A DNA stretch of 64,000 bases from Planctomycetota bacterium (GCA_965223845.1 CBDCXR010000004.1:2016001-2080000); one strand, 5' to 3'. Numbered from the stretch's first letter, positions 1 to 64,000 are shown. Numbers and translations are program-made. Notes: a model not told the origin generated them from the letters alone.

Positions 1-355
1 TCGCGATGGTCGCGACGACGAGCGAACAGAGGAAGATCGGATACATGAGCGGCCCGCCGCTCACGATGAGGTCGAAGACCGTCGGCGCCGCGGCGACGGC
101 GGTCTCGGCCGTGGGCGTTGCTCCGTCCGCTTCGCCCTGGGCGGCGAGGGGGAGAACCCACAGCGCCGCGAGGACGCCGAGGGCGACTTGGGCTAGGCGT
201 CCGCGCCAGGATCGGGATCCGTTCAGAGAACGGTCGTCTCGGAAGGTCTCTTCGTCGCAGTTTCTCGACGATTCCTCCGGAATCGCCCGCGGTTCGCTTC
301 GCGATGCCGATCGAGATGCCTCGTTTTCGAAGGCGGTGCGACAACGATTAGACAT
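1..355 (-). CDS. MotA/TolQ/ExbB proton channel family protein, 5' part (runs off the window edge)
   Basis: Not in the ORF track. The ATG at 355 overlaps the TPR gene stop (TGATG). Manual translation is open to the edge and ends '...TVFDLIVSGGPLMYPIFLCSLVVATIA', the typical ExbB/TolQ first-TM 'GGxxMxP' motif. Confidence 0.8.
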   Translation of the reverse strand, partial: MSNRCRTAFENEASRSASRSEPRAIPEESSRNCDEETFRDDRSLNGSRSWRGRLAQVALGVLAALWVLPLAAQGEADGATPTAETAVAAAPTVFDLIVSGGPLMYPIFLCSLVVATIA

Positions 356-3300
356 CAACGGGTCTCCAACTTTCGCAACCGCTCGGCGGCGAGCTTCGCC
401 TCATCGCCGTCCGGGTACTTCGCGGACACTTCGCGGTAGTACTCTTCCGCGCGACCGGGCTCGTCGAGCGCCTCGAAACAACCCGCGACCTGAAGGAGTG
501 CCTTCGCCGACCAGTCGTCGTAGGGATAGGTCGGCGGAATCTTGAGGAATTCGACCACGGCTTTCTTGTAGTCCTTCTTCGCGACGAGACATTGTCCGAT
601 CTGAAACTGTGCGCGAGCGCCGGTCGGCGTGTTCGTCGCGGCGACAACCGCACGATAAGACTTCTCGGCGGCGTCGATCGAGCCTTGGTTCTCGAGGCAC
701 CAGCCGAGCCCGAACTGCGCTCGATAGAGAACGTCGCTTTTCGGATACCGGCGCACAAATCCCGCGAAGATCTTCTGGCCCTCGGTGAACTTTCGATCCT
801 CGACGAGACACTCTCCGTAGCTGACGAGAGCGAGCTCCGTTTCCTTCGCCTCCGGAAACTGAGCGGCGATCGAACGGAACAGCTCGCCGGCCTTCGTCAC
901 CTGCTCGAGCGTGAGGAGAGACTTCGCCGCGAGAAACGCGATCTCAGGGTAGAGGTCGTTCTTCGTGTGTTTCGCCGCGAACGTCTCGAAGACTCCGACG
1001 GTGTCTTTCGGCTCGCCGAGCAGGTGGTGAGACCATGCGAGTCGGTAGAGAACGTCGGGCTGCTGCGCTCCGTCGAGATTCGCTAAGGGAGCGAGGAGCT
1101 TCTTCGTTTCCGCGTAGTTCTTCCGTTCAAACTCGAGCTCGGCGAGCTCGAGCTGCACGGTCCGTTGAAAGGCCTCACCGTCCGGTGCGCCCTTCTCTTC
1201 GAGCAGCTTGCGATAGGTCGCCGCCGCGTCGTCCGGCCTCTCGAGCCGCCGGTAGCACCACGCGATCTCGTAACGAACTCGGGCACGCTCGCTCGCGAGT
1301 GCCGGATCGTCGAGAAGCACGCTCAGCTCAGCGAGCGCCCGCTCCGCTTGACCCGACTTTGCGAGCGCTGCCGCCTCCTCGAGTCGAACTCGCCCGAGGC
1401 GCTCATCGTCCGGGAACTTCGTTTGAAATCGCTTCAGAATCGCCTGGGCCGCTTCATCGTCCCCTGCTTCACGAAGACAGAGTGCGAGTCGAAACGTCGC
1501 GTCGGCTTCAACCGCGCTTCCGGCGTGAGCGTCAACGATGCGCTGGAAGTAGCTCGCCGCGCGGCGTGGTTCGGAGGCGTCCTGTTCGATCGCTCCGAGA
1601 TAAAAGAGGGCGTGCGCCGCGAAGCTCGACTCGGGGTACGCATCGAGAAGCGCACCGAAATCCCGTTTGGCGGCACCGAAATCTTTCCGCTCGTAGGCGA
1701 TCTGACCGAGCTCGAAGGAGATGCGCTCGCGATAACGTGACTTCGGATTCTGTTCGAGCGCTTCCCGATACCGAGCGCGCGCGTCGTCGAATCGTTTCGC
1801 GAGCTGCGCGGCATGGCCGATCTTGAACGCGGCGTCGTCCGTTTGCTGCGCGAGCTCCGCGCGGTCGGACGCCGGAGCGCTTCGAATCACGGCGAGGTAC
1901 GAAGCGAGCTCCGTCGCGGCGCGGGCGTAGTCGCCGCTCTGGTAAGCCGCGTCGCCGAGATAGTAATGGTAGGAGCGCGCGAGCGGCGTCGCGGGGTTCC
2001 GCGGCGGCTTCAGATCGTCGAAGACGCGCACGGCCTCGGGGTAGCTTCCCTCCTGGTAGTAGGTCTGAGCGATGCGCATCCGCGTCTGAAACCGCGCCGC
2101 CGCATCGAGCGCATCTCCAGCTCGACTCAGGTACGCGCCGTAGGCCTGCCGGGCACCGGCGAAGTCGCCCATTTGAAAGCCGTTCTCGGCTTCGAGCTCG
2201 AGGACGTTTCCGAGATACTCACTCTCGGCGAACTTTCCGCGAAACGCCCGGCACGCCGCGCGCGACTGCGTCGGCTTTCCGCCGCGGTGGAGCGCGTAGG
2301 CCTCGAGGTAGCGAACGTGGTCGAGAGCAGAGTACTCCGGGCGCTTCGCGGCGAACGCAGCGAAGCGATCGGCGGCGAGCGCGAACTCTCCCGCGTTGAG
2401 CGCCGCCGAACCCAGTTCGAGCTCGAGCTCAGCGAGGATCGGACTCTCGGGGAAAGTCTCGATCGCCTTCGTGAGAACCCGCGTGGCCGAGGCCGCGTCG
2501 CTCTGTGCGAGCTCTCGCGCGAGCGCCAGACTCGCCTGGTCGCCGACGGCTTGCGAGTCGGTGAGATCGCCGAGGACCGCGATGGCGGCGTCCCGCGCGC
2601 CCTTCGCCGAGTGAGCGCGCGCGAGAAGGAGGCGCGCCTCGCCGAATCGCTCCGCGCGAGGGTAGCGCGCCGAAAAATCTTCGAGCGAGACGATTGCGGC
2701 GTCGTAGCGCTCCGTGCGAACGAGAGTTTTGCCGAGCCAAAAGAGCGCGGAACGCGCGTGCTCGCCGTCCTTTTTCTTCGCCAGGGATTCGAACAGGCCG
2801 ACCGCTTCGGCGTCGCGTCCCGATTCCGAGAGAAGGAGCGCCGCCATATAGGCCGAGTCCTCCTGGAAGGGACTCGCTCGAGACGAGGCGAGCTCGCGGA
2901 AGATCCCGAGCGAATCCGCGACGCTACGCTCGCTTCCTTCTCGGCGGAGTGACATCGCGAGATAGAATCGCGCGCGCTCGAGGTCGTCCGCCGAGGCCTT
3001 TCCTTCGCGGATGATTTCTCGATAGATCGACGCGGCCTCCGCGTGGCGATTGCCGACGTAGTGAGCCTCACCGAGCCCGAGCTGTGCCGCGGCGCGGTGG
3101 GCTGCGTTCTTCGCGTTCTCGGCGGACCAGCGGAACGCCTTTACGGCGTTTCGCTCATCGCCGGACGCCAGCAGACACTGCCCGAGAAGACGCGTCGCTT
3201 CCGCGCGCCGGCTGAAGCGCCGATTCCGGATCGCGTCCTTCAGGTAGCGAATCCCCGCTCGGAGGTGCTTGTCGCGCCTCGCCTTCGCCGGCTCGGACTC

Positions 3301-3642
3301 GGCGGCCTTCTCGTCGGCGGTGGCGAGCTTGTAGTGGCAGAGCGCAACGGCGTACTGAGCGAGCGCGAGGTCGCCGAACTTCGGATTCTCGGCGAGAAAC
3401 TTCTCGTACTCGGGGATAGCGAGATCGTAGAGCCCGCGATTGAAGAGAAAATTGATCTGGAGGAACTTCCGGCGTACGGGGTCGCTCTTTTCGGCCGCGG
3501 CGTCCGACCGTTCCTGTGCAGTCAGCGGCGAGCCGGACGCCGACGCCAAGAGGGTCACGACGATCGCAACGACGGAGTACGCAAGGGACAGACGAGAGGT
3601 GAGCCTCGTTCCCTTGGCTCGAAAGCTGGGGAGATAGCGCAT
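355..3642 (-). CDS. Large exported tetratricopeptide-repeat protein (CpoB/YbgF/BamD-like repeats)
   Basis: Likely ATG at 3642 (MRYLPSF...), then a hydrophobic signal region and many TPR-like repeats ('A.F.LG......Y..A...F......YP.S'). Translationally coupled to the ExbB/TolQ gene. Confidence 0.85.
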   Translation of the reverse strand: MRYLPSFRAKGTRLTSRLSLAYSVVAIVVTLLASASGSPLTAQERSDAAAEKSDPVRRKFLQINFLFNRGLYDLAIPEYEKFLAENPKFGDLALAQYAVALCHYKLATADEKAAESEPAKARRDKHLRAGIRYLKDAIRNRRFSRRAEATRLLGQCLLASGDERNAVKAFRWSAENAKNAAHRAAAQLGLGEAHYVGNRHAEAASIYREIIREGKASADDLERARFYLAMSLRREGSERSVADSLGIFRELASSRASPFQEDSAYMAALLLSESGRDAEAVGLFESLAKKKDGEHARSALFWLGKTLVRTERYDAAIVSLEDFSARYPRAERFGEARLLLARAHSAKGARDAAIAVLGDLTDSQAVGDQASLALARELAQSDAASATRVLTKAIETFPESPILAELELELGSAALNAGEFALAADRFAAFAAKRPEYSALDHVRYLEAYALHRGGKPTQSRAACRAFRGKFAESEYLGNVLELEAENGFQMGDFAGARQAYGAYLSRAGDALDAAARFQTRMRIAQTYYQEGSYPEAVRVFDDLKPPRNPATPLARSYHYYLGDAAYQSGDYARAATELASYLAVIRSAPASDRAELAQQTDDAAFKIGHAAQLAKRFDDARARYREALEQNPKSRYRERISFELGQIAYERKDFGAAKRDFGALLDAYPESSFAAHALFYLGAIEQDASEPRRAASYFQRIVDAHAGSAVEADATFRLALCLREAGDDEAAQAILKRFQTKFPDDERLGRVRLEEAAALAKSGQAERALAELSVLLDDPALASERARVRYEIAWCYRRLERPDDAAATYRKLLEEKGAPDGEAFQRTVQLELAELEFERKNYAETKKLLAPLANLDGAQQPDVLYRLAWSHHLLGEPKDTVGVFETFAAKHTKNDLYPEIAFLAAKSLLTLEQVTKAGELFRSIAAQFPEAKETELALVSYGECLVEDRKFTEGQKIFAGFVRRYPKSDVLYRAQFGLGWCLENQGSIDAAEKSYRAVVAATNTPTGARAQFQIGQCLVAKKDYKKAVVEFLKIPPTYPYDDWSAKALLQVAGCFEALDEPGRAEEYYREVSAKYPDGDEAKLAAERLRKLETR

Positions 3643-3997
3643 GGCTCGAGGGGAATCGCGGGGCTGGGGGCGCGGGCGGGAAGAAGGACGAGGGCGGCCC
3701 CGTTCCCGTACCGCTTCCACGGACGGAAGCGAGGACGTAGTCACCGGCGAGTATAGGGGGCCGCGGCGAGGCAAGGTAGCCCTTTTTTCAGGGTCGACGC
3801 CGGTACGTGCACGCCGGCTCGGCATCAACTTCCGTACCGTTTCGCGGGCTGCCGATGGGTTCACGGATCCAACGGCCGATCGCGAGCGAGCGGTGCCGCT
3901 CTGCGACCCGACGCTTGTCTCGTTCTTGGACGATCGCTCCTACTCGGACCGACCTTCGTCAGTTCGGCGTGTCGATTCCGTCCCGCGGGATCGTGCT

Positions 3998-5995
3998 TCA
4001 GCACGCGTCGTAGAAGCACGCCGCGAGAGTATCGCCGCTCGGATCTGGTCCGCAGTCGAGGTTTCCGGGGATCGCCGGCGGTGCGCCGTCGCCGAAGAGA
4101 AAATTGAGGAGGTTGATCGGATCGGCGATGTTCACTCCGCCGCTGTCGTCGACGTCCGCAGCGTCCGGACAGTCGAGTTGATCGGCGCCCCCGCCGAAGA
4201 GAAAGTTGAGGACGCCGATCGCGTCCGCGATGTTCGCCGTTCCCGTGCTGTCCGCGTCGCCGCGACGAAAGAGGACCTCGCCGCACGATCCGAACTCCGG
4301 CGGGACGACGCCTTCGACGTAAGCGATCAGATCGAGCTCGAGATCCGCGTCACCGCCGGGGTCGGGGATTCCGATCGTGAGATACGTGCCGGACGGCGCG
4401 CCGAAGTCGACGACCGGCGCTTGGAGAGCGACTCCCGTTCCCGTTCCGATTCGAGTCACGGCGGTAGCCGAGCCGTTCAGATAGACGGTGAGATCGTAGG
4501 AGTCGTCGGCTTCGGGATCCTCGATCGTCACCCAGAGCGACCAAAACCGATCGATGTCGGCACCGTCGAGAGTCGTCGCCGGGGCCGTGCTGAGCTGGAG
4601 CGCACCGACGGACTGTAGCGCGAACGAGAGCGACGCCGGAGCGCCGCCTTCCGTCGCGACGGTGCCGTCGTCGACGAAGAGCGCGCCGACGTGTCCGACG
4701 CCCTGAACGAGGGAGCTCCCGTCGCCCATCGGTTGTGCGTCGAGAAAGCTAGGCGACTCGACAGCCGGCCGGACGCGCCACCGCACTGCGAAGGTGAGGC
4801 CATCGCGGAGCAGATTCCGCGACTCGTTCCCGATGGGAAGTCCGAAGAGCAGGCTCCGGTTGTTCGGTGATGTGAACGCCTCGGGGAACTCCGTCGCGAG
4901 ACTTCCGGCCGGCGCGGAAGTGTTTCCAGGGTTCACGAGACGGAGCACGCTCGCCCTTGTCCGGCACGCGGAACCTCCCGCGACGGACGAGAGCGCCAAG
5001 CCTCCGGGAGCGGCACCGTCCGGCGCAGCCCCGATGTCGTCCGGGGCGCTGCCGTCCCATTCGTCGCGATTGATCGCGCGCACCCAACGGCCGTCGAGGT
5101 TGCCCGGTTCGCCCGCCACCGGATTGAACCGCAACTCCCCAAACGAGAACTCCGTCGCGTAGTCCCAACCGCCGGGCGGCGAGGGAAACGGGCCGAGCTC
5201 CGCGAACGGAAGCGAGATCGTGCAGGTCGCATCGCAGGCCGCTCCGACTTCGTATCCCGCCGGAGAGATCGGAAAAAACTCGTACGTGTGCGGCTCGCCC
5301 GCGACCAAGACCGTTTCGAGATCGACGAACTCGAGTGCGGCGGCATCCGCGGCGTCTGCGATGACGACACCGTCGCGTTCGATCCGAACGCTCGTCCACG
5401 TCTTCACGATGTTGTCCCAGGAAATCCGCACGCGAGGGACGCCGCCGACGTCGACGATCTCGCAGGCGAAGCTCTCTGGGCAGAGCGACGCGGCGCAGCG
5501 GATCGTGCAGGTCGTCTCGTCGGCGAAGCGGAAGGTGACGCTGTAATCGGTATCGTCCTCCCCTTCATCGGACTCGACGTCGGGATCGTCGTAGGACGTC
5601 GCACCCGCGGGCAGAGTCGCGAGGAGAGCACCTTCGCGCCGGACCTCGATCTCGGTCGCGGCCGGGATCGGGTCCCACGTGAGCATCGCCTGCGTGCGCT
5701 CGTCCGCGCCGATGCTGAGCACACACGCGAGCGCGTCCGGGGAGCGATCGGTGCAGTCAATGACGCAGCTCGCCGAGCACTCGGATCCGGGAAGACGGCC
5801 GACGACTTCGTAGAGATTGTCCCGATCTCCCGGGTCGAGGTCGACGACGCTCGTCGTCGTGCCGGCGAACGGCGAGCCGTCGATCGGCTCACCGTTTCGG
5901 AGCACGACGAACTCATCGAACGTGCGGGGGTTCCAGTCGATCACAACGGAGTCGTTCGCCAGGTCGTAGCGACACGCGAGACCGTCGATCGAGCA
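3998..5995 (-). CDS. C-terminal part of a frameshifted secreted protein: Cys-bracketed FN3-like modules, beta-sandwich region, C-terminal dockerin-like domain
   Basis: ORF 3998..6118 is protein-like only from 'CSIDGLAC' (5995). It ends 'FRRGDADSTGTANIADAIGVLNFLF...CPDAADVDDSGGVNIADPINLLNFLF...C'. Confidence 0.75.
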   Translation of the reverse strand, partial: CSIDGLACRYDLANDSVVIDWNPRTFDEFVVLRNGEPIDGSPFAGTTTSVVDLDPGDRDNLYEVVGRLPGSECSASCVIDCTDRSPDALACVLSIGADERTQAMLTWDPIPAATEIEVRREGALLATLPAGATSYDDPDVESDEGEDDTDYSVTFRFADETTCTIRCAASLCPESFACEIVDVGGVPRVRISWDNIVKTWTSVRIERDGVVIADAADAAALEFVDLETVLVAGEPHTYEFFPISPAGYEVGAACDATCTISLPFAELGPFPSPPGGWDYATEFSFGELRFNPVAGEPGNLDGRWVRAINRDEWDGSAPDDIGAAPDGAAPGGLALSSVAGGSACRTRASVLRLVNPGNTSAPAGSLATEFPEAFTSPNNRSLLFGLPIGNESRNLLRDGLTFAVRWRVRPAVESPSFLDAQPMGDGSSLVQGVGHVGALFVDDGTVATEGGAPASLSFALQSVGALQLSTAPATTLDGADIDRFWSLWVTIEDPEADDSYDLTVYLNGSATAVTRIGTGTGVALQAPVVDFGAPSGTYLTIGIPDPGGDADLELDLIAYVEGVVPPEFGSCGEVLFRRGDADSTGTANIADAIGVLNFLFGGGADQLDCPDAADVDDSGGVNIADPINLLNFLFGDGAPPAIPGNLDCGPDPSGDTLAACFYDAC

Positions 5996-7388
5996 TGTTC
6001 GCATCGAGCGCCGGAAGGAGCGAGAGATCGGAGCTCGATAGCGTCGCGTTGTGAACTTCGACCGCGAGCACGTTGTCGCCGCTCCGGATGAGTTCGGGTG
6101 GAACGTTGAACATCTCAACCGTTCCGGCCTCTCGCGCGAAGGTCGCGGGCGCGTCGAACGGGACGGGGTCGCCGGCGCTCCCGAGATTCGTCGAGCGCGC
6201 GACCTCCTCGCCGTTCAAGTACGCGACGAAGCTGTCGTCGTAATCGATGAAGAGCGTCAAATTCCCGACGCGGCTCGCGTCCGGAAGGGCGAAGGTACTT
6301 CGGCAAAACACCGCGAAGTACCCGTCCTCCATATCATCGAGGATCGTCGCATCGTCGCCGTCGCCGTAGCCGATGCCGGTTGGACCGGCGGCCCAGCCGG
6401 CATCGTCGAAGGATCGCTCCGCCCAGTCGACGGGGGGAGCCTCGGTCCCCTTTAGGTACCGCCACTCGTCGCCAACCACGACGAGAGCGATCGTCGACGA
6501 AGGAGTGCACTCGATCGGAGGACAATCGACGCCGTCGACTCGCGCGATCACCTCGTATCGACTCGAAAAGTCACCGGGCTCGAAGTCATCCGCCGCCGTC
6601 GCTGCACCCGCGAACGGGGAACCCGCGATCTCAGCGCCGTCGCGCAGCACGCGAATCGACTCGTAGGCGACCGCGTCGGAATTCGTCCACTCGAGCGAAA
6701 CTCGATCGCCGCGCGCCGTGCACGCGAGATCGGTCGGGCAAATCAGCACCGGATCGTCGAGAGCGAGACGCGCGTTGAACGACAGGTCCGAGCTGTTGAG
6801 CGCCACGTTGAGGAGATGGACCGCGATCGTGTTCGTACCGAGCTCGAACGCACCGAGCGCCGGAGTGAGATCGATGAGTTCGGGCCCCGTCGCCTCGTGC
6901 CCCATGGCGGCAACCGCATCGTAGGCGAGATCAGGCTCCGTCCCGGCGTTCCTCCGAACGACCTCGGTTCCGTTTACGTAGAGGACAAAGCCGTCGTCGT
7001 AGTCGACCGAGAGCACCGCGGCGAAGACTTCGGCGAGGCTCCCGACGTCGACCGTTCGCCGGAGGTAGACCGTTGTGTAATTCCCCTCCATGTCGTCGAG
7101 GAGCGTCGCGTCGTCGGCGTCGGCATAGCCGATCCCGGTCTCTCCGACGAGCCAGCCGGAGTCGTCGAAGTCTGGCTCGCGCCAGGCATTCGGCGGATCG
7201 GACGGCGGCTCCCGGCCCGGGAGGTAGCTCCACTCCGCGCCGAAATCGAAGAGGACCTCTTGCGCCGCGAGCGGTGAACGAACCGCTCCGATCGCGAGCG
7301 CGACGAAGCCCAGGACGACGGGGCCGAGCGCGATCGCCGTGGCCCGCGCTGCGGACGCTCGACGAGAGCCGATGCTGCGAATACTCAT
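5913..7388 (-). CDS. N-terminal part of a frameshifted secreted protein with two galactose-binding-like repeats
   Basis: Signal peptide (…PLAA/QEV). Two copies of 'W.Y..G...P...W....FDD..W..G..GIGY.D.DDAT.LDDM...Y'. The frame stops looking protein-like after 'LPALDAN' (~5997). Confidence 0.8.
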   Translation of the reverse strand: MSIRSIGSRRASAARATAIALGPVVLGFVALAIGAVRSPLAAQEVLFDFGAEWSYLPGREPPSDPPNAWREPDFDDSGWLVGETGIGYADADDATLLDDMEGNYTTVYLRRTVDVGSLAEVFAAVLSVDYDDGFVLYVNGTEVVRRNAGTEPDLAYDAVAAMGHEATGPELIDLTPALGAFELGTNTIAVHLLNVALNSSDLSFNARLALDDPVLICPTDLACTARGDRVSLEWTNSDAVAYESIRVLRDGAEIAGSPFAGAATAADDFEPGDFSSRYEVIARVDGVDCPPIECTPSSTIALVVVGDEWRYLKGTEAPPVDWAERSFDDAGWAAGPTGIGYGDGDDATILDDMEDGYFAVFCRSTFALPDASRVGNLTLFIDYDDSFVAYLNGEEVARSTNLGSAGDPVPFDAPATFAREAGTVEMFNVPPELIRSGDNVLAVEVHNATLSSSDLSLLPALDANMLDRRSRVSLRPGERLRCDRLEPPHVR

Positions 7389-7618
7389 GGATCCCTCTCT
7401 TCAGAGTCGATGGGCCGGGAGGGATCCGCTCGAGCAGCAGGCACACGCAGCCCCGACGCGGCACCCGGGGAGATCCGGGCGCTCACGCAGTACCACGCGA
7501 ACTCGGAGGTTTGAGCCAGACCCTCGCCCAACCCTGGCGAGAAGGCGGCTATCTTAGCTCGAGACTCGCGCGCTTTCAGCAGACGACCGGGGCGCGCCCC
7601 GAGGCGCGGAGTCCGCCG

Positions 7619-8353
7619 TCAGGGGCGATCGGCGGCCTCGCCGGCCGACTCCGCCGCGCGGACCGAATCCGGCGCGGCGTCGACCGCCGCGGGGGTGGGC
7701 TGGGCGAGACGCGCCAGGCGCGACCGTGCGCCGACCGCGAAGCGCGATTCGGCGTGCCGAGTGAGGAATGCTTCGTAGGCCTCGACCGTGTCGGCGCTCG
7801 TCGCCGCGAGAAAATCGATTCTTGCGAGTGCGGCTTCAGCGTCGCCTGCGTGAGTGCTGCGAGGAAACTCGATGAGAAATCGCTCGAGCGCGTGTCGCGA
7901 GTTCGTCTTGACCGCGGCGCGGTAGGCGAGTTCCTCGAGACGCGCGCGCGCGTCTCGCCGGTACGTGTTGCCGGGGTACTCGCGCAGAAACTCGCGATAC
8001 GCCTTCGCCGTGTCGGCCTCGACGGCGGCGCGATAGGCGAGCCGCACGCGCTCGGTGCGTGCGGCTTCGGCGAAGCGTCCGCGCGGAAACTCCCGCAGGT
8101 ACTCATCCACCGCCTCGGGCGTGCCCTTTGCGACTCGCGTCTCGAAGAAGATGCGCTCGACGTGGTCGTAGGCCTCGTCCGAATACCGCCCGTTCGGGTA
8201 CTTGACGAGGTGCTGACGAAACGCGCCGATCGTGTTCGTCGAGACGGCGCGATAGAACGAATGGCGTTCGGCGCAGGAAACGAAGAGGAGACAGCCGATG
8301 AGCGATACCGCTCCGAGAAGTCGCCGGTAGAGGGGGCGCGAGTGCTTCGACAT
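7619..8353 (-). CDS. Lipoprotein with five ~31-aa helical repeats (BamD/TPR-like)
   Basis: ATG at 8353, lipobox-like 'LFVSC', repeats of 'T..AY..FL..YP...Y...A'. Confidence 0.75.
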   Translation of the reverse strand: MSKHSRPLYRRLLGAVSLIGCLLFVSCAERHSFYRAVSTNTIGAFRQHLVKYPNGRYSDEAYDHVERIFFETRVAKGTPEAVDEYLREFPRGRFAEAARTERVRLAYRAAVEADTAKAYREFLREYPGNTYRRDARARLEELAYRAAVKTNSRHALERFLIEFPRSTHAGDAEAALARIDFLAATSADTVEAYEAFLTRHAESRFAVGARSRLARLAQPTPAAVDAAPDSVRAAESAGEAADRP

Positions 8354-8768
8354 GCTTGGCCTTTCGGGATTCCGGTTCGCGAGGGGACCTGCGAGGCTTC
8401 CGCTGCATCCGCGGCGCGTGGACCGCGTGCGAGCGCCGCCTCCGTCCGAGAATGCAGCGCTACTGGAATATCGGCTGAATGGAGCGCGATCTGTGACCCT
8501 CGCCCCCTGCGAGGGCCCGCTGCTCCTCCGCAAGGGCCAGGGTCGCGGCCGGCTCGACGTTACCGGTCCGATTCGAACCCCTGCCGACGGAACAGAAGCC
8601 GGAGAGCCATCGCCGGCCGATCTTGGTAAAGTGGGAGGCTTCTCTCGAATCCGCTCGACCGCGATGGCCGCATGACCGAGCGACCCTGACGCCGACTCTC
8701 GCCCCGTCGCTTTGGCCCGAGCCGGACCGTTTCGACACTCTCAGCCCCCTTCTCGGGGGGACGCAGAC

Positions 8769-10181
8769 ATGGCAAAGCATCTCCTGCAGAAAGTCTGGGA
8801 CGCCCACACCGTTCGCCAGCTCCCGAACGGCCAAACCCAGCTCTTCATCGGCCTCCATCTCATTCACGAAGTGACAAGCCCGCAGGCGTTCGAGGATCTC
8901 CGTCGCCGCGGCCTCCGCGTGCGCCATCCGGAGCGGACGTTCGCCACCGTCGACCACATCGTTCCGACGGACGGGGTGGCTCGCCCCTTCGCCGACTCGC
9001 TCGCCGAGGAGATGATGGTCGCGATCGAGGAAAACTGTCGCGAGTCCGGAGTCTCGCTTTTCAATCTCGCCGACCCTCGGCAAGGCGTCGTCCACGTCGT
9101 CGGCCCCGAGCAGGGACTCACGCAACCCGGCATGACGATCGCGTGCGGGGACAGTCACACCTCGACTCACGGAGCGTTCGGCGCGATCGCGTTCGGCATT
9201 GGAACGAGCCAAGTGCGAGACATTCTCGCGTCGCAGTGCATGGCGATCGATCCGCTGAAGGTCCGGCGCATCGAGGTCAACGGGGCGCTTGCTCCGGGGG
9301 TTTACGCCAAGGACGTGATCCTCGCGATCATCCATCGACTCGGGGTCCAAGGCGGCGTCGGCTACGCGTACGAGTACGCCGGCAGCGCGATCGACGCGAT
9401 GTCGATGGAAGAGCGCATGTCGGTCTGCAATATGTCGATCGAAGGCGGCGCACGCGTCGGTTACGTAAATCCGGACGAGACCACGTTCGACTATCTCGAG
9501 GGACGTCCCCACGCGCCGACCGGCGCGGCGTGGGAGCGCGCGGTCGAGTGGTGGCGATCGATGGCGTCCGACGCGGAGGCGAGCTACGACGACGTCGTGC
9601 GGCTCGCGGCGGAGGACATTCGCCCGGTCGTCACCTGGGGGATCCACCCCGGGCAGTCGGTCCCCGTCGACAGCACGCTCCCGGATCCTCGCACCGCGGG
9701 AGCGGAGGCGTCGGGCATCGAGGAGGCGCTCGCGTTCATGGAGTTCTCGGCGGGACAGAAGATCGCCGGAACGAAAGTCGACGTCGCGTTTATCGGCTCG
9801 TGCACGAACGGTCGCATCTCCGATCTCCGCGAGGCGGCGCGCGTCGTCCGCGGTCGCCGCGTGGCGCGGGGGGTCAAGGCGCTCGCCGTCCCGGGCTCGC
9901 AGCAAGTTCGAGCACAGGCGGAAGCCGAGGGCATCGACGAGATCCTCCGCGAAGCGGGATTCGAATGGCGCGGTGCCGGCTGCTCGATGTGTCTCGCAAT
10001 GAATCCGGACAAGCTGAGTGGACGCCAGATTTGCGCGTCCAGCTCCAATCGGAACTTCAAGGGCCGGCAGGGCAGCCCGACCGGGCGAACTCTACTGATG
10101 TCGCCGGCCATGGTGGCCGCCGCCGCCGTGACGGGCGCAGTCACCGATGTGCGTGAGCTCCTCGAGGAGGTGGCGGTATGA
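8769..10181 (+). CDS. leuC: 3-isopropylmalate dehydratase large subunit
   Basis: Motifs [49 protein letters not shown]. Confidence 0.97.
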
Positions 10182-10801
10182 CGGCGAACGAAGAATCGAG
10201 GTGCATCTCCTCGATCACGGCGCGCGGAGTCGCCGTACGCGGCGACGATATCGATACCGATCGGATCATCCCGGCTCGCTTTCTTCGCTGCGTGACGTTC
10301 GAAGGGCTCGGAGAGCACGCGTTCGAAGACGACCGGAAGGCGCTCGGCGGGAAGCACCCGTTCGACGACCCGCGCTTTGCAGGGGCGGGAATCCTCGTCG
10401 CCGGGAGCAACTTCGGCTGCGGATCTTCACGCGAACACGCGCCGCAGAGTCTGATGCGGTGGGGGATCGGGGGGATCGTCGGCGAATCGTTCGCCGAGAT
10501 CTTCTTCGGGAACTGCGTGTCGCTCGGCATTCCCTGCGTGCCCCTCTCCCGCGCGGAAATCGCCGCGATCCAGGACGAGGTCGAGCGCACGCCGAGTGGC
10601 GAGATCACGATCGATATCGAGTCGAGCGAAGTTCGCACACCGTCCGCGACCTACTCGGCGACGATTCCTTCCGGAGTACGGAAGGGGTTTCTCGACGGCA
10701 CGTGGGACGCGACGGGACTCCTCTGCGCCGGTCCCGACGAAGTGGCGCGAGTCGCCGCCAGCCTTCCCTACGTGGACGGATTCACGGACGGCCGCGACTA
10801 A
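10178..10801 (+). CDS. leuD: 3-isopropylmalate dehydratase small subunit
   Basis: Motifs [37 protein letters not shown] overlap with leuC. Confidence 0.96.
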
Positions 10802-10846
10802 TTCGGCCGGCTCGCGGAGGCGGAACCCCGTGGAGCGGAGGATCGC

Positions 10847-12754
10847 ATGAGCAAAGCGACGATCGCCGCCGCGGTGTCGGTGCTCACGCTCACGCTGATC
10901 ACACTGCTAGCGCTCGACTGGCTGAACGGGGAGACCGATCAGCCCGCCTCCGAAGTTGACGGCGAACGTACGGCGACAACGAACGACGAAGGCGCGCCGG
11001 AGAGTGGTTCGCCGAGCGACGTCGAGTCGATTCCCGCGATCGGCGCCGCGAAGGAAGTGACGCGGCGACTCGACGCGGAGGGGAGCTCGACGAACGAGCC
11101 ACCGATCACGGAGATCGCTTCGGGGAAGTGCACGCTCACGGTGACGGTGGTCCGCGAAGACGGAACGCCCGCCGCCGGAACGATCGCCCGCCTCCTCCTC
11201 GGCCGGGCCGCGCGCTTCGTCGCTGTCGACGCGGGTGGAGTCGCGGTCTTCGCGGACATCGCAGCGGGGACGTACTCACTCGAGCTCGCGGCGGAAGACG
11301 CTCCCGTCCTCGAGCTCACGCGGGCGCTCGCCATCGCCGATGGCGCCGCGATCGAGCTCGATCTCGTTCTTCCCCGCTTCGATCTCGGCATCACGGGACG
11401 CGTCGTCGACGAGGCGGGAGCGACGGTAGCGGGGATTTCGATCGAGGCTCGACGCCAAAACCGGAACCGCCGGGAAGACGAGCTCGCCCCGACTCGATCG
11501 CAAGTCGGTCGTGCCGTGTCGGGGGAGGACGGAGCGTTCGCCATCGAAGGTCTTCGCGCCGGCGACTACACCCTCTCGACGAAACCGACGGACGTCTACG
11601 GACGCTCGGTCACCGTTCTCCGCGCGGGCATCGCCTCGGCCGAGCTCCGCGTGGGGAAACGCGTCGAGCTGACGATTCGAGGAGTCGTCGTCGACGAGAA
11701 TCGACTGCCGGTGGAAGGGGCGACCGTCCGCCCGCGCGGACTCATCGGCGGCGCGGCACCAACGGACGAGGAGGGACGATTCGAGCTCGAAGTCGAAGCT
11801 GCGCGCGGCGAAAGCGTCGGCGCCGTCGAAGTGACCGCAGACGGTTTTCAATCTGAGCGGGTCCACATCCCGGTCGGTCGCAATGCGAACGCGTCGAACG
11901 AATCTGGGGAGGACGTTCGCTCTGTCGAGGTCGTGCTCAGCGCTCTCGGGGAGACGACGACCGTCATCGGTTGGCTCTACGGACCCGAGGGCGAGCCGGT
12001 GAGCGGTGAGACCGTTTTTCTCTATTCGCCATCGCGAACCGCGAACTACCAAGCGTCCTCGAACGCCGACGGTCGCTTTCGGATCGACGCGGTCGAAATC
12101 GCGAACGACTATCGACTCTGGGTGTATCCGAAATCGCGCTACGCCGACCATCGCCTCGATCCCGTCGCCATCACCGGGGACGACACGACCATCGAGGTCG
12201 AGCTCCGTACGGCGCCCGTCGGCCGCGTCACCGGTTTTCTCATCGATCCGTCCGGCGCGCCGATCGGGGATTTTTCGCTCTGGGTCCGAAGCATGACGGC
12301 GCAGGGCGTCGCGGTCTCGATTCGATCCGGCCCCGATGGCCGCTTCGAGGCGAACGATGTTCCAGCCGGCGATCTCCTCTTTGAAACGCGCTCCGTACCG
12401 TTTTTTCGCGTGAAGGGATACCGTCTCGATCCGAATGGCGAAGTCGACGTACGCCTCCCCATCGACTGGGGCGCATCCGATCTGAGCGGTACCGTCACCG
12501 ACACGGAGGGAGCTCCGCTCGCCGCAGCGAAGGTCCAGCTTCACTGGAGCCACGATTCCGAGGGCGGGATCCGGTCGACGTCCTACCGCACGGCGCACAG
12601 CGATGCCGAGGGTAGGTTCATATTCCGTGAGCTCGGAACGGGCGTCCACCGCCTCACCGTGGCCGCGGACGGCTACCGCTCCGCGCAGCTCACTCATATC
12701 GTGGGTGAGAACGCCTCGCCGCCGACGGTGCGACTTCACGCGAAGGCACGCTGA
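10847..12754 (+). CDS. Membrane-anchored protein with tandem carboxypeptidase-regulatory-like (transthyretin-like) domains
   Basis: N-terminal TM, then ~6 repeats of 'I.G.V.D..G.P..GA.V.......T...G.F.......G.Y.L'. GGAGG SD upstream. Confidence 0.8.
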   Translation: MSKATIAAAVSVLTLTLITLLALDWLNGETDQPASEVDGERTATTNDEGAPESGSPSDVESIPAIGAAKEVTRRLDAEGSSTNEPPITEIASGKCTLTVTVVREDGTPAAGTIARLLLGRAARFVAVDAGGVAVFADIAAGTYSLELAAEDAPVLELTRALAIADGAAIELDLVLPRFDLGITGRVVDEAGATVAGISIEARRQNRNRREDELAPTRSQVGRAVSGEDGAFAIEGLRAGDYTLSTKPTDVYGRSVTVLRAGIASAELRVGKRVELTIRGVVVDENRLPVEGATVRPRGLIGGAAPTDEEGRFELEVEAARGESVGAVEVTADGFQSERVHIPVGRNANASNESGEDVRSVEVVLSALGETTTVIGWLYGPEGEPVSGETVFLYSPSRTANYQASSNADGRFRIDAVEIANDYRLWVYPKSRYADHRLDPVAITGDDTTIEVELRTAPVGRVTGFLIDPSGAPIGDFSLWVRSMTAQGVAVSIRSGPDGRFEANDVPAGDLLFETRSVPFFRVKGYRLDPNGEVDVRLPIDWGASDLSGTVTDTEGAPLAAAKVQLHWSHDSEGGIRSTSYRTAHSDAEGRFIFRELGTGVHRLTVAADGYRSAQLTHIVGENASPPTVRLHAKAR

Positions 12755-12762
12755 GAGCGAGT

Positions 12763-13479
12763 TCAGCGGCCGTGGCGCTCGTTGTGCCGGCGATAGCGGC
12801 GCGCTTTTCGTGCGGCGGAGCGAACGAGTCGCCGTCTCTCCTCTCGCGACAAACCCGCGGCAGACGCGTAGCGTGCGAGAAACGCCCGAAGCGAGGAGCG
12901 AGGAAGTCCTTCGTACGCCGCGGAGTCGCCGAGAGACGCGAGATCCTTGACGATCCAGCGACGCCGGCGGAACGACCGCACTCGACCGACGTCGATCAGC
13001 CGGAGATCACCACCATCGACCAAAACGTGGTACACGTTGAGGTCGCGATGACAGATCCCCGCCCGATGAAGTCGCGCGACGCGTTCGGCGAGCTGAGCCG
13101 CTAGCGCGGCCGCCGACGCTTCGGAGCCCCCGCGCAGTGGCCACTCCGCCGCAGGAAACCCGGGCGCGTGACGAAGAACGATGAAGCTCCCGCGCGCATG
13201 CCGCCCCCAACCGACGGGATCGACCGTTTCGATTCCGAGCTCGGCGATGCGCCGCGCGTTCGTCCATTCGCGCGCCGCCGGCGCGAGTCGCCGCGAGTGA
13301 AAGAACCACTTGAGGTGATAGGCGCCGGTTCGCTCCCAGACCGCATTCCAGTGGGAACGCCTGCGCTGCGTGACGTTCCAGTCGGTAAGACTCTCGTCGA
13401 GCGGAGGAGCGTCGCTCTCTCGTTCGATCCAATCGATCACGCACGCGGCCCTCCGGTGCCGCGCGAGCTCCCTACTCAA
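12763..13479 (-). CDS. Lipopolysaccharide kinase (Kdo/WaaP/InaA) family protein
   Basis: 'AREW', 'LHRAGICHRDLNVYHVL', 'LIDVGR', 'KDLASL'. Probable TTG start at 13479 overlaps the upstream stop (the ORF track extends it to 13674). Confidence 0.8.
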   Translation of the reverse strand: MSRELARHRRAACVIDWIERESDAPPLDESLTDWNVTQRRRSHWNAVWERTGAYHLKWFFHSRRLAPAAREWTNARRIAELGIETVDPVGWGRHARGSFIVLRHAPGFPAAEWPLRGGSEASAAALAAQLAERVARLHRAGICHRDLNVYHVLVDGGDLRLIDVGRVRSFRRRRWIVKDLASLGDSAAYEGLPRSSLRAFLARYASAAGLSREERRRLVRSAARKARRYRRHNERHGR

Positions 13480-15827
13480 AACGACAGCCAAGCCGATTCG
13501 AGATCGGAAAGCTCGCTCGAGATGGTCGCTGCGCGCTCGTTCGATCCGACGCGCGCGAGCGCGCGCAACGCCTCGATTCGAAAGTAGACATCGGTCGCAG
13601 CGGAGCGCAATTCGGCTGATAAAGAAAGCGCGGGCACCGAGCTCGGCGCCGCCCAGCGCGCGACGCTCGCCCACCGCAGCGCCTCTCGTCGTTCGCCGAT
13701 TGCCGCGTAGAGGCGCGCGAGCTCGAGATACGCCAGCGCGGTTCCCGGCCAGACGGACTGGGCGACGCGCCTCCGCGCATCGCGAATCTTCGCGCGAATC
13801 GGTGGCGCGCTCTCCACCGCCGAGGTGGACGCCGCGCGATCCGGTGAAGCGACCTCTCCAGCGCGCTGCGCGAGCGCCAGACGCGCGCGATGGAAGACCT
13901 CCGCCGCGCGATCCGATTCGGGCACGCTTCGCAGGAGCCCGGCCGCCTCGGCGCGCGCTGCGTCGCCCTCTCCCCCGGCGGCGAGCGCCCAGGCGAGCCA
14001 GAGATCACCGCGCCACGACGCCCAACGCTTATCGCCCGCACTCACTCGCCGGAGCGCTGCGAGCGCCCCGCGCGGATCTCCGGCCAGGAGAAGCGCGCGC
14101 CCGAGCGTGAACGCCGCCTCCCCGTCCGGCTGGTCGATGGTCGCGAGGACGGCCGCGGCATCCGCCGGCCGGAGATCAACGAGGAGGGCGCGCGCTAGGC
14201 GTTCCTTCCAGACGACTCGCCCGGGTTGCGCCGATGCGATGTCGTTCAGGGTGTCGACGCCTCGCGCCCCTCCACGCGCGATCTCGCCGAGGGCTCGGCG
14301 CGCGCTCACGTCGAGGTGCTCTGCTCCGACGAGCGCGGCCGCGTGGTCGAGAACTCGCCTCGCGTCCGCGACGCGAAGAGCGTCGAGATACAGATCAGCG
14401 AGCGCGAATACCGCGCGTGGATCTCGCTTGAGGGAAGCCGACCGGAGCGTCGACTCGGCTCGCTCGAAATCGAGCCGGAGCGCGTAGCCACGCGAGCGGC
14501 TGACCGCGGCGCTCCCGATCGCACCCGTCGCCTCGAGCTCGAGGCCCCGCCGAATTTCGCGCTCGCTCGCGGCGAGAGACTCGGCTTGAGCGAACATCGC
14601 GCGCGCGTCGTCCGTCCGGCCGAGCCGTGCGAGGCACAAGCCGAGCTGATAATACGCGCGCTCGAAGTACGGATCCTCGGCGAGCAGCCGTGCGAAGCGC
14701 CGAGCCGCCGCGCTCCACTCGCGCTGCTTCGATCGCGCGAGCCCGAGGGCAAACCACACCTCCGATCGATTCGCGCTCTCGTTCTCGACGGCCTCGAGAA
14801 GCGGAATCGCCTCGTCGTACCGGCCGAGCTCGACGAGCGCGACACCCTCGGCCATCCTCGCCTCCCCGAGCGCCGGATCTCGCTCGCGAAAGTAGCGCGC
14901 GACCTCCGCGAGGCGCGGATAGGCACGGAAGCGGTGGAGGACCTTGATCGAATTGCCGAGAAACGCTCGCCCCTCGGGGTGCTCCCACGTGAGGGGGGAT
15001 GGGAACGCGAGCAGACGGAGCCCCTCCTCGACGGCCTGAAGCGCGATCGCGCGCGCGCCGCCACGGAAGCTGGTCTCCGCCAGCCAGTACCTCGGCTCGA
15101 GCCACCGCGGAAACTCGTCCGCGAGCGAACGGAGGGCGTCCCCGGCGTCTCTCCAACGCTGAAGTTCGTAGAGCACCTTCGCGCGAAGGAGTCGGTGCTC
15201 GACGTCCTTCGGAAACGCCCGAAGCCACCCCTCGAGGCGACCGAGGACGCGGCGATGGTCGCCCGCGTCCAGCGCGCTCGCGAGGCTCTCGAGATGGTAC
15301 GGGCCGAGCTCGCGGACGAGGAGACCGCGCCGTTCGGCGTCCGCGAGCGCACGCGCGAGTTCCGCGTCGGCCTGCGTCCGCTCTCGAGTGTCGCGGGCCC
15401 GGTCTCGCCGCTCCCGCGCGGATGCGAACGCCGACGCAACGGCCTCCACCACCTCCGGCGGCGCCCCCTCCGGCCACGGAATCGAGCCGATCGGAACGAC
15501 GTCGCGTAGGGGCGAGGTCGCGGTCGGCCGCGCCGGCACGGGCCGGGGCGTCGCGCGGGGATCCGAGTCGCGCGGAGAACACGCGACCTCGAAGAAGATG
15601 AGTCCGGCGAGCGCGGCGACGAGCCGTGAGGAGCGTCCCGGCGTGCCGGACGCCGAACGGCCCCCGAAGCGACACCGGACCCGCGGCGCGTATCGCTCTC
15701 GCTCGGCGAACGGTAGGTCGCGAGCCTCGATCAGCACGCGGGCTCGAACGCGGCGCGGACGAATCGCCCTTCGCCACCGTTCCTCGCCGTTCGCAGCGCA
15801 GCCCGAGTTGACCCGGAAATCCCGCAC
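13476..15827 (-). CDS. TPR-repeat (lipo)protein
   Basis: Hydrophobic segment ending 'IFFEVAC' and TPR motifs such as 'VWFALGLARSK' and 'AYYQLGLCLARLG'. Start uncertain (GTG 15827 or later). Confidence 0.7.
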   Translation of the reverse strand: MRDFRVNSGCAANGEERWRRAIRPRRVRARVLIEARDLPFAERERYAPRVRCRFGGRSASGTPGRSSRLVAALAGLIFFEVACSPRDSDPRATPRPVPARPTATSPLRDVVPIGSIPWPEGAPPEVVEAVASAFASARERRDRARDTRERTQADAELARALADAERRGLLVRELGPYHLESLASALDAGDHRRVLGRLEGWLRAFPKDVEHRLLRAKVLYELQRWRDAGDALRSLADEFPRWLEPRYWLAETSFRGGARAIALQAVEEGLRLLAFPSPLTWEHPEGRAFLGNSIKVLHRFRAYPRLAEVARYFRERDPALGEARMAEGVALVELGRYDEAIPLLEAVENESANRSEVWFALGLARSKQREWSAAARRFARLLAEDPYFERAYYQLGLCLARLGRTDDARAMFAQAESLAASEREIRRGLELEATGAIGSAAVSRSRGYALRLDFERAESTLRSASLKRDPRAVFALADLYLDALRVADARRVLDHAAALVGAEHLDVSARRALGEIARGGARGVDTLNDIASAQPGRVVWKERLARALLVDLRPADAAAVLATIDQPDGEAAFTLGRALLLAGDPRGALAALRRVSAGDKRWASWRGDLWLAWALAAGGEGDAARAEAAGLLRSVPESDRAAEVFHRARLALAQRAGEVASPDRAASTSAVESAPPIRAKIRDARRRVAQSVWPGTALAYLELARLYAAIGERREALRWASVARWAAPSSVPALSLSAELRSAATDVYFRIEALRALARVGSNERAATISSELSDLESAWLSF

Positions 15828-15843
15828 GCCGATCGCGCCTCCC

Positions 15844-17538
15844 TCAGGGCGACTCCGCTCGACCGCGTCCTTCGTGGAGAACGTGCACCGAGCGCGCGGC
15901 AAAGCTCCCGAACGACTCCGTCTTCCCATTCGGCCACCGGACTCGCACGCGGTCGACTTTCTCCACCGTCCCGAGACCGAAGTGGAGACGCAGCGAGTTC
16001 TGCGACAGATAGCTCGCCCCGGCGCGCACGGTGTCCGAAGCTCTGAGCTCGCCCGCTTCGATCGAAACCCGCGCGCCTATGGCGTGGCGATTCTTCACGC
16101 CGCGAAGCTCGAGGAGAATCCACGCACCGCGATTCCCGCCGTCATTGATGAGAACGCTCGGCCGTTCCCGCGAATTGCAGACGACGATGTCGAGATCGCC
16201 GTCGCCGTCGAGGTCACCGAACGCAGCGCCGCGACTCGAGCGGAGCTCTCGTAACCCCGGGCCCGCGGTGTCGGTGACCTCCTGCATCGATCCGTCCCCT
16301 CGATTCTCGAACAACTGGTTCTGTTGCCGATACGTGGACGACTGATCGTACCGATCGATCTGGTCTTCGAGGTGTCCGTTCGCGATGAAGAGATCGAGAT
16401 CCCCATCGTGATCGAAGTCAAAGAACTTCGTTCCCCAGCTCACCATCGGGAGACAGGTCTCGCCGAGACCTCGGCCCATCCCGGAATCGACGTAAAACCG
16501 ATCGCTCTCGTGCAGGTAGAACGCGTTCAATTGTTTTTGGTAGTTGGTGACGAAGACGTCCTCGAACCCGTCGCCGTCGACATCGCGGACGTCGACGCCC
16601 ATGCTGCCCTGTTCATCTCCGTTCACGCTGAGCGCCATGCCCCACTCGAGCCCCACGTTCTCGAACGTGCCGTCCCGTCGATTTCGCCACAGGAAGTTCT
16701 CGCTCCCGTCGTTCGCTACGTAGAGGTCGGGCCAGCCGTCGTCGTCGAAATCGGCGATGGTGACGCCCATACCTCGGCCGCTCGCGACGGCCGAGATGCC
16801 GGCCGCCTCCGTCACGTCCTCGAAGGTTCCATCCCCTCGATTGCGAAAGAGCGAATCGCCGGCAGGGGCGTACTGCGCCGGAGCGCAGTAACCGGGAACG
16901 CCGTTGTTGAGGCAAGGCTTCGCGCTGGCGAAATCCTGGACGCAGTAATTCGTCACGTAGAGATCGAGATCGCCGTCTCGGTCCATGTCGAAGAAGGTCG
17001 CGCCGGCGCTGAAGCGCGCGTCGTCGGCGCCCGCAGCGGCGGGGAGCGGGGAAAACGAGTAGCCCGCGTCGGCACCATCGTTGCGGTAGAGGACGTTGCT
17101 CCCGTACTGGCACACATATAGGTCGAGATCGCCGTCGCCGTCGATGTCACCGGCCACTGCGCCCGAAGCGAATCCCGTTCCCGGAACACCCCGCAGCTCG
17201 GTGACGTCGCGGAATCGACCGCGTCCGTCGTTTTCGTAGAGCGCGTTCCGCGCGCTCGAGTCTGTGGAGGGGGCGGGAGGGAGGGGACGGCCGTTCGGGA
17301 AGTAGAGATCGAGATCGCCGTCGCCGTCGAAGTCGAAGAGAACGACTCCCGAGGCGAGTGTCTCCACGATGTAGTAGCGCCCGGAGCTGCCGTCGGTGTG
17401 CTGCAGATCGACTCCGCGCGCTGCGCCCTCCTCGCGAAAGAGGACCTTGTCCGCGCTGCCGCCGGAACGATCGCCCGTGCAGGCAGTGGTGACGAGTGCG
17501 GCGGCCCACGCGAGAGTGGGAATCCGAAGGATCTTCAT
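15844..17538 (-). CDS. CRTAC1-like FG-GAP repeat / ASPIC-UnbV lipoprotein
   Basis: Lipobox 'VTTAC'. Repeated 'DFDGDGDLDLY' FG-GAP motifs. C-terminal ASPIC/UnbV 'GASYLSQNSLRLHFGLG...VRWPNG'. Confidence 0.92.
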   Translation of the reverse strand: MKILRIPTLAWAAALVTTACTGDRSGGSADKVLFREEGAARGVDLQHTDGSSGRYYIVETLASGVVLFDFDGDGDLDLYFPNGRPLPPAPSTDSSARNALYENDGRGRFRDVTELRGVPGTGFASGAVAGDIDGDGDLDLYVCQYGSNVLYRNDGADAGYSFSPLPAAAGADDARFSAGATFFDMDRDGDLDLYVTNYCVQDFASAKPCLNNGVPGYCAPAQYAPAGDSLFRNRGDGTFEDVTEAAGISAVASGRGMGVTIADFDDDGWPDLYVANDGSENFLWRNRRDGTFENVGLEWGMALSVNGDEQGSMGVDVRDVDGDGFEDVFVTNYQKQLNAFYLHESDRFYVDSGMGRGLGETCLPMVSWGTKFFDFDHDGDLDLFIANGHLEDQIDRYDQSSTYRQQNQLFENRGDGSMQEVTDTAGPGLRELRSSRGAAFGDLDGDGDLDIVVCNSRERPSVLINDGGNRGAWILLELRGVKNRHAIGARVSIEAGELRASDTVRAGASYLSQNSLRLHFGLGTVEKVDRVRVRWPNGKTESFGSFAARSVHVLHEGRGRAESP

Positions 17539-18932
17539 CGCGTCCCTCCCCCGTAGCGCCGGCGAAACTCGGCCAGGCGGAACTTCAACATCTCCGAAGC
17601 GGGATGGCGTGCGACCCCGTCGGCGAGAGTTTTCTCGGCGAGGTCCGGCCGCCTAGTGCGAACGTAGGCGAGCGCGAGAACATCGAAGTACTTCTCTTCC
17701 GGAGAAATCTTCACCGCGCGCTCGGCGTGCTCCAGCGCGAGGTTCACGCGCCCGTCGTTCGGCAGATCGAAAAAGAGGACCCGCGCGATTTGAAAGTGTG
17801 CCTCGTGGAAGTTCGGAGAACGCCGCACCGCCTCGAGGAGGAGATCGAGCGCACTCTGTACTCGCCGCGGCGCGTCATCGCCCGCCCGCGCGAGCTCGAG
17901 CTCGAGGAGGGCCGAGCGATAGGGCCAGGTGCCGTCATCCGGGAGTTTCTCCGCCGCGCGAGTCGTCACGGCGAGCGCGTCGGTGAGTCGCCGGTCACGG
18001 TGGAGCATCGCGCTCAGCATCTCCCAGACTTCCGGATCGGATTCGTCGAGTGCAAGCGCTTCGCGGAGAGCAGCGTGCGCGTGTCGAGTGAATTCCCCGG
18101 CGAGCGCCGCGTCGCGTGTCGCCCCGGCTTCGCCGAGAAAGAGATCCGCCGCGTCGCGCCACGTCGCCGCAGCGGCGCGAAGACGCGTCGGGCGATCGTC
18201 CTTCACGGCGGGCGCCTCGCTCACCGCGCGGTAATCTTCGTCCTTGATGGAGCGAAACTCGGTCATCGCCTTCTCGGCCTCCTCCGTTCGTCCGAGCACT
18301 CGGAGGCTGCGGGCGAGGCCGTAGTGGGCGCTGCGCATCGCGGAGTCCTCGGCGATCGCCTTTCGGTACGCCGAGACGGCCTTCTCGTGGTCGCCGAGAC
18401 TCCCGTACGCCTGCCCGAGCGAGTAGAAGGTTTCGGGATTGGCCGACTCGTTTCGCTCCTCCTCTTCGAAGATCCGAACCGCATCGAGCGCTCGATCTTG
18501 GTGAAGCAGAATCAGTCCGATGCGCGTTCGGATTCCGCCCATGCGCGGCGCGACGCGGAGAGCCTGCTCGTACGCAGCCACCGCTTCGTTCATTTGGTTC
18601 TTTCGCTGCGAAAGTAGAAACCCGATTTTCCGGTAGGCGATGGCGAGTCCTGGGTCCCGCTCGACCGCCTCGCGGAACGCGAGGAGCGCCTCCTCCTCGA
18701 TCCCGAACCGCTCGTGGACGAGTCCGAAGTGGTACCGGGATCGCGGCGTTTCGCCCACACGCAGCGCAGCCTTTGTAGCCACCGCGAGGGAGTAGACGTA
18801 GAGATCGTCCTTGGGCGGCAGCGGGTCGTCGACGCTGGGGCCGCAGCCGAGGGGAACCGAGAGGATGAGACCGGCGACGAGCGCGCGGCTGCGGCTTCGA
18901 CGCCGAGAGCGGTGGGGGAGCCGGGGATTCAT
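17535..18932 (-). CDS. TPR-repeat lipoprotein
   Basis: ATG at 18932 (ATGA overlap), lipobox-like 'VPLGC', multiple TPRs. Confidence 0.82.
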   Translation of the reverse strand: MNPRLPHRSRRRSRSRALVAGLILSVPLGCGPSVDDPLPPKDDLYVYSLAVATKAALRVGETPRSRYHFGLVHERFGIEEEALLAFREAVERDPGLAIAYRKIGFLLSQRKNQMNEAVAAYEQALRVAPRMGGIRTRIGLILLHQDRALDAVRIFEEEERNESANPETFYSLGQAYGSLGDHEKAVSAYRKAIAEDSAMRSAHYGLARSLRVLGRTEEAEKAMTEFRSIKDEDYRAVSEAPAVKDDRPTRLRAAAATWRDAADLFLGEAGATRDAALAGEFTRHAHAALREALALDESDPEVWEMLSAMLHRDRRLTDALAVTTRAAEKLPDDGTWPYRSALLELELARAGDDAPRRVQSALDLLLEAVRRSPNFHEAHFQIARVLFFDLPNDGRVNLALEHAERAVKISPEEKYFDVLALAYVRTRRPDLAEKTLADGVARHPASEMLKFRLAEFRRRYGGGTR

Positions 18933-21193
18933 GCTTCTCGTTCCGCGTGCAGCTCCGTTTCCTCGACCGCCGCCGACGGTTCCAAGCCTCGAAAGAAGCG
19001 CCACGTCGAGAATGCCGTGACGAGAAAGACGAGTCCCGCTACCGCGAAAAAATGCCGGAATCCGAACGCGATCGGAAGAAAAAACGAGCAGGTTGAACCG
19101 AGTCCAGCCCCGATCGCATCGAAAGCGAACACCGCGAGCGGATTCCGCGCCGATCGCTCGAACAGCGCCGGAAAGAAACTACCGGTGACGAAAGCGACCG
19201 GCGAGACCAAGACGATCATCGCGGTGGGGGACAGCGACTCTTGCGCGAAGTGAATCCCTACGACGAGCGCGCAGGCGAGAAGCTGAAGCGGAACGCGGAG
19301 GCGAGGCGCGATGACGACGCTGCCGAGACCCGACACGACGAGGAAGCTGATCGCGCCGAGGACGAGCGCGTCGTGGAACACGTAGAGCTTCTTGAAGAGC
19401 GCGAGAATGAGGTAGTGCTCGAAGAGGACGAAGTTCGCCCCGATCAAGAAGCTCAGCACGGCGACTTGCGCGTAGCTGCGCCCCGCAATGCGCGGATCTC
19501 CACTGCGCCGGAGTCCCCACGCGAGCAGCGCCCCGATCACGAGCAGCGTCCCGCACGCGATGGCGAACAGCGAGTAAAGCTGCTCCATGCTGAAGATGTG
19601 GCGAACGTTTCCGGCGAGAAAGGGCTGCTCGTCGGTGATCGGCCGGAACTCCGGATCCGCGACGACGACGAGCTCTTGCACCCGCGTGTTTCGATCGGGT
19701 GGAAGGACGCCCGACTCCGCCCGGAGGTAGGATTCGAGATCTTCGGCGGTGGGGAGCGGGGTCGAATCACTCTTTGCCGCGAGGATGAGATACTCTCCGG
19801 GAGGGGAACCGAACGCGCGGTACGCTCTCGCCCGCAGCCCGAGACCTTGATCGCCGAGCGAACGCACGTACTGGCGCGTCAGGATCTCCTTCGGGTCGAG
19901 TCCACTCGGATACCAGATCGCGAGGATCCCCTGGTCCGTCAGACGATCTCGCAGTGTGCGGTAGGCGTCGATCGTCCGAATCATGTTTCCGGGCTCGAGC
20001 ATCATCTGCGGATACCCGCCGACGCTGGGGAGGAAGATGAGATCGAACTGCTCTTCGGTCGACTCCATGAAGCCCCGCGCCTCACCGCGATGGAGCTCCA
20101 CGTTCTCTCCCCCGCCGTAGACGTCGTCGAACGCGGACGCCAGCCCGCCTTCGGTCACCCCCTCGATCACCGCCGGCTCGAGCTCGATCGCACGAATCTT
20201 CCGATAGCGCCGACCGGATCGCTTCGCCCACTGAACTTGCCGTCCGCCACCCGAGCCGATGATCGCAATCGCGCCATCGTCCGGCACGAGCTCGAGGGGA
20301 ACGGCGCCGATCATCCGCGCGTTGAACCCGGTTCCCTGCGAGTACTCCCACTGGAAGAGGTCGTTATAGAATCCGGCCTGCTCGCGGGAGGCGTCGCGTC
20401 GGAGGATTTCCGTGAGGCTGTAGCGCCCCCAACGCTGGAACTTGATCTCGTAGCCACGATCGACGAACTCCTTCGTCGATTGCATGCCGGCGCCCTTGTA
20501 CCAGTCGAGAAACCGCTCCTCGAATCCGAAGGCGGGGATCGTACCGAGAAGGACGAGTAACACGGCTTCGAGGGAGAAGATCCGCCGCGCACGAACCGTC
20601 GGTGCGACGAGCGCCGAGGCCCCGCAGACGAGCGCCACGCTCACGACGAGGATTTGACTGACGCCCACCGCGTGAAAGCGATGTAGCGCCAGCTCCACGC
20701 TCACGTAGGCGGACGCGGCGCCGAAGAGATAGAGCGCGTAGACCGTGCGCATCCGGTGCCGCATCGCTCTCAAGCCGAGCTGGTAGCCCAGGTACTCGCT
20801 CAGGCCGTACATGCAGAAGAAGGGAACAAAGAGCGCGGTGAACGTGCCCATCTGCAGGATCAGCCGGCCGAGCTCGACCTCGAAGAGGTGGGCTCGCAAG
20901 TAATCGAAGTGCTTGCACGAAAGGCTCGCGAAGACGGTGACGATCATCACCGCCTGGAGAAGAACGAGCGACTTTTGAAACGACGCCAAGTCTAGTCGGA
21001 AGTAGCGCGCTCCGAGAAACGCACCCACCGGGAAGCCGACGAAGAGCAAGTCGAAGAAGAGCGACGGCATGATGAAGAACGCGAGCAGCTTCCAGGCAGC
21101 AAGCGTGAAGAGAACCGTCGCGAACGACAGCGAGAAGAGAGCGAGCGTGAGCCGCTTCGGGCTTGGCCCACCAGTCGGGTCGAGAGAGGTCAT
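18929..21193 (-). CDS. Multi-pass membrane protein with a central SAM-dependent (spermidine-synthase-like) domain
   Basis: ~7 N-terminal TMs, Rossmann motifs 'IAIIGSGGG', 'AIELEPAVI', 'EARGFM...FDLIFL', then 'ITDEQPF' and ~6 C-terminal TMs. Confidence 0.8.
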   Translation of the reverse strand: MTSLDPTGGPSPKRLTLALFSLSFATVLFTLAAWKLLAFFIMPSLFFDLLFVGFPVGAFLGARYFRLDLASFQKSLVLLQAVMIVTVFASLSCKHFDYLRAHLFEVELGRLILQMGTFTALFVPFFCMYGLSEYLGYQLGLRAMRHRMRTVYALYLFGAASAYVSVELALHRFHAVGVSQILVVSVALVCGASALVAPTVRARRIFSLEAVLLVLLGTIPAFGFEERFLDWYKGAGMQSTKEFVDRGYEIKFQRWGRYSLTEILRRDASREQAGFYNDLFQWEYSQGTGFNARMIGAVPLELVPDDGAIAIIGSGGGRQVQWAKRSGRRYRKIRAIELEPAVIEGVTEGGLASAFDDVYGGGENVELHRGEARGFMESTEEQFDLIFLPSVGGYPQMMLEPGNMIRTIDAYRTLRDRLTDQGILAIWYPSGLDPKEILTRQYVRSLGDQGLGLRARAYRAFGSPPGEYLILAAKSDSTPLPTAEDLESYLRAESGVLPPDRNTRVQELVVVADPEFRPITDEQPFLAGNVRHIFSMEQLYSLFAIACGTLLVIGALLAWGLRRSGDPRIAGRSYAQVAVLSFLIGANFVLFEHYLILALFKKLYVFHDALVLGAISFLVVSGLGSVVIAPRLRVPLQLLACALVVGIHFAQESLSPTAMIVLVSPVAFVTGSFFPALFERSARNPLAVFAFDAIGAGLGSTCSFFLPIAFGFRHFFAVAGLVFLVTAFSTWRFFRGLEPSAAVEETELHAEREA

Positions 21194-21628
21194 GGCTCCG
21201 TCGGTCCATCCGTTCGCGCCCTAGCGCCGCTTGAACGGATCCTTGGCTTCAGTCTTCGAGTCGAGGGTTGGGTCGTCCACCGGCGGCGGTTGCGCGCCGC
21301 ACTGGCGCGACGAGGAACGCCGCGCCGCGCGCTCTCCCGGCGAGAACCGACCGTGCGGCCTCGTGGGGGTGTTCGCGGTTCCGCCGAGTCGACGTACGAG
21401 AGACCGAACTCGTCGCGGCTCGGTCCCGTCTCTGTATGGGCGACCAGTGGAGCTCGGCGGCGCTTCTCGGCGCTCGCAAGCGCGAGTTGCGGAATCGGTC
21501 GATGGCCACCGGAGCCACGACGGCGGCGGGGGAGAGCGCGGTCACCCGAGCGATTGTACCTCGCGCGCGAGTCGTCTCGAGAGCGCAAAGGACGTGCCAC
21601 CGTTCACTCGCGCGCTCGTGATCTAGAC

Positions 21629-21673
21629 AAAAAAAGAAGCCGGCAGCCCTCAACGGGATACCGGCTTCTTTTT
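21629..21673. terminator. Bidirectional intrinsic terminator (ends the histone-like gene transcript on the minus strand)
   Basis: AAAAAAAGAAGCCGG...CCGGCTTCTTTTT inverted repeat with A and T tracts on both sides. Confidence 0.8.
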
Positions 21674-21857
21674 GCGACCTCAAGGCCGTCTCGCTCAGCA
21701 AGCCATCCGGAGAGTCAGACCGATGGGCTCCGACTTGCGTCCGCTCAACTCGAGACCGACCGTCTTTCGCGACCCTCGCGGATCGCCTTCGACCGCCGGC
21801 GCTGACCGGTCCGAACGCGACTGGAGCTCAACCACCGAGCGCTCTCTCGGAGAGCTG

Positions 21858-22226
21858 TTAGCGCCGACGCGCCTTCTTGCGAGTGGCCTTCTTCTTGGCC
21901 TTCTTGCGAGTCGCCTTCTTCTTGGCTTTCTTGCGAGTGGCCTTCTTCTTGGCCTTCTTGCGAGTCGCCTTCTTCTTGGCTTTCTTCTTGGTCGCTTTCT
22001 TGCGAGTGGCCTTCTTCTTAGCCTTCTTCTTGGCCTTCTTGCGAGTCGCCTTCTTCTTTGCGACTTTCTTCTTCGCTTTGCGCTTGGTCTTCTTCTTCGC
22101 GACCTTCTTCTTCGCGGCCTTCTTCTTGGTGGCCTTCTTCTTAACCTTGCGCTTGGCCTTCTTCTTCGCGACCTTCTTCTTCTTGGCAGCCTTCTTCTTG
22201 GCTACTCTCTTTTTCTTCTTCGCCAT
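21858..22226 (-). CDS. Histone H1-like Lys/Arg-rich nucleoid protein
   Basis: 122 aa using only M, A, K, R, V, T, with tandem 'KKKATRKKA' repeats. Strong SD (AAAGGAG) upstream and a terminator downstream. Confidence 0.82.
   Translation of the reverse strand: MAKKKKRVAKKKAAKKKKVAKKKAKRKVKKKATKKKAAKKKVAKKKTKRKAKKKVAKKKATRKKAKKKAKKKATRKKATKKKAKKKATRKKAKKKATRKKAKKKATRKKAKKKATRKKARRR
21870..22060. repeat. Imperfect 27-bp coding tandem repeat (KKKATRKKA)
   Basis: Repeated 'gccttcttgcgagt(g/c)gccttcttcttg' units. Confidence 0.85.
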
Positions 22227-23925
22227 ATCCGTTCTCCTTTGAAAGGCGTAAGAGAAACCCTAACAGTCCGCTGAAGGAGCGCTCCACGACAAACGCCGAG
22301 CGACGCTTCGATCAGGTCAGCACCGAGGTACGCAGGAGGTTGCCCTTCCGCGAGGCTCGAGTCGAAATGGGCGAACCGCATTCGACGCTGGTGGGTCTGA
22401 CTCTCTCAACGAGCTGTGAAGACACCGACAACACTCGAGTTCGTCCGGCGAAGCCCAACACAGTGCTTCGTTACCAAACGATCTCCTTAGCTCCCTGCGA
22501 GGAACCACGGCCAGGCGTCTTCCATGCCTGACGCCGGATCGACCGTGTCGATCCCGCCGTGGGCCGATTCGCGAGCACTGACTCCGAGTCTGACGCGTCG
22601 AAGACCTCGGGGCTGGCTCGAGTGACGGACCGCGCGAGATCGTGGTCCGCTCACAGGTCACTCACCGGTTCTACCTTCTCCTCTCGCGTCGTCGCCGTTC
22701 ACTTCGGCTCCCCGACTCGCGCTCGGCGCCGTTCACTAAGCTTGGCGGCCGAATTCTTCCGGCCGCCGAACCGAACGACTCTCCGGCGATGGTCAGGGTG
22801 CCGCGCGCGCAAGGCTTCGGAGTCGAGAGCATGCCTCTCTCTCCTCCCGTCATGCCGAGCTGCCCGATGGAGCCCGAACAGCAGACGCGACTGTAACCTG
22901 TTCCGTGAACCTCTTCCTTCAACACCTCCGCCCGCGCGCGCCGTCGCGATCGTTTGATCCGCAACTCCCGCGATCTCGGTCACCCGAAAGAGCGGGCTCA
23001 GCTTCATTCGCATCGCGATCTGCGTGGCTTCGTTGCTCACGCTGTGAACGCTACGCAAGGCTCGATTGCTTTTTGTACAAGGTCGTCAAAAAAGTAAAGA
23101 ACATTTTGCTAAAATTGCCAGAAAAAAGTTGACGCGCACTCTGCTATCGCAACAGACATCGCAAGTGCGATTCGCGCAGCGGACGCGCGTTCTTACATGC
23201 GAGTCCGTCGTCGACGCGCAGACGTGAACGAGTCTCCCTCACACCCGTCGAGACTCGCCTCCGCGCCTCGTTCGCAGCGTGTCGGCGATCTCGGTTACGC
23301 TGAGCCATCGTCCGCGATGTTCACGCCGGCAGCACTCGCACCGACACGTCTCCGAGAGAGTCGAAGGAGAACGCGAAAAGCCCCAAGCCGCGCGAATTCA
23401 TCGAAGATTTCGCACATTCTCGCGAAATCGACGCTCCGCTCGTCGGCTCGTACACGACGGCGTAGAGGACGTGAACGCGCGTCCGGAGCGGCGTGGGAAC
23501 GCGCTCGCGTCGACGCTCGGCTCGACTCGAGCCCAGCGCGAGCGCGCGAGCGCCGCGGCGGATGGCACCTCGTCTTCCGAGGGACGCGAACAGCGCGTTC
23601 GGCAACGCGGGAATCGTCGACGAGGAACGCGGTGCGATCGCACCTAGCGACTCCTTCGTCGCTAGTTCAAAGCGACAAAAAAAACTTCGCTAGTGCGTTC
23701 CGAGAAGTCGCGCGCACAGATGCCCTCGTCGCGTCGCAAACCGGTTCCACGAGGAAGGTCGACCGCGCTCCCGCGCTCGCGAACGCTCGTCTACGATGCA
23801 CGCTCGAACTCTCCGATCGCGGCGCTCGCGTGCGCTGAGGCACACTCCTCCCACGCTCGGCGCACTGAGGTTTTTCGTCCTTGTTCGGGTCGCTTCGGGT
23901 CGCGTTCCCGCAGGGGGTTTCGGGA

Positions 23926-23954
23926 TTGCATCGCTATTTGGCGAGGCCTACAAT
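23926..23954 (+). promoter_or_regulatory. Sigma70-type promoter upstream of the cohesin-dockerin gene
   Basis: TTGCAT-17 nt-TACAAT. Confidence 0.6.
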
Positions 23955-24451
23955 AGGCTCCAATCTCTCGTTTCGCGCGCTGAGTACGGCGCTTCGGAGG
24001 GACCCTTCAGAGGTCTCAATCTCGTCGCGAGTCGCGGCGAAGGGCTCCCTTTGCCCTCTCTCCGAACGCACCGAGTTCTCGGCGGAAGGCGGCGCTTCAG
24101 GGTCACGCGCGGATCGCTTCGATCGGCCGGATGACGGGCGCCCGAGCGGTCAACGAGACGACTTAGCAGAACGTGGCCGACTCCCTCCCGGACGAAGTCC
24201 TTCTGCGGCCAAACGAGGAATTTCCCATCAATTCACAATGGACGGGGTCGCGGTCGTAAGAGAGGGCCGCGATGGCCGTCGCTTCGCGGTCTCGATTCCG
24301 GGTCTCTTTACGTTCCTAGTTTCGACCATCGGCAGCCCTCGAGGCATTCGCGGCTCGAGCGCGAGTGGCGGGGCGCGGAACGGCAACCGAATCGGACGTC
24401 TAAATCTGTGCAAATAGGTTGTTTCGGCAGGAATACATCTGAGTGATCGAC

Positions 24452-25867
24452 ATGATTCGACGTGCTTTGCTCTCCACCTTCGTCGCTCTCGTTGCCGCCG
24501 GTTTCGGCGGTGAGCTGAGAGCCGAGAACGCAGTGGGACTCGGAGATGGCCAAGCCGATCCCGGCCAGGTCGCCGACGTTCCCGTGACCGTCAGCGGCGA
24601 CGCAGACATTCAAGGCGCCGTAGTGGTCTTCGAGTGGGCCGCCGACCGCGGGACCGGTGAAAGTCTCGAGGCGGGCGCTCCCGTCGCGAACGCAGACCTC
24701 GTCGTGACTCGCGTCGAGAGCTCGTTCATGGTGTTTTCGGTCGTCATGGACACGGACGGCCAAGACGCGGCGGTGATTCCGGCCGGCAACGGCACGGTCG
24801 TCGCGACGGCCAAGATTCGCTGCGCCGCCGACAACGACGGGACGCGCACGACGATCCGTCTCGTCGACAACAAGTACGCCACGATCGACGGCGGCCCCAC
24901 GCTCACCAACCTGATTGTGAGCGGCGGTCAGTCGATCTCGGCGAACGAAGGTCTCGTGCACCAGGCCGGTTCGTTCACGTGCGGCGAAGTCGGTGGTGGC
25001 GACGGTCCGCCAATGTTCGCCTGCGGCGGTGAGCTCGACGACAACGGCATGCCGACGGACGTCGTCGGTCGCCACGAGACCGCCCCCACGGTGTGCTTCT
25101 ACTACAAGTCGCCCGGCCGCGGGATCGGCGATCACGAAGACGAGATCCAGGGCCTCTCGATGGCCGTCACGTACGACTGCGCCCTCACCGCGCAGGAAGA
25201 CACGTTCTCCCTCGAGGGCGGTGTCCTCGCGGCGGACGGCGTCAACGCCGAGTTCGTCCACATCGACGTCGATAACAACAGCCGCGGCACCGACGGCGAC
25301 GGCTGCGAGTTTATCCTCGGCGTCCTCGTGGATGCCGTCGCGCCCTTCGACGGGCGTACGCTTCCGTCGACCTCGACGTTCAGCCGCCTCTTCTGCATGG
25401 ACTTCTTCATCGAGGATGACGCCATGTGCGATCACTGCCTCTGGATCAAGTTCATGGACGGGCTGAACGGGAACGGCACCCCGCCGGTCAAGAACCTCGT
25501 CGCCATCGACTTCTTCTCGCAGCGTCCGCAGACGATGGACTGCCGCGTGTGCGTCGAGGGCGAGGCGGAGTTCATTCGCGGCGACTGCAACTTCTCCGGC
25601 GAGATCATGATGGGCGTCGATATTGCCGACGCCGCGGCGATGGTCGGCCACTTCTTCCTCGATCCGCCCTGGAAGTTCGACGCGCCCTGTCAGGATGCCT
25701 GCGACGCGAACGACGATGGCCGTCTCGACGCGGCAGACGTCGTGTTCATTCTCGAATACCTCTTCGTTCCGGAGAAGCCGCAGCCGCCGGCCCCGGGCCC
25801 GATCTTCCCCGGCTTCGACGAGACGCCGGACGAGCTCGGCTGTGAGGGTGGACCGAAGAAGTGCTGA
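24452..25867 (+). CDS. Secreted protein with two cohesin-like beta-sandwich domains and a C-terminal dockerin-like domain (scaffoldin-like)
   Basis: Signal peptide (…ELRA/EN). Cohesin-like segments 'GQVADVPVTVSGDADIQGAVVVFEW' and 'EIQGLSMAVTYDC'. Tail 'FIRGDCN...DIADAAAMV...CQDACDANDDGRLDAADVVFILEYLF'. Confidence 0.75.
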   Translation: MIRRALLSTFVALVAAGFGGELRAENAVGLGDGQADPGQVADVPVTVSGDADIQGAVVVFEWAADRGTGESLEAGAPVANADLVVTRVESSFMVFSVVMDTDGQDAAVIPAGNGTVVATAKIRCAADNDGTRTTIRLVDNKYATIDGGPTLTNLIVSGGQSISANEGLVHQAGSFTCGEVGGGDGPPMFACGGELDDNGMPTDVVGRHETAPTVCFYYKSPGRGIGDHEDEIQGLSMAVTYDCALTAQEDTFSLEGGVLAADGVNAEFVHIDVDNNSRGTDGDGCEFILGVLVDAVAPFDGRTLPSTSTFSRLFCMDFFIEDDAMCDHCLWIKFMDGLNGNGTPPVKNLVAIDFFSQRPQTMDCRVCVEGEAEFIRGDCNFSGEIMMGVDIADAAAMVGHFFLDPPWKFDAPCQDACDANDDGRLDAADVVFILEYLFVPEKPQPPAPGPIFPGFDETPDELGCEGGPKKC

Positions 25868-25897
25868 TCGCGGTTCCCGCGTAATCAGCGACGACCC

Positions 25898-25947
25898 GAA
25901 GCCGGGCGGTGACTCACGCGAGTCGCCGCCCGGCTTCTTTTTTTTTT
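25898..25947 (+). terminator. Strong intrinsic terminator
   Basis: GAAGCCGGGCGGTGACTC-acgc-GAGTCGCCGCCCGGCTTC followed by T10. Confidence 0.9.
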
Positions 25948-26035
25948 GCGCGGGCCGCGGTCGGATTCCGCGAACCGAAGTCTTCCGGCACCATCCACGG
26001 GGCGCCCGCGCGGCTCCATGACGCGCCGTGTAATC

Positions 26036-26818
26036 TCAGGCGCAGGTGTGAACGAGTCCCGCGAGCTCCGCCGCGAGCACGTCTCCCGACGGATAAGCGT
26101 GACCGCGGTGCTGACGAAATCCTTCGCCGTACGCCACCCCCGCCGCCTTTCCGCGCTCAGCGGCCCAGCGGCGCGCGCTGTCGAGGTACTCGTCCACTCC
26201 GTGATGCGCGCGGAGCCATTCCCGCTGCGTTGCGTGCTCCGCGAGGGCCGATAGCTTCCGCTCGAGGGAAGTCTCGACGTCGACGACGATCGCGGGCGAC
26301 ACCGGTCGCCCGAAGGAATCGACGCCGGCGATCGGATCGGCGTAGTAGAGCGCCGGAATCGCGTCGAGCGGAGCCGAGGTGCGCCGCGGCGCCGGCGCGT
26401 TCGGAATCGGCGCGCCGAACGTCGCCGCGCGCGCGACGAGCGAGATCTGCTCGTGGTCGAGCATGTAGTCGGACGGGCTGTGAGTGAGAACGACACGCGG
26501 CCGCACCACGCGGAGAAGCCCGATCGCATCGCAGAGCATCGCGTCGTCGTACCTGACACAGAGATCGCGTCGCTCGAGACAGTGGTAGACACCTCCGAGC
26601 CGGCGCGCCCCGCGGACCGCTTCAGCCCGGCGGAGGGACGCGATGTCCTGCGGTTCTTTTTCGGACGATCCGCAGTCGCCGGGCGTCGCGGTCGCGATGT
26701 GGACCGTCCAACCCGCGTCGGAGAGCAGGGCGAGCGTGCCGCCGCAGAGGATTTCCGCGTCGTCCGGATGCGCCATCAACGCGAGCACCGACGGCGCGTC
26801 GGCCCTCCCATCGTTCAC
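26036..26818 (-). CDS. PIG-L/LmbE family deacetylase
   Basis: 'AHPDDAE', 'T.GD.G', 'RRAEA', 'HSPSDYMLDHE', 'HATQ' motifs. Confidence 0.92.
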   Translation of the reverse strand: MNDGRADAPSVLALMAHPDDAEILCGGTLALLSDAGWTVHIATATPGDCGSSEKEPQDIASLRRAEAVRGARRLGGVYHCLERRDLCVRYDDAMLCDAIGLLRVVRPRVVLTHSPSDYMLDHEQISLVARAATFGAPIPNAPAPRRTSAPLDAIPALYYADPIAGVDSFGRPVSPAIVVDVETSLERKLSALAEHATQREWLRAHHGVDEYLDSARRWAAERGKAAGVAYGEGFRQHRGHAYPSGDVLAAELAGLVHTCA

Positions 26819-26940
26819 GAATCACCTCGTTCTCGCACTTCGTTCACCTCGCCCTCCGCCGTCGCGACGGGAAGCTAGCGACTGGCGCTCTGCCGAGGCG
26901 CGTGGTTCCATGAGCGCGTCGCAGCCGCCGCCGGAGCATC

Positions 26941-28257
26941 ATGCCGCAAATCCCTACCCGAGCCCACTCTCCCTCGGATCGACCGCCCCCGGCGGGAAGG
27001 CTCGAGATCTTCTCGTGGATGCTCTTCGACTTCGCGAACTCGAGCTACACCACGGTCGTGATCACGGTCGCGTTCGCGGTGTACTTCGTCGAGGCGGTCG
27101 CACCCGCCGGTACGGACGGGCAGCTCTACTGGGGAGCCGCGATCGCCGTGTCGCAGTTCCTCGTTCTCTGTACGGCGCCGATCATCGGCGCGATCGCAGA
27201 CTACTCCGCGGCGAAGAAGAAGCTCCTGCTCGTCACGTTTATCGGCTGCGTGGCCGCGACCGCCGCGCTCGGCGTCGTTCGACCGGGGGATCTCTGGCTC
27301 GGCTTTGCGCTCCTCGTCGCGTCGAACGTCTTCTTCTCGAGCGGCGAGAACCTCATCGCGGCGTTCCTTCCCGAGATCGCCCCGCCCGACAAGATGGGAC
27401 GCATCAGCGGCTACGGTTGGGCGCTCGGCTACATCGGCGGTCTCGGCTCGCTCTTCGCGTGCTACCCGTTCTTCGCGGACGGATTCGGCGCCGAGAACAG
27501 CGTGAACATCCGCTGGGCGTTCGTCCTCGTCGCCTGCTTCTTCTTTGCGGGAGGACTGCCGACGGCTCTCTTTCTCCGCGAACGCGCCGTCGCCACGCGC
27601 CGAGCGACGGGTCGGAGCTACGCCGCGATCGGGTTCTCGCGGGTCTTCGGCACGCTGCGCGACCTGCGCGGGCACCGGCAGCTCTTTCGCTTCCTCGGGG
27701 TGTTCCTCGTCTACAATTGCGGCGTCCAGATCGTCATCACCTTCGGTGCGATCTTCGCCGAGTCCGAAATCGGAATGAGCGGCGGAGAGCTCATGATCTT
27801 CTTCATGATCCTCCAGGTCTCGGCGGCCGTGGGGGCGTTCGGATTCGGCGTGTTTCAGGACCGCGCGGGAGCGAAGGCCGCGCTCGCCCTCTCGCTTCTC
27901 GTCTGGATCGGCGTGACGCTCGGCGCGTACGTCGCCGAGACCGCGACTCATTTCTACGTTGTCGGGAACCTCGCCGGAGTCGCGATGGGCTCGGCGCAGA
28001 GCGGTGCCCGTGCGCTCGTCGGCACGTTCTCGCCGCCGGGACGGAGCGGCGAGTTTTTCGGATTTTGGGGGCTCGTGTGGAAGCTGAGCGCCGCGCTCGG
28101 CCCGCTCATGTTCGGGTTCGCGAGCTCGCAGCTCGGAATGCGATCGGCCGTCCTCCTCACGACGCTCTTCTTCGTCGTGGGCGTAGTCGGACTCACCTTC
28201 GTGGACGAACGCGAAGGGCGCCGGGAAGCCGAGTCAACTGAGACTCCAAAACGCTGA
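26941..28257 (+). CDS. MFS transporter, UMF1/Atg22-like
   Basis: 'WMLFDFANSSY', 'GAIADYS..KK', 'GRISGYGWALGYIGG', 'GEFFGFW'; about 12 TMs. Confidence 0.9.
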   Translation: MPQIPTRAHSPSDRPPPAGRLEIFSWMLFDFANSSYTTVVITVAFAVYFVEAVAPAGTDGQLYWGAAIAVSQFLVLCTAPIIGAIADYSAAKKKLLLVTFIGCVAATAALGVVRPGDLWLGFALLVASNVFFSSGENLIAAFLPEIAPPDKMGRISGYGWALGYIGGLGSLFACYPFFADGFGAENSVNIRWAFVLVACFFFAGGLPTALFLRERAVATRRATGRSYAAIGFSRVFGTLRDLRGHRQLFRFLGVFLVYNCGVQIVITFGAIFAESEIGMSGGELMIFFMILQVSAAVGAFGFGVFQDRAGAKAALALSLLVWIGVTLGAYVAETATHFYVVGNLAGVAMGSAQSGARALVGTFSPPGRSGEFFGFWGLVWKLSAALGPLMFGFASSQLGMRSAVLLTTLFFVVGVVGLTFVDEREGRREAESTETPKR

Positions 28258-28272
28258 TCCCGTCGCGCGGCT

Positions 28273-29373
28273 TCACTCGTCGGCGGAGATCCACACGACG
28301 CCTGCCTCGGAGCCGGGATCCTGAGAGTCGTCACCCGCCGGGACCCATCGGAGCCCGGCCCGGGCGAGCGGATGAGCGAGGCGATACGTGACCCGGTGGC
28401 TGGGATCGGCGCGAAAGACGACCAGCTCGGCGGGGGCGTGTCCGTCGTCGCCGCGAACCCAAGATCCGGCGCGGGGGGGCTCGAACGCGACGATCTGCGC
28501 CGACTCCGGCAGCCGAGGAAACGAGCCCGGCGGCCAGGCGAACGATCGGAGCGGCGCGGTGGGCGGTTTCGCCGGCGCGGCGACGAGAAGCTCCGGGCGG
28601 AGCGCAATCTCGCCTTTCTGCTCGCGCCACGTCCGAACGTAGGTCGCCGCGATGCGGAGCGTGGCTCCGGGCGGGAGCGCGATCGCGGCGTCCGCTGCGA
28701 ACGAAAACTCGTCCTCGCCGCGCGTCCAGGTCCCGACGAGCTGAGAAGTCGAACCGTTTTCTACGAAGAGTCGACCGCGTCGGAGCGGAGCACCGGCACC
28801 GTCGGCGAGCTTCCACGCGTGGAGGAACGACTGCTCGCCGGCAGGGAACGACGCCTCGACCGTGACGCTCGCCTCACCGTCCGCGAGACGGAAGCTAGCG
28901 GACGACACGAACCGAGACCAAGTGCGCTCGATCGGCGGCGGCTCGCCCTCCGCCCGCCCTCCCTCCGCCTTCGCTCGCTCCGGCGCCCCGCCGCTCGCCC
29001 AGCTGACGATCGTGTCGATCTCTCGCGCCGAAAGACGAGAGCCGTTCTTCAGCGCGACGCCTCCGTCGACGTAGAGGGGCGGCATGTTCCGCTCGAGCAC
29101 CTGCTCCTTGATCGACTCCGCCCAAGGCCGAGCGGACGCGTACTCGCGAAGAGAGAACGGCGTCCCGCCACCGGGGCGATGGCAGCGCGTGCAGTGGCGT
29201 TCGAGGATCGGCAGAATGTCTTCGGAAAACCGGAACTTCGTGGTGACCGGCGTGTGCGCGGCCAGCTCGCCCACACCGAGCGAGAGGAGGCAGAGCGCAA
29301 GCCGGAAGACCGGCGCGGGCGGGAGGAAGCAGACTCCCGATCGGCGCGCTCTCTCGGTGGGTGGTTGATTCAT
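28273..29373 (-). CDS. Exported mono-haem cytochrome c domain protein
   Basis: Signal peptide, then 'FSEDILPILERHCTRCH..GG.TPFSL..Y..ARPWA..IKEQVL...MPP' (CxxCH plus a candidate Met ligand) and a beta-rich C-terminus. Start uncertain (29373 or 29487). Confidence 0.78.
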   Translation of the reverse strand: MNQPPTERARRSGVCFLPPAPVFRLALCLLSLGVGELAAHTPVTTKFRFSEDILPILERHCTRCHRPGGGTPFSLREYASARPWAESIKEQVLERNMPPLYVDGGVALKNGSRLSAREIDTIVSWASGGAPERAKAEGGRAEGEPPPIERTWSRFVSSASFRLADGEASVTVEASFPAGEQSFLHAWKLADGAGAPLRRGRLFVENGSTSQLVGTWTRGEDEFSFAADAAIALPPGATLRIAATYVRTWREQKGEIALRPELLVAAPAKPPTAPLRSFAWPPGSFPRLPESAQIVAFEPPRAGSWVRGDDGHAPAELVVFRADPSHRVTYRLAHPLARAGLRWVPAGDDSQDPGSEAGVVWISADE

Positions 29374-29536
29374 CGGTCGATCCAAGCGATGACTTCTCTG
29401 GCCGACTTGACCCCTCTCCGCTCTCGCACGGACGGCTGCGAGCTGCGATGATCGGCGCGAACGAAACCACTCCCTCGACGACTCCATTCACGTCCCCATC
29501 CCTTCCACGATAGCCGCCGATCGCCCGCTCGTCACC

Positions 29537-30841
29537 GTGAACCGCCCTCGAGTTTCTTCGTCCCGTTCAGCCACTTTCCTGTCCCGAGCGCTCGTCGTAG
29601 TCCTCGCGTTGGCGGGAGCGAGCTGCGACGGCGACCGCGCGGCCGCACCCGCACCCTCACCGCCGGCGGCCACGGGCGCGAGCGGACCGTGGATCTGCCA
29701 CATGTGTACGGGGGTGAGCGGCCCGGAGGGTGGACAGTGCTCGCGCTGCGGCATGCGGCTCGTCCCCGCGAGCCCGGACGTCTCGTGGGTCTGTCTCACG
29801 CACCTCGACGAGGGCGCGATCGACATCGAATCCGGCGCGTGCCGGACCTGCGGCGAAGCCTTCGTCCCAACGGCGACGCGCGAGGTCTACACGTGCGCCC
29901 GCCATCCCGGGATCTCACTCGACGAGGCGGGCGAATGTCCTCTCTGCGGCGCCCATCTCGCCGCCGGACGCGTCGCCGTCACCTGGAGTTGTGCCCAGCA
30001 CCCGAAACACCGCGCGATCGGCGCGCGCGCGGGCGAACCGCCCCGCTGCAGCGACTGCGACGCGAGCCTCCAGGAGATGCGCTCGCCGCTTCCCCACGGC
30101 GACCACACCCCGAAACACGGGGGAGTCTTCTTCATGGCCGCGAATCGCTGGCATCACCTCGAAGGCACGCTGCCCGTCGCCGGCGAGTTTCGTCTCTTCC
30201 TCTACGACAACTTTACGCGTCCCCTCGACGCCGCGGACGTGGAGGCGCGCGCGATCATCACCGAATGGCTCGAGAGCGGAGAATCTCGCGCGGTCGGGGA
30301 TCCGGTTCCGCTCACCCGAGCCTCCGAGAACGAGTCGAACGTCCTCGTCGCTCGCTCCCCGCGACTCGAGCCGCCGCTCGACCTTCAAGTCGAGATCCGG
30401 CTCGACGCCGGGCGAGAAACCGAGAAGTTCGATTTTCGGTTCGAGACGATCACGGTCGAGCCCACCGCGGACGATGCGGAACCGGCGATCCCGCTCGAGC
30501 GAGTCGAGATTCCGTCCTCCCCGGAGGAGATCGTGGCCGCGGTGAAGCGACGCGCCGAGCTCGTCCGAAGGGCGCTCAGGGAGCGACGTCTCGCCGAGCT
30601 CTTTCGTCCGGCGCTCGAAGCGAAAGACCTCGCGCTCGCCCTCGAGGATTACCGCGACGACCTCGCGGCCCCCGACCGAATCGCGCTCGAACGAGCGCTC
30701 CAGGACGTCGTGCGCGGTGCGTGGCGCCTCGATCTCTACGGCGACGCCGGAAACCTCGAAGGCGCGACCGCCGCTGCGGTCGAGTTCGCCCGCGGGGTAG
30801 GGGAAATCGCGCGCATCTTCGCCGCGGCGGACGAGCCGTGA
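29537..30841 (+). CDS. Lipoprotein with four heavy-metal-binding-domain (HMBD)-like repeats
   Basis: Lipobox 'AGASC'; four 'C..H/C.......G.C..CG..L' units; His-rich 'HGDHTPKHGG...HHLEG'. Confidence 0.8.
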   Translation: MNRPRVSSSRSATFLSRALVVVLALAGASCDGDRAAAPAPSPPAATGASGPWICHMCTGVSGPEGGQCSRCGMRLVPASPDVSWVCLTHLDEGAIDIESGACRTCGEAFVPTATREVYTCARHPGISLDEAGECPLCGAHLAAGRVAVTWSCAQHPKHRAIGARAGEPPRCSDCDASLQEMRSPLPHGDHTPKHGGVFFMAANRWHHLEGTLPVAGEFRLFLYDNFTRPLDAADVEARAIITEWLESGESRAVGDPVPLTRASENESNVLVARSPRLEPPLDLQVEIRLDAGRETEKFDFRFETITVEPTADDAEPAIPLERVEIPSSPEEIVAAVKRRAELVRRALRERRLAELFRPALEAKDLALALEDYRDDLAAPDRIALERALQDVVRGAWRLDLYGDAGNLEGATAAAVEFARGVGEIARIFAAADEP

Positions 30842-31530
30842 GCGACGCGCAGCTGACGGTGGATGTCCTCTACGAGGACGAAGCACTCGTCGTCGTCGAC
30901 AAGCCGGGCGGCATCCTCTGCCACCGCACCCGTGAGTCGTCCGACCGCGTGTTTCTCCTCCAGACGGTGGGGCGACAACTCGGTGCGCACCTCTATCCGA
31001 TCCATCGGCTCGACCGAGCGACCTCGGGGGCGATCGTGTTCGCTCGTAGCTCGAGCGATGCGCGACGACTACAGGAGTCCCTCACGGGGCCGGGCGCGCG
31101 GAAGGAGTACCTCACTCTCGTTCGCGGGAGCACACCGGAACTCTGGGAGTCGACGCGGCCGCTCTCGAAGACGAAGGGGAACCGCCAACCGGCTCACACC
31201 TCATTCGAAAAAATCGCGGAGTTCTCGCGCTGCTCGCTTCTCCGCGCGCGGCTTCACACCGGTCGGCGCAATCAGATCCGGCGCCACCTCGCGCACGCGG
31301 CGCATCAGGTGCTCGGCGATACCTCGTACGGAAAAGGGCGGATCAATCAGTACTTCCGGGAACACTACGGACTTCCGCGGCTCTTCCTCCACGCCCACCG
31401 CCTGGAGATCGACCACCCGCGGACGGACGAGCGGGTGACGTTCGTCGCGCCGCTCGCGACGGATCTCCGCGAGTTTCTCCTGCGCCTACCGGACGTGGAG
31501 CCGGACCTTCTCATCGCAAACGGGCTCTGA
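30838..31530 (+). CDS. truC: RluA-family pseudouridine synthase, TruC-like
   Basis: GTG at 30838 (GTGA overlap). 'LYEDEALVVVDKPGG', catalytic 'HRLDRATSG', 'TGRRNQIRRHL', 'GDTSYG', 'RLFLHA'. No S4 domain. Confidence 0.8.
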   Translation: MSDAQLTVDVLYEDEALVVVDKPGGILCHRTRESSDRVFLLQTVGRQLGAHLYPIHRLDRATSGAIVFARSSSDARRLQESLTGPGARKEYLTLVRGSTPELWESTRPLSKTKGNRQPAHTSFEKIAEFSRCSLLRARLHTGRRNQIRRHLAHAAHQVLGDTSYGKGRINQYFREHYGLPRLFLHAHRLEIDHPRTDERVTFVAPLATDLREFLLRLPDVEPDLLIANGL

Positions 31531-31886
31531 GCGCTCTCGCAGAGGCGAAATCGCGAGCTCGTCGACGGAACGCCGGGGAAAAGCGGTTGAGCCGCGCGCC
31601 CGAGCGGGCCAGAATCTGCGATATCACTTCTTCGGCGTCAGCTCTCCGCCCCCTGCGAGCGGCATGTCGCGGACCCTCCTTCACGGGTTCTCGAGCGACG
31701 GTTCCCCACCGTCGGTGCGACTCTGACGCAGCCGAGTTGACTCTGCCCGACACCTCTTCGAGCGTCCGGAACGGCCGAGAATCTGCCGCGAGTTCCGCGG
31801 TGCATGCCGCGAGTGGTCCCGGCACCCGCGTCCGGCCGAAGCGAGTAGAGGCGAAACTCAGACGGTCAACGTCTACGAGAGATACC

Positions 31887-32789
31887 TTGTTGCGATTCAC
31901 GTCCCCGACGCCGAGTCCGTTCGCTACCGGCGGGCCGCCCGCTCCGAAACGGGGCGGACGCGGAACCGCCGGAGTCGCTGTGGCGCTCGCGCTCGCCGTG
32001 ACCCTTGCGACGAGCTGCGAGCGCGAGGCGGGCGCGCTCGCGCCGAGATCGTGGACGCTCGTTGCGAACCGACAGGGTGAAGAGGTTTACGGTGTAAACG
32101 GGACCGTCGTGGTCGCAGGCGACGGCGCTTCGATCGAACTCGCGAGCATCGCGTTCGACCGCAGCGGCCGTTCCGTAGTCTCGAGCGCGAGGTCCGGCCG
32201 GCACTGGGTGCGGGTTCGAGACTCTCGATTTCGCTGGGTCCCGACGACGGTCGAGCTCGGGGCGGCGCCGGTCGTCCCCGTCGAGCTGCTCCCGGGCACC
32301 GCCGTCCGCGTCACGGTGCTCGGAGAGAACGGGGAGCCCCTCGCGGGTGCGTCGGTCAGCGTTTGGTGCGCCGGCACGGACCCGCTCGAGTTCGACCTCC
32401 TCGAACCCGGAGCGATGATCGGTCCGATTCCGGCCGGGGACGGCAAGCTCGTCGCGCGGGCCCCTGGGCACGCGGCACGCGTTCTGTCGGTCCTCGTTCC
32501 CCGCCTGCGGCCGGGCAAAGAGACGAAGCTTCCGCCGGTCGTCCTCTCGCGCGGCGGAGCGTCCCTCACCGGCCGAATCGCCGGTGGTGCAGCGGATCGC
32601 GTCGTTCTCCTCTTCGGCGGGGCGGGGCTCGCCGCGGCGCCGGCGCCGGACGGGACATTCTTCTTCCACGGCATTCCGGTCGAACGGGATCCGGTCCTCG
32701 TCATCGAGCGAGACGGGCGTGAGCTCTTCGCCGAGCCGGTCCGGCTCTCATCGGGCTCGGTCGACCTCGGCGAGCTCTCGCTCGACTGA
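31887..32789 (+). CDS. Putative lipoprotein with a carboxypeptidase-regulatory-like domain
   Basis: Hydrophobic stretch ending 'LATSC'; 'VTVLGENGEPLAGASVSV'. Start uncertain (the ORF is open from 31587). Confidence 0.6.
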   Translation: MLRFTSPTPSPFATGGPPAPKRGGRGTAGVAVALALAVTLATSCEREAGALAPRSWTLVANRQGEEVYGVNGTVVVAGDGASIELASIAFDRSGRSVVSSARSGRHWVRVRDSRFRWVPTTVELGAAPVVPVELLPGTAVRVTVLGENGEPLAGASVSVWCAGTDPLEFDLLEPGAMIGPIPAGDGKLVARAPGHAARVLSVLVPRLRPGKETKLPPVVLSRGGASLTGRIAGGAADRVVLLFGGAGLAAAPAPDGTFFFHGIPVERDPVLVIERDGRELFAEPVRLSSGSVDLGELSLD

Positions 32790-32992
32790 GTGCGAATGCG
32801 GCAGTGAGAGGAACGGGTTCGGTACGCGAAAATGCTCGGTCCGCGTCGACCTGGCCGGGGTTTCCTCGAGTGCCGTCCGTCTGCGCGGGCGCTCCGAGAT
32901 CACCGAACGTCAGCCCGCCGCATCGGCGCGGCGGGAACTACGAATCACGGCCGTCGGCACGACGGCTCTTCTCGCTCGAAAGGAGCTGGTTC

Positions 32993-34132
32993 ATGTTTCG
33001 ATCCCTCGTCGCAGCCCTCGTTCTCTTCGCGTTCGTCGCCACCCCGGCGGTCGCGGGAGAGAAGATTCAGCTCGGAGTCAAGGCCGGAGCTAAGCTGAGC
33101 TTTACCTCGAAGCGCGATTCGGACTCGAAGTCGCAGCGTGGCGATCGCAAGTCAACGAGCGAGGCGGAATACTCGATCGAGGTCAAGAACGTCGCCGACG
33201 ACGGCAGCCTCACCGTCGCGGTCCAGTTCGCGAAACTCAAGATCTCCCAGACGGGCGGTCGGGGCGACTTCTCGTTCGACTCGGCGAATGCCGATGCGAG
33301 CGATGGCGAGCGGGGTGCCGTCCTCAAGAAGCTTGCGGGCGCGACGATCACGGCGAAGATCGGCGCCGACGGTCGCGTGGACCGAAATCTCGAAGGGCTC
33401 GACGGAATCGTGGCCGTTCCTCAGGGCGGCGAGCGCGGCGGATTTCGCCGTCAGATGCCCGCCGGCTTCCGCGAGGTGAGCGCACTCCGGAGCGACCTCG
33501 GCACGATCTTCGGCGCCGGGTTCCAGGGCCAAGAGCTCGAGGAGGGAAAGTCCTACCGTGCGCGCCGCGGTGGGGAACGCGGTGGCGGGCGTGACGGTGG
33601 CGCCGAGCGACGACGCCGGCGTCCGGGGGCGGACGATGGCGACGGCGAGAACCGCGGCCGCCGCGGACGCGAGCGTCGGCGTCCCGGAGCCGACGATGAA
33701 GCTCGCGCCGACACGTCGGGTACGCCGGACATCGTTCCGGTCGCGTTCGCCCAGGAAGAAGAACCGCGCCGCGGACGACGACGCGGCCAGGACGGGGATC
33801 GGCCGCGCGGTGGCGGCGACCGCGGAGGTCGCGGAGGTCGCGGGGATCGCGGCGGCTTCGGCGGACCGGCGTTCGTCTTCAAGGGAATCGAAGCCGATCT
33901 CTTTCGATTCGATCTTCAGATGCGCTCGTTCGGACGCGATGGGGGCGGGGAGCCGCGGACGATCGGTGCGGCGTCGTACAGCAAGGCGGACGGCCTCCTT
34001 CATTCGTTTTCATCGAAAACGTCGTTCGGAAGCGAAGAGCGCGGATTCTCCTTCAAGAATCAGCACTCGATCGTTCGAGCCGGTGCCAAGGCGACGGCCG
34101 CGGGAAAGGCTGACGATTCGGTCAAGCTGTAG
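32993..34132 (+). CDS. Secreted hypothetical protein (DUF6263-like fold suggested) with an Arg/Gly-rich disordered insert
   Basis: AGGAG SD, ATG at 32993, signal peptide (…PAVA/GE), beta-rich N-domain, RGG-rich middle. Confidence 0.72.
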   Translation: MFRSLVAALVLFAFVATPAVAGEKIQLGVKAGAKLSFTSKRDSDSKSQRGDRKSTSEAEYSIEVKNVADDGSLTVAVQFAKLKISQTGGRGDFSFDSANADASDGERGAVLKKLAGATITAKIGADGRVDRNLEGLDGIVAVPQGGERGGFRRQMPAGFREVSALRSDLGTIFGAGFQGQELEEGKSYRARRGGERGGGRDGGAERRRRRPGADDGDGENRGRRGRERRRPGADDEARADTSGTPDIVPVAFAQEEEPRRGRRRGQDGDRPRGGGDRGGRGGRGDRGGFGGPAFVFKGIEADLFRFDLQMRSFGRDGGGEPRTIGAASYSKADGLLHSFSSKTSFGSEERGFSFKNQHSIVRAGAKATAAGKADDSVKL

Positions 34133-34165
34133 ACCCGAGATCCTCGTACGAGAGACGACTCGGTG

Positions 34166-34210
34166 AGCCCGGGGGCGCGTTCTTCCGAACGCGCCCCCGG
34201 GCTTCTTTTT
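34166..34210 (+). terminator. Intrinsic terminator
   Basis: AGCCCGGGGGCGCGTTC-ttcc-GAACGCGCCCCCGGGCT followed by TCTTTTT. Confidence 0.88.
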
Positions 34211-34504
34211 CGTTCCCGGCCACGCGGGCTGCCGGGCTCGCGGGTACGCGACCGCGCGTGGCGCGCGAGATCCGAACCCGAACTTCAACGGGAGACTCGG
34301 TCTAGAGACCGGCGGACCTACCCGGGACACTGCCCCACGGCGTACGCAACTCGTTCGCGCGTGAGGGTTTTGGTGGCGCGCCGCAACGGAGGAGAGGTAA
34401 AAAGGAGGCTCTGCGGCCTCAGGGAAACACGTTCTCCGCGGCAGTTTCCCGAGCGCATCGCGATGGATCGAGAACGCGTCGGAGCGAACCCAGGGACCAG
34501 TCGA

Positions 34505-37500
34505 ATGACCCGAACGTTAACGTGTGCCGCATTGTGCTCGGTGCTTCTGCTCGTCGGACCGACTCGGGTCGACGCCGTCGTCATCAGTGAGATTCACTAC
34601 AATCCCGCGGGGGGGAGCTCGCTCGAGTTCGTCGAGCTCTACAATCCCGGCAGCGCGAGCGTCAGCATCGCCGGCTGGCAATTCTCAGACGGAGTCTCCT
34701 ATACGTTTCCCGAGGGTGCGGCGGTCGACGCGGGTGGACGCGTCGTCATCTGCAGCAACCGAAATGTGCTCGCAGCGGAATTCGGACTCGCAGCGGATGG
34801 ACTCTTCGGCGACTACGAGGGTCAGCTGTCGAACGGCGGCGAAACTCTGACCCTCGTCGATTCGGACGGCGTCCTCGTCGACTCCGTTCGCTACGACGAC
34901 GTTCCACCGTGGGGATCAGCGGATGGTACCGGGAGCTCGCTCGAGCGAGTGTGCGCGAGCTTTTCGTCGCAGCATCCCGCGAATTGGGTCGCGAACGACG
35001 CCGTCGGCCCGACGCCGCTCGCCGCCGGCTCGGACGAGCAATGCCCGCCGCCGGCCGTGCCCCCGCCGAGCATCGCGATCAACGAGATCAGCTATCACCC
35101 CGTCGGGGAGAAGGACGAGCTCGAGGAGTTCGTCGAGCTCCGCAACAACACCGACCAGTCGATCAACTTGAAAGGGTATTCCTTCACCGACGGCATCAAT
35201 TTCACGTTCGAGGAGGACACCGTAGTCGACGCCGGGGGCTTCGTCGTCGTGTGCCGGAATCGCGAGCACATGTCGGGGCTCTATTCCCTCGAAAACGCGG
35301 TGGGGGATTTCACCGGTCGCCTCTCGAACGATGGCGAGCGCATCACGCTCGTCGATGCCGACGGCCGCTTCGTCGACTCGGTTCGTTACCACGACAGCGG
35401 CGACTGGCCGGTCAGCGCCGACGGTCAGGCTCCGAGCCTCGAGAAGCTCATTCCGGAGGCGGTGAGCGACGACCCGGCGAGTTGGTCAGAAGCGATTGAA
35501 AGTCGGCCGGAGGACTGGACGACCGTCCGCCTAACCGGCCTCGCGCTCAGCTCGAGCACGATCATCCGGATCTACGTCAACGGCGAGGGAAGCTTTCTCG
35601 TCGACAACCTGGTGCTCGAGCGAACGGACTCGCCCGGGGTCAACCTCCTCCCGAACGGCTCGTTCGACGAGGGAACGGAAACCTGGGAGTTCCGCGGGAC
35701 TCACGAAGGGAGCGAATGGGTCGCCGACGGGGGCGCGGACGGGAGCGGAGCGGTTCGCATCATCTCGACAGGACGAGGCAGCTCGACCAACTCGATGCGC
35801 ATCTCGCTCGATCCGCCGCTCGAGAAGGGCGTCGAGCACAGCTTCACGTTCGACTACAAGTACGTCTCGGGCGCAACCGACTTCAACGTCCGCTTCTCGG
35901 GGAGCAGTCCCACGCGCGGAATCTTCTTTCGCCTCGGGGAGGGAAGCGTCTTCAGTCCGGGGCGAGAGAACGCGCGCCAGCTCGATCATCTCCCGCCGTT
36001 TGTCGAGCGCATCGGGCGTTTCCCGAAAGCGCCGAAATCGGGGGAGCCCGTCTGGATCACGGCTCGAGTGCGGGCGGAGCGAGCGCTCGCGGGGGTCGCG
36101 CTCACCTACCAGATCGACGGCACCGGCGACGAGATCTCGATCGCGATGGCCGACGACGGGGCGCACCGCGACGCGGCGAGTGGAGACGGAATCTTCGGAG
36201 TCGAGCTCCCGCCGCAGGAACACAACACGATCGTCACGTTCCGCATCACGGCGGAAGACGAGACGGGCTCGTCGACGACGAACCCGCTCGAGAGCGATCC
36301 GACGGGAGTCCACGGATTCTATGTGAACGACCTCCAGGTCGAGTCACCGCTCCCGGTGTATACGATCCTCTGGAACCATCGCACGCCGTTCCATCCGCGG
36401 CAGATGCGGGGCCGGCTCTCGAGCTGCAGCGTCTACCAGGCGGCATCGTTCGCCGTCGACGGCGAACTCTATTACAACGTCGGTCTGCGGCGGCGAGGCG
36501 GGTCGGTCTGCGGCGATGGCAACGTGATCAAGCCCTACGTGAAGATCAAGTTCAACCGCGGACGCTTGTTCGAGAACCAGCGGAAGATCAACATTCAGAG
36601 CATCTACACCGACAAGTCGCTCATCCGCGAGAAGATGGCGTGGGAGATGTTCGACGAGCTCGGCTCTCCGACGTGCCGCGAGTACTTCGCGCGCCTCCAC
36701 TTGAACGGCGCCTACTACGGCCTCCACGCGATCCTCGAGCATCCCGACAAGCGCTACCTCGAGCGGAACAACCTGAACCCCGACGGCAACCTCTACAAGG
36801 CGACCGCATCTCGCGAGGAGGTGAACGGGACCTACGAGAAGAAGACGAACGAGCACATTCCGAACATGGACGATCTGCGCTCGTTCCTCCGCGAGATGCA
36901 CGACACTCCGCGCCCGTCACTGAGCGCGTTCTTCACCGAGCGGATGGACGCCGATCGAGTGATCGACTACCAGCTCGCGCAGACGCTCATGAACAACAGC
37001 GACTACCCGCACAAGAATCACTACCTCTACCACGACACGGAGAAAGAGAAGTGGATGGTCCTCGCCTGGGACCTCGATCTTTCTTTCGGGAAGCGCTGGG
37101 ACGGGTCGAACGGCGGCGTGCTTCACGACCGCATGCACACTCCCGGGAACAACCCCTGGTACACGACCTCGGTCGACGGCGGCGGCGGAAACGAGCTCCT
37201 CAACCGATTCTTCGCTCTCGGCGGGACCTGGTTTCGGCGCGCGTACATCGTTCGCCTTTGGGATGCGATCCAGGAGAAGTACACCGAAGAGTTCTTCGAA
37301 GAGAAGATCCAGGACTACCACGCGCTCCTCATCGACGAGCAACAGGAGGACATCGAGCTCTGGGGACGGTCGCGCACGTGGCCGGATGACCGAAATGCCC
37401 CGGCGGAGTTCGAGCCGAACCTAGATCGCGTGCGCGCCCACATCCGTGCGCGCCGCGAGTACCTGCTCGGATACCTGCGGTCGCGGCACCAGTTCGAAGG

Positions 37501-38275
37501 CCACGATCGGCTGAAGATCACCGAGGTGATGTACAACCCAGCCGGTCCCGCCGAGGATCTCGAGTGGATCGAGATCTGGAACCCGAACGAGAGCGAGCTC
37601 GACCTTCAAGGCTACTCGATCGAAGGAATCGGATTCGAGTTTCCCGAAGGCGCGAGCGCTCCGGCGGGGTCCGTGTTCATCGTCGCGAAGAATCCCGACG
37701 CGTTTCGGGACGCGTACGGTTCGGAGCTCACCGTTTTCGGGGGCTACGACGGCAACCTGGACAACAACGGCGAGATCCTCCGCCTCAAGGACGCAGGACC
37801 GGAGTACCCGGCAACGGTCGATTTCCTGCGCTACGGCACCGACGACGGCTGGCCGGCGGAGGCCGACGGTCTCGGCTACTCGATCGAGCTCACCGACGTG
37901 AGCGTAGATCGCGACAACGACCTCGCTCGGTACTGGGCCCGCTCCGGACAGATCGGCGGCTCTCCCGGCTCCGTGCCCGGCGTCAGTGAGCCCGAGAGCC
38001 GATTCCGGCGCGGAGACGTGAACGCGGACGGCCGGCTCAACGTCACCGATCCGATCACGATTCTCGGGAGGCTCTTTCGCGGGGTCGCCAGCGTCCCCTG
38101 CGAGGCGGCGATGGACGTCGATGGCGAGGGGGGAGTACAATTGACGGACGCGGTCGTCCTCCTCAACTATCTCTTCTCCCGCGACCCTCCCGTCATTCCC
38201 GCCCCCGGTCCCCGCGACTGCCGTCCCGTGTCCGCCGACCGCTGCCGTACGGCGAACTGCGCGGTCGACGGCTGA
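34505..38275 (+). CDS. Secreted lamin-tail-domain / CotH kinase protein with a C-terminal dockerin-like domain
   Basis: Signal peptide; three 'I(S/N/T)E(I/V).Y(N/H)P....EF(V/I)E(L/I).N' lamin-tail repeats; CotH motifs 'RRRGGS', 'KIKFN', 'IREKMA', 'GNLYKA', 'NHYLY', 'WDLDLSFG'; tail 'FRRGDVNADGRLNVTDPITIL'. Confidence 0.88.
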   Translation: MTRTLTCAALCSVLLLVGPTRVDAVVISEIHYNPAGGSSLEFVELYNPGSASVSIAGWQFSDGVSYTFPEGAAVDAGGRVVICSNRNVLAAEFGLAADGLFGDYEGQLSNGGETLTLVDSDGVLVDSVRYDDVPPWGSADGTGSSLERVCASFSSQHPANWVANDAVGPTPLAAGSDEQCPPPAVPPPSIAINEISYHPVGEKDELEEFVELRNNTDQSINLKGYSFTDGINFTFEEDTVVDAGGFVVVCRNREHMSGLYSLENAVGDFTGRLSNDGERITLVDADGRFVDSVRYHDSGDWPVSADGQAPSLEKLIPEAVSDDPASWSEAIESRPEDWTTVRLTGLALSSSTIIRIYVNGEGSFLVDNLVLERTDSPGVNLLPNGSFDEGTETWEFRGTHEGSEWVADGGADGSGAVRIISTGRGSSTNSMRISLDPPLEKGVEHSFTFDYKYVSGATDFNVRFSGSSPTRGIFFRLGEGSVFSPGRENARQLDHLPPFVERIGRFPKAPKSGEPVWITARVRAERALAGVALTYQIDGTGDEISIAMADDGAHRDAASGDGIFGVELPPQEHNTIVTFRITAEDETGSSTTNPLESDPTGVHGFYVNDLQVESPLPVYTILWNHRTPFHPRQMRGRLSSCSVYQAASFAVDGELYYNVGLRRRGGSVCGDGNVIKPYVKIKFNRGRLFENQRKINIQSIYTDKSLIREKMAWEMFDELGSPTCREYFARLHLNGAYYGLHAILEHPDKRYLERNNLNPDGNLYKATASREEVNGTYEKKTNEHIPNMDDLRSFLREMHDTPRPSLSAFFTERMDADRVIDYQLAQTLMNNSDYPHKNHYLYHDTEKEKWMVLAWDLDLSFGKRWDGSNGGVLHDRMHTPGNNPWYTTSVDGGGGNELLNRFFALGGTWFRRAYIVRLWDAIQEKYTEEFFEEKIQDYHALLIDEQQEDIELWGRSRTWPDDRNAPAEFEPNLDRVRAHIRARREYLLGYLRSRHQFEGHDRLKITEVMYNPAGPAEDLEWIEIWNPNESELDLQGYSIEGIGFEFPEGASAPAGSVFIVAKNPDAFRDAYGSELTVFGGYDGNLDNNGEILRLKDAGPEYPATVDFLRYGTDDGWPAEADGLGYSIELTDVSVDRDNDLARYWARSGQIGGSPGSVPGVSEPESRFRRGDVNADGRLNVTDPITILGRLFRGVASVPCEAAMDVDGEGGVQLTDAVVLLNYLFSRDPPVIPAPGPRDCRPVSADRCRTANCAVDG

Positions 38276-38311
38276 GCGGACGGGCTCCCCTCAGCGCGCT
38301 GCGCGACTCCA

Positions 38312-39502
38312 GTGAGAACGATCGGCATCCTCGTCTCTGCGCTCGCCGTCGCCGCCGGGTTCATCGTCGGCCGCGTCGAGCACCAGCGCGAGTTGGAGGC
38401 GACGGCGAGCGCGCCCGATGCTCTGGATCCGGTGAGCGCCGTGCTCCTCAAGCCCGACGAGCCATCGCCCGCCCGCGAGTCGGGTGACCCGGGGGCGTCG
38501 GTCGATCTCGGCGCCCGTCGCAGCCCGTCGCCCTCGGGCGAGCGCGAGGAAGCGTCTGACCAGCCCGCCAAGTCGGCCGCGGAGGAGCTTCCGCCGGGTT
38601 TCCGCGACGGTTACGAGAAGCTCCGCGAACAGGTCGACGCGATGGAGTTCGAAGCCGCGGCAGAAGCCGCAGCTCGCCTCATCGCCCAGCTCGACGAGGC
38701 GAACATCGGAAAAACGAAGGCCCGCCGCCTCGTCCTTCGCGTCGCCGCTCGCTCCCGATCGTTCGAGCGCTTGATCGCACCGATCAAGCAGCGCGAGATC
38801 GGCGAGACGATGTATCAAGTCCTTCTCGCGAACGGAAACACGCTCGACGCGATGAGCGTGGAAGAGCGCGGTGATCGCTACCGCATCCAGCTTGCGAACG
38901 GGATCGGCTACGAGCCGCGGGTCGAGGAAGTGCAGCGAGTGACGCAAGTCGACGGGAGCGTCGTCGCCGAGAGAGAGTGGGAGAAGCTCGCGCCGCGCGT
39001 GCGGGCCCTCGACGACCCGATCAAGCTCTACGTCCACGGCGTCCAGCGGTGCTTTCAGGCCGGGCTCAAAGACCAGGGGATGAAGCTGCTCGAACGATTG
39101 CTGGATGTCCCCGGCTCCGCCAAGGTCCCCGCGCTCTTCGCCACCGAAGACCCCGATGCCGCGATCACCGATTGGCTCGTCGCATCCGGCGACCAGGACC
39201 CGTTCGCCGCGGCGAGGCTCCCCGGTGCCGGTGACGGGTCGACGCCCCCGCGCGAAGACGTTCCGCGAGCCGCGCCGACCGGGAACCTGCTCGAGGATCT
39301 CCGCAACCTGCGCGACGAAGCACTCACGCTTTACCGGCGCGCGCGCTCGGACGGAAACCCGCGTGATCTCGAGACGGCGCGCGGTCGTATCGACGAGGCG
39401 TTCGACCTCCTCGACGGAGTCGAATCGACACCCGAGATCGACTCCCTCCGCCGCGACCTCGGCCAGCTTCTCTCGGACGTCATCCGCGTTTCGCCGTTCT
39501 GA
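38312..39502 (+). CDS. Hypothetical protein with an N-terminal membrane anchor
   Basis: 396-aa ORF with typical codon usage, hydrophobic N-terminus and helical character. Confidence 0.7.
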   Translation: MRTIGILVSALAVAAGFIVGRVEHQRELEATASAPDALDPVSAVLLKPDEPSPARESGDPGASVDLGARRSPSPSGEREEASDQPAKSAAEELPPGFRDGYEKLREQVDAMEFEAAAEAAARLIAQLDEANIGKTKARRLVLRVAARSRSFERLIAPIKQREIGETMYQVLLANGNTLDAMSVEERGDRYRIQLANGIGYEPRVEEVQRVTQVDGSVVAEREWEKLAPRVRALDDPIKLYVHGVQRCFQAGLKDQGMKLLERLLDVPGSAKVPALFATEDPDAAITDWLVASGDQDPFAAARLPGAGDGSTPPREDVPRAAPTGNLLEDLRNLRDEALTLYRRARSDGNPRDLETARGRIDEAFDLLDGVESTPEIDSLRRDLGQLLSDVIRVSPF

Positions 39503-39903
39503 ACGTCCTAGCGACGCGCGACGAACATCTCCCGACGGCGGTCGAAGATCCCGCTCGGTCCGGCACGGCCCGTTTGGATCAGCTCGCCTGCCCGCACCAT
39601 CGCGACCCGCGGTCGCCCGAAATTCGCGCGACGCACCGTTTCCACGCGAGCGTCAGATGTTATCGTGGGTGGGGGTTCCCCGCCGCGCGCACTCCGGGCG
39701 GCGCGAACCACCGAGGTTAGGGATTACGCAGTCGGTGGGTCTCCCGGGGCTCGTGGTTTACGACGGGGCAGAACATTCCGATCGAGCTCACGCACATGCG
39801 GCGCGCGGCCGACGACATCGTCGGCGGCGATGTCCGCGCATTCGTCCGCCCTAGGTGCCACGGGCGGTTGGGTACGGCACCGAAAGACCTGAAGGGTTTC
39901 AGC

Positions 39904-41196
39904 ATGTTTCGCACTCTCCGGCTCTGCGCGACTCTCGCCGTCGTCACCGCGGGACTCACTTCGAACGTCCTCGCCGAGAACCGGTTTTATTTCGACGATG
40001 TCGAGGTCGACGTCGGCAGCAGCGGCGTCGAGCTGATCGTACGCGCGGACTCCGACATCCCGTTTTTCGGGTTCTCATTCGGCGTGACGTACGACGAGCA
40101 GGTCCTCGTCGTCCAGAGCGTGACCTGGGAAGGCGCGCTCACCGACGAGCCCTCCTACTACAAGGGAATCATCGACAACGATACCGGCCGGATGGCGTTC
40201 GGATGCGTCTTCGACTACGGCCCGGAGTACGACTCGACGATCCCCGCGGGAGAGGGTCACGCGATCAGCACGGTCGTCGTCGACATTCTAGCGCAGTCGA
40301 ACACGACCACCGAGCTCACCTTCGCCACGGTGCCGTTCAACCCGGAGCGACCCGTGACGAACGTGATGACGAACGGCGGCGGTCTCTCCGAGTTCCCGAC
40401 GCTCGTCAACGGTACGGTGACGATTTCCATCCCAGCGCCCGAGATCACCGCCGTCCAAGGCGGCTCGGGATTCGCCGGCGACATGTTCGTCGTCGTCGGA
40501 AACAACTTCGATCAAGGGGGACTCGAAGTCACGGTGTGCGACGCGCCGGCCGCCGTCGAGTTGAACGAAGACGGTTCGCTCACGGTCACCGCGCCCGACT
40601 GCGCGTCGGCTCCGGGTGCCGTCGACGTCGTCGTCTGTACCGACGGCGGCTGCGACACCGAGACCGACGGCTTCACCTACCTCGCTCCCGAGGAGCCGGA
40701 GATTACGGCGATCGACCCGGCGGCGGGCCCGGCGGGTGCCGTCATCAGCATTTCGGGGAATAACCTCGGCGGCGCCGGACGTCAGGTGCGCATCTGCGAA
40801 CAGGACGTAGAGAGTGAGCTCGCGGACGGAGTCGTGACGGCCACGGTGCCGGACTGCGGAGAGGCGGGTGTGGTCGAGGTCGAACTCTGCACGGAAGACG
40901 GCTGCGACACCGAGGCCTTCACGTTCGAGGTTCCCGAGGCAATCTTCATTCGAGGCGATTCGAACGGCGCTGCCGGGGTGGACGTCTCCGACGCGATCTA
41001 CTCCCTCAATCGCCTGTTCGGCGACGGGCCGCCGCCGGAGTGCCTCGACGCCGCAGACGCGAACGACGACGGCGGCTTCGACGTGTCGGATCCGATCTAC
41101 GCGCTCAATTTCCTCTTCGGCGACGGCCCCGACATCCCGGCGCCCTACCCCGATCCCGGCGTCGATCCGACCCCGGACGACTTTCCCGACTGCTGA
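39904..41196 (+). CDS. Secreted cohesin + 2x IPT/TIG + dockerin-like protein
   Basis: Signal peptide (…VLA/EN); cohesin-like 'VELIVRADSDIPFFGFSFGVTYDEQVLVVQSV'; IPT repeats 'PEITA..P..G.AG..I.I.G.N'; tail 'FIRGDSNGAAGVDVSDAIYSL...CLDAADANDDGGFDVSDPIYALNFLF'. Confidence 0.82.
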   Translation: MFRTLRLCATLAVVTAGLTSNVLAENRFYFDDVEVDVGSSGVELIVRADSDIPFFGFSFGVTYDEQVLVVQSVTWEGALTDEPSYYKGIIDNDTGRMAFGCVFDYGPEYDSTIPAGEGHAISTVVVDILAQSNTTTELTFATVPFNPERPVTNVMTNGGGLSEFPTLVNGTVTISIPAPEITAVQGGSGFAGDMFVVVGNNFDQGGLEVTVCDAPAAVELNEDGSLTVTAPDCASAPGAVDVVVCTDGGCDTETDGFTYLAPEEPEITAIDPAAGPAGAVISISGNNLGGAGRQVRICEQDVESELADGVVTATVPDCGEAGVVEVELCTEDGCDTEAFTFEVPEAIFIRGDSNGAAGVDVSDAIYSLNRLFGDGPPPECLDAADANDDGGFDVSDPIYALNFLFGDGPDIPAPYPDPGVDPTPDDFPDC

Positions 41197-41279
41197 GCCG
41201 TTCGCAGCTCTTCGCTCCGCGGCGAGGGGGGAACGAGGCCGACCGAGCAGAGTCCGTGCGGAAGACCCGCGGTACGGAC

Positions 41280-41341
41280 AAAAAAAGAGGCCTTCGACCG
41301 AGAGGGGGGAGTCGAAGGCCAGTGGTGAAATGGACTCTGAT
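41280..41341 (-). ncRNA. Candidate small RNA ending in a minus-strand intrinsic terminator with a CU-rich loop
   Basis: Minus strand reads TATACT ... GGCCTTCGAC-tcccccctctcg-GTCGAAGGCC-TCTTTTTTT, while both flanking genes are on the plus strand. Confidence 0.4.
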
Positions 41342-41557
41342 TTCGGAGTATAAGGAGGGGCCTCGAAGCGACCGGCGCGCCGTTCGTTCGAACGCCTCTC
41401 ATAAGCCGCTATCGGTGGACGGAGAGGCGAAGCTGAAGGCTTTGGACGGGCGCGCGAGTTACCAGTCGTTCGCCCACCTACTCGGCCAAAGAACCGGCCT
41501 CGCCGAGGATCATCCGCGCGGCGAGGTCCGATAGCTGTCGATCGCGAGGAAATCAGA

Positions 41558-43438
41558 ATGCTTCCACTCGCTCGGACCCATCGAAGCGAAGGTGCTGCCC
41601 GAAGCGGACGCTTCGCGGGAGCGATCCTCGTCGTCTTCGCGCTGGCGTCGGTTTGCGCCACTCCGATCGTCCAGGCCGCGTCTGCGGCCGGTCAAAGCGA
41701 CAAGAAAAGTCGGAGCAGCAAGAAGGGTCGCGGGAACAAGAAGGCCTCGGCCGACTCGTGGCAGGAAAAGGAGTTCGAGCGCGTCCTCGCCAAGTTCGAG
41801 AAGGAGAAAGAGCTCCAGCCGTACGAACGCATCCCCACGATCCAGGCCTTCGGCAAAGCGCCGTGTAAGCGTACGGTCGACTTTCTGAAGGGACTTCTCA
41901 AGAGCGAGTCGAACATCGGCATCCTGACGGCCGTTTGTCGCGCGCTCACTTGGATCAAGTCGGCCGATGCGATCCAGGTCGTACTCACCGACGCGATTCC
42001 GAAGATCGCAGCGATGCCGAGCTCGGGTTTCGCCCTCGGGCAGATCGGACAGATGCTGCAGGGCCCGATGTCGTCGGAGGCCGAGGAGTGGCTTCTCTCT
42101 CGGGGCCTACGCATCCCCGCCCTCAGAAAGAACGAGACGGTCTTTCCGCTCCTTCTCGAAGCCGCGGCGGCGCGGCACAGTCCGAAGCGCATTCCCGTCC
42201 TCTCCAAAGAGATCCGAAAGACTCGCGATCCGAAGCTTCAGGCGAAACTGCTCGTCGCCCTCGCGGAGAAGCCGAGCAGCAGCGTGGTCAAGCTCGCATC
42301 GTCCCTCGTCCGCCATCCCGAGAAGGACGTCAGCATCGCCGCATGGGAAGTCCTCGGCGGACGACCGACGAAGTCGCTGAAAAAACAGTACGTTCGGGGA
42401 CTGAAACACCGCGTTTGGGAAGTGCGCGCGATCTGCGCCGACGCTCTCGGCCGCATCGGCGGCTCCGACGTCGTCGAGCTCCTCACGCCTCTCCTCGACG
42501 ACAAGGACAAGCGAGTTCAGATCGCGGTCGTCGACGCGCTCGCTCACCGCGGGGGCCGCGAGGTGATCGAGCCTCTCTTCCGCGCGATCGATCGCACGAG
42601 CGGACGCGTCCAAGACGACATCGCCGACGCACTCGCACGCCTCACGGGAAAGAACTTCGGGCCGCAGTCGGCGCAGTGGGAAAGCTGGTGGGGCGTTTAC
42701 GGCCCGAAGCTAAAGGACGCCGAACTCGTCCGGCGGACCGCCGAGGAGTTCGTCGCGATCAAGGAAGGCGAGAAGGACAAGGCGACGCTGCTTTACTACG
42801 GACTCCGGGTCCTGTCGGACTACGTCACGTTCGTGATCGACTGCTCGGAGAGCATGAAGGAAGAGTACGTTCCCGCCAAAGAGAAGGAAAAGGCGGCGAA
42901 CGCGCGTCGAACCGGTAAGACCGTCGTCGATACTCCGGAGGAGAAGAAGAAGCGCGCCGACGCGGAGAAGAACGCAAAGAAGCAGCGCATCAAGGTCGCC
43001 AAGGACGAGCTCACCGGCGTCGTGACCGGGCTCAAGGAAGGCACTTCGTTCAACATCGTGCGCTTCGACACCTTCGTCGTCGACTTCGTCCGCAACACGC
43101 TCGCGAGCGGGGACGCGCTGCTCAAGAAGATGGACGAGAAGCTCCGTCCGATGGCGCTCCAGTTCGTCTACACGGCGAAACCCGCCGGACTCACGAACCT
43201 CTCGGGCGCGCTCGAGTCGGCCTTCGGGTACGAGGACGTCGACACGATCTTTCTCCTCTCCGACGGCGCACCGACGGTCGGAATCACCGAGCCGGAACTT
43301 TTCCTGCGAACGGTGAAGCGCTGGAATCGCCTGCGCAAGATCAAGATCAACGTGATCGGGTTCGACCTGAAGCCGAACGAGCGGGCGCTGCTCCGCGAGC
43401 TGGCCGACCAGAACTTCGGCGTGTTCGTCGAACGCTAG
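41558..43438 (+). CDS. Exported HEAT-repeat + von Willebrand factor A domain protein
   Basis: HEAT repeats ('WEVRAICADALG', 'RVQIAVVDALA'); MIDAS motif 'FVIDCSESM', 'T.L..AL', 'IFLLSDGAP'. Confidence 0.85.
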   Translation: MLPLARTHRSEGAARSGRFAGAILVVFALASVCATPIVQAASAAGQSDKKSRSSKKGRGNKKASADSWQEKEFERVLAKFEKEKELQPYERIPTIQAFGKAPCKRTVDFLKGLLKSESNIGILTAVCRALTWIKSADAIQVVLTDAIPKIAAMPSSGFALGQIGQMLQGPMSSEAEEWLLSRGLRIPALRKNETVFPLLLEAAAARHSPKRIPVLSKEIRKTRDPKLQAKLLVALAEKPSSSVVKLASSLVRHPEKDVSIAAWEVLGGRPTKSLKKQYVRGLKHRVWEVRAICADALGRIGGSDVVELLTPLLDDKDKRVQIAVVDALAHRGGREVIEPLFRAIDRTSGRVQDDIADALARLTGKNFGPQSAQWESWWGVYGPKLKDAELVRRTAEEFVAIKEGEKDKATLLYYGLRVLSDYVTFVIDCSESMKEEYVPAKEKEKAANARRTGKTVVDTPEEKKKRADAEKNAKKQRIKVAKDELTGVVTGLKEGTSFNIVRFDTFVVDFVRNTLASGDALLKKMDEKLRPMALQFVYTAKPAGLTNLSGALESAFGYEDVDTIFLLSDGAPTVGITEPELFLRTVKRWNRLRKIKINVIGFDLKPNERALLRELADQNFGVFVER

Positions 43439-43923
43439 CGGGGCGGCCCCTCTCGCCGAGCGGCAATCGCGTAATCGGCGCGCCAGTCGCCTCCCGGTGG
43501 GAAGGCTCCGAGAAACGAGGGCCCTCTCCGCGGGCTGCCTCGAAGGGGCGTTCTGCGGTCCGGGGTCTCGGCGCAGACCGCCGGAGATCCCGAGCGGATC
43601 GTCGCGGGGCCGAACCCCGATTCCTCGGAGACGCCGCTAGCGCGCCCCGAACTCCGTACGAACCGCACCTCTCGCGGCCGCAGCCCGGGCGCAGGTGGGA
43701 CCTCTCGGCCGCTCGGGAAGAGGCCGGCCGCTTCCTCCGTTCACCTTGTTCCGCGAGTTCAGCCGCCGTGGTACCATGGACGTCCGAATCAGCAACGGGC
43801 GCGCGGAACGACCGACGGTCGGACCGCCGCACCGGAGTTCCCCGATCGTTCTAATCCGTGGTTCTCGACCGAGGACGCGGCCGAAGCACGCACCGATTTC
43901 TTGATGCATTCTTGAGGGACGGG

Positions 43924-44418
43924 ATGGCGAAGAAGAAGTCCAGGAAAACGGCCGGCAAGAAGGCCGCGGGAAAGTCGAGCGCGAGCAAGAAGAGCCGCGC
44001 TTCGAAGAAGGCACCGGCGAAGAAGACCGCGCCCGCTCGGCCCGCGCCCACCGGTAGCTCCTGCCAGTTCGTCTGCAGCGAGTGCTATTCGGAGTTCATG
44101 CTTCCCGCGAGCTTCTCCGAGGACACGCTCTCCTGTCCCGAGTGTCTCCACGTGGGCAAGCGACCGGACGACGATTTCATCAAGACCGTTCTCCTTCACA
44201 AGTCGAAGGAGAAGGGCTCGCTCATGATGGCGATGGTCGCCGCGCTCCTCTTCATCGTCGTCACCGCGTACCTGATCTATCAGATCTCTCCGTACGCAGG
44301 CGACTCGGAGCCCGCGATCCCGACCGTCGGACTCCTCGGGATCAGCGGAGTTCTCTTCCTCGCGGTCCTCGGACTCGCCTGGAAGCACGAGTCGAATCGC
44401 TGGGAAGTGTACTTCTAG
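43924..44418 (+). CDS. Small membrane protein: Lys-rich N-tail, Zn-ribbon (CSEC...CPEC), two TM helices
   Basis: ATG at 43924 after GAGGGA; the CxxC pair and two hydrophobic helices are visible in the translation. Confidence 0.8.
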   Translation: MAKKKSRKTAGKKAAGKSSASKKSRASKKAPAKKTAPARPAPTGSSCQFVCSECYSEFMLPASFSEDTLSCPECLHVGKRPDDDFIKTVLLHKSKEKGSLMMAMVAALLFIVVTAYLIYQISPYAGDSEPAIPTVGLLGISGVLFLAVLGLAWKHESNRWEVYF

Positions 44419-44547
44419 CCGCGAGCAGATCTCCCTTGCTCGCGACGCGAAGACGCCCGCTCTCGAGTGCGGCGTTCGCGAACCGCTTCCCTCGGTTCGA
44501 TGCGAAGACCGAGCGTGGAAGATCGCGCGCTGAGCGCTGACCCTGCG

Positions 44548-45897
44548 TTAGCGCTCGGAGGATGCCGACGGCGATTCTGAACCGCGCTCACGGCGCGCGC
44601 GCTCACCGCCTCGGAACGAGCGGCCACCCGGATTCCAGCCGTGGGCACCGTCCCCCCGACTCGGATGGCGGCGCTCGTCGCGCCACCGCTCGCGACCGCC
44701 GCGGCGGTCCCCGCGGCCATGCCGGTCGCTCCGGTCGGAGCCGGTGAGCTTTTTCAGGAGCCGTGCTCGCTCGAACGGTCGGAGCGCCGTCCAGCGGGCC
44801 CACGTCGCCGCCGAGATAAACGGGGGGGCAGCGTGGACGCGACCGTCCGGCCGAGTGACGTTCATCAGTCGCTTCAGATCCTCGGCCGAGCAAGCTCCGA
44901 GCGCGGCCGCCTCCGCCGCGTCGGGGAACGTCGAGTTCCACAACTCGTCGGTGAAGTGACGGCGAAGACGCCGAGCCTGGTCGCGAGGGGACAGCGATTC
45001 GATCTCCGCGCGGGTGGCGGCGGGAAGGCTCTCGATCAGCTTCTGCCGCTTCGCCGCGAAGTGTTCGCCGATTCGGATCTTTCGTGCCTCCGGCGGAAGC
45101 GACTCGAGCTCGGCTCGGAGCTCCGCGGGCAGTCTCTCGAGCATTCGCCGGCGGGACTCCTTGGCCTTCTTCTCGGCAAAGAGCTCGCGCGTCCCGCCCG
45201 GCCGGTGCACGCGATCCGCACCGCGAACGGCCCGGCGACAGCGATCGCTCCGGCTGCCCATGCGGCGCACTCGCTCGATGAACGCCCGCCGCTTCTCGTC
45301 GGGAAGCTCCTTGAGTCGAGCGAACAGGAGCTCGAGCTTCGCCCGTCGGTCGGAGTCTAGCTCCTTCCAGCGGTCGCGGTTCTTGCGCCGTCGCTCGTCG
45401 GGATCGACACTCGGACGCTCGCGCCGAGGGCCACCGCGACGCCACTCGCCCGACCGCCCTGAGCGATCCGGACGACCGCGATCCCCGTTCCTTCTCCACT
45501 CGCCGGGGCCCTTGCCCGACCGCGAGTGCCCAAAGCCCTCGCGTTCCCGCCAACGGGATCTCGAACCGCGACGCTCGTCGTCCGCTTCCTTCGCACGCGC
45601 CCCGGCGCCGCGCTCGGTTCGCGCGCGGCCACGCTTGCGCGTCGACTCGCCCGCCGCCTCTTCGTCTCCGCCGGACCACGCACCTCCGCGAGGCCGATTT
45701 GAGTCAGCAGTCGGGCTCGATTCGCGATCGCCCGCACCGGTCCGGTCGCTCTCTTGCGCGGCGATCGGCACGGCACCGAAGACGACGAGGAAACCCCACG
45801 CGCATACCGCCAGCGCACGCGACCTCGCACCCGTCGATTCTCGTGGATTCGACGGAACGCTCGAGATTGCGCGCGGCTGCTTCGGGAAACGGCTCAT
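44548..45897 (-). CDS. Exported Arg-rich protein with DUF3106-like helical repeats
   Basis: Signal peptide (…PIAA/QE); 'RWKELDSDRRAKL...LKELPDEKR' and 'LESLPPEAR' repeats; third gene of the ECF operon. Confidence 0.65.
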   Translation of the reverse strand: MSRFPKQPRAISSVPSNPRESTGARSRALAVCAWGFLVVFGAVPIAAQESDRTGAGDRESSPTADSNRPRGGAWSGGDEEAAGESTRKRGRARTERGAGARAKEADDERRGSRSRWREREGFGHSRSGKGPGEWRRNGDRGRPDRSGRSGEWRRGGPRRERPSVDPDERRRKNRDRWKELDSDRRAKLELLFARLKELPDEKRRAFIERVRRMGSRSDRCRRAVRGADRVHRPGGTRELFAEKKAKESRRRMLERLPAELRAELESLPPEARKIRIGEHFAAKRQKLIESLPAATRAEIESLSPRDQARRLRRHFTDELWNSTFPDAAEAAALGACSAEDLKRLMNVTRPDGRVHAAPPFISAATWARWTALRPFERARLLKKLTGSDRSDRHGRGDRRGGRERWRDERRHPSRGDGAHGWNPGGRSFRGGERARRERGSESPSASSER

Positions 45898-45936
45898 GAG
45901 ATCGGCCACGGGGAATACGGACACGGGATTACATCT

Positions 45937-46524
45937 CTACATCGACAGCTCTTCTTCGAGGAGGTAGTCGAATACCTCGTCGAGCCAATCCTCGGACTCG
46001 CTCGGCGCGTCGAGAAGAACCTGGACGAGCTCGGGCGTCAGCTCGACCCCCTCCTCGTCGAGGACCTCGAGGACGTCGAGGACGTCGAAGATTTCTTCGT
46101 CCGCGACGGCGAGCGCATCCTCCGGAGAAGGCGACGGAGCATTCGTGCCCGTAGGCGAGAGCCACCACAGGACACCCGCGACGACGAGCGCAGCCGCCGC
46201 GGCGAGCGCGCCCCATCGTCTCCAGTACTGAACGCGAGCGCGCCCCGCCCTCGTGCGCACCGAGCGGACGAACTCTGCCTCTCCGCCCACGCTCGAACCG
46301 GCGAGGATCTCCGCCCTCTGGCCAGAGTAGACGGCGTCCAGAAGATCACCGATCTCTTCGTGTCGTTCGAGCTCCGACCGGCAGGAAACGCAAGTCGACA
46401 GGTGCTCGCGCACGTCGTCCACCGCCGGACCTCGGAGCTCCCCGTCGAGAAACTCGACGAGCGACGCCTGGATACGCTCGCACTGCGGAGGAAGCTCACC
46501 GCGAACGGCGTTTGGATCGGTCAT
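45937..46524 (-). CDS. Zinc-binding anti-sigma factor (zf-HC2) with one TM
   Basis: 'CERIQASLVEFLDGEL.......VREHLSTCVSCR' (HxxxCxxC) followed by a TM helix. Confidence 0.88.
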   Translation of the reverse strand: MTDPNAVRGELPPQCERIQASLVEFLDGELRGPAVDDVREHLSTCVSCRSELERHEEIGDLLDAVYSGQRAEILAGSSVGGEAEFVRSVRTRAGRARVQYWRRWGALAAAAALVVAGVLWWLSPTGTNAPSPSPEDALAVADEEIFDVLDVLEVLDEEGVELTPELVQVLLDAPSESEDWLDEVFDYLLEEELSM

Positions 46525-46579
46525 GGTCGACACCTCGAAATCACAAATTCGTTCGAAACAATTCCCACCGCACTCCCGA

Positions 46580-47275
46580 TCACACGTTCGGCGCCTCGCC
46601 CGCCGATCGAGCCGCGAGGCGGTACTGCTCGAGGCCGATCTTCAGCTTTTCGCGCGCGCGGACGAGCAGCGCCTTCACCGCGAGCGGTGTGACCTGCAAA
46701 ATCTCCGCGATCTCGGCATAGGATAGCGCCTCGAGCCGCTGAAGCTGAAGCGCCGCGCGCTGATTGTCGGGGAGTGCGGCGATGAGACGCTCGACGACGG
46801 CCTCGAGCTCCCGCTGCTCCGCCTGCTCTCCCGGTGAGGCCGAGCGCACATCCTCGACCGAGCCCCAAAACGAGCCGTCATCTTCGTCTTGTGCGGAAGT
46901 TCCGGCGCCCGGATCGGCGAGCACGCGTCGCCGCCGTCGAATCGCCCGAATCTCGTTGAGCACGAGACGATTCGCGATCGTAAACAGCCAGGTGCGAAGC
47001 TGAGCGGTGGGCTCGTAGCGGGCCCGGGCCCGGTAGACTCTCACGAAAACTTCCTGCGTCAGATCTTCCGCGCGGCCGTCGTCGGTGAGCTTGCTGCCGA
47101 TGAAGTGCTGCACGCTCGCCCGGTAGGCCGCCACGATCCGGTCGAATGCCGACGCGTCGCCGGCTTGAAACGCCTGCATCCAGCGGACGCCGTCGTCCGT
47201 CGACTGCGCCTCCCGTGGGAGCGACGGTCCCAGCGGGGACGGGGATTCGCGGGAAGAGTCGTCGAGTCGATTCAT
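46580..47275 (-). CDS. ECF RNA polymerase sigma factor
   Basis: Region 2 'AEDLTQEVFVRVY...TWLFTIANRL' and region 4 'LPDNQRAAL...LSYAEIAEIL....AVKALLVRAR'. Start 47275 or 47308. Confidence 0.93.
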   Translation of the reverse strand: MNRLDDSSRESPSPLGPSLPREAQSTDDGVRWMQAFQAGDASAFDRIVAAYRASVQHFIGSKLTDDGRAEDLTQEVFVRVYRARARYEPTAQLRTWLFTIANRLVLNEIRAIRRRRRVLADPGAGTSAQDEDDGSFWGSVEDVRSASPGEQAEQRELEAVVERLIAALPDNQRAALQLQRLEALSYAEIAEILQVTPLAVKALLVRAREKLKIGLEQYRLAARSAGEAPNV

Positions 47276-47740
47276 CCAGTCGAGACGTAACGTCGCCGCA
47301 GGGCTCATGCGGGTGAAACCCCGCCCAGCGTCGAGAGTTGCGAAATGTCCGGCCGCCCGCCCGCGACGGCACCAGGAGCGAAACCCGAGGCGAGCACGCT
47401 TCCGGAAAGAATTAGAGACATCGGCAGCGAGAGGCGCTTTCGGAATCCGCGCCCCTTCGTCCTCAAGTCTCGGAAATGTCGAAACTTCTGGCTCCGACGG
47501 GCACGTGCGCGGACTCGACGGCCCTGTCGTTCCGCCCGGAAAACCTCCGTCCCGCGCTCCTCTCCGTTCTGATAGGATACGCGCCTCACGACGCCTTCGG
47601 CACCCCGGCCGCCACCCGCTCTTCGGCTCTCGAGGCGCGGGCGAGCTCGTCCTCCCCGGGCGCGCGCGCCCGATCGGGAGGAGAATCTACGGGGAACCGA
47701 CTCGGCGGACATGGCGGTCGAACCCGGAGAGGAGCCAGGC

Positions 47741-49858
47741 ATGCGACGCGCAGGTCGAACCGCGATCTACAGTTTCGCGCTCTGCGCGGTGCTCGCCGCC
47801 GCGAGCTTCGCATTCTACCACCAGCCGTCGCAAGCGACGCTCCGGCTCGAGAATCTTCTCGCCCGCTACTTCGCCGTTCCCGTTCGTGTGAGCGGCTGTC
47901 TCAGCGACCCGCTCGGATCCGGAGTCTCGATCGACGAGATCGCGGTTCCGGCTTCGCCCGTCGTCGTCTCAGCGAACCTCCTCGTACTTCGCGGTCTCCG
48001 CGGCGACCCGCCGGGCGCGAGTCGATTTCGGCACACACTCGAGCGTCGCACCGACGGCGGCGCGCTCCGCGTTCCGGAATGGCGAGCCCGGTCCGCAGAG
48101 CTCGCGCTCGAGAGTCGATCGACCGACCCCCTACACTCGCCGCTCGCCGGCGAGTGGAACGCCTCCGCGCTTCTTCACGATCACATCGACCTCGCCAAAG
48201 TTCGGAGTGGCAACGCGCGCATCATCGTCGACGAGCTCACACTGCGGTACGCAACTCACATCGGCGCAGCGATCCGCCGATGGGACGCGACCTTCGAGTC
48301 GGTCGAAGCCCGGCCTAGCCGCGACGATCGCGTCGTCGTCGACGGCGCACTCCGCGAGTGCGAACACTGGCGCGGCGGCGAGCTGAGCGTGTCGCTCGGA
48401 CGCGATGGTTCGGTTCAGGTCGCGGGCGAGGTCGACTCGCTCGTCGTGAAACCTTCCGAGGGCGCCCTCCTCGGCTCTCCCTGGCGGCGGCTCGTCGAGA
48501 CGCTCGATCTTCACGGCGAGACCGACCTCGACATCCGACGAGTCGAATGGGGAGAGAGCGCCTCATTCGAGCTCGACGTCCTCTCGAGCCATTACGATAG
48601 TCGCCTCCGACTCGGGGCCGCGGAGCTCGAGCACATCCGCGGGACCGCTCACTGCGACGCGCGCGGAGTTCGTTTCGGCCGGTACGCGAATCGGCCGCCA
48701 TTCGAAGCCGAGGTGTGTGGGATCACGATCGGGCTCCACGGTCACCTGGCCGACGGGCGCGGCGAAGTCGGCGCCCGGCTCGAATCGACCGATCTCCGCG
48801 ACGTCAGTCTCGTCTGCGGCGAATCCACACCGGCGGACGGGGGCATGGTTCCGCGTCTCGCGAGACTGATCCATCTCGCTCACGTCGACGGCCTGTCGAC
48901 CGGCGAGCTCACACTCCGCATCACTCCCGAGGGGGTGGGCGACTGGACGAGCGAGTTCCCGCTTCGCAGCGTGACCTTCGGTGTGCTCCCCTTTCTGCGC
49001 GCCGGCCGCGGCGTCCTTCACGCGAGTGATCTCGATGGGCGGCGGTCGCTCCGCGTGATCGTCGACGAGGTGAGCTGGGATGGTTTGGGCCTGCTCTCTG
49101 GCGAGCTCACCGGTTCGTGGACGGACGACGGGTTCCGGCTCGCGGCGACGTCGATCGCGGTTCGGCCCCACGGCGAGGACGCGTCTCGCGGCACGGCAGT
49201 CCTCTTCGGCGAAAGCGAATGGGCTTGGGGCGGGGAGCTTCGCTCACTCGATCTCCGATGGACGGACGTCGAGTTCGCATCGGAACTGCTCGCCGCGACC
49301 GGGATCGCCGGCGGAATCGAGTCGAACGGCGACGCGATCGCCGGTGAGATCACTCTCGGTCCGGGCACCGTCCTCGGCGAGATCGTCGCGCCACGACTGG
49401 AATCCCCGCCGAAACCGCGGAGCGAGGAGGCGCGCGTGACCACCGAAACGGGACCGGCCGACAGCGACACGAAGAGTTCGGCCCCCCTCGAGGGTAGCGA
49501 GAGCGACGGCGGTCACTCGGACGAGCCGCCACCGCTTCCGCGCCGCGCATTCGAACGCGGCCGAGCGCACCTCGTCTTCGCGGCGAACGGAGTCGAGATC
49601 CGATCGCTCAAGCTCCTCGGTCCCGACTGGACTCTCCGCGCGGCGGGAACGATCTCGGCCCGCGGGGAGATCGAGCTGACGCTCGTGGTCGCCGACCACG
49701 CCGAGTATTCGTTCCGGGTCGACGCACTGGACGCCGCCGGTCTCGACGAATGGGAGGCCGCCGCGGGGAAGACGTTCCGCATCGTCCGGCTGGCGGGACG
49801 GTTCGCTCGGCCCCGCGCACGAATCGTCACGCAGCCGGAGCGGAGCGGCGAGTCCTGA
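47741..49858 (+). CDS. Hypothetical membrane-anchored beta-rich protein (AsmA-like suggested)
   Basis: N-terminal TM, long amphipathic beta-strand character, C-terminal 'LRAAGTISARGEIELTL...VRLAGRFARP'. Confidence 0.6.
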   Translation: MRRAGRTAIYSFALCAVLAAASFAFYHQPSQATLRLENLLARYFAVPVRVSGCLSDPLGSGVSIDEIAVPASPVVVSANLLVLRGLRGDPPGASRFRHTLERRTDGGALRVPEWRARSAELALESRSTDPLHSPLAGEWNASALLHDHIDLAKVRSGNARIIVDELTLRYATHIGAAIRRWDATFESVEARPSRDDRVVVDGALRECEHWRGGELSVSLGRDGSVQVAGEVDSLVVKPSEGALLGSPWRRLVETLDLHGETDLDIRRVEWGESASFELDVLSSHYDSRLRLGAAELEHIRGTAHCDARGVRFGRYANRPPFEAEVCGITIGLHGHLADGRGEVGARLESTDLRDVSLVCGESTPADGGMVPRLARLIHLAHVDGLSTGELTLRITPEGVGDWTSEFPLRSVTFGVLPFLRAGRGVLHASDLDGRRSLRVIVDEVSWDGLGLLSGELTGSWTDDGFRLAATSIAVRPHGEDASRGTAVLFGESEWAWGGELRSLDLRWTDVEFASELLAATGIAGGIESNGDAIAGEITLGPGTVLGEIVAPRLESPPKPRSEEARVTTETGPADSDTKSSAPLEGSESDGGHSDEPPPLPRRAFERGRAHLVFAANGVEIRSLKLLGPDWTLRAAGTISARGEIELTLVVADHAEYSFRVDALDAAGLDEWEAAAGKTFRIVRLAGRFARPRARIVTQPERSGES

Positions 49859-49975
49859 CGGAGCTCTCCATCGCGGCTTCACGGAACGAAGGCCGAAGAA
49901 TTCGTGTTCGCGGCGAAGCATCGCGACGCGGAGATCCGCGTCCTCGAGCTCGGCCGCGGGCTCGCGCCGGAGCGG

Positions 49976-50004
49976 TTGCCACCCCATAGGCGCATCGCTA
50001 TAAT
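49976..50004 (+). promoter_or_regulatory. Sigma70 promoter of tRNA-Ala
   Basis: TTGCCA-17 nt-TATAAT followed by a GC-rich discriminator. Confidence 0.85.
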
Positions 50005-50039
50005 CGCGCCTCCATCGCCGGCGAGAGCCGGCCCGATGC

Positions 50040-50115
50040 GGGCCTGTAGCTCAGTTGGGAGAGCGCTGCGTTCGCAATGCAGAGGTCAGGGGTTCGACTC
50101 CCCTCAGGTCCACCA
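50040..50115 (+). tRNA. tRNA-Ala(CGC)
   Basis: 76-nt cloverleaf: acceptor GGGCCTG/CAGGTCC with G3:U70, anticodon arm CTGCG-TTCGCAA-TGCAG, T-loop GGTTCGA, encoded CCA. Confidence 0.96.
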
Positions 50116-50135
50116 TGCCCACGCGCCTCGGCAGA

Positions 50136-50165
50136 CCCTCTGAAGGATGGCCCTCTGAAGGATGG
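50136..50165. repeat. Perfect 15-bp tandem duplication inside the post-tRNA hairpin
   Basis: CCCTCTGAAGGATGG twice, enclosed by the inverted repeat GCCTCGGCAGAC/GTCTGCCGAGGC. Confidence 0.85.
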
Positions 50166-50242
50166 CGTCCTTCCGAGCGTCTGCCGAGGCCGTTTTCATC
50201 TATGGAGTCTCCCGCGAACGGGGGCCGTTCGTTCTCTCGGAC

Positions 50243-51295
50243 TCACCAAGCGTACTGCCAGCCCCCCGTGAGCAGCCAATCCGTCTCGAGCTGCGGGCCG
50301 TCGAGTGCCTGATAGATGGGTAGGCCGAACTCGATCGCGATCCTCTGGCCGCGATACCACGATTCCCGGCCGTAGAGATTGACGCCGACGAGCACGTCGA
50401 TCCGCTCGCCGCCGCGTCGGTTAGGATCGGCGGTCGGCACCATCGCCGGATTGAAGTCCTTGTCCCGGCCGTCGATGTTTCCCCACGCCTGTCCATCGAG
50501 TCGGAGCGAAGTGCTGAGCCAGCGCGTCCACTTGCGCGCGCCCCAGACCGTGAGCTGCGCTCGGTCGCCGAGCGAGTAGCCGGAACTGTTTCGGCCGAGT
50601 CGAACCGTTCCGAGCACTTGTGCGCCCCACGACCAATCGTCGCTCTGGCCGAGGTACGTGAGACCCGGGAGAAGATCGAACGTACCCGATCCTAGCTGCA
50701 TCGGGTACGGGAGCTTCGCTCGCGCGGCGGCCGGCGTGTCGTCCTTCTCCTCGATTGATCCCGTCGGCAGGCTGACCCCCGCGTTCAGATGGAGTTGCTG
50801 GCGCGCCCAGCGGTGGAGGACGAAGAGGCTGCCCAGCTTGAAGTCGCCGAATCCGTCGGTGCGCGTCGTGAACTCGACGCCCGTCCGTGTCCGGTGATCC
50901 ATCTCTTGGCGAATGTAGGGCGCCATGAGCACGAGCGTGAGATCGTCCGTCGGCGCGTGCATCACCCCGAACATGTGCATCTCCATGTACATCATTGTCG
51001 GGGAGACCGGAAAGTCGGCGAGGACGTCGCTCGTGCTCTGCTTGCCGCCGCGACTGCGATTGCCGTCCATCCTCATGAACATGTACCGGTAGGAGAGCAT
51101 CCACTCGCCCGCACTGTGCGTGTGTTCTCCCATGACGCCGATCGGCGCGTGTCCGTCGGGGCGTCCAGCCGACCAGAGAAGCTCGCCGGTCGGAGACGTC
51201 CGGTGCGGCGCGTCGTCCGCGAACGTGCCGAGACCGACTGACGACCATCCGACGAGAAAAAGAGCGACACCATGTCGCCAGATCGTAGAAGACAT
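50243..51295 (-). CDS. Outer-membrane beta-barrel transporter (MetA-pathway/phenol-degradation-like family) with a His/Met-rich N-terminus
   Basis: Signal peptide; 'RPDGHAPIGVMGEHTH..GEWMLSYRYMFMRM', 'MMYMEMHMFGVMH', 'GFGDFKL', 'SLPTGS', 'MQLGSGTFD'; aromatic C-terminus 'GWQYAW'. Confidence 0.85.
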   Translation of the reverse strand: MSSTIWRHGVALFLVGWSSVGLGTFADDAPHRTSPTGELLWSAGRPDGHAPIGVMGEHTHSAGEWMLSYRYMFMRMDGNRSRGGKQSTSDVLADFPVSPTMMYMEMHMFGVMHAPTDDLTLVLMAPYIRQEMDHRTRTGVEFTTRTDGFGDFKLGSLFVLHRWARQQLHLNAGVSLPTGSIEEKDDTPAAARAKLPYPMQLGSGTFDLLPGLTYLGQSDDWSWGAQVLGTVRLGRNSSGYSLGDRAQLTVWGARKWTRWLSTSLRLDGQAWGNIDGRDKDFNPAMVPTADPNRRGGERIDVLVGVNLYGRESWYRGQRIAIEFGLPIYQALDGPQLETDWLLTGGWQYAW

Positions 51296-51418
51296 AATCA
51301 CTCTCCGCAGAGTCCAAGTGCGGCCGCGACGTCGATGCGATGCGGCCACGACCGCGCGCTAGCGCGCAGCTACGCGAGGTGGAAAACCCATCCGGCCGGC
51401 GCGCACCGCGCCGGCACC

Positions 51419-51919
51419 TCACACACGGAGAGATTCGATCGGAACTTTGCTCGGCGGATCACCGGCGAACTGATCGGGGGCGAGCCCGTCCTCGTGGCTC
51501 CAGGACTCGACGAGCTCGAGCGGTGACCAGCGAAAGGTCGGTGAAGAATCTGTAGTGCGACGCTTCTTCTTGGCCCCGTTCGGTGCAGTGCGATCGGAAC
51601 CGTCGAAGCACGACGACGAGAGAATGTACTCGCCCGCGGTCGTCTCGTCGTGATCGGAGACGCTCGGCCGGCAACCGCACCCGCCGCATTTCGGCCCGCA
51701 GCAACAACGAGGCATACTGCAGGCGGAAGTACGAGTCGCCCGATGGTCTGAGGAGGAGAGTGCGAGCACCGCTAGTCCGGCCGGCGCTCCGAGCTCGACT
51801 GCCGCGAAGCAGCTAGCAAGGAAGAGCGCCGACCATCGTGGTCCGGGGGAAGCACGCACCGAGCGGTCGTAGCTGCGAATTGAATCTTGTCCGCCAGCGG
51901 CGGCAGAAAACGATCCCAT
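51419..51919 (-). CDS. Small Cys-rich exported/leader protein (DUF2946-like architecture)
   Basis: Hydrophobic segment, 'CSMPRCCCGPKCGGCGC', C-terminal 'DPPSKVP'. Directly upstream of the transporter. Start uncertain. Confidence 0.55.
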   Translation of the reverse strand: MGSFSAAAGGQDSIRSYDRSVRASPGPRWSALFLASCFAAVELGAPAGLAVLALSSSDHRATRTSACSMPRCCCGPKCGGCGCRPSVSDHDETTAGEYILSSSCFDGSDRTAPNGAKKKRRTTDSSPTFRWSPLELVESWSHEDGLAPDQFAGDPPSKVPIESLRV

Positions 51920-52131
51920 CGGAGGAACTTGCGGTGAAGCGCTGAAATCTGACGATCACTCGCGCCCACTCCGAGCGAGTGAATCCGCAGCGAGTCTGAG
52001 GCGAATCCGCGCTCGATCCACCAAAAAACTGCGCTCACGCGAGTTTGGAGCGCGTCGTTTCCGCACCCGAAGTTCGCGTCCGCCGAACAGTCCGCGTACC
52101 CCACGCCGAAGGACGCAACGCGGCCGCGCGA

Positions 52132-53205
52132 TCACTCCCGCGCGAGCAGTTCCCGGATGCGCGACACCGTCGGTACGCCCGGCTCGATCGCGATGACGCC
52201 GCCGTCTTCGTCCGTGATGAACGTCGCGGGAAGCAGATCCTCCCCAAATGTCTCGTTCACCTCGGCGCGAACCCGATCGCGGACTTCCGGCGCGAGATCG
52301 AGGAGGAGATGGTACGCGGGCCGATGCGTCGCCACGTACTCGCTGAGTTTCGTCCGTGTGTCCTTCTCGTCGACGGGGACCGCGAAGAGTCCGAGCTCAC
52401 TCGGAGCGAAGTGCTCGCGAAGACGCGCGACCTGCGCCTGCTCGCGCCGGCAAGCGGCACACCAGGTCGCCATCGTCGTGTAGAGACGGAGCGGCTCCCG
52501 TCCCGGGGCGGCGCGGGCGAGGCCCGCGAGACGCGGTCGCTCGACGGCGGGCGGCGTGGACGCTTCGGGTGCCGACCGGGGCTCCGAGTAGACGTCGCGC
52601 ACGAACGCCTCGCCGGACGGTGAGTGCGCAGGGTTTTCGTAGACGGTGAGCCGAGTCCCGACCGGCACGTTCCGCGTTTCGCTCTCGCGGCCGCTCGGCC
52701 ACCGAATCCGGATCCGATCGACGGCCCGGCGCGCGCCGACTCCGACGAGCAGCACCGCGCTGTTCTGAGCGGCGAAGCCTTCGCCTCCGCGGAGCTCGCG
52801 GACGAGCGTCACCTCACCGATCTCGACGTCGACGCGCGCGCCGTAGGCATCGCGCGCACTCCACTCGCGGCTCGGCGCCGCGCTTCGATTGCCTCCGCGG
52901 AGCGCGATTGCGACGATCCCCGCGGAAGCCGCCGCGGGAGTGTCGCCGATGCGATTGCGAAACAGCTGAAAGAGAGGTGCGTTCGCGCTGACGAGAGCGA
53001 TGTCCGTCCAGCCGTCGCGATCGAAATCGAGCGTCGCGAACGCGCGGCCGTCGCCCGAGTGGTCGAGACCCGAGATTCCCCCGGCGTCGAGGAACGAAGT
53101 TCCGGCGTCGCTCAAAAAGAGATGGTTTCGTTCGTGACCGCTGTGGGAGGCGCCGCGGTCCTCGTCGGCACCGCGGCGGCCCGACACATCGGCGGCGCGG
53201 CGCAT
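52132..53205 (-). CDS. ASPIC/UnbV + TlpA-like thioredoxin domain; C-terminal continuation of the upstream CRTAC1-like ORF in the same frame
   Basis: 'SHSGHERNHLF', FG-GAP 'DFDRDGWTDI', ASPIC 'GGEGFAAQNS...IRWPSG', Trx 'ATWCAACRRE'. In frame with the upstream TGA; 13 sense codons lie between the TGA and this ATG. Confidence 0.85.
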   Translation of the reverse strand: MRRAADVSGRRGADEDRGASHSGHERNHLFLSDAGTSFLDAGGISGLDHSGDGRAFATLDFDRDGWTDIALVSANAPLFQLFRNRIGDTPAAASAGIVAIALRGGNRSAAPSREWSARDAYGARVDVEIGEVTLVRELRGGEGFAAQNSAVLLVGVGARRAVDRIRIRWPSGRESETRNVPVGTRLTVYENPAHSPSGEAFVRDVYSEPRSAPEASTPPAVERPRLAGLARAAPGREPLRLYTTMATWCAACRREQAQVARLREHFAPSELGLFAVPVDEKDTRTKLSEYVATHRPAYHLLLDLAPEVRDRVRAEVNETFGEDLLPATFITDEDGGVIAIEPGVPTVSRIRELLARE

Positions 53206-53247
53206 GAGCGGGTCCGTGCGAACCGCACGGCGCCACCAATCGCTTCA
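53205..53247 (-). promoter_or_regulatory. In-frame UGA plus a candidate bacterial SECIS element
   Basis: Minus strand: TGA AGCGATTGGTGGCG CCGTGCG-GTT-CGCACGG ACC CGCTCA. The perfect 7-bp stem starts 14 nt after the UGA and has a G-U apical loop. Confidence 0.6.
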
Positions 53248-55341
53248 CAAGTCGCGCGGAATCTCGACGTCGCGCGGAGCGGTGTAGTACCCCGCGAGGG
53301 CGTAGATATCGAGGTCGGCATCGGCGTCGACGTCGACGAACTGACTTCCCCAGCCCCAACCGGCCCGCTCGACGGTGAGCGCGGGTGGATCGCCCGAAAC
53401 TTTGTCGAAGCGACCGTCCGGCCGGTTTCGAAAGAGCGAATTTCCCCGCATGGTGAGCTGAAATCGGGGATCGATCCCGGCGAGTTGGGGGACGATGCGC
53501 CGGCCCGCCTTCGAGTACATGTTCGTCACGTAGAGATCCAGACGGCCGTCGCGGTCGTAGTCACCCCACGAGACGCCCATCCCGAAACCGGTGTCGGCCG
53601 TGCCGGTCTCCGCGGTGACATCGACGAACGCGCCGCTGCCGTCGTTTCGAAACAAGTTGTTCGGACCGAAATCATTCGCGATGTAGACGTCGGCGTCGCC
53701 ATCCTCGTCGTAGTCGGCCCAGGTACTCTGGTAGCTCTGCCGAAATAGGTGAAGCGGGCTCTCGCGCATCACTTCGAATCGTCCGTCGCCCGCGTTCCTG
53801 AGGAGCACGTTCGGCGGTCCGTAGTCGTTCAGCACGGGCTGCCAGTCGCCTTTTTCGTGAATGAGTCGATAGAGCTGTCGCTCGTCTTCTTCGTCGAGAA
53901 ACGCCGCGAACGCCGCCGAGCCTCCCGCTGCCGATTGGCCGATGAGGGCCGCGTACGTCGAGAGGTAGACGTCGAGGAGACCGTCGCCGTCATAGTCGAC
54001 CGTTGAGATCGACGAAACGAGGTGGGGGAGTCGTCCCGCGACTCGACCGCTCCGCTCGATGAATCTCCCGCCGTCGTTCTCCAGATACTGACTCGGCGCG
54101 AGCGTGCGCCCGATGATCGCGTCGGGATCACCGTCGTTGTCGAAGTCTCCGAAGATCGCGCTCGAGCAATGATCGCGAATCGCGAGGCCGATCGCGGCGG
54201 CACACTCGGTGAAGGTGCCGTCGCCGTCGTTGCGAAAGAACTGATTCGCTCCCCAGCGCGCGAGGACATAGATGTCGTCGTCCCCGTCCGGCTCGACATC
54301 GACGACGGCGAGACCCGGATGGCGGTCCTGAGACTTCACGTAGAAGTGTTCGTGCGGACGCTCGAAGCTCTCGTCGGTGAAGGCGCGGAGGACGAGCTCT
54401 TCGTGGATCGAACGACGTGCGCTCACGAGCGCTTCGGGCTCGAGCGCGGAGTCGAGGACTTCGTCGAAGAGGAGGCGAGGGCTGTCGAGCCGCTCGATGT
54501 CTCGAAGCACCCAGCGGGCGATGGCGAACCCGGGCACCGACTCGTCGTCGGAGTCGCTCGTCTTCGTCCACTCGACACCCACGGTGGCTCGGATCGTACG
54601 CCACCCATCGGCCGAACGAGCGAGTGCGTCGAATGCGAGGTCGGACACGAACCGATTCGGATCGTCGTCCGCGAATCGTCCGCGAACAAACTTGAACTTC
54701 GCGTGACGGAAGTACGCGACGTCATCGAAGAGAGAACGCCAGAGGTCGAGATCTTCACGATCCACCTCCTTCACGACGCCTTCGACGCGTTCGACGAAAC
54801 GCGCTACGAGGGCGCCCGCCTCGAGCGGGGTCCGCGGAGATGCGCGATCCAAGAATTGGACGCGCGGTGCGAAGAGCGATCTCGCTCGTTCGTCGGGGAG
54901 GACGAGGTTGAGGACACTCCGCGAGAGAGAGGCGAGATGCGGGGTCAATCTCAGAATCGTCTCCTCGGATGCCTCCATGCGCTTCCACGCCGCGCGGAGC
55001 TCGCGGTCCGGGTCGATGAGTCGGTGATACCGCAGTCCGCCGTAGATGCCGCACAACACGGCGAGGAGCGCGAAGCCCTCGGCGGCGCGGCGGGCGAGAG
55101 GAGGAAACGGCCGCGTGCGCCGGAGCAAAAGCCACGCCCCGATCGCGGCGAGAATCCCCTGGAACCCGAGGATCACGAGACGAGCCGACGAGGAGCTGAT
55201 CGCTCCGTCGGGCGCAAATCCCGCCCCGAGGTAACGCCGATTGAGGAGGACCGCCGCGACGATCAAAAGGGCGCCCGCTAGCCGGGTCGAGCCCCGGCGC
55301 AGGAGAGCGATCGTCGGTCCGCCTTCTGTCATTCGATCCAT
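53245..55341 (-). CDS. Membrane-anchored FG-GAP repeat (CRTAC1-like) protein, N-terminal portion ending at the in-frame UGA
   Basis: ATG at 55341 after GGAAGAG; ~3 TMs; six FG-GAP motifs (DVEPDGDDDIY, DFDNDGDPD, DYDGDGLLDVY, DYDEDGDADVY, DYDRDGRLDLY, DVDADADLDIY); ends mid-propeller at 'PRDL*'. Confidence 0.88.
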   Translation of the reverse strand: MDRMTEGGPTIALLRRGSTRLAGALLIVAAVLLNRRYLGAGFAPDGAISSSSARLVILGFQGILAAIGAWLLLRRTRPFPPLARRAAEGFALLAVLCGIYGGLRYHRLIDPDRELRAAWKRMEASEETILRLTPHLASLSRSVLNLVLPDERARSLFAPRVQFLDRASPRTPLEAGALVARFVERVEGVVKEVDREDLDLWRSLFDDVAYFRHAKFKFVRGRFADDDPNRFVSDLAFDALARSADGWRTIRATVGVEWTKTSDSDDESVPGFAIARWVLRDIERLDSPRLLFDEVLDSALEPEALVSARRSIHEELVLRAFTDESFERPHEHFYVKSQDRHPGLAVVDVEPDGDDDIYVLARWGANQFFRNDGDGTFTECAAAIGLAIRDHCSSAIFGDFDNDGDPDAIIGRTLAPSQYLENDGGRFIERSGRVAGRLPHLVSSISTVDYDGDGLLDVYLSTYAALIGQSAAGGSAAFAAFLDEEDERQLYRLIHEKGDWQPVLNDYGPPNVLLRNAGDGRFEVMRESPLHLFRQSYQSTWADYDEDGDADVYIANDFGPNNLFRNDGSGAFVDVTAETGTADTGFGMGVSWGDYDRDGRLDLYVTNMYSKAGRRIVPQLAGIDPRFQLTMRGNSLFRNRPDGRFDKVSGDPPALTVERAGWGWGSQFVDVDADADLDIYALAGYYTAPRDVEIPRDL

Positions 55342-55673
55342 TCTCTTCCGATGAATCGGCCGGTCTCGTGGGGGGCCACCGGTCCGCCGCGATTTCCGGC
55401 GCGAGAAGCAAAACTCGGGCCCCGATTGTACCGGCGGCGCGGCGCGAAACCGATCGGAGCGACACGGGCAGATCGCAAGAACCGTGCCCGCGGCGCTCCG
55501 CCGTCCGCGACGCGGGCGTAGGTACGCTCCCGGGGCCGATCGGGCGACCCGGGAATTCCGCTCGGAACTGCGTCGCGCACGCCAGGACCAAAAGGCGTAC
55601 AATGGGAAATCCGTGTCCGCGCGCGGGCAGCGTCGCGGCGAGGTGTGGTCGGTGGCCCGAGGGGTAGACCCGA

Positions 55674-58226
55674 GTGCGAACGACGAGAGAACCATCCGGC
55701 GGAGGCGGTGTGTCTACGGCCGGAAGATTCCTAGAGTCTCGAAGAGCGAGCGTCACGCGCCCGAGCCGGATTCGTGCGTCGCTGCGCCTCGCGCATCGCC
55801 GCCGTCGTTGGCTCGCCGCCGCCGCGTGCTCGCTCGCGCTCTCCACGCTGACCGCGCACGACGACAAGGGTGAAGGGACGGCCGAGGAGCCCGGTTACAT
55901 CCCGGATCGCGACGGCTTCCCGCCGAGCCAGTTCGAGTCGCAGGGGATCACCCTCCTTTCGTGGATCTCGGGGACGGAGTTCGCGGAAACGCCTACCGCT
56001 GCGAACGATTGCTGGGGATATGTAGCGCCATCGGGACGCGAGTACGCGCTCATCGGACTCTCGATCGGAGTCGGAGTGGTCGACATCAGCGATCCGGACA
56101 GCGCCCGCCTCGTCGAGGTCGTGCCCGGAATGACGAGCCGCTTCCGCGACATCAAAACCTTCGCGACCTACGCGTATGCCGTAACAGAAGGAACTCACGA
56201 TGAAGAGGGAAACGGCATCCAGGTCATCGATCTGACTCACGTCGACGTGAACGTCGTGACGGAAGTCGCAACCGTCGACGACGACAACAACGGCCGCACG
56301 CACAACATCGCCGTCGACAGCGCGAGCGGCTTCCTCTACCGCTGCGGAGGAGGGGACGGATCGGCCGGGATTCGCGTCTACGATCTGTCCGACCCGGCGT
56401 CCCCTCAGCGAGTCGGCACGTGGAACAACCGCTACGTTCATGACGCGCAGGTCGTCACTCACACTCAAGGCGAGTACGCGGGGCGCGAGCTGGCCTATTG
56501 CTGCTCGAACACCGGATCGGGCGGGGGAGCGGCGGGGCTGCACATCCTCGACGTCACCGACAAGGACGAGATCACCGTCCTCGGGGCGACGACGTATCCC
56601 GGCGGCCGCCTCTCGCACCAGGGCTGGCTCTCGGAAGATCGGCGCTATTTCTTCCTCAACGACGAGCGCGACGAGCGCGACGAGGAGTGGACGACGACGA
56701 CGCACGTGATCGACGTGTCCGATCCGACGCAGCCGCTCGAGGTCGGCACGTTTACGAACGGTAGCGCCGCCACCGATCACAATCTCTACGTGCTCGGCGA
56801 TCGACTGTTCGCCGCGAACTACAAGAGCGGCCTTCGCGTCTTCGACATCGCAACGCCTCTCGCCGCCACCGAAGTGCGGTACTTCGACACTTACCCCGAG
56901 GAGACGGATCCGCAGCTCAACGGTCTCTGGAGTTGCTATCCGTTCTTTCCGAGCGGGGTCGTCATCGGAAGCGACATCAACCGCGGACTCTTCGTCTGGT
57001 GGGCGGACGATCCGCTCCTCGAGTTCGACTACGCCGGTGAGCGGCCGACGCTCGCGTCGAGCGGAGATGTCTTCGCCGTCACCATCACCGCGAGGACCGC
57101 CATCGCGCTCGATCCCGAGTCGGCGGAACTCCACATCGGAACCGGGGACGAATTCGAGTCGTTTCCGCTCGCGGCGCGCGGGGATGATCGATTCGACGTC
57201 ACGCTCGGTGATTACCCCTGCCTCGCGACGCTCGAGTACTACGTGAGCGCGGAGACCGTCAACGGCATCCGCTGGCGGGACCCGCCTACCGAGCCGGCCT
57301 TTCTCACCGTCGCCTGCGGTGACGATTGCGACGCCGACGGCGTGCCCGATGCCGAAGAGATCGCCGAGGGCGCGCCCGACTGCGATGCGGACGGAGTTCC
57401 CGACGGCTGCCAGCTCGAGAGCGGCGGTGCCGATTGCGACGGCAACGGCGTTCTCGATTCCTGCGAGCTCGAGAATGCGAGTGCCGACTGTGACGCGGAC
57501 GGAACCCTCGATTCCTGTCAGATCGCGAGTGGCGAATCCGACTGCGACGCGGACGGCATCCTCGATTCCTGCCAGATCGCGAATGGCGAGCCCGACTGCG
57601 ACGGAGACGGCGTCCTCGACTCCTGCGCCATCGCCGCCGGCGCGGGCGACTGCGACGCCGACGGTGTTCCCGACACCTGCGAAATCGAGAGTGGAGAAGC
57701 GGATTGCGATGCGAACGGGACCCCGGATTCGTGTGAGCTGAGCGGCGACGACTGCGATGGCGACGGGATTCTCGATTCCTGCGCAATCGCCCTGGGAGCG
57801 GGTGACTGCGACGGTGACGGCATTCTCGACACGTGCGAGCTTTCGGCCGGCGCCGAGGATTGCGACGGAAACGACATTCCCGACTCGTGCGAGCTCGCCG
57901 AACGGGATGCCGATGGCGACGGCATCCTCGATGCGTGCGAAGTCGCGTTTCTCCGGGGTGACGCCAACACCGACGCCGGGGTGGATATCTCGGACGCCGT
58001 CTTCGTCCTCCTCTATCTCTTCGCCGACACTCTCGACGACCCCAGTTGTCTCGCGGCTTGTGACGCCGACGAGTCGGGGACGGTGAATATCACGGACGCG
58101 TTCCGCATCCTCGCGAATCTCTTCGGCGTCCCCCCCGATGACCAGATCCTCCGGCCCGGTTGTGTCATCGACACGTCGGAGCCCTCTCTCTCGTGCGCGT
58201 CGTACGATTCGTGCGCCGACGGATAA
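55674..58226 (+). CDS. Choice-of-anchor B / LVIVD-repeat secreted protein with Cys/Asp-rich repeats and a dockerin-like tail
   Basis: 'ANDCWGYV..SGREYALIG', 'RDIKTF', 'THNIAVD', 'YVHDAQV', 'SHQGWLSED..YFFLNDE.DE', 'HNLYV', 'GLWSCYPFFPSG'; tail 'FLRGDANTDAGVDISDAVFVLLYLF'. Start uncertain. Confidence 0.88.
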   Translation: MRTTREPSGGGGVSTAGRFLESRRASVTRPSRIRASLRLAHRRRRWLAAAACSLALSTLTAHDDKGEGTAEEPGYIPDRDGFPPSQFESQGITLLSWISGTEFAETPTAANDCWGYVAPSGREYALIGLSIGVGVVDISDPDSARLVEVVPGMTSRFRDIKTFATYAYAVTEGTHDEEGNGIQVIDLTHVDVNVVTEVATVDDDNNGRTHNIAVDSASGFLYRCGGGDGSAGIRVYDLSDPASPQRVGTWNNRYVHDAQVVTHTQGEYAGRELAYCCSNTGSGGGAAGLHILDVTDKDEITVLGATTYPGGRLSHQGWLSEDRRYFFLNDERDERDEEWTTTTHVIDVSDPTQPLEVGTFTNGSAATDHNLYVLGDRLFAANYKSGLRVFDIATPLAATEVRYFDTYPEETDPQLNGLWSCYPFFPSGVVIGSDINRGLFVWWADDPLLEFDYAGERPTLASSGDVFAVTITARTAIALDPESAELHIGTGDEFESFPLAARGDDRFDVTLGDYPCLATLEYYVSAETVNGIRWRDPPTEPAFLTVACGDDCDADGVPDAEEIAEGAPDCDADGVPDGCQLESGGADCDGNGVLDSCELENASADCDADGTLDSCQIASGESDCDADGILDSCQIANGEPDCDGDGVLDSCAIAAGAGDCDADGVPDTCEIESGEADCDANGTPDSCELSGDDCDGDGILDSCAIALGAGDCDGDGILDTCELSAGAEDCDGNDIPDSCELAERDADGDGILDACEVAFLRGDANTDAGVDISDAVFVLLYLFADTLDDPSCLAACDADESGTVNITDAFRILANLFGVPPDDQILRPGCVIDTSEPSLSCASYDSCADG
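57325..57945 (+). repeat. Twelve ~18-aa 'DCDxDGxxDxC' (thrombospondin type-3-like, Ca-binding) coding repeats
   Basis: Counted directly in the translation. Confidence 0.85.
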
Positions 58227-60340
58227 TGCGATCGTTGCGCACCGGCGGACATCGGGTTCGGTGCGTCCGCGATCCCGCTCTGCGGCGACGTTTCCTCTGC
58301 GCCGTGTTCGCTCTTTCGACGTGGCTTTCGCTCGCACGGTCCCGAGCGGACGACGAGTTCACTTCGTTCGAGTTTCATCCCTTCGTCTTCGCCGTCGATA
58401 AACCCAACGACGTCGAGCTGCGAGTCCGTACGACGCGCGACAACGTCGACTCGATCGCGTTCGACACCCGTCAAATCGCGGACATCTTTCTACCGAAGAC
58501 GCTCGTTCTCCGGGACGAAGGAGACGGGTCCTTCGTCGGCACTCTCCGGGTCGCGAAAGCGCCCGATCCCGGTACGACTCAGCTTCTTCTCCGCACGGCG
58601 AACTTTCAGCTTCGACTCGAGAACGGTGAAACGGTCACGATCGCGGAAGATGTCGGCGCTTCCGTCGGGCTCCTCGACCAGCGGCGCGACGTAGCAGTCG
58701 ATGCACTCGCGCCGGACGTTTACGCCAGCCGAAACGTCGTCCACATCCGGCGGGATGATCTTCTTTCGGGGGGCTACCCGACCCACGAGATCGACCGCGT
58801 CGAAACCGCCCGAGTCTTCTACGAGTTCTTCCCGGATGTCTTCGATTGGCTCGTGTTCTTCCACGTCGGAAACACCCGCTCCCGGCCGTCGGCATCGGCA
58901 GCAGGGGTGAGGAATTCCGTCGAGGGCATCGGGCGACGCCTCTTCGACCGCTCGGCCGACTTCGGCAGCGACGGGGTCCTTCGCGGGACGATTCAGATCT
59001 ACACAAAGCACACTCGCGGGCTCACCCACGAGATCTTTCACACGTGGGGAGTCTGGGGTTTCGACGTGTTCGGACTCGATTCCGTCGTCGCGGGTGCCGG
59101 CCACTGGGGTCCACTCGCGTCCGGCGAGGCGGGAACGATCTTCGGCGCGCCCCCTACGCTGGGAAGCTTGAGCGCGAACGGCGACGACGTCTTCTGCGGC
59201 CCTTGGATGCGCGAACCATCGCCGTTCGGACTCGAGCTCTACCTCATGGGTCTCGCGCCGGCGAGCGCCGTCGGCACATACGACTTCGTACGCGACGCGG
59301 AGTTCAACTCGTCGGATTGCGACGGCTACTCCTTTCGAGGTTCCGAGCTCGGCACGATCGACGCCGACACCCTGATCGCCGCGTTCGGGCCGCGGGTTCC
59401 CGGCTACCCCGATCAGGACGTGTTTCGCATCGCGCCGATCGTCGTCTCGGGTCGAGCGCTCGAGCCTATCGAATGGGACTACCTCACGCGAACGTTCGCC
59501 GCGCACGAGGCGCAGTTCGCCCGCGACCTCTACGGCCTCGCGCGCCTTCGCTACCTGACGGGAGACGACCGATACGTCCGGGGCGACGCGACGCAGGACG
59601 GCGCCGTAAACGTCTCGGATGCGGTTTCGATCCTCGACTGCCTCTTCGGACGAACGCGGGGCTGCGTCGACTGCCACGGCTCGGCGGACGCGAACGGTGA
59701 CGGGCTCATCGACGTGTCCGACGGACTGTTTCTGCTCTTTTGGCTTTTCTCGGAAGGTGATCCGCCTCCCGCGCCGTTTCCCGGCTGCGGAAGTTCCGCC
59801 GAGAGCCGACTCCGCTGCGCCGCGTTCCGCGCGTGCCCGCAGGATTCGGGCGGCGCATGCGACACGGTCGCGGCGCTTCAGCCGAGTGCCGGAGGCCCGG
59901 ACGAAGTCCTTTCGAACGGCACCGTCACGCAGGTGTTCCGCGCGGAGAGCTCGGGTCGTCTCACCGGCGTCGAGTTCATCGCTGAAAGCCGACGCGAGGT
60001 GGGCGCCCTCCTCGTCGAGGTCCTCGACCTCAGCGAGCATCCACCCGCGAGCGCTCCGGTCCTCGCGGTTCGCTCGATGCCCGCGTTCCTCTTCTTCCGC
60101 TCGAGCACACGCCTCGACGGGAGCTCCGTCACCGCGACGTTCGCCGAGCTCTCCGGCGCCGAGCTCGAGATCGAATCGGGCGACCGATTGGGAATCCGCC
60201 TCCGCACGACCGGTGGGGGCGAGTTCGCCATCGGCACGGCGGACGGGAATCCGTACGCGGACGGGAGCTTCTACCGCCGGTCGGACGAGGTTCCGAACGT
60301 CGATCTGAGCTTCAAAGTTTGCGTCGCGCCAGCGCGGTAG
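58226..60340 (+). CDS. Secreted putative zinc metallopeptidase with an internal dockerin-like domain
   Basis: TAATG overlap with the upstream gene; signal peptide; 'LTHEIFHTWG...GHW' (HExxH); 'LELYLMGL'; 'YVRGDATQDGAVNVSDAVSIL...ADANGDGLIDVSDGLFLL'; extra C-terminal beta domain. Confidence 0.78.
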   Translation: MRSLRTGGHRVRCVRDPALRRRFLCAVFALSTWLSLARSRADDEFTSFEFHPFVFAVDKPNDVELRVRTTRDNVDSIAFDTRQIADIFLPKTLVLRDEGDGSFVGTLRVAKAPDPGTTQLLLRTANFQLRLENGETVTIAEDVGASVGLLDQRRDVAVDALAPDVYASRNVVHIRRDDLLSGGYPTHEIDRVETARVFYEFFPDVFDWLVFFHVGNTRSRPSASAAGVRNSVEGIGRRLFDRSADFGSDGVLRGTIQIYTKHTRGLTHEIFHTWGVWGFDVFGLDSVVAGAGHWGPLASGEAGTIFGAPPTLGSLSANGDDVFCGPWMREPSPFGLELYLMGLAPASAVGTYDFVRDAEFNSSDCDGYSFRGSELGTIDADTLIAAFGPRVPGYPDQDVFRIAPIVVSGRALEPIEWDYLTRTFAAHEAQFARDLYGLARLRYLTGDDRYVRGDATQDGAVNVSDAVSILDCLFGRTRGCVDCHGSADANGDGLIDVSDGLFLLFWLFSEGDPPPAPFPGCGSSAESRLRCAAFRACPQDSGGACDTVAALQPSAGGPDEVLSNGTVTQVFRAESSGRLTGVEFIAESRREVGALLVEVLDLSEHPPASAPVLAVRSMPAFLFFRSSTRLDGSSVTATFAELSGAELEIESGDRLGIRLRTTGGGEFAIGTADGNPYADGSFYRRSDEVPNVDLSFKVCVAPAR

Positions 60341-60530
60341 CACGATCACGGGTGCGATCCATGCGCTCGCGAAGCCGCAGTCTTTCGCGGCGCGAATGTG
60401 CGAGACGACCGCCGCGCCCCGGGGTTAACATCATTCTTACGGTTGGTTCCCGACGCTAACCGTTCGCGTACGCGCGCGGGCGTTCACCCATCGTCGGAGC
60501 TTTTCTCGAGGAACGATTGGAGGGTCTTAC

Positions 60531-63284
60531 ATGACGGGTAGGAATCTAGCGGTTTTGGCGACAGTGGTGTTCTTCGGCGCGGCCACGCCGACCCATGCGT
60601 TCGAAGTCCTCGGCGTCGGAACGGAGTCCCTTCTCGGCGACGACCTCACGGACATAGACAACGACGGGGACCAACTGCTCTACGCCGCGCCGGACGAGCT
60701 CGGATTCTTCGACGCCGAGTTCTTCTCGAGCGACGAGCCGGGCTTCGAGGGGGGTGAGTTCGCGTTCAACGTCTTCGACAACATTCTCGGGCCGGGGAAC
60801 GACAAGTGGTGTTGTGGAACCTCGTTCCCGCAGATCGTCGGCGCCGATTTCCGCAACACGCACGACGCGTCGTTTCTCCTCACTCACTTCACCGTTTCGT
60901 CGGCGAACGACGTTCCGGAACGCGACCCGCGCGTCTGGACGATCGAAGGATCGAACGACGGCGAATGCTGGGAGACAATCTTCATCCAGAGCGATCCCGC
61001 CGCGAGCCTGTGGACCGAACGCCTTCAAGTCATCGAGTTTCGCGAAGGCGAGGATTACGACGAGCAGGAACGCGCGTACTCCATGTTCCGCATGGTGACG
61101 CTCGCGACGGGGCTCGCGGGCGGTGCGTTCTTTCAAATCGGCGAAATCGAGTTCTTCGGGGAAGAAGATGATCCGCCGGCCGACTGCATCGGAGCGCAGT
61201 GCACGGATTCGGTCGAAAACGTCACTTGCGCGTTCGGCCCGGTGGGGGACGGTGAAGGGATCACGGTGTCCTGGGACGAGACCTGCGAGTGCGAGGATCC
61301 GACGCTTCTCCTCATCGACGGCGCAGAGGTCGCATCGGTCGAGCCGGGGACGACGACCGCGGAGATCCCCGCCACGGAGTTCCCCGACGGAGTTTTCTCC
61401 GTAGAGGTGCGGAACTGTAGCGGATTCGGTACGACCTGTAGCGGCTTTAAGACGACGTCAACCGGGTACATCGTCGGGAACTCTTGGCTAGCTCTCGGTC
61501 CCTTCGCTACGCCCGTCGCCTGTGACGGTGACGAAACCCAGCTTCTCACGAACCATATCGGACCGGACGAGACGCTTCAGTGTCAGTTCCCGGCCGACGG
61601 CGACCCCGTCGAGGGGTATGAGCCGGGTGATCCACTCTTTCCGGATCCCGATCTCGCGTCGACGTTCGGCTACCACCCCGACGCCCCGACAGACGATGAC
61701 GGGAACCCGATTTGGCGGCCCTACCAGGACGCGACGCCGACCGACGCCGACCTCGACTTCGATTCGGACATCGCCGGCAATCTGAACGAGCACGTTCTCT
61801 TCATCGCGACGTGGGTCGAGAACACGAGCGACGAACCTATCGAGATCTCCGCTTGCTTCGGAAGCGACGACGATCCCCAGGCTTGGCTCGACGACCAGCT
61901 CATCTGGAGCACCCCGGCGTGTCGCGGTCGCGGGGACTGCAACGACCAGGTGTTCTTCACTCTCCCGCCCGGGGTCCACGTGATCAAGCTGGGCGCCTGG
62001 GAACAGGGCGGCGGCTGGGGTGTCCGCTTCAGCCTTCGCGATGCGGCGACGCTCGAGCCGATCGTGGACCTCGCGGACGGCCTCGTCGCTCTTCCGATCG
62101 GGGCCTCGCCGTTCAGCGAAGACATCATCTTCCACGGCCGAACCCGTCCCGAAGGATTCGAGGAGCCGGAGTGCGGTGATGGCTGCTCAACGGTCACCGA
62201 TCTCACCTGTGAGCGCGACGACGACGGCTCGGTCGAGCTCGTCTGGACGAATCCCGACGGTTGCGACAGCGAGATCCGCATCCTCGCGGGGAACGAGGAG
62301 CTCGCCGTCCTTCCCGCGGGATCGGATACGTTCGCGATCGACGGCGGCGACCTCGAGTCCGTCTCGACCCTTTCCGTCGACAACGGGTCGCTGGCGCCCG
62401 CGAGCTGCTCGCTCATCGAGTTCAGCGATCTCCTTCTCGGAAACGATCTCACCGATCTCGACGACGACGGCGACCCGATCCTCTACGCACCTCCGGACGA
62501 TTTCGGCCTCTTCGACGCAGAGTTCTTCTCGAGCGACGAACCGGGATTCGAAGGCGGCGAGTTCGCGTTCAACGTCTTCGACAACGTCGTCGGCGGTGGG
62601 AACGAGAAGTGGTGCTGCGGTACGGTTTTCCCGCAGATCGTCGGCGCGGATTTCTCCGAGTTCGATGGCCCGTTCCGGCTGACTCACTTCACGGTCGCTT
62701 CGGCCAATGATACGCCCGCGCGTGATCCACGCGTCTGGCGCATCGAGGGCTCGAATGACGGCGAAGAGTGGACGACGATCTATTCGCAGGACGATCCCAC
62801 GAGCGCGGTGTGGACCGCGCGCAATCAAGTCGCTGTCTTCCGCGGCGGTCGTGACTTCCCCGAGCAAACCGAAGCCTTCATGATGTTCCGAATGATCACG
62901 GAAGCGACGGGGCTCACGGCGGGAGCGTTTTTCCAAATCTCCGAGATCGAGCTCTTCGGCGATGAGGGCGGAGGCCCGGTGGGCGCATTGCTCCTACCCG
63001 GGGACGTCAACCTCGACCGAGGTTTCAACATCGCCGACATGATCGCACTCCTCAATTTCCTCTTCGGCGACGGAACCCTCGACGCGTGCCTCGCGGCTCC
63101 GGATGTCGAGCCCGCGGAGTACACGGCAGCGGGATTCGCCGTGATCGACTTCAACGGGGACGGCGGCGTGAACATCGCGGACGCGATCGGAGGGCTGAAT
63201 CGGCTCTTCGGAGACGGCGGGCCGCACGTGCTCGGACTCGAGTGCATCCGTCGCCCGGGGACGTGCGTTAACGCGTGTCCGTAA
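60531..63284 (+). CDS. Secreted protein with duplicated discoidin/F5-8C-like domains, a PA14-like middle region and a dockerin-like tail
   Basis: GGAGG SD; signal peptide (…THA/FE); two near-identical 'SANDxPxRDPRVW.IEGSNDG..W...FQI.EIE' domains; 'FGSDD...W.D'; tail 'PGDVNLDRGFNIADMIALLNFLF...DFNGDGGVNIADAI'. Confidence 0.82.
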   Translation: MTGRNLAVLATVVFFGAATPTHAFEVLGVGTESLLGDDLTDIDNDGDQLLYAAPDELGFFDAEFFSSDEPGFEGGEFAFNVFDNILGPGNDKWCCGTSFPQIVGADFRNTHDASFLLTHFTVSSANDVPERDPRVWTIEGSNDGECWETIFIQSDPAASLWTERLQVIEFREGEDYDEQERAYSMFRMVTLATGLAGGAFFQIGEIEFFGEEDDPPADCIGAQCTDSVENVTCAFGPVGDGEGITVSWDETCECEDPTLLLIDGAEVASVEPGTTTAEIPATEFPDGVFSVEVRNCSGFGTTCSGFKTTSTGYIVGNSWLALGPFATPVACDGDETQLLTNHIGPDETLQCQFPADGDPVEGYEPGDPLFPDPDLASTFGYHPDAPTDDDGNPIWRPYQDATPTDADLDFDSDIAGNLNEHVLFIATWVENTSDEPIEISACFGSDDDPQAWLDDQLIWSTPACRGRGDCNDQVFFTLPPGVHVIKLGAWEQGGGWGVRFSLRDAATLEPIVDLADGLVALPIGASPFSEDIIFHGRTRPEGFEEPECGDGCSTVTDLTCERDDDGSVELVWTNPDGCDSEIRILAGNEELAVLPAGSDTFAIDGGDLESVSTLSVDNGSLAPASCSLIEFSDLLLGNDLTDLDDDGDPILYAPPDDFGLFDAEFFSSDEPGFEGGEFAFNVFDNVVGGGNEKWCCGTVFPQIVGADFSEFDGPFRLTHFTVASANDTPARDPRVWRIEGSNDGEEWTTIYSQDDPTSAVWTARNQVAVFRGGRDFPEQTEAFMMFRMITEATGLTAGAFFQISEIELFGDEGGGPVGALLLPGDVNLDRGFNIADMIALLNFLFGDGTLDACLAAPDVEPAEYTAAGFAVIDFNGDGGVNIADAIGGLNRLFGDGGPHVLGLECIRRPGTCVNACP

Positions 63285-63322
63285 GCGACCCGAGTCGGCG
63301 CGCCTAGCGCGACGATCATCGT

Positions 63323-63365
63323 AAGCGAGCCGCTCTTCGAGCGAGGAGCGGCTCGCTTCTTGTTG
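63323..63365 (+). terminator. Probable intrinsic terminator
   Basis: AAGCGAGCCGCTCTTCG/CGAGGAGCGGCTCGCTT hairpin followed by CTTGTT. Confidence 0.6.
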
Positions 63366-63672
63366 TCACCAGTGGGTGATCCGTGCAAGCGAACGCGAAA
63401 CACGCGGCCGGACGGGGAACTCGCCCATCGGGAGATGGATCGGATCATGCGGCGGTGCATCGTCTCGTCCACCATTCCGCGCAGAATCTTGGCCGGCGAG
63501 GTCTCTCGGCCCTACACTCTGGAGTCGGGTTCGAAGGCGGAACGAGGCAACTCGGTCGGCATCGTCAGGCGAGCCGCGCCGTCATGCCGCCGATTCGAAT
63601 CCCTTGGACAGACGGGCCAAGTGCCGCACGGGAACGTGCGGCAAGCTTCCTCCACAAGATTCGAGACGAGCG

Positions 63673-64000
63673 ATGACGTTGTCGATACCTCGCGGGAAAA
63701 CGGTGCTTTTGCTCGCCCTAGCGGTCGTCCTCACTCGCGCCGGCGGCACCCTCGCGCAAGGGAATCGGGGAACGAAAAAGACTGCGTCGAAACCCGACGA
63801 CGTGAGCGAGCTCCTCGAGACGGTTCGCGAACGCTTCGACGTACCCGCCCTCGGCGGGGCGATCCTCGAGGGAGGGAAACTCGTCGCCGTCGGCGCAACG
63901 GGGCTCAGGAAATCTAGCGCCAAAGGAACGGTCACCGCGGCGGACCGGTGGCACATCGGCTCGTGCGGCAAGGCGATGTCCGCGACGCTCATCGCGTGTC
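63673..64000 (+). CDS. Serine hydrolase (beta-lactamase/AmpC-like family), 5' part
   Basis: Not in the ORF track. Manual translation: MTLSIPRGKTVLLLALAVVL... 'FDVPALGGAIL..GKLVAVGATGLRK....VTAADRWHIGSCGKAM', containing the SxxK motif. Confidence 0.85.
   Translation, partial: MTLSIPRGKTVLLLALAVVLTRAGGTLAQGNRGTKKTASKPDDVSELLETVRERFDVPALGGAILEGGKLVAVGATGLRKSSAKGTVTAADRWHIGSCGKAMSATLIAC

Follow-up and report, generated by a model that had tools for sequence, protein, structure and literature searches.

A probable selenocysteine codon in a CRTAC1-like propeller gene with a fused thioredoxin domain from a Planctomycetota bacterium

Bacterial selenocysteine (Sec) codons of the type first typified by E. 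coli fdhF are UGA triplets followed, inside the coding sequence, by a small SECIS hairpin. The published bacterial consensus (PMC13188914) describes a loop of 3 to 9 nt with G within the first two positions and then G or U, a stem of at least 4 bp, 16 to 37 nt between UGA and loop, and an energy of -7.5 kcal/mol or lower. Thioredoxin-fold proteins dominate the selenoprotein catalogue, and redox catalysis is the use to which most known selenoproteins put Sec (PMC13188914). Two further groups of proteins are relevant here. CRTAC1 (murine, PDB 9etn) and bacterial ASPIC/UnbV FG-GAP proteins have a calcium-loop propeller followed by a UnbV/ASPIC domain, and we know of no redox role for CRTAC1. The TlpA/ResA/DsbE oxidoreductases have a thioredoxin fold with a WCxxC motif.

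The gene described here, found in a window of 64,000 nucleotides of Planctomycetota DNA, resembles all three and departs from each. Like fdhF it has a small in-frame hairpin past a UGA, but it does not encode a relative of formate dehydrogenase. Like CRTAC1 it encodes a calcium-loop propeller and then UnbV/ASPIC, but CRTAC1 has no thioredoxin domain; like TlpA and ResA it ends in a thioredoxin fold with WCxxC, but the proposed Sec lies about 260 residues upstream of that domain, in the propeller. A literature search returned nothing relevant linking selenoprotein or selenocysteine with FG-GAP, ASPIC, UnbV, CRTAC1 or VCBS. The main texts of those 2025-2026 selenoprotein catalogue papers that we consulted contain no propeller-thioredoxin selenoprotein family, and a word search of the main text of the PMC13188914 catalogue found no beta-propeller selenoprotein. 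In the case of planctomycetes P1 and P2, the main text of the paper by Kim et al. (2016, PLoS One, PMC4807772) covers only fdhA, fmdB and sel genes, with 0 occurrences of ASPIC or FG-GAP. Gene callers cut genes of this kind in two, so that the family is invisible as a selenoprotein in protein databases.

Two open reading frames on the minus strand, one upstream (53245..55695) and one downstream (52132..53205), lie in one frame and are split by a lone TGA at 53245-53247. Translation through it yields a chain of 1069 residues in which residue 699 is the only internal TGA, so the 1069-codon protein first suggested for this locus is borne out by sequence and translation. The whole read-through gene occupies 52132..55341 on the minus strand, including its terminal TGA at 52132-52134, with ATG 55341 as the most plausible start; the frame remains open as far as ATG 55695, where a start would overlap a divergent gene beginning at 55674. 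Around the proposed Sec codon (context PRDL-U-SDWWRRAV) the minus strand reads CCG CGC GAC TTG TGA AGC GAT TGG TGG CGC CGT GCG GTT CGC ACG GAC CCG CTC ATG. Alignment with an ortholog of 46% identity (L021) runs straight through the TGA, covering query residues 60-1066.

The read-through chain combines domains on both sides of the TGA. Five stretches match Pfam FG-GAP_3 (PF13517; E 4e-40, 136.7 bits, above cut-off) in a FG-GAP/VCBS beta-propeller with DxDxDG calcium-loop motifs at about residues 343-800 (52942..54315, minus strand). It is followed by a UnbV/ASPIC domain at residues 832-899 (52645..52848, minus strand; PF07593, E 1.6e-16, 60.4 bits against a cut-off of 23.4), and the two share one chain only if the TGA is read through. 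The C-terminal domain, residues 953-1064 (52150..52485, minus strand), is of the TlpA/ResA/StoA type by Pfam and fold matches (StoA 3erw_G, ResA 2f9s_A): AhpC-TSA scores 26.8 bits over residues 953-1050 (cut-off 26) and Redoxin 24.7 bits (cut-off 26.6). Its WCAAC motif is residues 960-964, with CAAC at residues 961-964 (52450-52461), and the combination of FG-GAP, ASPIC/UnbV and a WCAAC thioredoxin that the earlier note had read in this chain was recovered in full. NCBIfam scores fall far under their cut-offs (ResA 26.6 vs 170, TlpA 21.1 vs 230, DsbE 15.7 vs 123), which places the domain outside the ResA and TlpA families.

The N-terminal hydrophobic region spans residues 21-103 (55033..55281, minus strand) in a 19-residue hydropathy window. 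Three transmembrane segments had been claimed; one is clear (residues 53-74), and the other two are shorter hydrophobic stretches at 21-33 and 87-102. The charge distribution would fit an N-in arrangement with three spans and the protein body outside, and the N-termini of paralogs, as translated, are lipoprotein-like or signal-like.

An AF2 model (mean pLDDT 79.9) gave as its best PDB fold match murine CRTAC1, 9etn_A (E 5e-28, TM 0.69 on target), which is also the only PDB sequence match of the whole protein; our literature search found no paper describing 9etn. In model numbering Sec is residue 370 and sits at the beginning of a predicted helix (369-380) flanked by strands 349-354 and 411-415; around it, at 357-369 and again at 374-407, local pLDDT drops below 50. 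The Sec-bearing stretch is modeled as an insert separating two propeller blades, in line with the proposal that the stop falls between FG-GAP blades. The profile alignment to CRTAC1 leaves this insert uncovered (profile positions about 120-170 unmatched), and because it stops short of the insert no CRTAC1 residue can be named as the equivalent of Sec. A paralog in the window (15844..17538, minus strand) does carry FG-GAP and UnbV_ASPIC in one chain by Pfam, as claimed for it; it lacks the Sec-loop motif and, as in the CRTAC1 alignment, the Sec-bearing insert.

If the TGA were a true stop, the locus would make two products, a shortened propeller and, from ATG 53205, an ASPIC-thioredoxin protein of its own. 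That ATG sits only 13 sense codons past the TGA, and some termination is expected in any case when selenium is scarce, as a normal by-product of a Sec-UGA. Those 13 codons, however, are homologous in frame to the same region of relatives (SDWWRRAVRTD vs SNLWRTVVRAD and SFFWRQVV), the break would fall inside the propeller between modeled blades, homologs without the TGA are single chains, and 59 genes have TGA at this column, never TAA or TAG, together with a covarying hairpin. We consider two separate products very improbable.

Conservation of the TGA was surveyed with the read-through protein as query against 41 genomes, the source genome (G000) and 40 relatives. Each of the best 33 matches has one TGA and no more; a match free of TGA first appears at rank 34 and spans residues 91-471 only. 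The TGA column was identical in 30/30 relatives and paralogs checked, eight of them in the gene's own genome: all 19 loci of relatives that reach the site, and all 8 motif-bearing paralogs of that genome, have TGA in the same column. Four distant genes share the column despite a different downstream peptide (DLUPTF, DLUAEF, DLUMDF). Beyond these, other genomes (Planctomycetota, Verrucomicrobiota, Acidobacteriota and others) have TGA at the column in 29/80 loci. Conservation across genomes, which the earlier note had proposed to look for, is thus present both among the relatives and further afield, and once the relatives are counted the pattern lies far beyond chance.

A gene that is intact but for a lone in-frame stop does look like the victim of a fresh nonsense mutation, and a pseudogene, a sequencing error or a recent nonsense change would each explain a single such locus. 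None would place the same codon in the same column of every relative checked and of eight paralogs in one genome, in genes with no further stops or frameshifts and with a conserved hairpin, and we regard an explanation of this kind as scarcely credible.

The hairpin begins 14 nt past the UGA as CCGUGCG-GUU-CGCACGG (53214..53230, minus strand; 7 bp, -10.4 kcal/mol), and the perfect stem with a G-U loop that had been described at 53230-53214 is there. Its loop begins 21 nt past the UGA with G then U; drawn alternatively, it has 6 bp and the loop GGUUC. With loop GUU, stem 7 bp, spacing 21 nt and -10.4 kcal/mol, it agrees with the bacterial SECIS consensus. The family's hairpin has a loop consensus of its own, GGUC(G), and recognition by SelB is here predicted from the fit. 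A single-sequence fold of 53197..53248 (minus strand) predicts an extended stem beneath the apical hairpin (MFE -27.4 kcal/mol, z-score -2.1), a modest gain over shuffles, 8/200 of which fold equally well. A lower stem had been suggested in which the UGA pairs with CGCUCA: the minimum-energy fold does extend the hairpin downwards, but it pairs UGGUGG with CCCG.CU and a GUG overlapping the UGA with a later CGC, so that the UGA and CGCUCA are not partners. A search of 52900-53500 against Rfam with E up to 1 gave no family match.

Across the family we counted strict hairpins, defined by a perfect stem of at least 5 bp, a loop of 3 to 5 nt opening with G then G or U, a position 16 to 22 nt past the UGA, and an energy of -6 kcal/mol or lower. 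Such a hairpin follows 30/30 UGA sites, vs 252/34013 (0.74%) of the remaining in-frame positions in these genes. The stems fall into at least six unrelated sequences, with common loops GGUC(G), GUG or GUU. When the hairpin region was aligned across subfamilies with MAFFT, hairpins with 4-nt loops fell out of register; because of this, pairs were counted only on the 34 distinct hairpins with 5-nt loops, and 9 with 4-nt loops were excluded from the covariation count. Among the 34, pair 6-16 takes six pair types (AU 10, GU 9, GC 5, CG 4, UA 2, UG 2), and the covariation score of 0.261 compares with 0.113 for shuffles, 0/500 of which scored as high, and with at most 0.094 for slid partners. The hairpin also tracks the TGA, being present at 23/29 TGA loci vs 2/9 non-Sec loci that keep the peptide motif vs 0/2 Cys loci. 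The conserved hairpin that the earlier note had named as support is present at 30/30 sites, with covarying stems.

In some systems a hairpin 3' of the stop codon can promote read-through, and one possibility is that this organism decodes UGA as a standard amino acid, or that a near-cognate tRNA reads through it with the hairpin's help. Such decoding would have to coexist with the use of TGA as this gene's own terminator, and with selA, selB, selD and those matches that fall short of the site, none of which has internal stops. The column in non-TGA homologs does not favor W or G, and loop and spacing fit the SelB-type consensus in a genome with a complete Sec system; this reading is highly improbable. 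Conservation of the TGA and the covarying hairpin led us to reject all of these readings: a pseudogene, an error in the sequence, a gene split in two and an altered genetic code.

All four of selA, selB, selC and selD, whose presence elsewhere in the genome the earlier note had left to be checked, were found there above family cut-offs. The tRNA-Sec scored 68.1 bits, above cut-off, and ARAGORN called it SeC with anticodon TCA; a genome profile search gave 352.7 bits for selB, 536 for selA and 308 for selD, each above its own cut-off. In terms of sequence evidence, the conserved UGA, the covarying hairpin, this machinery and the homology on either side of the UGA show that TGA-699 is very probably decoded as selenocysteine. 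The larger proposal, that of one gene whose Sec is inserted through the SelB pathway into an exported propeller-thioredoxin protein, we put at a probability of roughly 0.85. Presence of selA was tried as a discriminator between genomes with Sec and non-Sec variants and rejected, as it gave no separation: selA was found in 4/5 genomes with the TGA variant vs 5/5 with a non-Sec variant. The sole TGA-bearing genome without a selA match may be incomplete, and since selA is present in 5/5 genomes with the non-Sec variant, missing machinery does not account for the loss of Sec.

What Sec does in the protein is a separate matter. The residue at the Sec column in 62 non-TGA homologs is E (16), S (13), N (8), D (7), A (6), C (4), M (4), Q (2), G (1) or R (1). 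Cys homologs, which the earlier note would have counted as support, do exist (L045, L096 and L110; among unsplit proteins, C in 4/62), but 58/62 have a variable non-Cys residue, in partial agreement with an outcome that the earlier note had listed as counting against Sec. The non-TGA homologs mostly lack the hairpin (2/9 keep it), so their non-Cys residues do not argue against Sec in the TGA genes. So few Cys counterparts are unusual for a Sec that acts in catalysis, which gives room to a non-catalytic role. On a 121-sequence tree, Sec was gained or lost in at least 14 state changes.

The thioredoxin domain offers a second view of function. Its CxxC is present in 48/48 Sec genes that have the domain, vs 7/43 non-Sec, non-Cys homologs and 2/3 Cys homologs. 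Among 55 Sec genes with enough sequence, 7 have no thioredoxin domain, nor one within about 1.2 kb downstream. When the Sec-CxxC link was reduced to 6 independent pairs, a mean of 3.5 went in the same direction, 0.0 in the opposite direction and 2.5 showed no difference (median p 0.25). The suggestion that the fused thioredoxin recycles Sec would draw on the co-occurrence of CxxC with Sec, the test on 6 independent pairs having too little power to confirm it.

An alternative is that Sec is inserted without being a thioredoxin-recycled catalyst, and instead binds a soft metal or a Se/S species, or caps a helix, while the thioredoxin acts elsewhere. E, S, N, D, A and similar residues are typical of helix N-caps or metal ligands, which suits the variable column; the 7 Sec genes, among 55, that lack a thioredoxin domain both in cis and close by, and the non-significant pair test, point the same way. 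The presence of CxxC in every Sec gene with the domain, with independent pairs almost never in the opposite direction, speaks for catalysis, as does the redox use of Sec in the majority of known selenoproteins (PMC13188914). We think the non-catalytic role unlikely, though a real contender. Because Cys is rare at the column, and hairpin and CxxC are mostly missing in the non-TGA homologs, redox coupling of Sec to the thioredoxin domain is something we infer, at about even odds.

In the reading we favor, UGA-699 would be recoded through the SelB pathway, guided by the hairpin that starts 14 nt downstream and opens its loop with G-U. The product would be a protein of about 1069 residues made of a membrane anchor, a CRTAC1-type calcium-loop FG-GAP propeller, UnbV/ASPIC and a TlpA/ResA-like CxxC thioredoxin, with its body outside the cytoplasm and Sec at the start of an inter-blade helix. 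Sec would be the redox-active residue, oxidized by an envelope substrate such as a peroxide or an oxidized envelope component, then reduced by the fused CxxC domain, itself returned to the reduced state by a CcdA/DsbD-like electron carrier in the membrane. Confidence in any particular substrate is low. The pairing of a propeller Sec with a fused thioredoxin suggests a new cell-envelope redox activity, and it gives bacterial ASPIC/UnbV (CRTAC1-like) proteins a testable function; if true, it would be the first catalytic function for the ASPIC/UnbV-CRTAC1 fold.

With eight copies in this genome and TGA in 29/80 sampled loci, the family would alter selenoproteome counts of several abundant marine and soil phyla, and if true it might outnumber every other selenoprotein family in many Planctomycetota, Verrucomicrobiota and Acidobacteriota. 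A Sec that aligns mainly with non-Cys residues is also an unusual pattern for the origin and decay of Sec sites. More tentatively, there may be an overlooked large class of extracytoplasmic selenoenzymes on a CRTAC1-type propeller, with a built-in thioredoxin reductant and a repeatedly gained and lost Sec at a mostly non-Cys position.

Comparison of ten neighboring ORFs with Pfam found no redox partner near the gene. The only two neighbors with Pfam matches were the divergent gene at 55674..58226, which has an LVIVD repeat, and an ORF at 60531..63284 with an F5/8 type C domain.

The gene on the minus strand at 52132..55341, which an earlier note proposed as a candidate new selenoprotein, is in our judgment a real selenoprotein gene, with a probability of about 90%. 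Its site reads, on the minus strand, ...CGC GAC TTG TGA AGC GAT TGG TGG CGC CGT GCG GTT CGC ACG GAC..., and the open reading frames at 53245..55695 and 52132..53205 share one frame (the start chosen in the earlier note is the ATG at 55341). Reading through yields, as claimed, 1069 residues with a single internal TGA (53245-53247) as residue 699. Pfam finds five FG-GAP_3 stretches in this minus-strand product, UnbV_ASPIC at residues 832-899 and, as a marginal match, AhpC-TSA/Redoxin at residues 953-1064, with the motif WCAAC at residues 960-964. Three transmembrane segments had also been proposed; hydropathy gives one clear membrane segment (residues 53-74) and two short hydrophobic stretches. 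The perfect apical hairpin CCGUGCG-GUU-CGCACGG lies where it had been placed, at 53230-53214 on the minus strand, starting 14 nt past the UGA, but the suggested lower stem between the UGA and CGCUCA gives way in the prediction to other pairing. Two plus-strand neighbors, both probably exported proteins, are not evidently connected with the selenoprotein gene: a divergent one at 55674-58226 with a weak LVIVD-repeat match, and a 917-amino-acid open reading frame at 60531-63284 with an F5/8 type C (galactose-binding-like) domain.

When the read-through protein was searched against its own genome and 40 relatives (41 genomes), each of the best 33 matches contained exactly one TGA; the first TGA-free match, at rank 34, spans just residues 91-471 of the query and thus stays short of the site. 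Alignment of the site puts the TGA in the identical column in 19 of the 19 relatives' loci that reach it (L036 does not), within the motif NGF-x(7-9)-D-L-U-S-F-F-W-R-Q-V-V. All eight genes of the Sec-site type in the window's own genome have the TGA, and four further distant genes keep it despite differing downstream peptides (DLUPTFLENV, DLUAEFN, DLUMDFVENV). The frame around the TGA is open in each such gene for at least 189 codons on the 3' side and at least 501 on the 5' side. A wider scan, using one genome per species and keeping 80 loci, found TGA at this column in 29, spread over Planctomycetota, Verrucomicrobiota, Acidobacteriota, and one metagenome-assembled genome (MAG) labelled Proteobacteria; the locus in this MAG, L057, is the closest to the focal gene outside the set of relatives (48% identity). 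Conservation of the TGA, a conserved hairpin, and Cys at the site in other homologs were the kinds of support named in the earlier note, and the first of these stands.

So does the second. We scored a hairpin as strict if its stem was perfectly paired over 5 bp or more, its loop of 3 to 5 nt opened with G and then G or U, it lay 16-22 nt after the UGA, and its energy was at most -6 kcal/mol. Strict hairpins follow 30 of 30 TGA sites versus 252 of the 34013 remaining in-frame positions of these genes (0.74%), and the hairpin values match the bacterial SECIS consensus as it is quoted in section 5 of a 2026 review (PMC13188914). Stems vary by subfamily (GCGACA/UGUCGC, GCGGCA/UGCCGC, GGCGCCAC/GUGGCGUC, AGAACGUC/GGCGUUCU, and CCGGUGC/GCACCGG, with CCGUGCG/CGCACGG in the focal gene), and across these differing stems the loop is constantly GGUC(G), GUG, or GUU. 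Across 34 distinct hairpins whose loop is 5 nt long, one stem pair occurs as AU (10), GU (9), GC (5), CG (4), UA (2), and UG (2), giving a covariation score of 0.261, compared to 0.113 for shuffles (0 of 500 as high) and at most 0.094 for slid partners. Judged from these sequences, the hairpin is a conserved structure, beyond conserved sequence. Because the covarying pair links an Arg codon's synonymous third base with the first position of an S/P/A/T codon, the RNA constrains the protein at this point, a clear case of RNA structure dictating the residue eight codons after Sec. That residue tracks the Arg third base (CGA-UCG, CGG-CCG, CGC-GCG, CGU-ACG), a pairing seen in the hairpins of loci L022-L089 (e.g., L025, L022, L060, and L089). 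In the wider scan, 23 of the 29 TGA genes have a strict hairpin; of the remaining six, four have a single stem mismatch, one is weak (L061, -2.5 kcal/mol), and one just misses the energy threshold (L073, -5.6 kcal/mol). TGA-free homologs that retain the peptide motif have a strict hairpin in two of nine cases, and Cys forms in neither of two.

The organism can make selenoproteins, and recoding follows the usual bacterial mechanism. Its 7.93-Mb genome (65% G+C) encodes tRNA-Sec (68.1 bits; called by ARAGORN as SeC, anticodon TCA), selA (536 bits), selB (352.7 bits), and selD (308 bits), all four scoring above curated cut-offs; none is inside the window, as had been said. The selD match, at G000:C4:5317241-5318161, sits in an 809-codon open frame, far longer than a plain SelD; either a gene fusion or just a frame that happens to stay open in DNA of high G+C content could account for the length. 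Among other genomes, selA is present in four of five with TGA variants and five of five with non-Sec variants. The MAG labelled Proteobacteria (G046, 12.7 Mb) has no selA match and may be an incomplete or mixed bin.

The focal gene is one member of a large family that goes unlisted in the main texts of the catalogues consulted. It is missing from the 119 families in Table 1 of the 2026 review, where a word search was likewise empty, and word searches of BSepDB (PMC13326102) and deep-Sep (PMC12013277) found no mention of it in their main texts; the supplements of these papers may bear on priority. The main text of Kim et al. 2016 (PMC4807772) contains no ASPIC/UnbV or FG-GAP wording, and full-text literature searches found nothing relevant joining selenoprotein or selenocysteine with FG-GAP, ASPIC, UnbV, CRTAC1, or VCBS.

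An AlphaFold2 model of residues 330-1069, built from 18 sequences (mean pLDDT, 79.9; pTM, 0.74), predicts a propeller, then a beta domain, then a thioredoxin fold. Among PDB structures, murine CRTAC1 (9etn_A; E = 5e-28) matches the model best, and its C-terminal domain matches StoA and ResA. Sec, model residue 370, opens helix 369-380, which is flanked by strands 349-354 and 411-415; confidence below 50 here means that local geometry should not be read from the model. The N-terminal charge pattern is compatible with a body outside the cytoplasm, and paralogs start with signal-like or lipoprotein-like sequences, which together suggest an extracytoplasmic location.

A thioredoxin domain with CxxC was sought with an HMM built on the thioredoxin part of one of our alignments (A3). 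Among 59 TGA genes, four of them truncated where the contig or locus ends, 48 have the domain and all 48 have CxxC, versus 7 of the 43 non-Sec, non-Cys homologs with the domain and 2 of 3 such Cys homologs. In seven TGA genes ASPIC is the last domain; they lack a thioredoxin domain, and the next ~1.2 kb downstream holds none either. Genes of this build are L046-L049 and, from Pirellulaceae MAGs, L058, L059, and L100, the last three sharing the focal gene's subtype (SGFYTAP...DLUSCNWR). Because the sequences are related, we counted independent pairs on a FastTree phylogeny of 121 sequences, on which Sec state changes at least 14 times. In the six supported pairs, an underpowered test, the direction of CxxC change was consistent with Sec (same way, 3.5 on average; opposite, 0.0; no difference, 2.5; median p = 0.25). 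A redox role for Sec, with recycling by the fused thioredoxin, is the best-supported mechanism, inferred only from co-occurrence; we give it about an even chance.

The main point against a simple story in which Sec replaces a catalytic Cys is that Sec-Cys pairs exist but are a minority, which is unusual. A profile of the site region matched 88889 proteins at E ≤ 0.001 and 10326 at E ≤ 1e-30. Among the 150 matches listed, we retained 62, each with a single best stretch running the full length of the profile, leaving out 88 multi-repeat giants or partial matches. These 62 are non-Sec by construction because a protein database cannot hold unsplit TGA forms; their residues at the Sec column are E (16), S (13), N (8), D (7), A (6), C (4), M (4), Q (2), G (1), and R (1). 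The Cys forms anticipated earlier were found, but in only 4 of 62, with others at loci L045, L096, and L110. The match at L045 (G012:C145; RDY-C-SEFWRHDVY) has one in-frame TAG elsewhere. Some homologs have no Sec-loop insert at all, such as the window's second FG-GAP/UnbV_ASPIC gene (15844..17538, minus strand; 564 amino acids), whose frame is free of internal stops. About 45 residues past Sec, main-subfamily genes (L022, L025, L050, L055, and others) have a Cys in S-W-S-G-x-E-R-N-C that is conserved throughout the thioredoxin-TPR subfamily, in which it may be a resolving Cys; the focal gene and L021, its ortholog, have His at this position, and L038, L039, and L052 have R or K.
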